NCBI GenBank assembly: GCA_032718475.1
Contig: JAUCBJ010000757.1
Location: 37,310 to 101,309, forward strand
Direction of reading: 5' to 3'
DNA from: Nemertoderma westbladi
Lineage: Eukaryota; Animalia; Xenacoelomorpha
DNA length: 64,000 nt
Positions 1 through 64,000 of this stretch are shown in pieces; the first letter of the stretch is position 1, and each line of letters opens with the position of its first letter. The notes under the pieces are model-generated. The model saw only the letters and a list, made by a program, of their open reading frames with translations. It was not told the origin of the DNA and ran no database searches. A program made the translations under genes and the position numbers.

Positions 1-129
1 CAAAAACAATTTAATATGAAAATTGAATTACAAATATTTATATACGTAGTTAGCATAATATTAATATGTATAAATTCAAGAATAAAAACGTATTAAATAA
101 GTTAAATTAAATTAAATTTAATTTAATTT

Positions 130-262
130 GGTCCTGGAAAATTCGGTCCCATTAAATATGTATGTTATGGGACCGAATTTTCTAAGTCAGTATCCGGTCA
201 ATTAGGTCCCAAAACACTAAATTAAAGGGACCGAATTGACCGGGATTGAATTGTCCTGATTC
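130..262. repeat. Short foldback repeats (AATTCGGTCCC/GGGACCGAATT), probably a DNA-transposon/MITE remnant
   Basis: Two inverted pairs: aaaattcggtccc...gggaccgaatttt and ccggtcaattaggtccc...gggaccgaattgaccgg. Confidence 0.45.
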
Positions 263-892
263 AATTTTCTTGGTGTCTGTCTTATTTTCGATATCATTTT
301 TCATGTTTGGTGGCATCTCAACTGTCAGTCTGTCTGTCCGTTTGTCTGTCAATCCGTATATTAAAAGATATTATATCGCACCACATAGTTAAAATCTTAT
401 GAGGTTTACCTGGTCTCGGATTTCATTTCCGATGTTAGCATTATTGATTGGCTGCAATGAAACTGTTTATATGTTATGTCAGTATTGATGTTCAGACAGA
501 CAAAAAATTTCGTCCAGGAAATCCCATATAATGGCGAATATTTTAGAACAACGTCGTCGTTGTTCTATTTTAGATTGTTGGTATGCCGTCTAACATTTTG
601 ATGGACAAACCAACATGATGGACATGAAAAGACAGCTAGCTAGCTACAGTATTATAACTCGAGAAATAAAAGATATGTCGTCAGGCCATTTTCACCTACC
701 TATGACACTGTCATTAATTTAACATTAACATTTATTTGTCTAAAAAGGTTAAACCTCTTAAGCAAAAAAAATTTGGCATAGAAACCCATAATTTCAATTC
801 TCTTTCAATTTGTTTGAAATATGATTGTAGAAATATTTTGTCAAATTTTTCATGAAAATCTTAAGAGACACGAACAAAGATAAAATAAATCA

Positions 893-1277
893 TACAGCCA
901 GCTATAAAGTCCATCTATTACCTGATTGCTTATGGCTGCATGTTTTATTTTACCATTTAATTTGCAGCCATAAGCCCACAGTGGGCGCAAATGGCCTTAT
1001 GGCTGCAGGGTAAATTATTACCATGCAGCCATAAGTCATTTAAAAAAAATAAAAGTTTCAGCTAAATATATAATATAACATAATTTATATAGCCAATTGT
1101 GCCAGATATATGGTTCCTCCAATTCCCTATCGGGAAATATTAAGCCATAAGGCCGGTCATTTCTTATGGCTGCATGTGACCATAAGGCCATTTTTGTGAC
1201 CATAAGGCCATTGTCTTATATATGATGCAGCCATAAGACTTTACCCAATCGGGTAAAACCGGCATTATGGCTGCATG
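893..1277. repeat. Cluster of alternating direct and inverted GCAGCCATAAG/CTTATGGCTGCA motifs (MITE-like subterminal repeats)
   Basis: About 10 copies of the motif in both orientations within 400 bp. Confidence 0.5.
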
Positions 1278-1794
1278 TGAGATACATATATATATATATA
1301 TATAGTGTATATATATATTGTTAATTAATATTTATTTATTATTAGATCTACCATAAATTGTTAAAAACAAGAATAATTCAATTTAATAATTTAATTTTGT
1401 TGAAATTTGACTCAGCCAACACGCAGGCCAAGCTCCAGTCCTTCGTCCCATCACCCGGCTACTAGAGAGTCAAAGCAAGGGATCCTCATACTTTGGATTG
1501 TAGTCCTTTGATTTTAGTCTCTTAGACAGAGTCTAAGAATCATTGAACGTATGAGAGGCATCAACATTAACTATCGCAATATTAAAAGACACCACCCACA
1601 GTGTCATGTTCACGTTTGGCCGTAGGCCACCTCAACGAGATGTTACTGTACTGCACCTTTTGTCTGGGACGGATTGAATGGCAGACATCATCATTGCCTT
1701 CCGGGGCAACACTACTCACTCACAGCTAAGGTTGAGGCAAGATGAGCGCGCCTTAACTGGCAATATTTAATATAAGTAATTCTTGTTCTTACAG

Positions 1795-1954
1795 ATGTAG
1801 AAGAAGTGTCTGCTGGTGGTAGTTGTTCAGCGTCATCAGAACACAGTTCGGGGTATGTATGTTCTAATGCTCTCAATGATAATGGAAATGATTGGGCTAC
1901 AAAAGGACAGAAGTGGTACGAGATAGCATTAAATGGTACCAAAACAATAACTAG
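1795..1954 (+). pseudogene. Isolated exon-like segment resembling the N-terminal half of an F5/8-type-C (discoidin) domain
   Basis: ttcttacAG|...|GTtagt boundaries; translation CSASSEHSSGYVCSNALNDNGNDWATKGQKWYEIALNGTKTITR; no convincing in-phase next exon found. Confidence 0.3.
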
Positions 1955-2544
1955 GTTAGTATTAGTGGTAGCTTTACTACATAATTGTATACAATAATCA
2001 ATAATGATTAATGAAAAATAATGATTAATGTATCTGTTCATTATTTGGCTATCCACTATAGGTATACAACCTCACCTTGAAAATAGGCTGACTACTATCT
2101 TTTGCTGCGCCACAATCTGAGTCACGTGAATCCCAATCTGAATCCGTGCCTTCCCTTCAACGGTATCACCATCACCATATGTGACTCCAACCTCCAACGG
2201 TACCACCAAATGTGCTTTCAGCATCATTAGGGCTTTAGCTCAATGGACGAAACTATTGAATCTTCCAGGTTTACATGGGACAGATAGACTGGAATTGTTG
2301 CTGGGACCTGCCCCCCCCCCCCCCACCCCCGTTACTCATCAAACTGCAGCGCAAAGCATTACTGGAGGACTTTATCACATTACTAACGGCACAGAAACCA
2401 CAGGGGCAACGGGGGGGGGGGGGGGGGGGGCAAACCCAGCAGGGGTGCCCTCAACATTTAGCCGCTACGTATCAATATTCAATAGGGTTGGTGTACAAAA
2501 AAGTTGTTAGGCTAGAAACAATTGAATAATAATAGAGTATTTAT

Positions 2545-2741
2545 ATTTGGTAAAGCAGGCGCCCTTACAAAGCCAGGTTCCCATTATACTGATGGGTTGG
2601 TGTGTAGGCACTATTAATGTCTAAAGTGTCTGTCTTGCCTCAGTGCGAAATTTCTACATCCTTTAGTCGGATTCGAACCTGCGCCACCAAACACTATTAT
2701 GTAAGCAGTTCAGGCGCTGTATCCACTCGGACACTGCGACA
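2545..2741 (-). mobile_element. tRNA-derived SINE
   Basis: Minus strand A box TGTCCGAGTGG and B box GGTTCGAATCC followed by a non-tRNA body. Confidence 0.65.
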
Positions 2742-4564
2742 CTTAAGGGGTAACACGGAGGCCTGAATCGAATGTTTATTGTAAAAAACAGGGACTGACA
2801 TCGAATCGAATCGAAAGCAATTTTTCGTCTTCGATTTCCCATATATTTTTCGATTCGATTTCGATTCGACTCAGGTAAAAATTTTCGACTTCGATAAGAT
2901 CATTCGACCTTTGAATATTAACTTAATTATTTATCATTAAATATAGATTATAAATTTTATTATTAAATTGTTACTTTGAATTGGAACTTCTTAAATTTAA
3001 TCACAATGGAGTCGAAGTAGAAAAGGTTTGCAAGTACTGTAATTAGTGCAAAATCCATTCACACCACAAAACTTATTGTAACTTTTTTTGTGTTGTGTGC
3101 ACGGTGTACACCAAATCATATTCAATATCAAATATTAGTTTATGTACGAAGTTAAGCGGTTCTCTAATCACGTAATAAATATTCGAGAACACTAATTTAT
3201 TTAACATTGAGTAAGGGTAGGCAGCATCAGGAGTTGAAGAGTACAATAATTTTAATTGCGCAACCATGGAAGCAATATAGTAAAATACTACAGTTCAATT
3301 TATTTTGAACACTATTTTGTTCTATCATTTATTAAAGAATTGAGCAACAAAAAGTACCAATTTACTAATACGATTACGTATTACATGGGAAAAAAACGTA
3401 AAAAATTATTAAAAATATCTATAAAATGTGCCTACCTCGAGAATAGTGGAAATAAGTTGTACTTTTTTTCTCTTGTAATAAATAATTATTATTTTTATAT
3501 TTTACTGTTGGCCAAAGTATGCCAAAAAATAATATGTATGTAGATGTACAATATTCCATTAGGGACCAGGGGGTGGGGTGCATACCCGACAAGATTGTAG
3601 CAGAGCACGGGTGAGTACAAAACAAAGACTCAAAATCTGTACAAAAACCTGTGTTAAACAATAAATGAAAGTAACATTTATTGTTTTGGTTCCCCCAACA
3701 CGCCTAACGCTTAGCTTAGCTTAGCTTAGCTCTTTGTTTTGTACAGAGAGTCTTGGGTCTGAGAGACTAGCTTCGGAAGTCCTGGATTTCTATTCTTCAA
3801 GCTGTGGTATATTACAGTAGGCCCCCCTCACACGTAGCAAATAATTATTTCTGCAATTGGTTTCTGAAACTTGATGTTGGACTCCTCACACGCGGTAAAC
3901 TTTTTGCTCAAAAAATAACATTATTTCTAAATAAATAGTTAACATGTCCGCTCACACACGGGAAACTTGTTGCTCAAGAAAATAACAATTATTTAATAAC
4001 TATTTACATCATTGTGTGCAAAGTAGCACTTTGCAGCGTTATGAGCCGAGTTTATTTATTATTATTATTATTAATACACACTCATCTTTAATTAAATACA
4101 AACAGTGAATAAAAACAATAGGCCTACACCATCGGTTATGTACCGAGCGAGCGCAGCGAGGGAGGTTTACATAAATAAACAAGGGTTTTTAACGCTGAAA
4201 AGTTACCTTTGCAAGCAATGATGTATGTAATTTTGTTACATTATGTCAACTTATCAGCGTTCGGTATGTGAAGAAAGGATTTTATGATTTATACATTTTA
4301 ATCATGTACTATATCGAATATAAGTGAAATTTATTAACAGGTACACAGTATTAATTATACATTTAAATCTAATTAAAGTTTATTGGAAGTAATCTCCTCA
4401 ATGGATGTGATAAATCATTAATCCATCTTGACTATAGTCGACTGAAGCAAACTTAGTCACCGTCTGTGTCCGTTCAATTTTACTGAACACTGTCGCCATT
4501 TTCTTTGCTCATTTTTTCTAAAGTGACTTCTATTGGATATTTCGCCATAATGGCGAAATGTAAT

Positions 4565-4789
4565 CCACCACTCCCACCTCCATGGCTCGCCCCACTCACC
4601 TCGTTCAAGGCGTCCACCCCCATGGCTCGCCCCACTCACCTCGTTCAAGTCCTCCGCCACTCCCACCTCCATGGCTCGCCCCACTCACCTCGTTCAAAGC
4701 GTCCCCCACTCTCACCTCCATGGCTCGCCCCATTCACCTCGTTCAAGGCCTCCTCCACTCCCACCTCCATGGCTCGCTCCACTCACCTA
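4565..4789. repeat. Irregular ~40-55 bp tandem repeat (CCATGGCTCGCCCCACTCACCTCGTTCAA), 5 copies
   Basis: Direct reading. Confidence 0.85.
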
Positions 4790-5189
4790 GCTAGTCCCGT
4801 CACTGCAAACTGGATAATAAAGCAGCACTCATTAACATAAATGGAAATAATGCATTCTAGAATACGGTAATTGAAGTTGTTTCCATGTTATTAATTACTT
4901 TGCAGCGTTCCGTCCTATAGGCCGTAACGCTGCAAAGTAGTACTTTGCAGCGTTACGAGTAATTCACCAGAACGCTGTTAAGTTGACATAATGTAACAAA
5001 AATAAGTAGTTAACATGTCCATTCATTTATTTGTATCAAATTATCTAATATTAGCTACCGGTAGTACATAAAAATGTGATGTAATAAAAGTTTTAAAGAT
5101 GGAATGGTTGCAGTGGAATATAATTATTTTATTAAAACGTTGCAGCAACTTGTTGCTGGACTCCTCACACACAGAAACTGTTGTAGCTT

Positions 5190-5310
5190 TACGAAACCTA
5201 ATCTGATTTCCACATAGCAGCCTCTCAATGGGATCCCTGATGCGATTTAATAAAATTATATTGTATAGTTTTGCAGCAATCGAGATAAATGAGATCCATG
5301 TAATACGGCA
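5190..5310 (-). mobile_element. Decayed RTE-like LINE reverse transcriptase fragment
   Basis: IAAKLYNIILLNRIRDPIERLLCGNQIRFR resembles VAAKIYNKMILYRIRPHIEKLLRKSQNGFR of the RTE ORF at 59405. Confidence 0.7.
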
Positions 5311-7086
5311 ATAGAATGAGCAGTACCGTAAAGTGGGGCTACTTTGAACAGGTGGGGAAACTTTGAACATGGCAGATTCACATTTTCGATTCAATAAATT
5401 TTACAAAAAAATAAAATGTAACCAATACAGCTTTTAGGTCTCGCACCAGCGTACTGAAACTGTCTAATAGGCATCTAGGGTAGAGTGGTAGTTATTAGGC
5501 CTACGCCTACTTTACGTAGGCGTACCTTATATATGTTCAAACAAACAGTATAAAGTTGCTTTACTTGGCAGGTACTGTATCTACTACGGTACAACATATA
5601 AATAAGGTTTACAAAGGAATACAAACAATAAAATATGGGAAAAGGTTAAAACAGTCAGACATCCTATCCTTGTAAATACAACCTATAGATTAGTAGGTAC
5701 TTTTAGATAGCTGTAATGAATCTACTCAGAGAATTAAAATGGACCAAAATTAGTAAAAAAGCATTATAAACAATGAAAATGGGAGAAGGATTCACTTTCT
5801 AACCCTAATTGCAGATTAGATTATCAGCAAAGAGTTACAGGAAATTGCAGCGGTGGACATTGCGAAAACAACAAAGACATCACATTAACTTTCTATAAAG
5901 ATGGCAGCATATCAGAAACAAGACACATTATATTGATGAATGACAGGTTTGCATTCCATTAATTAAAACGATACGTATGGATTGAACTTTATTTTTAATG
6001 GACATATCTCTTTTTACTGTGGTTGGCCCAAATTTACTGCCTGTGTCCTTTAATTAAGAGACGTCTTACGAAAGTCATGGAGTGTCCACTGTCCACCTTG
6101 CTTATTTATTCCATGACGCTACCAAATCACAAGATCACAAGATTGTGCTCAGGCTGGTCGTCACAGCAAAAGCAATGTCCTGCGAAGCAGAGGCGGCTTT
6201 TCCAAAGTCTCAAGCTGGGGGGACCAATGGGACACCTGCAATATTATAGTCTGGTTAAAGATGTGCACTTACCTTTCTGATATTGAGAACTAATGTGATA
6301 TATGTAGGTATGTCATTGGTACTCATAAATTAATGTATAGGTGCTATCTGTATGTTTTGAATAACAAATGGATGCTGTACCATTTTAAATATTATGATGA
6401 AACATTTTCTCTATTACGCATTTACTTACTCTCTATGACATTGTCATATTGCCAATAGCCGAAATGTACTGGTTTTTGTCCATCGTGCATTGATGTTCTG
6501 TGTGATACCCAGTTTTACTATAGACATTGAATCATTTTGAAATGGGACTCTTTGAAAGGGTTATACTGTAATATATTTTTCTTGGATAACATATGCTAAA
6601 TTGTGTCATGCATTGCTATTCATCAAAACGATACAATTCAGCTTTGACAATTTACATTATAAATTACTATTACTTGCAGAGAAAATCGAAATTACCCGAT
6701 AAACCCACCAGTGAAGGGAGTAAGGAAGGTGAGAATAACTGTAGACAGTGCCTATGGGACAGCAAACAATGGCGCTCAATATATTGCTTACTATGGTTAC
6801 AATGAAAAAGGTGGGTAATTAACAGATATTGTTTGTTTATTGAACAGGGTGGATTTGTTCATGTTCAGTATGTACAGGATGTTCTTTTCAAATTTCTATA
6901 TGCACGATGTTTCTCATTGGCCCGAAAAATAAAGGCCTTCAGTCTAAAGAATCGACTTAAAACATAGAAGGATCAACCGCCTTTCGACTGAGGCAAGTGA
7001 TGGTCTGATGCACCTGCGTCTGTGGGAGCCACTGTCACATGGTGGTATGAAGAAATCAGCCATCAAAGCTGAATTAAGCAAAGCGC

Positions 7087-7893
7087 TTAATTATGCAATG
7101 CTCCTCGTTCACTCCTACCAAATTTCAGATGAATCTGATGGTAGGTTCTATAATTACACAGCTACTTCTACGTTTCTGTCAATTCGCCTCCCTAGCGGCA
7201 GACAGGTGAACTTTAAAGTCTGTCTGTGTGTATCATTTCTACTTAAGCAACGGCGATAACTGCCCGTTGAAGACATGGGAACTTGAAAGTCTAACCGTAC
7301 AGTACATAAAATATGTTCAAACAAAAATAATGTTTATTAAAATCTACATTATTTTCGTTTTAGGTTAACTGAGGTAAATATTACATTGCATGTCTTAGAA
7401 ATCATGTTACTATTCATGTAATTTTTTGAGAAAGTTTGACTGGCCCATTTGATTCAAAATTGATTTATTAAATTAAATGAACGGGAAAAGGGCCACCTTT
7501 ACTATCATAAAGAATGAGATGATTTACATTAGGGCCACAAATATACATCTTTTACAGTGGCCTTTTGCATCCAAATTGATCTTACCAATAAACTGAGTTG
7601 AAAAAGCGCCAGAATGAAATACAATGAGCTTAACAGCATTAGGGCCATACTGTAGCGCCATGGAGATATTTATGGACAAGGCTCTTTAGAGCTAGAATTT
7701 AGTAACGAATAACGAACATAAGAACTATAAAAGTCCGTCTAGGCATATAATTTATAATTATGCAATGCTCCTCGTTCACTCCTACCAAATTTCAGATGGA
7801 ATCTGATGGTTGGTTCTATAATTACACAGCTACTTCTACGATTCTGTCAATTCGCCCCCCTAGCGGCGTACAGGGGAACTTTAAAGTCTGTCT
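7087..7893 (-). repeat. Two ~140-bp direct copies (about 7087-7225 and 7756-7893), each with a minus-strand CTCF-like motif
   Basis: taattatgcaatgctcctcgttcactcc...aactttaaagtctgtctg occurs twice; motifs read CCGCTAGGGAGGCG and CCGCTAGGGGGCG on the minus strand. Confidence 0.7.
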
Positions 7894-8393
7894 GAATTTA
7901 GAATTTCTAAATAAACAATGCTTGTAGGTGTAGGTCACTCTTACCAAATTTCAAGAAGATATATCATTCATTCATTATTATTTAATCAAATAAAATTGAC
8001 ATATTGAAAAATACACATTAAAATACCCTTTACAGTTAAGGTCAAATAGTCACGTTATTTACATAGAGATATGATGTGATTTCAAGATAGCAGAATATAC
8101 TTCTAGGACGCGTACAAACTGTGAGTCACAATAAAGTAAAAAAAAAACATTGGTTTTGTGAGATCTAATTAAAATTATATCGACGATATGAACTAAATTA
8201 TACGCAATTAGTCCGTTTATCGAACTCAAATATTGTAAAAATCTGTTATGCGTTTGTGCTTGGCTCTAAAAGTAAGCCCTGGCAGTTCGTAACATTGTCG
8301 TATGTACTGTCCTTCCTCTAGGTGGCGTAGTGAGGTGGCTGGCTCAGATAGTCTGGCGAATAGGTTATTTGTATTGTATTTGTAGTTACAGAG

Positions 8394-8778
8394 TTACCCA
8401 ATCGTGGGTAGACCATAATTAGCGACAGCTTTACTGTACACGCTTCCTAATCCTTGATAATATGAACGTTGGTTCGATTGTAACGTGATGCGAAGTGATT
8501 CCTGAAGATTCGTGTTGGGACAGTTGAGAGACCGAAGCACTGTCCCCAGACATGACTTATACGCCTCTAGCGAGAGTGTTCCGGTCCCAAAGAGGTGATT
8601 TAAGGTGTCATTTGATACATAACATCCAACGTGAAGAATTCCTCGCAGATGTTTCCTATAATAAATTTCCACCATATCAGTATCTTTCTTAGATAGTTCG
8701 CCAATGCGGAATTTCAGTCTGTACAATAGGGACGACAATCCAACAGACCGCCATAACAGAGCCACAATCCGTACAGGG
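8394..8778 (-). mobile_element. 3' fragment of a non-LTR retrotransposon ORF2 (post-RT region), truncated by the LTR element
   Basis: LLWRSVGLSSLLY...LSKKDTDMVEIYYRKHLRGILHV resembles LINE ORF2 C-terminal regions; it ends at the LTR start. Confidence 0.5.
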
Positions 8779-10016
8779 TGTAAAAGCCTTTGCTGAATTG
8801 CCCCGTTATTTTTATTATCTTTTACATTAAAATACTCTGTAGTTGATTTAATAAGTGTAAGAGACCGTATTATTGCTGTATCGGTGTTTTTAGAGGATCT
8901 AAGACCTATTTCCTCCGTATGTGTACTGTGAAAGGCATATTTTATGATTCTATGGCAATTCGTGACGCAAAGGGGTGATAGCTACTCTTGAACAGTAGTT
9001 ACTATGACTACGGTTAACAGCTGACATTCATACGTGTTGATTTCCTTTGTTCTACGGCGTCTCTCAGTTCAGTCAGCCAATTAGAGCGTTTTTGTGGCTC
9101 CTTGTACAGAAAATTTCCGAGAAATGACGCAATGCCTATGTGCAGTGTTTACATTCAGTCCTGAGCCAAAGAAAGAACGGCTTGGAAGTATTTTGTGCTT
9201 TACTGTTTTTAGTCTTACACTAGTAGGTTTAATTATAAAGGGCATATATCCTTTAACCTACCTGACTCATGGAATCACTGCTGACTGATCATACATGCTG
9301 ACTGCTGAAACATTGCAAACTCGTAACAATCAATGTTCAGTTGTTGTTTTATACTGCTATTTACTGTCAGTTCTTCATAATATGGTTGATGAATTATTAT
9401 ATTTGGAATAACGATAAATAACCCCGAAACCCAATATTCTTGATATACCGAAGGTAAGAGAGAAAGGTTACCAATAACGATTGTGACTTATGTTAAAGTG
9501 GTTTGAAGTGAATCCAATGTTATTTGATAGACCCTACATGATTCAGTCTGTGTTCCTTTTATATGTGACTAAAATCAGTGAAGATTGGCAGATTAGTGTG
9601 CAGTATTGTGCAGCATTGTGTATGAGTGAGTCTGTTAAAGAAGCAATTCCTAAAGAATGCGCCATATATGTGAATTATAATTAAGCCATATCGTTGTGAG
9701 TAGTTTAAGTCATAACTCTGTTTATATAGATAAAGCGCCACGTCCTAAAGGAACTGTTAATATTCCCGAAGGTGAATAATATTGTCAGAGATTATATAAT
9801 ACTGTCAGTCGAATAATACATTAGGCTTACATAGCAATAAAATTAAACCGTCGAACCCAATCTCCCAGGAATCTCCAGCGGGTGAATGGTCGCGCACGGA
9901 TTGGTTTCGACTAGTGTAGTGAATCAAATACTTGTCATAGACTAAAAACAGATTTAATATCTAGAAGACATCTTAATTTGGTGGGTTAAACTGCCAAAGG
10001 TCTGAAAGCGCGAACA
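8779..10016 (+). repeat. 5' LTR (1238 bp)
   Basis: TGTAAAAGCC...GCGCGAACA, matches 20235-21473. Confidence 0.95.
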
Positions 10017-10028
10017 TTAAAGGATATA
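10017..10028 (+). promoter_or_regulatory. Putative non-tRNA (self-priming) primer-binding site
   Basis: TTAAAGGATATA directly after the LTR-terminal CA; perfect reverse complement of LTR positions 9245-9256 (TATATCCTTTAA); no TGG-type PBS. Confidence 0.6.
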
Positions 10029-10329
10029 GCTTCTTTGTTGCAGTAAGCAATAAAGTTGAAAGTACCGGTCAACCGGTACATCTGTAGGTCAGTAGGCCCA
10101 ACTGCCAGAACCGGTACCAGTAGGCCTGACTACCTAACCACTCGGACCGGTACCTACAGCAGTACAGGTACAGCAGTATTATTCGATTTTGATAGTTATA
10201 TACCGGTAGGCCTTAATAATTAATCAGGGAGGGCCCGCCCTGGTTTTTTATTGAGATTTTTACTTATTTCTGTCAAGTTTTATTTATTTGTAAGCCAGTA
10301 TTGAACAGAAGGCGTGTAAACCTGATCAG

Positions 10330-10900
10330 ATTGTACAGACAATTTGTAGGCTGAGCTGTTGTCTGATTGCTGTTAAGTCTGAACGGATTACAGTGTGTGT
10401 AGAGCACTTGTCCGATTAAGTACGGTTAGGAAGTAGGGGCAGCCAATGCGGTCAGGTAAACCCCCAACTAAAGAATAAGTCGCACTACTGGGTTAGAGCG
10501 CATACTCCCTAATCATTTCGGAGTCTGCATGTCCTGTAGTTTATTTAGGCTTGAGAGTAGTCTGCCATCGTTTAGTCTGTACTTTGTTTGTGTAAGTCTG
10601 TACGGGTAGCGTATAATTTTATTTAGATAATTTGTAGGCTGGATAGTTGTCTGGCTGTTATTAGGTCTGAACGGATTGCCGTGTGTGTGGATCATCTGTC
10701 CGATTAAGTACGATTAGGCAGTAGGGGCAGCGAAGGCTGTAAGGTAAACCCCCAACTAAAGAATAAGTCGCACTACTGGGTTAGAGCGCATACTCCCTAA
10801 TCATTTCGGAGTCTGCATATACCGTGGTTTGTTTAGGCTTGATAGTAGTCTGTCAGTGTTCGGTCTGTATTTTGTTTGAGTAGTTTGTACGCGTAGCGTA
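10330..10900 (+). repeat. ~289-bp direct duplication in the retrotransposon leader
   Basis: ggtaaacccccaactaaagaataagtcgcactactgggttagagcgcatactccctaatcatttcggagtctgcat occurs at about 10455 and 10743. Confidence 0.85.
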
Positions 10901-12226
10901 ATATTTATTATTCAGAGTTTATGCGATTATTCGCAACATTCAAGTCCCCAAGTTTGTTCCTACAGTTATTGTGTTTGTTATACATACCGCTATAGTTAAA
11001 TTAACCTCGGTACTACACGGGCTGCTTGGCGTAGGTAAAGACTGGTGATTTTGTGCATCGGTCACTCCAGCAGATGCCGTGGTTCTTTTAGCTGTTCAAG
11101 TATATTTAATTACTGATTATCTGTTGTACAAGTACTCGTACCTAATTTAGGGTTTAGTGTACAGTGCTTTCCGAGAATAATTAGTGTAGGCATTATATTT
11201 GTGTTGTAAAGTGGTTGATAGGCACATTCGATTAGCTCTATTAACTTCTAGGTAGGAACACTCCGTGATACATAACGTAGAACCTATAGCGATACGGCTA
11301 TAGGTCGTCAGGCGGTGGTATTTTCCTATCTAGACAACGCAGTGTATTTACTACTACTTATTATTTCAAATACCGTAGTACTCTGTCCGTTGTAATAACC
11401 GGTTATCTAACCCTTTGTTAGGCTGGTTTGTAGACTTCTTGTAAAATGACCCTAAAAATTCGTATTTGTTTTTGTAAATTTTTGTGTTTATTTAGAGATT
11501 GTAATCTCACCCGAATTGTACGTAATTTGTAGTATTAAGTAACTTAGGTAAATTAGTATTATTTGTTTTAGTGTCTCATAAGTAACACTTCATTGAAAGC
11601 GCACCGCTTTGTGTAGTGATTACCCCCAGAAATAATAACATTTATTTCAAACATTGACAAAACCCATTAAAACGGGTATATATATATTATAAATCAAATC
11701 TAACGATTTATAAATAGTAGGCCTACCATACAACCATTAGGTCCCAATATCAGTTGGATTACTGCTCAAATAACGGTAATAAAGTAAGTAAAGTAACAAA
11801 GTAACCCTAAAGTAACAGAAATTCAATTATTTGAAATAATTGATATACCGGTATTTACGATAGGCCTATTATCTTTATTTCTATAAATCTAGGCTGAAAT
11901 TATACCGGTACTTGTAATTAATTCTATTTCAGAATTATATATCCTACAAACTGTAAGCTGTATACCGGTATTCCGATAGGCCTATTATATATTTATATAT
12001 ATTTGTGCTAAAATTATACCGGTATTCTGTGATAAACATAGTCTGTAATAATACTTATAGTGTTATATATACTATAAGCATACCGGTATTCTAATATATT
12101 ATATATATATCACGCTACACTGAGTAGCAGTACCGGTAATTAATTACTAGGCTAGCAGTTGATACTGAGTTATTAGACTTACTCAGACTGTAATACAGCA
12201 GTAGACATTCAACGGTATACATAGTC

Positions 12227-15200
12227 ATGTCTGATACTAAGCAGAACCTGTCAGACAGTTTATTAGATGTAACTATCTGCGACTCAGATAGAGACGTACA
12301 ACCGTCTGGTCGTAAATCCAGTTCACCTCCCACTGTGAGGAAGGTCATCCCTCCAGTAGTAATAACAGAACCTAGGCTGGTCCAACATCGTAGGTCTATC
12401 ATAGGCACCCGAGCTCAGGTCAAGCGGGACCAACAAGCGGCGGAACAGCAACAACCCGCTAGTCAAGAACTTATTCCTCAGCGGCCCAGCAGCTCCAGTA
12501 GTGAGGATACTGTAGAGCTGACACCCGAGAGCGGAGCAGAGATGACGGATGCGGTTTATACGGATCCCCTTCTCATCCTTCCTGCAGCCGTGCTCGCTGG
12601 GTTATTGATCGCGGTGGAAGAACACCAGATCGATTGGGCGAGAAGTCAACGGTCAACTAGAGATAGCTACGCGGGATACACTAGTGAAGAACTGAAGTCT
12701 ATTGTCGAGTCGCAATGGAACTTCCCCGGTCCTGGACTCCCGTTTGATTTATCAGAAGCTGCCTGGGAAGACATACACCGGATGGGAGTAGCCAAGGAAA
12801 CCATCGATCCAGCTGTGTGGAAGAGGTCCGCAGCCGGATACGCACAGGGATTCTTCAGCTCTATGGAGCGAGTAGAGAGACAACTGTTTCAACAACCTCA
12901 AGGACCTCAAGAGCAGGGATCGCTGCTTTATCAAGTTAGAGAAAGAGTTTTGCGGATTAGGCTAATCTTATCCGCCTTTGAAGAGGCTTCTAAAAGAAGA
13001 CAAGACACGTCGTTGCAAGTTGCCGTGAAGACTTGGTTTCAACGGGTGAGTCGCCAGGTTCAAGGAGCAGCTCAGTGGAAAGCTCAGTTGGAGGAGCGCT
13101 CAACCCATGGAGAATCAACAGACGCTACTTTTTCCCAAGTAGAAAGTGAAGCGACGGCAGAGAAACCGCATAAGAGGGATGCCATTGACATCTATCTGTC
13201 AGACTATCAACGTTTTTTAGGTGATGACGAGTTGAGGAGAAGGTTAGAGGGACTTAGCCCTAATAGTGAAGGAACCAAGCTTGTGTTGGATGCCATCGAT
13301 GTGGAAATGAGGGCTGCAAACCAGGCTAAATTCGATGAACAACTCCGCATCGTTAGAGAACAAGAAGAACAAGTAAGGAAAAAACGTATAGAAGACAGAA
13401 AGGCCGCAGCAAAAGCAGAGGCAGAGGCAAAAGCGGCAGCAGCAGAAGCAGCGGCAGAAGCAAAAGCGGCAGTAGCAAAGGCAGAGGCAGAGGCAAAAGC
13501 AGCAGAAGCAAAAGCGGCAGTAGCAAAGGCAGAGGCAGAGGCAAAAGCAGCAGAAGCAGCGGCAGAGGTAAAAGCGGCAGCGGCAGAGGCAAAAGCGGCA
13601 GCAGCAGAAGCAGAACGGAGAGCGGCTGAAGAGATCGCCCAACTGGAGTTGGAAACGCTTCAAGAGAAGCAAGACGACTTCAGTAAACAGTTAACAGCTA
13701 GTAATATGCAGATGATGAATCGATCTACTCCCAAAAGACAGGGATATACATCATCTGAAGAAGGCGATACCACCGATACTGAAGGCAAAGGAAATAGATC
13801 TCGTCAAAGCAGACGTAAAAGAACATTCCACCGGCAGAAATTGCCTGATTTGCCTCCAGCTGTTAGAAGGCAACTAAATAACACCAAAGTAGGTAGTACA
13901 GAGCCCACAGACCAAATAATTAAAATAGAAAGACTCCCTACTATAGTAGATGAGCCTGAAATAATTAGGCCTGTTCTTGAAATCACCCCTTCGGTGATAG
14001 ACGCACATGTGCTCCCTGAAACTACCTCTAAATTCCCTCTGCATAGCACTAAGCTACCTGTGCCCCGCAGAACTGCCCAAGAGACAGTTCAGGTCCTGGA
14101 CCCCGAGCGAAATATTCACAATTTGTCGCCCGTTGTCCCTCGTCCGCCCGCTACAACGTTGGCGACTCCCGCTTCGGCGGTCGAATGGGTGGACGAGAGA
14201 CGGCGGGGGATGGATATCCTGCTCGGGCAGATGCAGGAGACTGTCCAGCAATTCAAGGGCACAGTAAGGGAAAGTAGGCTAGAGTTGCAAGAAGTGCAGC
14301 AAAGTATCGCGCTTGAACGCGATAAATTAGTAAACACCCAAAAGGGTATACCACCACCCTCTGTAACAATGTGTCAACCTGTTAGGTCTGAAGTATTGCA
14401 TGCGCAAGGTGTGGAGCCTACACGCATATATACTGCTAGCGAAGTAGAAACTCCTATAGTGAACCCTATTAAGGGTAATTATAGACCTGTTGATAATGAT
14501 ATTCCCTATAGAACTGATCATAATCCGAGAAATTTATATACCGATAACTCGATATTAAATAGCACAATGGCCCAAGAAAGTTTTACGCGTCAAATGGCTA
14601 GAACCGAAGCCCGGCAAGCGGTAAAGGTTGGAGAGATCGTCAAGTTCAATGGAGATGAGATGAAATGGTTACCTTTTAATGAATATTACAAAGATAACAT
14701 ACAGAACTCTGTACTATCTAATGGAGAAAAACTTAGATACCTCATCGAGTGCTTGGAAGGATCTCCCAAGTTAATGGCGTTAAAGTTTATTGGACATCCA
14801 GACGGATTAAGACAAGTTTGGGATACACTAAACATCAGGTATGGTAATAGGAATAATATCGCTGGGTACTTGTATGCAAAGTTAGTAGCGCCCCGAAAGT
14901 TTATTAGTAGCGGAATTATCGAGTTTTCCGATGAGATCCAGGAGATCTGCAGACAATTAGATTGGCTAGGTAAGTCTCATGAGTATCAGAACACTATGGT
15001 TATTAGAGCAGTGGCTTCTACTTTACCGAAGGGTGGAGTAGGTACACGCTGGGATAAGAAAGTGTTATATATGATGGAACAACAACGACGAGACCCTACC
15101 ATGGCTGATCTCATGTCATTCTTAGATGGAGAAGTGAAATTACAGCTCCTAAGGCAGTCCAGAGAGAAGACATTGGAAAACAAGGTAAGTGAGAAACCCG

Positions 15201-17218
15201 TTTCTAGGAGAAGGGTAACACCAGTATGTTATACCGACGACGGTGAAAGCCAAACTTCTCAAGGAGAGGACAGCGGGAAAGACACTGACAGATCTTATTA
15301 TGTCAATAAAATGCCTAAAGATCAGGTAAGTAAATCCAAGTCTCGACCCAATGACAGAAGGGAACCGGTACAAAAAACCCCTCCTACGTCTCCTAAAAGA
15401 ATTCAGGTGAGAAAGCCCGAGGAAAGAACAAGTGTGCACCACATAGCACAGGTTAAAGTAAGTAACATCAAGCCGAAATGTGTGCTGTGCGACGGGCCCC
15501 ACCGTTTAAATGCGTGTGATAAATTCCTGAGGAAATCACTAAAGGATAGACGTGAAGTCATGTGGGATAAGCGGTTGTGTTATAATTGCCTCAGACGAGG
15601 ACACCAACGGCGAACCTGTAACTCCGACGCAAGGTGTGCAAAGTGCGGCGCAAAACATCATATCTTGTTGCACACGGAATTCGAACGAAACAGCCCGAGT
15701 CAGGTAAGTGAGTCCGAACTACATGTCCAATTCAGTGATGTGAACGACACTGATCAATCTGAGATGGAAGGATTCTATACGGACGAGTTCTCCGACCAAA
15801 ACGAATCCTGTTACCTAATAAACACCACCGCAGTGTATCGAGCACTCGTGTATGAGAAAGACACAGACAGCGACCTTACCTTAACTACTTCCGATCAACA
15901 ACCATCTTGGAAAGCGCCAACTTCCAATATAGGAATCCGAGAATTTCCTGTAGTCCAGTTACGGGTCCACGGACCTCAGAAGAGCTATATAGTGAACGCC
16001 CTCCTGGACTCCGGTAGCACAGGAACATTCATCGATAAAGAACTAGCCGAAGTCATCTTTGCTGGACAACCCAAGTTCCGAACCAAGCTAAACATGTCAG
16101 GGATCATGCAGGTTTGGAATTCTACTGTAGCTGCCGACTATTATATAGGTGAGTTGTCCACCCCCCAGGACGAACTAGGAGAACATAGCATCAGGTCAGT
16201 GAAAATGGTGGCTATAAAGAACTTCGCTACTACTCAAGCAGACCTTTATAATTGGGACGAGGATGAGAGCATCCAACATCTTAACATACCTCGATTCCAG
16301 ACTGATTATCCTGGAGTGCAAATACTCATCGGCCAAAACGCGCATGAGGCGCTGGAGACATTAGAGAAACGGCCTGCTCAACCGCAGCCACTACAGACCT
16401 ATGCGGTAAGAACTAGAGTAGGTTGGTACCTTACTGGACCTTCCCGTAGAACGCTCAGGGAAAGACTGCTTCAAGATCGCGTCTGCCAGGTGAGTGAATG
16501 GGAAGATGATACTAGTGAGGGAGACGACCCAACTGAGGGAACACCACACTCCTCAGATAATGACAATCTTAGCTCCAATGTAGATCAATGGAGATATTGC
16601 CCCAAGAAGTTTAATCCAACGGACATCGCTTCCAGAGGAGCAACTCCTCAAGAACTGACAGATACTATAGACCGGTTAGGTGAACCCGACTTCCTGAGTA
16701 AGGAGAATGAATGGCCTCCCCATCTTACTCCGACTGAGATTAGACCAGCCAAGGGAGCGGAGAAAGTCGAACCTGAAACCCGGACGGGTGGATCGGAGTT
16801 ATTTGAACCCGGGATAGATCTGTCGGTATTACATGTTGCCAGGGACGACGCCGTGGATCTGGGCCTCCCCACCGCGAGTGGATCCTTCATGAAGATCAGA
16901 GAGAGCGATTGGAGCTCTGGAACATCAGACGTCTCGCAGGGACTCTCACCTCTCCTGCAGAGAGCGACGGACCACTATAGCTCCTGGAATCGGCTTTGTG
17001 ACGCCGTCATATACTTTGAGCGATGTTTCTATCGTCACTATTCCAGGACGAAGAGGAAACCTGGAATTGTATTCAGGATGCAGCGACTCAATCACCCAGT
17101 CGGTCGTTTGTGTTTATCGGAAGGGAATGGAGGACTCTCCGGAAACTGTGGAAGGCAAGATTCTCTTCCCACGACCACCTCCCTAATCCTTCAAACATCT
17201 AGGGACTCCATAACGTAA
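12227..17218 (+). CDS. BEL/Pao Gag-protease polyprotein (1663 aa) with in-frame loss of RT/most RNase H and no integrase
   Basis: DUF1759-like Gag (FNGDEMKWLPF...LSNGEKLRYL); three BEL-type Cys/His knuckles (CVLCDGPHRLNAC, CYNCLRRGHQRRTC, CAKCGAKHHILLH); aspartic protease ALLDSGS; YAVRTRVGWYLTGP; then RNase H tail QWRYCPKKFNPTDIASRG. Confidence 0.92.
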   Translation: MSDTKQNLSDSLLDVTICDSDRDVQPSGRKSSSPPTVRKVIPPVVITEPRLVQHRRSIIGTRAQVKRDQQAAEQQQPASQELIPQRPSSSSSEDTVELTPESGAEMTDAVYTDPLLILPAAVLAGLLIAVEEHQIDWARSQRSTRDSYAGYTSEELKSIVESQWNFPGPGLPFDLSEAAWEDIHRMGVAKETIDPAVWKRSAAGYAQGFFSSMERVERQLFQQPQGPQEQGSLLYQVRERVLRIRLILSAFEEASKRRQDTSLQVAVKTWFQRVSRQVQGAAQWKAQLEERSTHGESTDATFSQVESEATAEKPHKRDAIDIYLSDYQRFLGDDELRRRLEGLSPNSEGTKLVLDAIDVEMRAANQAKFDEQLRIVREQEEQVRKKRIEDRKAAAKAEAEAKAAAAEAAAEAKAAVAKAEAEAKAAEAKAAVAKAEAEAKAAEAAAEVKAAAAEAKAAAAEAERRAAEEIAQLELETLQEKQDDFSKQLTASNMQMMNRSTPKRQGYTSSEEGDTTDTEGKGNRSRQSRRKRTFHRQKLPDLPPAVRRQLNNTKVGSTEPTDQIIKIERLPTIVDEPEIIRPVLEITPSVIDAHVLPETTSKFPLHSTKLPVPRRTAQETVQVLDPERNIHNLSPVVPRPPATTLATPASAVEWVDERRRGMDILLGQMQETVQQFKGTVRESRLELQEVQQSIALERDKLVNTQKGIPPPSVTMCQPVRSEVLHAQGVEPTRIYTASEVETPIVNPIKGNYRPVDNDIPYRTDHNPRNLYTDNSILNSTMAQESFTRQMARTEARQAVKVGEIVKFNGDEMKWLPFNEYYKDNIQNSVLSNGEKLRYLIECLEGSPKLMALKFIGHPDGLRQVWDTLNIRYGNRNNIAGYLYAKLVAPRKFISSGIIEFSDEIQEICRQLDWLGKSHEYQNTMVIRAVASTLPKGGVGTRWDKKVLYMMEQQRRDPTMADLMSFLDGEVKLQLLRQSREKTLENKVSEKPVSRRRVTPVCYTDDGESQTSQGEDSGKDTDRSYYVNKMPKDQVSKSKSRPNDRREPVQKTPPTSPKRIQVRKPEERTSVHHIAQVKVSNIKPKCVLCDGPHRLNACDKFLRKSLKDRREVMWDKRLCYNCLRRGHQRRTCNSDARCAKCGAKHHILLHTEFERNSPSQVSESELHVQFSDVNDTDQSEMEGFYTDEFSDQNESCYLINTTAVYRALVYEKDTDSDLTLTTSDQQPSWKAPTSNIGIREFPVVQLRVHGPQKSYIVNALLDSGSTGTFIDKELAEVIFAGQPKFRTKLNMSGIMQVWNSTVAADYYIGELSTPQDELGEHSIRSVKMVAIKNFATTQADLYNWDEDESIQHLNIPRFQTDYPGVQILIGQNAHEALETLEKRPAQPQPLQTYAVRTRVGWYLTGPSRRTLRERLLQDRVCQVSEWEDDTSEGDDPTEGTPHSSDNDNLSSNVDQWRYCPKKFNPTDIASRGATPQELTDTIDRLGEPDFLSKENEWPPHLTPTEIRPAKGAEKVEPETRTGGSELFEPGIDLSVLHVARDDAVDLGLPTASGSFMKIRESDWSSGTSDVSQGLSPLLQRATDHYSSWNRLCDAVIYFERCFYRHYSRTKRKPGIVFRMQRLNHPVGRLCLSEGNGGLSGNCGRQDSLPTTTSLILQTSRDSIT

Positions 17219-20200
17219 CAACATATGGAGTGGGTGTGTGACTCTATTATTTTATATTATTTTATTATTTTTATATTTATGTATGTATTACTATGTAATT
17301 TTATTATAATCGTTTTCTTTAATTTTATTCAGTAGAATGTTATTTTAGCGATTATTTAGTAGATTAGTGCAATATATATTCGCGTTTATTACTTAATTAC
17401 GTATATATTATATTTAATGCGACGGCAAGAAATAATTCTTTTTCTCTTTCCTTACTGTCCGTATTATATTATAAATACGTAACTACAGTAAGATGAAATG
17501 TCCGTACTTATTAAAGTACAATAAAGCCACTACTATATTTAAGTATTATTGGTAGGCAGAGTATTAGGAATGCAAAGTTCAGATCCTCGTGTCTCGGCTA
17601 AACCAAGCTCTGGGTAGACCTTGGAAACGACTTGCCTCTTCACACTGACATTGCTTCGTGCGATATTGCTCTCATACCGTATATTAAATAATACATATAG
17701 TAGCGTGATGTCCCTTTAACAGTAGCGTATAACGCAAAATAAATCTGTTAAACCCTTTGACCATCTGTAATTCTAGTCGATTAAGATATCGCGGCACCCA
17801 CCGATATACTTGAAAGACAAATTCTAGAATCAGTGGTTAACGTCCCCAGACAAGTTCTGGAATAAATCGGTGCCCATCTCAAATATTAATTATTTAATAT
17901 TTGCAAATCTAATAAGTCAAAATCTGTAAAATTCAGATCCTTCAACAATTCTAGTCAATTAAGATATCGTAGCATTTACCGATATTCTTAAAGAGACAAT
18001 TTTCTTAGAATTAAGGATCTTGTGTCCCTAGACATGTTCTAGAATCAAAATATGTCCATTTAATTATCAAATAATAAAATTTCAGGGAATAAATTTAAAT
18101 TCATGCCTTTTAATGAATTTAATAAATTGCCATTTTACGCAATTTATAAAGTTCCCAAAATTCCATTAATTAATAGATCAAGGGAGCGGAGATTTATATT
18201 ATTATGCGTATGCGTGTACGAAAGTCTCCCAAACATAGTTAATAGCCGATAAAATTCTTAAAGTCATGTATAAACAGGACATTGACTATTAAAGAATTCC
18301 TATTAAATAACATCCCAGATCTGTATGCATTGGAATTACTCTAATTCTACCGCTAGCTTTGCATAATGTCACCATAGCAACAACCACGCTAGAATTAGAA
18401 TTGAGTTAAAAGAACAATAGAAAGCTTGTCCCATTGAATAGCATAGGGAATAAATAGCGCACTGCTAGTATCCAAGGATACATAATAATACAGTGACATT
18501 CTGGAAGGCATTGACTAACGGACAAATGGCCCGAATGTGTGTAATTTGTGATAAGTTGTGTGTGTGGTATTTGTGAGTTTATAGGTGAATGTTACTGCTA
18601 AGGTGTGTTTACAGTAGCTAGTCGCAATCGTAAAAGTAACCTAACTCTCCAAGGAAACCTGAAGTACATCTAAGCCTTTGGGACGGACAGTTGAGTGACT
18701 TGTGCCGGTTGTCGTTGTCGTTGTGCGGCTACGTCGTTGGCGAAAGCACAGCGGCGACGACACATCGGCGCTGAGGATCTCGTACTGTCCGGGGGTTGAT
18801 TGGGTAGGCAGCGACGCCCGCTCGCCTAAATATAAACTCATTATAATATGGATAAACTCATATATAGCAGATATGACGGAGTTGATAGAAGATGGTCTTA
18901 GTATCGGGGAGCGATATACTCTACCTTTACAAGCGTTTGTCGATAGCTTGATATGCGGCGACGCTGATCCAACTACTACGGAGGACGGTGGTCGTTATAT
19001 CGAACCGCCAATGTCCCAAGAGCAACTTACGCGTGAATTGGATTATAGAAAGTTCACTGCTCGCTACACGCATCGTAATGGTACGTATATGGACTTCTTG
19101 ACCACTGGTCATCCTATCGATTTACATAATACGGACTATGTCGACTATATATCCTGCCCAGCGGAGTCGGAACCATAAACTGAAATTCGAATGCGAAAAT
19201 TCTATTCGAAATCGACTCGAAAGAAAAGACACTAAGAAACAAATGGACGCGGTAACTCCAACGTATATTTGGAATTCTTGATAGAAGCATTGTAACAACA
19301 AATAAATATCACCCGCGTTTACCCTACCAGACGTGCGTCTTTGGTATTATTACGATAAATGCCCTAGACCCAACTAATAAACGGAAAGACATAAACATCC
19401 ACGTAAACCGAAACTTGTTGACGTATCACCTATGCTCACTCGGCTCGAACGATCCTGGAGTAAACCTACGATCAGAGTCCCGGAATACTCGGTCAAACCT
19501 CCTCATTCCTTAGTTGGACCTCAGACCTGCGATCCTGGTGGTGTCGCGGATCCTCGTGGACTGTATTCACTGTTCAAAGATCTAGTGCTACCCTAACAAT
19601 TAATCGGTAACACTCCGACAGTGATTTCTAGCTAGCCGCCCATCTTACCTAGCCGGATTGTGATGCGGACACCTAATATCACTATCCTACCGTATGGTCG
19701 TCCCCGTTTAACGCGATACAACCCTTCATCAAGGTGAAGGAGAGTTTTGTACGAAACGAGTTAAACGTGATTCTATAAAGATCAAAAAGGAAACCTGCGT
19801 TTGTTCAGATAAACGTAAGTTATAACAGTAAGTCCAATCGATAAACGAATTGGCCTTATCTCGGTTCGATTGGGAAATCTCGAATCTCTAAGAAGATATC
19901 AAGCTTAGAAAACCCTATTCTCTGCGAGAGTTTTGGACGAACATATCCCATGACAAGCGGAGGAAAATCAGCTCGAGGAGAAGCATATCGAAATGGACGA
20001 GACACCGACAGTAAACCCAAACCTTCTAATGCAATCATATTGCACCCTTCACCCAGGAGTTATGGCCCTCCTAGTAAAGTGGTTCCCCCCAAAGAGAAAA
20101 GGACTCTTGCTAGCTTTAAAAAACTGCGTAAACGCCGTCCGCGCGAGAAAGACTAACTGTTTAGAGTATCTTTAGGTTTTAGAAACTGTGATTTTTATAT

Positions 20201-20224
20201 TTTATAGACTGAAAATCCCATTTT

Positions 20225-20234
20225 CTGGGAGCGG
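20225..20234 (+). promoter_or_regulatory. Polypurine-tract-like plus-strand primer site
   Basis: CTGGGAGCGG immediately before the TG of the 3' LTR. Confidence 0.55.
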
Positions 20235-21473
20235 TGTAAAAGCCTTTGCTGAATTGCCCCGTTATTTTTATTATCTTTTACATTAAAATACTCTGTAGTT
20301 GATTTAATAAGTGTAAGAGACCGTATTATTGCTGTATCGGTGTTTTTAGAGGATCTAAGACCTATTTCCTCCGTATGTGTACTGTGAAAGGCATATTTTA
20401 TGATTCTATGGCAATTCGTGACGCAAAGGGGTGATAGCTACTCTTGAACAGTAGTTACTATGACTACGGTTAACAGCTGACATTCATACGTGTTGATTTC
20501 CTTTGTTCTACGGCGTCTCTCAGTTCAGTCAGCCAATTAGAGCGTTTTTGTGGCTCCTTGTACAGAAAATTTCCGAGAAATGACGCAATGCCTATGTGCA
20601 GTGTTTACATTCAGTCCTGAGCCAAAGAAAGAACGGCTTGGAAGTATTTTGTGCTTTACTGTTTTTAGTCTTACACTAGTAGGTTTAATTACAAGGACAT
20701 ATATCCTTTAACTACCTGACTCATGGAATCACCTGCTAACTGATCATACATACTGACTGCTGAAACATTGCAAACTCATAACAATCAGTGTTTTCATTGT
20801 TGTTTTATACTGCTATTTACCGTCAGTTCTTCATAATATGGTTGATGAATAATTATATTTGGAATAACGATAAATAACCCCGAAACCCAATATTCTTGAT
20901 ATACCGAAGGTAAGAGAGAAGGGTTACAGATAAACGATTGTGACTTATGTTAAAGTGGTTTGAAGTGAATCTAATGTTATTTGATAGACCCTACATGAGT
21001 CAGTCTGTGTTCCTTTTATATGTGACTAAAATCAGTGAAGATTGGCAGATTAGTGTGCAGTATTGTGCAGCATTGTGTATGAGTGAGTCTGTTAAAGAAG
21101 CAATTCCTAAAGAATGCGCCATATATGTGAATTATAATTAAGCCATATCGTTGTGAGTAGTTTAAGTCATAACTCTGTTTATATAGATAAAGCGCCACGT
21201 CCTAAAGGAACTGTTAATATTACCGAAGGTGAATAACATTGTCAGAGATTATATAGTACTGTCAGTCGAATAATACATTAGGCTTACATAGCAATAAAAT
21301 TAAACCGTCGAACCCAATCTCCCGGGAATATCCAGCGGGTGAATGATCGCGCACAGATTGGTTTCGACTAGTGTAGTGAATCAAATACTTGTCATAGACT
21401 AAAAACAGATTTAATATCTAGAAGACATCTTAATTTGGTGGGTTAAACTGCCAAAGGTCTGAAAGCGCGAACA
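20235..21473 (+). repeat. 3' LTR (1239 bp)
   Basis: Matches 8779-10016; first 457 bp identical, remainder divergent. Confidence 0.95.
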
Positions 21474-22126
21474 TACTGGTACGCCTACCATTATCGGTGC
21501 CAGCTCCGGTACAGGTACAGGTAGTGGTTCAGATGGGGTTTGTTGCGTGACATTCAAATCCCCACAAGTAGAAGCAGATTCGCTTGCAGGAGCAGTACTA
21601 CTACCGCTGGTAGTGTCGGATGCTGCTCTTGTCCGCTGACGCAATGGATAGGTTTTTCTAACGGCATCCATGGTGAAATCCTCTTACTGATACCGGTACC
21701 TAATATCTTTCACCTTTACAGTAGGTATCTGTGTCGTGTGTACCGGTACTGATCTTGTCACAAAATCACAAACCCTAGTGAAACCCCACTGCCGTAGTCT
21801 ACCATTATTTTGGCCAGGTTAGTGGTGTGTAGGGCAGTACTGCAGTCCACATTGCCTGAATGAATATTATAAATTACCTATTTAAAATTACCACTCTCGA
21901 AAATATTTTAAACTACGTTACTAAAAACAATTTATTGATTGGTGGACTATTGCTGGTATTAGGGCGGGTCGGATCCTAACGGATCAGAGCGGATCCGATC
22001 GGATAGAAACCCACAAAATATACTAAGCTACCAAGGCGAGTCTGGGATACTTACTACGGTATAGCAGACTGAGCCTACCTGCAATAAACTTAATTTCACT
22101 TACCTACCACTTCACTAATACTGTGC

Positions 22127-22360
22127 GTAACACTATCTAGCCATAGCGGTCATTTTTGACCCCTATGGGGCTTTTCGGATATTTCAATTTTTTGAGAGAA
22201 CGAAATGAAATTTTTTATTTTCTTTTTCATTTTTGATTACCTAAGGATAAACCCGGAAAAGTCAAGAAATTTCATATTTATACAATACATAGCAGCAGAG
22301 ATAATTCGATTTGAATTTGCAAAACGGTCAAAAATGACCGCTTGGGGCTTCTAGTGTTAA
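22127..22360. mobile_element. MITE with imperfect terminal inverted repeats
   Basis: taacacta...gcggtcatttttgacc / ggtcaaaaatgaccgc...tagtgttaa. Confidence 0.65.
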
Positions 22361-23179
22361 AGGTGTTATAGTATAAAATGTATTATACCTATTGTGTTAT
22401 TAATTGCCTTGCTCGCCCCGCCGGCACTACAAGCCCATCATCATCAACATTAATAAAAAGTAAACAAAAACTAAACTAAAATAAATAAATACACAGAAAA
22501 TAAATATATTTTAAATAAATTCATAACTCTGTAAAAAGAACAAAAAATGTAGTACAAGGAACAATATGACTATTAATAAAGCTGTAGCGATATTTCTCGA
22601 TTAAACTTTGTTCGGAGCATTGGATGTCAGCGGCGCAGGTGGTTATGTATGTGAAGGCCTATAGTATATAACAAGAGTCACTGCTACAGCAGGAACTTAA
22701 TTCTCAATCTAACAGCTGCACAGAGATCTAACTACTATATTTTACTGCCATTGGCATTTTCTGTTAGAAACTAGTGATAGATTGGGTACCAGAATTATAT
22801 TTGGCGAATAAAAATAACGGATTGGTAGGTGACGCGACGGTGCGGTGGGGACGGTGACCAGTATATTTGGCCAATAGAAATTATTGATTGGTTGGTTAGC
22901 AGTGTATCTGTCAATATCAAAGACAAGCCAAACCATATTGAACAATATGTCGCATACGCGATATTTGAGATTTGTCGAATTTTTAAATTAACTTTGAGAA
23001 TTCACGATGAGCCTCATGGTCTACCAAGGGTCTATCAAGGGAAAGGAGCAGTGTACAATGCTGAGTACGTACCAACCAAAACAACAAATTACTTGATTAA
23101 CCCATTAACCACGTGAATGAAAGTTGGACGCGGGCGAAGATTGCACCCAACCAGTGAGTGAGACTGGCTGCCTCCTATT

Positions 23180-23518
23180 ACACGTTCGTGGGACCTTCGC
23201 GCAGCACGAAGTGAGCAAAGCCTTTAGCATATGGGCACCATTAAAGAGTTGGGGGTTGTCTGCCGTTAGTCAGAAGTCTTCAACACAATACTGATCGTCT
23301 TTCTCTTGTGCCTCGTTGCGTTCGTTCGTTTTTGAACAAACTTCAGATTCTTTCTAAACTTTTGACGGACTACATACGTACCAAGTTTCGTTTAATTTCA
23401 TCGAGGAATAATCGAGTTATTAGCGATCAAAATTTTACGACGACAGACGACGACGACAGACAACTCGCCAATGGCACCCATATGCTAAGGCTTCGCTCAC
23501 TTCGTGGCTCGCCCCACA
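23180..23518 (-). mobile_element. Helentron/DINE-like non-autonomous element, family A
   Basis: Sub-terminal inverted repeats cacgaagtgagc...tagcatatggg / cccatatgctaaggc...cacttcgtg, (GAC)n microsatellite, same termini as the 27174 and 62848 copies. Confidence 0.7.
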
Positions 23519-25228
23519 GTCCATGTAACAGCCAAGAGATGGGATCCATCGTGTAGACCTATCAAGTCAACAAGAGTCGAGTTACAATTGTTACATCCTC
23601 CGCGGCGAACCCCTCACGAAGCCATGTGTGTATTCGATAATGTTTATCTGTGACTGACCCGTAAGCCACTGTCCTTTAACTAAATCTAAGTAATTAAATG
23701 GTTAGACGATGATGACCTTCTGCCCCCAATACGTGTGGGACAGCTGTCGCGTACATATAGCTACATATATTTTGACGTAGTCAGTCTATTTGATACTACA
23801 ACAGCCCAGATAATGCACAACTATCTAAGAAATGGATGTGATGAGTTAAATCTATTTCAGATGGCGTTTTATGCTTAAAAAACCCCGGTTACGTTGTACA
23901 TTACGCCATGGGACATTTCGAAACATTTTGGATATGCTCACACAATTATTTAATCATAATTACTGGGATGGGGATGATCATAATGGAATGATTAACCACC
24001 GACGCTTGCCAATCTAACTGAATAAACGTTTGTGAGCAAGTCCCAAAAGAAGAGAGTCTTGGCGGCTAATGATCGGGGGAGATCATAACGGCGGCAGACT
24101 GAAGATCTGCAGTCAGAGACCAAGCTGCCTTTGTGTTGTACAGGATCTTCCAAGTTTCAACTCAGACAACGCATTGACGAACAAGGGCGGGTGTGTGAGG
24201 GGGTGGGGGGAGGGGGGATCGGGTCATCCACTTGTTCGTCTTCCCATGAAATAAAACTGTAAATACAATTCCAATTAATGATAATGATAATAATATTATA
24301 GTAACCAATAATTCGAAGAATTGCAAACCGCATAATATAAAAATTAGTTAGGATTTATATGTAACCGAAGCGGCTCAACCCAAACAGACAAGGTATTTAT
24401 TTATGTAGAGTATTAAGTTACCAACATGGCTCAATGATGTACGTACTACTATTGGTATTCTCAATGGCACAAGTAGATGACCCATAATAGTTTGATTGGT
24501 TTAAATCACGATGCTACAGACGACCGCTAAGGGGCGCATCTAACAATCAAGAAATCTAAAAAAATCGATGTATCCACTAGACGGCAACGGGAACTATCAG
24601 CACAACCTAGAATGATGGTGGTCATGGCAACCGGATGGCTAAAAAGTTAAATAACAATAGGATAAGTGAGACAAAAATAACCAAATAAAAACAAAGAATT
24701 CGAGAAGCGTTAAAAGTTGGGGCGAACAATAAGAATAACTCTGCGATATAAAATATTTGGATATTAAAATAAACACTGAAACTCTAATCGTGGAGTGGTC
24801 CGTCGACTAGAATAACTTAGCTTATGGTAGTGACTGCATTATTATGGCACTATAAGAATTATTGATAAGTTATGAAACGGTAATTATCAATATAAAACAA
24901 ATAGCGAATCAATTATTTTATCAGAAACTCAGTTTTACTAACAAAACTAAATGGATTAATAAATATAAATGTGTCTGTTTGTTGTCAACTAACAGACAAA
25001 CAGACAGACAAGCGGGCAGATAATCGGACATATAATAGAAGCGACGGTAACGCGTATTATTTGCAGCTTTTGTTTAGCAGAACTTTCTCGCATATTGCAT
25101 TACAAAGAAGGCAAATAGTAATGACGTCACAGCGTAGCTCGATCTCACTGAATGTTGGTAAGGTAGCACACATCCGCGCATTCTACGGGGTGGAACCGGC
25201 ATACCGACAGTACCGGTTCCGTCGGTCG

Positions 25229-59043
<33,815 letters not shown>

Positions 59044-59383
59044 CTAGTGAATACAAATAGTATATGTATGTATGTATGTATGTATGTATATATACAAAAG
59101 GGTACCTAATGGTGTTCAATATGTAGATTTACACCATAATGTGATTTTTGTACTACAGCAAGTGACCATTGAGCGAGAATAAAACATAAGGTGTTCGGGA
59201 AATTTGTGACCATAAAGAGAGTTTGACAAACACATATTAAAACACATTAATTAAATGAAACAGTTACTAACAAGTCTATAATACTAACTCGAGGATATGA
59301 TTCATTTTATCAGTCCCAATTGCAATGTGAAATGAAGCATTTATTTTAAATATTTATTAATTATTGCATGCATAGCAAGTCGT

Positions 59384-62365
59384 CCCCAGGCTGGGGTCGA
59401 TAAATTGGCTACTGGAACAGAAGACAGAGAAGAAAGAAGAACCAACCTGTTGAAATGTAAAAAGACACTAAAGATTGCTACAATGAACGCACGCACGCTG
59501 AAAGCACAGAGCAAACAGGGTGACATGGTCGCTCTGGCAATGGAATATAACATCGACATCATCTGCATCCAAGAACATCGGATTTGTCATGAAGACACTG
59601 CCATGAGGTACAATGACATTGGAAATGGATGGACGTTAGTAACAAGCTCAGCAGTAAGAAACTCGGCCAATGCATCAATTGGTGGAGTAGGAATTCTGTT
59701 AAGCCCATTTGCACTTAAGACCCTAAACAACATCGAATCTATAAATTCCAGGGTTATGATCGCAACATTTGATGGGAATCCCAAGACAACAGTTATATGT
59801 TGCTACAGTCCAACCAATGCATCAGAGCCAGAACAAGCAGTCAAGTTTTATGAAGAACTGACTGGACTTATTAAGGACATCCCGAAACACAATGTTAAAG
59901 TCATTGCTGGTGACCTGAATGCGCAAATTGGCCCAGAAGACATCAAGGGTTACACCTATAACACCAGTTCTAACAGAAATGGGTACTTACTCTTAGACCT
60001 AATGGAAGAATGTGAATTGATACCAACAAACAACACATTCGAAAAGAGTAAGGGGAAGCTATGGACCTTTCAATACCTTAATGGAACCAAAGCACAACTG
60101 GATTACATCCTTATAAACAAAAAGTGGAGAAATAGCATGATCAACTGCGAGGCATACAGCTCGTTCAACCTAATTGGTTCGGACCACAGAATTGTGACTG
60201 CAGAGATCAGACTCAGTTTGAGAGCCAGCAAACCCAGGACAAGCAAGCAAATCAACTATGACTGGGAGAAACTCAGAACTGACAATGCTGTAAAGGGTGC
60301 TTATACAGTAGAAGTTCAAAACCGCTTTGAAGCACTTCAGTCAATGGATGAAGACCAATCCACCGATTCAATATACCAGAATATAATAACAGCCCACAAG
60401 GAATCAGCTAAGAGGCATATCCCCCAGAAACCTAAACGAAAACAGTATGTGCCATGGCAAAACTCTGAGGTTACTTGTAAGAGAGAAGATCTTAAGATAG
60501 CCTACAAAGTTAAAACCGAACAACCAACAACCGAAAACATTAACAAGGTTGAGAAAGCTAAGGACGATCTTAAATTGGCCTACAACATCAGCCAGGAAAA
60601 GTACATACAGGATAAAACTGAAGCAATTACAACTGCTCACATACAGCAACAATCAAGACTTACCTGGCAAACTGTAAATGAGGTATCTGGTCGGAAAAGT
60701 TGTGCAAAGGGGCGCCTCAAAGCCGATAATCCTGAAGAACGTGTTGGGAAGTGGAAAAATCACTTCAGCAACTTGCTTGGGCAGCCACCAAACATCGAGG
60801 TCAGCCCTATAAGGAAAATATATGACAAGACACTACCTATAGAAACAGGGGACTTCACACCTGCCGAACTCCAAAGAAGCATTAAAAGCATGTCCAATAA
60901 TAAAGCGAGTGGATTAGATGAAATCCCAGCGGAGGTATGGAAAACCGGAGTGCTAAATAGACCATTATTGAATGTTTGCAACCGGATGTTAAAAGGGGAA
61001 AAGCCACCACCAATTTGGACTAAAGGTCAACTAAAGCCTCTCCCCAAGAAAGGAGACCTCGGCATACCAACAAACTATCGTGGGATCTGTCTGCTTGTGG
61101 TAGCTGCCAAAATATACAATAAAATGATTCTATATAGGATTAGGCCTCACATAGAGAAACTACTGCGTAAGAGCCAAAACGGATTTCGACCAAGTAGATC
61201 AACAATAGCTCAGATACTTGCACTGCGGAGACTAATTGAAGGAATTAAGTCAAATAATCTCCCCGCAGTCATGACTTTTGTGGACTTCAAGAAGGCATTC
61301 GACTCCATCCATAGAGGTAAAATGCTTGAAATCTTAAGAGCTTATGGAATACCAGAAGTAATTGTTGCTGGCATTGGATTGCTATATTGTGACACAGAAG
61401 CGCAGGTACTCTCACCAGATGGTGAAACTGAATTTTTCTCAATCCTGGCTGGCGTACTGCAAGGTGACACATTAGCACCATTACTATTTGTAATTGTGCT
61501 GGATTACGCAATGGGGACGGCCACAAAGGGTGAAGATCTGGGATTCACACTTCAAGAACGCAGAAGTAGTAGATATCCGGCAACTACAGTCACAGACACC
61601 GACTTTGCGGATGACATCGCCCTGCTCTCTAATACGCTAACAGATGCACAGCTTCTACTAAATAAAGTGGAGAGGGCTGCTAAGGAGGTTGGATTGCATA
61701 TAAATGCTACCAAGACCGAATTCATGACCTTTAATGTTGATGGAAACTTGACAACCATTGATAATAATCAACTAAGGAAGGTCGATGACTTCCAGTACCT
61801 TGGATCATGGATAGAGAGTAGCAAAAAGGACATAGAAGTTAGGAAAGCAAAGGCTTGGGTAGCTCTATCAAAAATGGATACCATCTGGAAATCAGATCTC
61901 TCCAGGCACCTGAAGACCAAGTTCTTTCGAGCCACAGTGGAAAGTGTATTTTTATACGGGGGTGAGACCTGGACACTGACTAAATCACTTGAACAACGAA
62001 TTGATGGTTGCTACACAAGACTACTAAGGGCAGCCCTAAACATCAGCTGGAGACAACACATGACAAACGCCGAGCTTTATGGTACAATACCACCTGTATC
62101 AACCACCCTCCGCGAACGCAGATAAAGTTTCAGTGGGCACTGCTGGCGAAGTAAAGACGAGGTCATACCAGATCTACTTCTCTGGCAACCAACTCATGGA
62201 AAGCGTAGTCGTGGACGACCTGCCATAACATATATAGATCAACTTGAAAGGGATACTGAACTTGGGAGAAACGAAATTGCGACAACTATGGAGAATCGGG
62301 AAGCCTGGAAGGATTTCATTTCCACTGTCCGAGTTCGCTCGACCTAGTAGTAGTAGTAGTAGTAG
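59384..62365 (+). mobile_element. Near full-length RTE LINE (APE endonuclease + RT) with one premature stop at 62123-62125
   Basis: ATMNART, IQEHR, GDLNA, LDYIL, SDH endonuclease motifs; GVLQGD and FADD RT motifs; (TAG)n tail; target-site duplication TAGCAAGTCGT at 59373-59383 and 62363-62373; TAA here corresponds to TTA in the other copy. Confidence 0.96.
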
Positions 62366-62419
62366 CAAGTCGTAGACTTGGTTACTGAAAGAAAATATTC
62401 TGACTGCTTGAGCCTACTA

Positions 62420-62522
62420 TGACCGGCTATGACTTATGTAGACCAACTTGAAAGGGACACTGGACTTGGGAGAAGTGAAATTGCAACAACCATGGAGAAT
62501 CGGGAAGCCTGGAAGGATCTAA
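62420..62522 (+). mobile_element. Older diverged fragment of the same RTE 3' end
   Basis: caacttgaaagggacactggacttgggagaagtgaaattgc...gaagcctggaaggat resembles 62240-62315. Confidence 0.75.
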
Positions 62523-62847
62523 TTTGGGTTATAGGGATATATCAGGTAACATACTAACATTCCATCGCCTGCAGCGCATTGTATATAATTTTAAATTTGA
62601 TGTTACTAGTTTCGGACATGAATTCACTAACGGTATTAGGCTGAGATTGGCATACATCCAAGGATTACGTACAAAGTTATTTCCAGTGCAGGGGCGGTCC
62701 CCACAGAATTATACTCCCTAGAGGAAACTGGCACTCGTTGGGTGACCATTTAAGGATGCAAGGCAGATATGGGCCATGACAAGAGTGCGTTGTGGCTACA
62801 GCCCTTAGCTCTTAGATCTCTGCAGACTCACCTCTCAAAATAATTTA

Positions 62848-63788
62848 CTTGTGGGGCGAGCCACGAAGTTGGCGGAGCCTTAGCGAATTGACACTTTTAA
62901 GGGGTGGGTCAATTTTTGCAAATATTTGTCGTCGTCGTCGTCGTTGTCGATACGATTTTGACATGCTAATAACTTTGTCGGATTTAAAGCTGCCAAGTTG
63001 AAAATGTGTAGGTATCAATATGATCAAAAATTTAGATTTTTGAGAGACTTTCAGACACCATCAGTGCAATGGTCTCTCGCTAGAGGGCCACATGTCTAAG
63101 CATTAAATGGCCACCCATTTCTTTGCTTTTAATCCGTTTAAGCTGAAACTTGGGAAGTATGTACTAGACCATTAGCTGTAAATTTCAAAGGAGGCTAATC
63201 TGTCTGCAGTTCTCCAGTCTGCCGCTAGAGGGCGAAATGTCCCGAATGTGAAATTATTCTTCCATTTAGTTGTTTATGATCTGATTACGCTGAAACTTGT
63301 CATATATGTACTAGAAGACATCCTAAGTCTTTGTGTGGACAGTAATCGGTCCGGAGTTTTCGAGTCTGCCGCTAGAGGGCGAAATGTAGGAAAGTGATAA
63401 CCTTCGCGAATTCCTTGATCTTAATCTATTTAAGCTGAATTTTGGAATATACAGTACCGGTATGTACTAGACCACATGCCTCGTCTTTGTGAGGAAGGTG
63501 ATCGATCCGTAGTTCTTTAATATGCCGCTAGAGGGCTAAATGTATGAAAGTGAAAACCTTCCAACATTTCGTTATTTATGATCCGTCAATCGGAAACTTG
63601 GTAGATATGTAATAGACCATAGGCTGTGGCTTTGTAGGGAAACTAATCCTTCCTTCTTCAGTTACCCAGTCTCCCGCTAGAGGGTTAACGTTTTCCGGGA
63701 AAATCTTCTCCTATGTTTTTATAATCCTTTCGAGTTGATACTTAGCATTAACTCATTTCACGTGCTGCGCGAAGGCCCCACTTCGTGT
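62848..63788 (+). mobile_element. Family A Helentron/DINE-like element with five CTCF-like repeats
   Basis: Same termini as the 27174 copy; (GTC)n; motifs at 63077, 63222, 63369, 63525, 63674. Confidence 0.8.
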
Positions 63789-64000
63789 AATGATATGACG
63801 TACACTGTGCGTCCAACCCCTCAAACCCCTTTGGTGTATTTAACTTATTGGTATTATTGGTGAAGTACGTTATCCTCAACGTAATTGAGATACTGTAGCA
63901 TTATTGGTATTAAGAACTAATATACAGTAAAACAAGCCACACAACCACACAGAAACCACAAAGCCACAAGCTGGCACACCTCTGGGATCAATTCCAAACC

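Follow-up and report, generated by a model that had tools for sequence, protein, structure and literature searches.

The 64-kb window, by which we mean the whole stretch of DNA analysed here, carries a non-autonomous BEL/Pao element whose primer site is complementary to a stretch of its own long terminal repeat (LTR). This element is likely primed by its own RNA and not by a tRNA, a reading to which we assign a probability of about 0.78. No tRNA site is present, the primer site finds its complement in the LTR of the element itself, and in four related families the corresponding sites pair with different letters; the lineage thus likely self-primes. Most likely we are dealing with a mechanism already known elsewhere, now in a superfamily whose priming is attributed to tRNA; the present case adds a primer without an intron, in a family of many copies, and a family-wide sequence boundary one base past that primer.

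Architecture of the window element

The element is a 12.7-kb BEL/Pao LTR retrotransposon, in which gag and protease are retained and reverse transcriptase (RT) and integrase are deleted. Its main features are given below.

8779–10016, + strand: 5' LTR of 1238 nt, TG...CA (self-BLAST against the 3' LTR, 97.8% identity)
9454–9459, + strand: putative splice-donor-like GTAAGA within the LTR, 3' of the 12-mer described in the next section (motif scan)
9836–9841, + strand: AATAAA, candidate polyadenylation signal (motif scan)
12194–17218, + strand: open frame of 1674 aa with BEL/Pao gag, aspartic protease and a short piece from the end of RNase H, no RT or integrase
20227–20234, + strand: short purine-rich tract GGGAGCGG preceding the 3' LTR
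20235–21473, + strand: 3' LTR, TG...CA (self-BLAST against the 5' LTR, 97.8% identity)

On the evidence of its predicted proteins the element is a BEL/Pao derivative, as the sequence-only reading had proposed. Its gag carries DUF1759 (PF03564, E 2e-11) and three Cys/His knuckles, a protease is present, and the best protein matches of the frame are Pao polyproteins. Alignments with these polyproteins run up to about residue 1430 of the 1674-aa frame and resume at about residue 1460 within the RNase H end, and the RNase H scrap comes after the protease. Since RT and integrase are absent from this copy, a partner element is required. No close relative of the protein is found among 1.84 billion representatives, where the best 150 matches share 25–37% identity, and a search with the frame at E 1e-20 gives 0 matches.

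The LTR pair is a mosaic. All 27 differences are located in 9236–9898 (663 nt) and none in 8779–9235 or 9899–10016, and several of the 27 are common family variants. A clean target-site duplication is not found: the 5' flank ends with TACAGGG and the 3' flank begins with TACTGGT, which gives only a shifted one-mismatch likeness. With LTR differences confined in this way and no clean duplication, the copy may be recombinant, a pattern that suggests recombination or conversion, or else a mixed-up assembly. The flanks (8772–8778 and 21474–21478) read TACAG, GG and then the LTR on the 5' side, and TACTG on the 3' side, and the GG of the 5' flank is the same two bases that precede the 3' LTR. This likeness may reflect a duplication with one mismatch whose end was not trimmed, or it may be accidental.

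Within the element, a 288-nt tandem duplication is observed in the 2.2-kb leader (10341–10900), and the 3-kb stretch ahead of the 3' LTR (17219–20234) holds a 159-aa frame that is unmatched in Pfam and in the compared BEL proteins. Elsewhere in the window, satellite arrays are found at 33972–40496, 44214–50342 and 51724–58089 with units of 34, 31, 42, 58, 56 and 31 nt, and the long open frames within them are by-products. A frame for an endonuclease-RT of LINE type is located, together with two fragments of RT, at 59336–62125 (+ strand) and 42302–43851 (- strand).

The primer site and its complement in the LTR

The 12-mer TATATCCTTTAA is found at 9245–9256 and 20700–20711 on the + strand and at 10017–10028 on the - strand. 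No further copy exists in the 64-kb window with up to 1 mismatch allowed. The features around these sites are as follows.

9245–9256, + strand: predicted primer from the element's own RNA, complementary to the primer site at all 12 positions (sequence match, shuffle test)
9258–9340, + strand: segment varying between family copies, right after the 12-mer and one C (depth fall, loose ends; joints from 9257 to 9341)
9978–9997, + strand: predicted U5 hairpin (fold; the common family C at 9982 makes a U-G pair C-G)
10017–10028, + strand: position of the primer-binding site, flush with the LTR, no TGG
10033–10055, + strand: predicted 9-bp leader hairpin (fold; the common family A at 10037 makes a G-U pair A-U)
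20700–20711, + strand: 3' LTR copy of the 12-mer (sequence match)

With the LTR limits taken from self-comparison, the complement begins at the first base past the 5' LTR, and neither TGG nor an 18-nt tRNA primer site follows the 5' LTR of the element. The 12-mer search and the LTR boundaries together bear out the earlier claim that a flush and exact 12-nt complement of the LTR stands in place of a TGG site. Dinucleotide shuffling of the LTR yields a flush match of at least 12 nt 13 times in 20,000, and among 10,177 internal positions taken as mock primer sites there are 2 such matches; the chance of the match in the window is 2–7 in 10,000. Rfam and ARAGORN detect no tRNA-like RNA in the element, and there is no tRNA-like gene in the window. 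In a motif scan of the LTR, no TATA consensus is matched upstream of 9245, and initiator-like motifs are found at 9064 and 9155.

The sequence-only reading had also pointed to the preservation of the 12-mer in both LTRs despite changed flanks. The flanking differences (9236, 9237, 9242 and 9257) are real, but the preservation is weak as evidence. With 27 differences in 663 nt a 12-nt stretch would stay unchanged about 6 times in 10, so the identity between both LTRs carries little weight, and we reject it as evidence for self-priming since it is expected by chance. The differences at 9236, 9237 and 9242 are positioned 5' of the predicted cut, and self-priming leaves all three unexplained.

The predicted duplex between 9245–9256 and 10017–10028 has an energy of -11.6 kcal/mol. 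It is predicted in 4 of 12 RNA fragments (starts 9235–9246, end 10060) and has a probability of 0 in the other 8. Since the prediction depends on the fragment ends, folding is neutral on self-priming. A longer bulged duplex, in which 9235–9244 would pair on to 10038 (-20.4 kcal/mol), was rejected because it is matched by 188 of 1164 other LTR 15-mers. For the two predicted hairpins, the family letter C at 9982 accounts for 62–100% of the depth in four sequencing runs, and the family letter A at 10037 for 91–100%.

These four public runs (X1, X3, X4 and X5), three from one organism and one from another, were surveyed through their contigs and reveal that the window element belongs to a multi-copy family. 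Family copies match the window up to 9257 and then diverge. From 9257 to 9258 the depth drops from 201,566 to 57,777 in X1, from 142,445 to 33,277 in X3 and from 6,695 to 1,193 in X4, and loose contig ends begin behind 9257 in all four runs. The block shared by the family ends at 9257, one base beyond the 12-mer. One X5 contig has 1 difference across 9206–9257 against 19 substitutions across 9258–9318. Nine indel rows are recorded in the four runs (two at 9236–9237, six at 9257–9264 and one behind 9255 that spares the 12-mer), and none is listed within the LTR 12-mer. Among the best-supported 40 of 230 variants in the four runs, none is found in either 12-mer (9245–9256 or 10017–10028), nor is a matched double change of 12-mer and primer site seen within the family among these 40 in the unphased tables. 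A point against self-priming is another X5 contig (depth 8.5), which reads TATATCCGTTAT with two changes in the 12-mer. The 12-mer does not stand alone as an island but is the end of a conserved block that includes all of U3, so promoter constraint alone could explain part of its conservation.

Related families and tRNA-type controls

The gag-protease of the window groups with BEL/Pao proteins of marine invertebrates (FastTree 0.98, SH-aLRT 89.7, 524 columns), and in the tree this group is separate from all TGG-type loci. A shorter alignment gives the same grouping (0.93, SH-aLRT 76.3). The nearest protein group, which includes abalone and sea-urchin proteins, was initially chosen by similarity to the window query, and fast trees were used. 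Because the window protein is the deepest and longest branch of the group, its kinship with the four relatives described below is moderate.

These relatives are members of the nearest protein group on animal-like contigs of a single genome record, G001. TGG is absent in all four members with a readable 5' junction (L121, L124, L127 and L129), and each primer site has a match in its own LTR: 11 of 11 nt in L121 (both LTRs, ATGTG duplication), 10 of 11 in L124 (both LTRs, TCTAC duplication), 11 of 11 in L127 (5' LTR only, offset 3 nt) and 15 of 15 in L129 (LTR end taken from the sister copy L122, offset 3 nt). In all four the match spans a predicted GT(A/G)AG...AG intron inside the LTR. The same test is passed by 16 of 6538 mock internal sites in L121, 24 of 2088 in L124, 0 of 1508 in L127 and 0 of 1765 in L129. 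The primer sites of the window, L121, L124 and L127 show 2–3 mismatches against each other's LTRs. The expected covariation of primer site and LTR stretch among related elements agrees with the four readable relatives, each with its own site, and an ordinary tRNA site, which the sequence-only reading took as evidence against self-priming, did not emerge in any of them.

In the five families the 3' end of the match is the first base after the LTR or at most 3 nt from it. The perfect block begins 4–9 nt ahead of the splice donor in the relatives, and the loop would be about 120–240 nt after splicing versus 760 nt in the window element. In L121, L124 and L127, 3–4 further leader bases seem, by eye, to pair with the LTR past a 2–4-nt bulge. 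All three primers terminate in AC, and a conserved C follows the 12-mer of the window. As for the other G001 loci, L122 and L128 have no 5' junction, L125 is a fragment, and L126 and L130 are TGG-type elements. Three more matches to the purine-tract pattern in G001 are not elements of the same kind as the four relatives.

Metagenome and genome scans run with two BEL/Pao alignments yielded 92 loci, of which 87 were examined. Trees place none of the scan loci in the nearest protein group of the window, and since the scan alignments proved to be other BEL/Pao groups, their loci serve as controls only. A TGG-type motif is positioned just past the LTR end in 47 of the 87 loci, with a longest flush self-match of 3–10 nt (10 nt in L052); in this set L005 and L009 are mis-anchored, and 40 loci, mostly truncated, have no readable motif. 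In eleven tRNA-type BEL/Pao controls whose LTRs are defined, 3–5 mismatches are required, and nothing comparable to the self-matching sites of the relatives is seen. No BEL/Pao locus is found on viral contigs in any of five scans. PF05380 matches are present in genomes filed as bacterial (13 in G001, 7 in G002, 7 in G003 and 1 in G004), and their BEL/Pao contigs are likely animal DNA. In L070 (88–101) and L083 (206–218), two BEL/Pao loci outside the group of the window, a non-TGG sequence follows the likely end of an incomplete LTR. L088, L089 and L090 are 13-kb BEL/Pao elements with TGG-type sites and two extra long frames downstream of pol.

Proposed mechanism, alternatives and significance

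In the mechanism that we propose, the transcript would start at 9245 or some way upstream, and 9245–9256 would anneal to 10017–10028. RNase H of an RT from an intact partner would cut after A9256, the freed 3' end would be extended from A10016 back to 9257, and the strong-stop DNA would be transferred to the 3'-terminal R copy of the RNA. The sequence 3' of the cut would form the loop and reach new copies via the strong-stop DNA, which would explain the many different sequences behind one shared block. The four relatives would obtain their primer by splicing out an LTR intron; that of the window element would be ready-made. Because the perfect block of the relatives begins only 4–9 nt before the donor, their RNA would start further upstream, and the primer of the window may likewise not be the very first bases of the RNA, unlike in Tf1. 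Self-priming independent of tRNA, as suggested earlier for the window element, gains support from the family-wide boundary at 9257 and from the four families with self-complementary sites of their own. At slightly less than even odds, a marine-animal branch of BEL/Pao would have dropped tRNA priming altogether; the primer of most members would be spliced from two LTR exons, with splicing gating reverse transcription, and the high-copy family of the window would have lost the primer intron and escaped this gate.

A comparison with known systems shows both likenesses and differences. According to the available text of PMC7175516 and PMC4600332, Tf1 anneals its first 11 bases to the site, and RNase H cleaves the RNA between bases 11 and 12; self-priming of Tj1 is inferred likewise (PMC4600332, available text), and for the Tcn1 Gypsy and TAR Copia lineages it is predicted in the available part of PMC6317226. 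As in Tf1/Tf2 of Schizosaccharomyces pombe, Tj1, Tf1/sushi and Tcn1 of Ty3/gypsy, so far as these sources describe them, the window element has no tRNA site, and 11–12 nt adjoining the 5' LTR are complementary to a stretch further upstream in the LTR. Unlike the Tf1 group, it is of another superfamily, with a 760-nt loop, no RT in the copy and a start possibly upstream of the primer, and in its relatives the primer appears to be assembled by splicing. With regard to membership in Tf1/sushi, Ty3/gypsy chromovirus proteins are absent and the window proteins are of BEL/Pao type. The TAR lineage of Ty1/copia (Houba, Osr-1) resembles the present case in that self-priming outside Gypsy is predicted from sequence alone; in contrast to the relatives of the window, TAR is a plant Copia lineage, and the available part of PMC6317226 describes no splicing step. 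The Conserved Hairpin Site of fungal GalEa Copia also stands in for a tRNA site, but it is a local palindrome and hairpin with no LTR complement found, as far as the available text of PMC5445492 goes, whereas the window site has one. The ICTV describes Belpaoviridae as primed by host tRNA, with an 18-nt site for tRNA-Arg or tRNA-Gly, and replication of BEL/Pao as poorly understood (PMC8742986). The window element agrees with this family in its LTRs (up to 1.2 kb), in a DUF1759 gag that has three knuckles, and in having a protease, the remains of RNase H and a purine tract, but it lacks the 18-nt tRNA-Arg or tRNA-Gly site (PMC8742986).

No case of BEL/Pao self-priming was found in the literature searched, a scope that leaves subscription journals and Repbase notes outside. 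The Caenorhabditis elegans BEL element Cer7 has a self-encoded tRNA-like primer; the literature search found no relevant paper on it. The available text of the BEL/Pao papers PMC3118150, PMC554778, PMC6238403 and PMC8556966, supplements aside, makes no mention of 'PBS' or 'tRNA', and BEL/Pao self-priming is not found in the available parts of PMC3601003, PMC5445492, PMC8220671, PMC11042837, PMC5443660 and PMC2656454.

The match could be due to chance, the true primer being a host tRNA half or a mitochondrial tRNA fragment, comparable to the tRNA halves used by Copia elements. The 12-mer is AT-rich, and the same 12 letters are present in the 3' LTR region of the TGG-type element L051. The FunCo1 site ATTAAGAGTCT complements the inside of tRNA-Lys (PMC5445492, available text), and the window site also begins with (A)TTAA. 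However, the likeness to FunCo1 stops after 5 letters, a match by chance is expected only 2–7 times in 10,000, and no tRNA-like gene exists in the window. A tRNA fragment would also leave the four relatives with their different self-matching sites unexplained, and we regard it as an improbable primer. It is also conceivable that the pairing exists but serves a structural purpose, in packaging, dimer formation or control of translation, or that it arose once through a copying accident in a defective copy. Conserved hairpins on either side of the site would agree with this, as would a copy that is deleted, mosaic and without a clean target-site duplication. The 3' end of the match argues otherwise, being placed in all five families at or within 3 nt of the first base past the LTR, where priming must start. 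In addition, no alternative primer site is present, and 10017–10028 shows no variant among the best-supported 40 of 230 in the four runs, so that a structural role or an accident is very improbable.

Another alternative keeps the priming and drops the geometry of Tf1. The primer would then come from the 3' R copy (20700–20711) of the same RNA, from the 5' part of a second RNA packaged alongside it, or from the interior of a longer 5' end. That the 3' LTR also carries the 12-mer, upstream of its AATAAA equivalent, is in line with such a route, and so are the 5' loop of 760 nt against about 120–240 nt in the spliced relatives, the sensitivity of the predicted fold to fragment boundaries, and the start of the relatives' perfect block 4–9 nt before the donor. 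Tf1, on the other hand, shows that a 5' cis route can work (PMC7175516, available text); the data here fit cis and trans alike. We consider a departure from the Tf1 geometry unlikely.

Priming by the element's own RNA, if true, would mean that self-priming is present in all three LTR superfamilies. It would also change annotation practice for BEL/Pao elements, since filters based on tRNA sites overlook elements that self-prime. Such elements would, we infer, be beyond host control via 3' tRNA fragments. With an intron-split primer in the relatives and a ready-made one in the window family, it would be possible to test directly if reverse transcription is controlled at its start by splicing.
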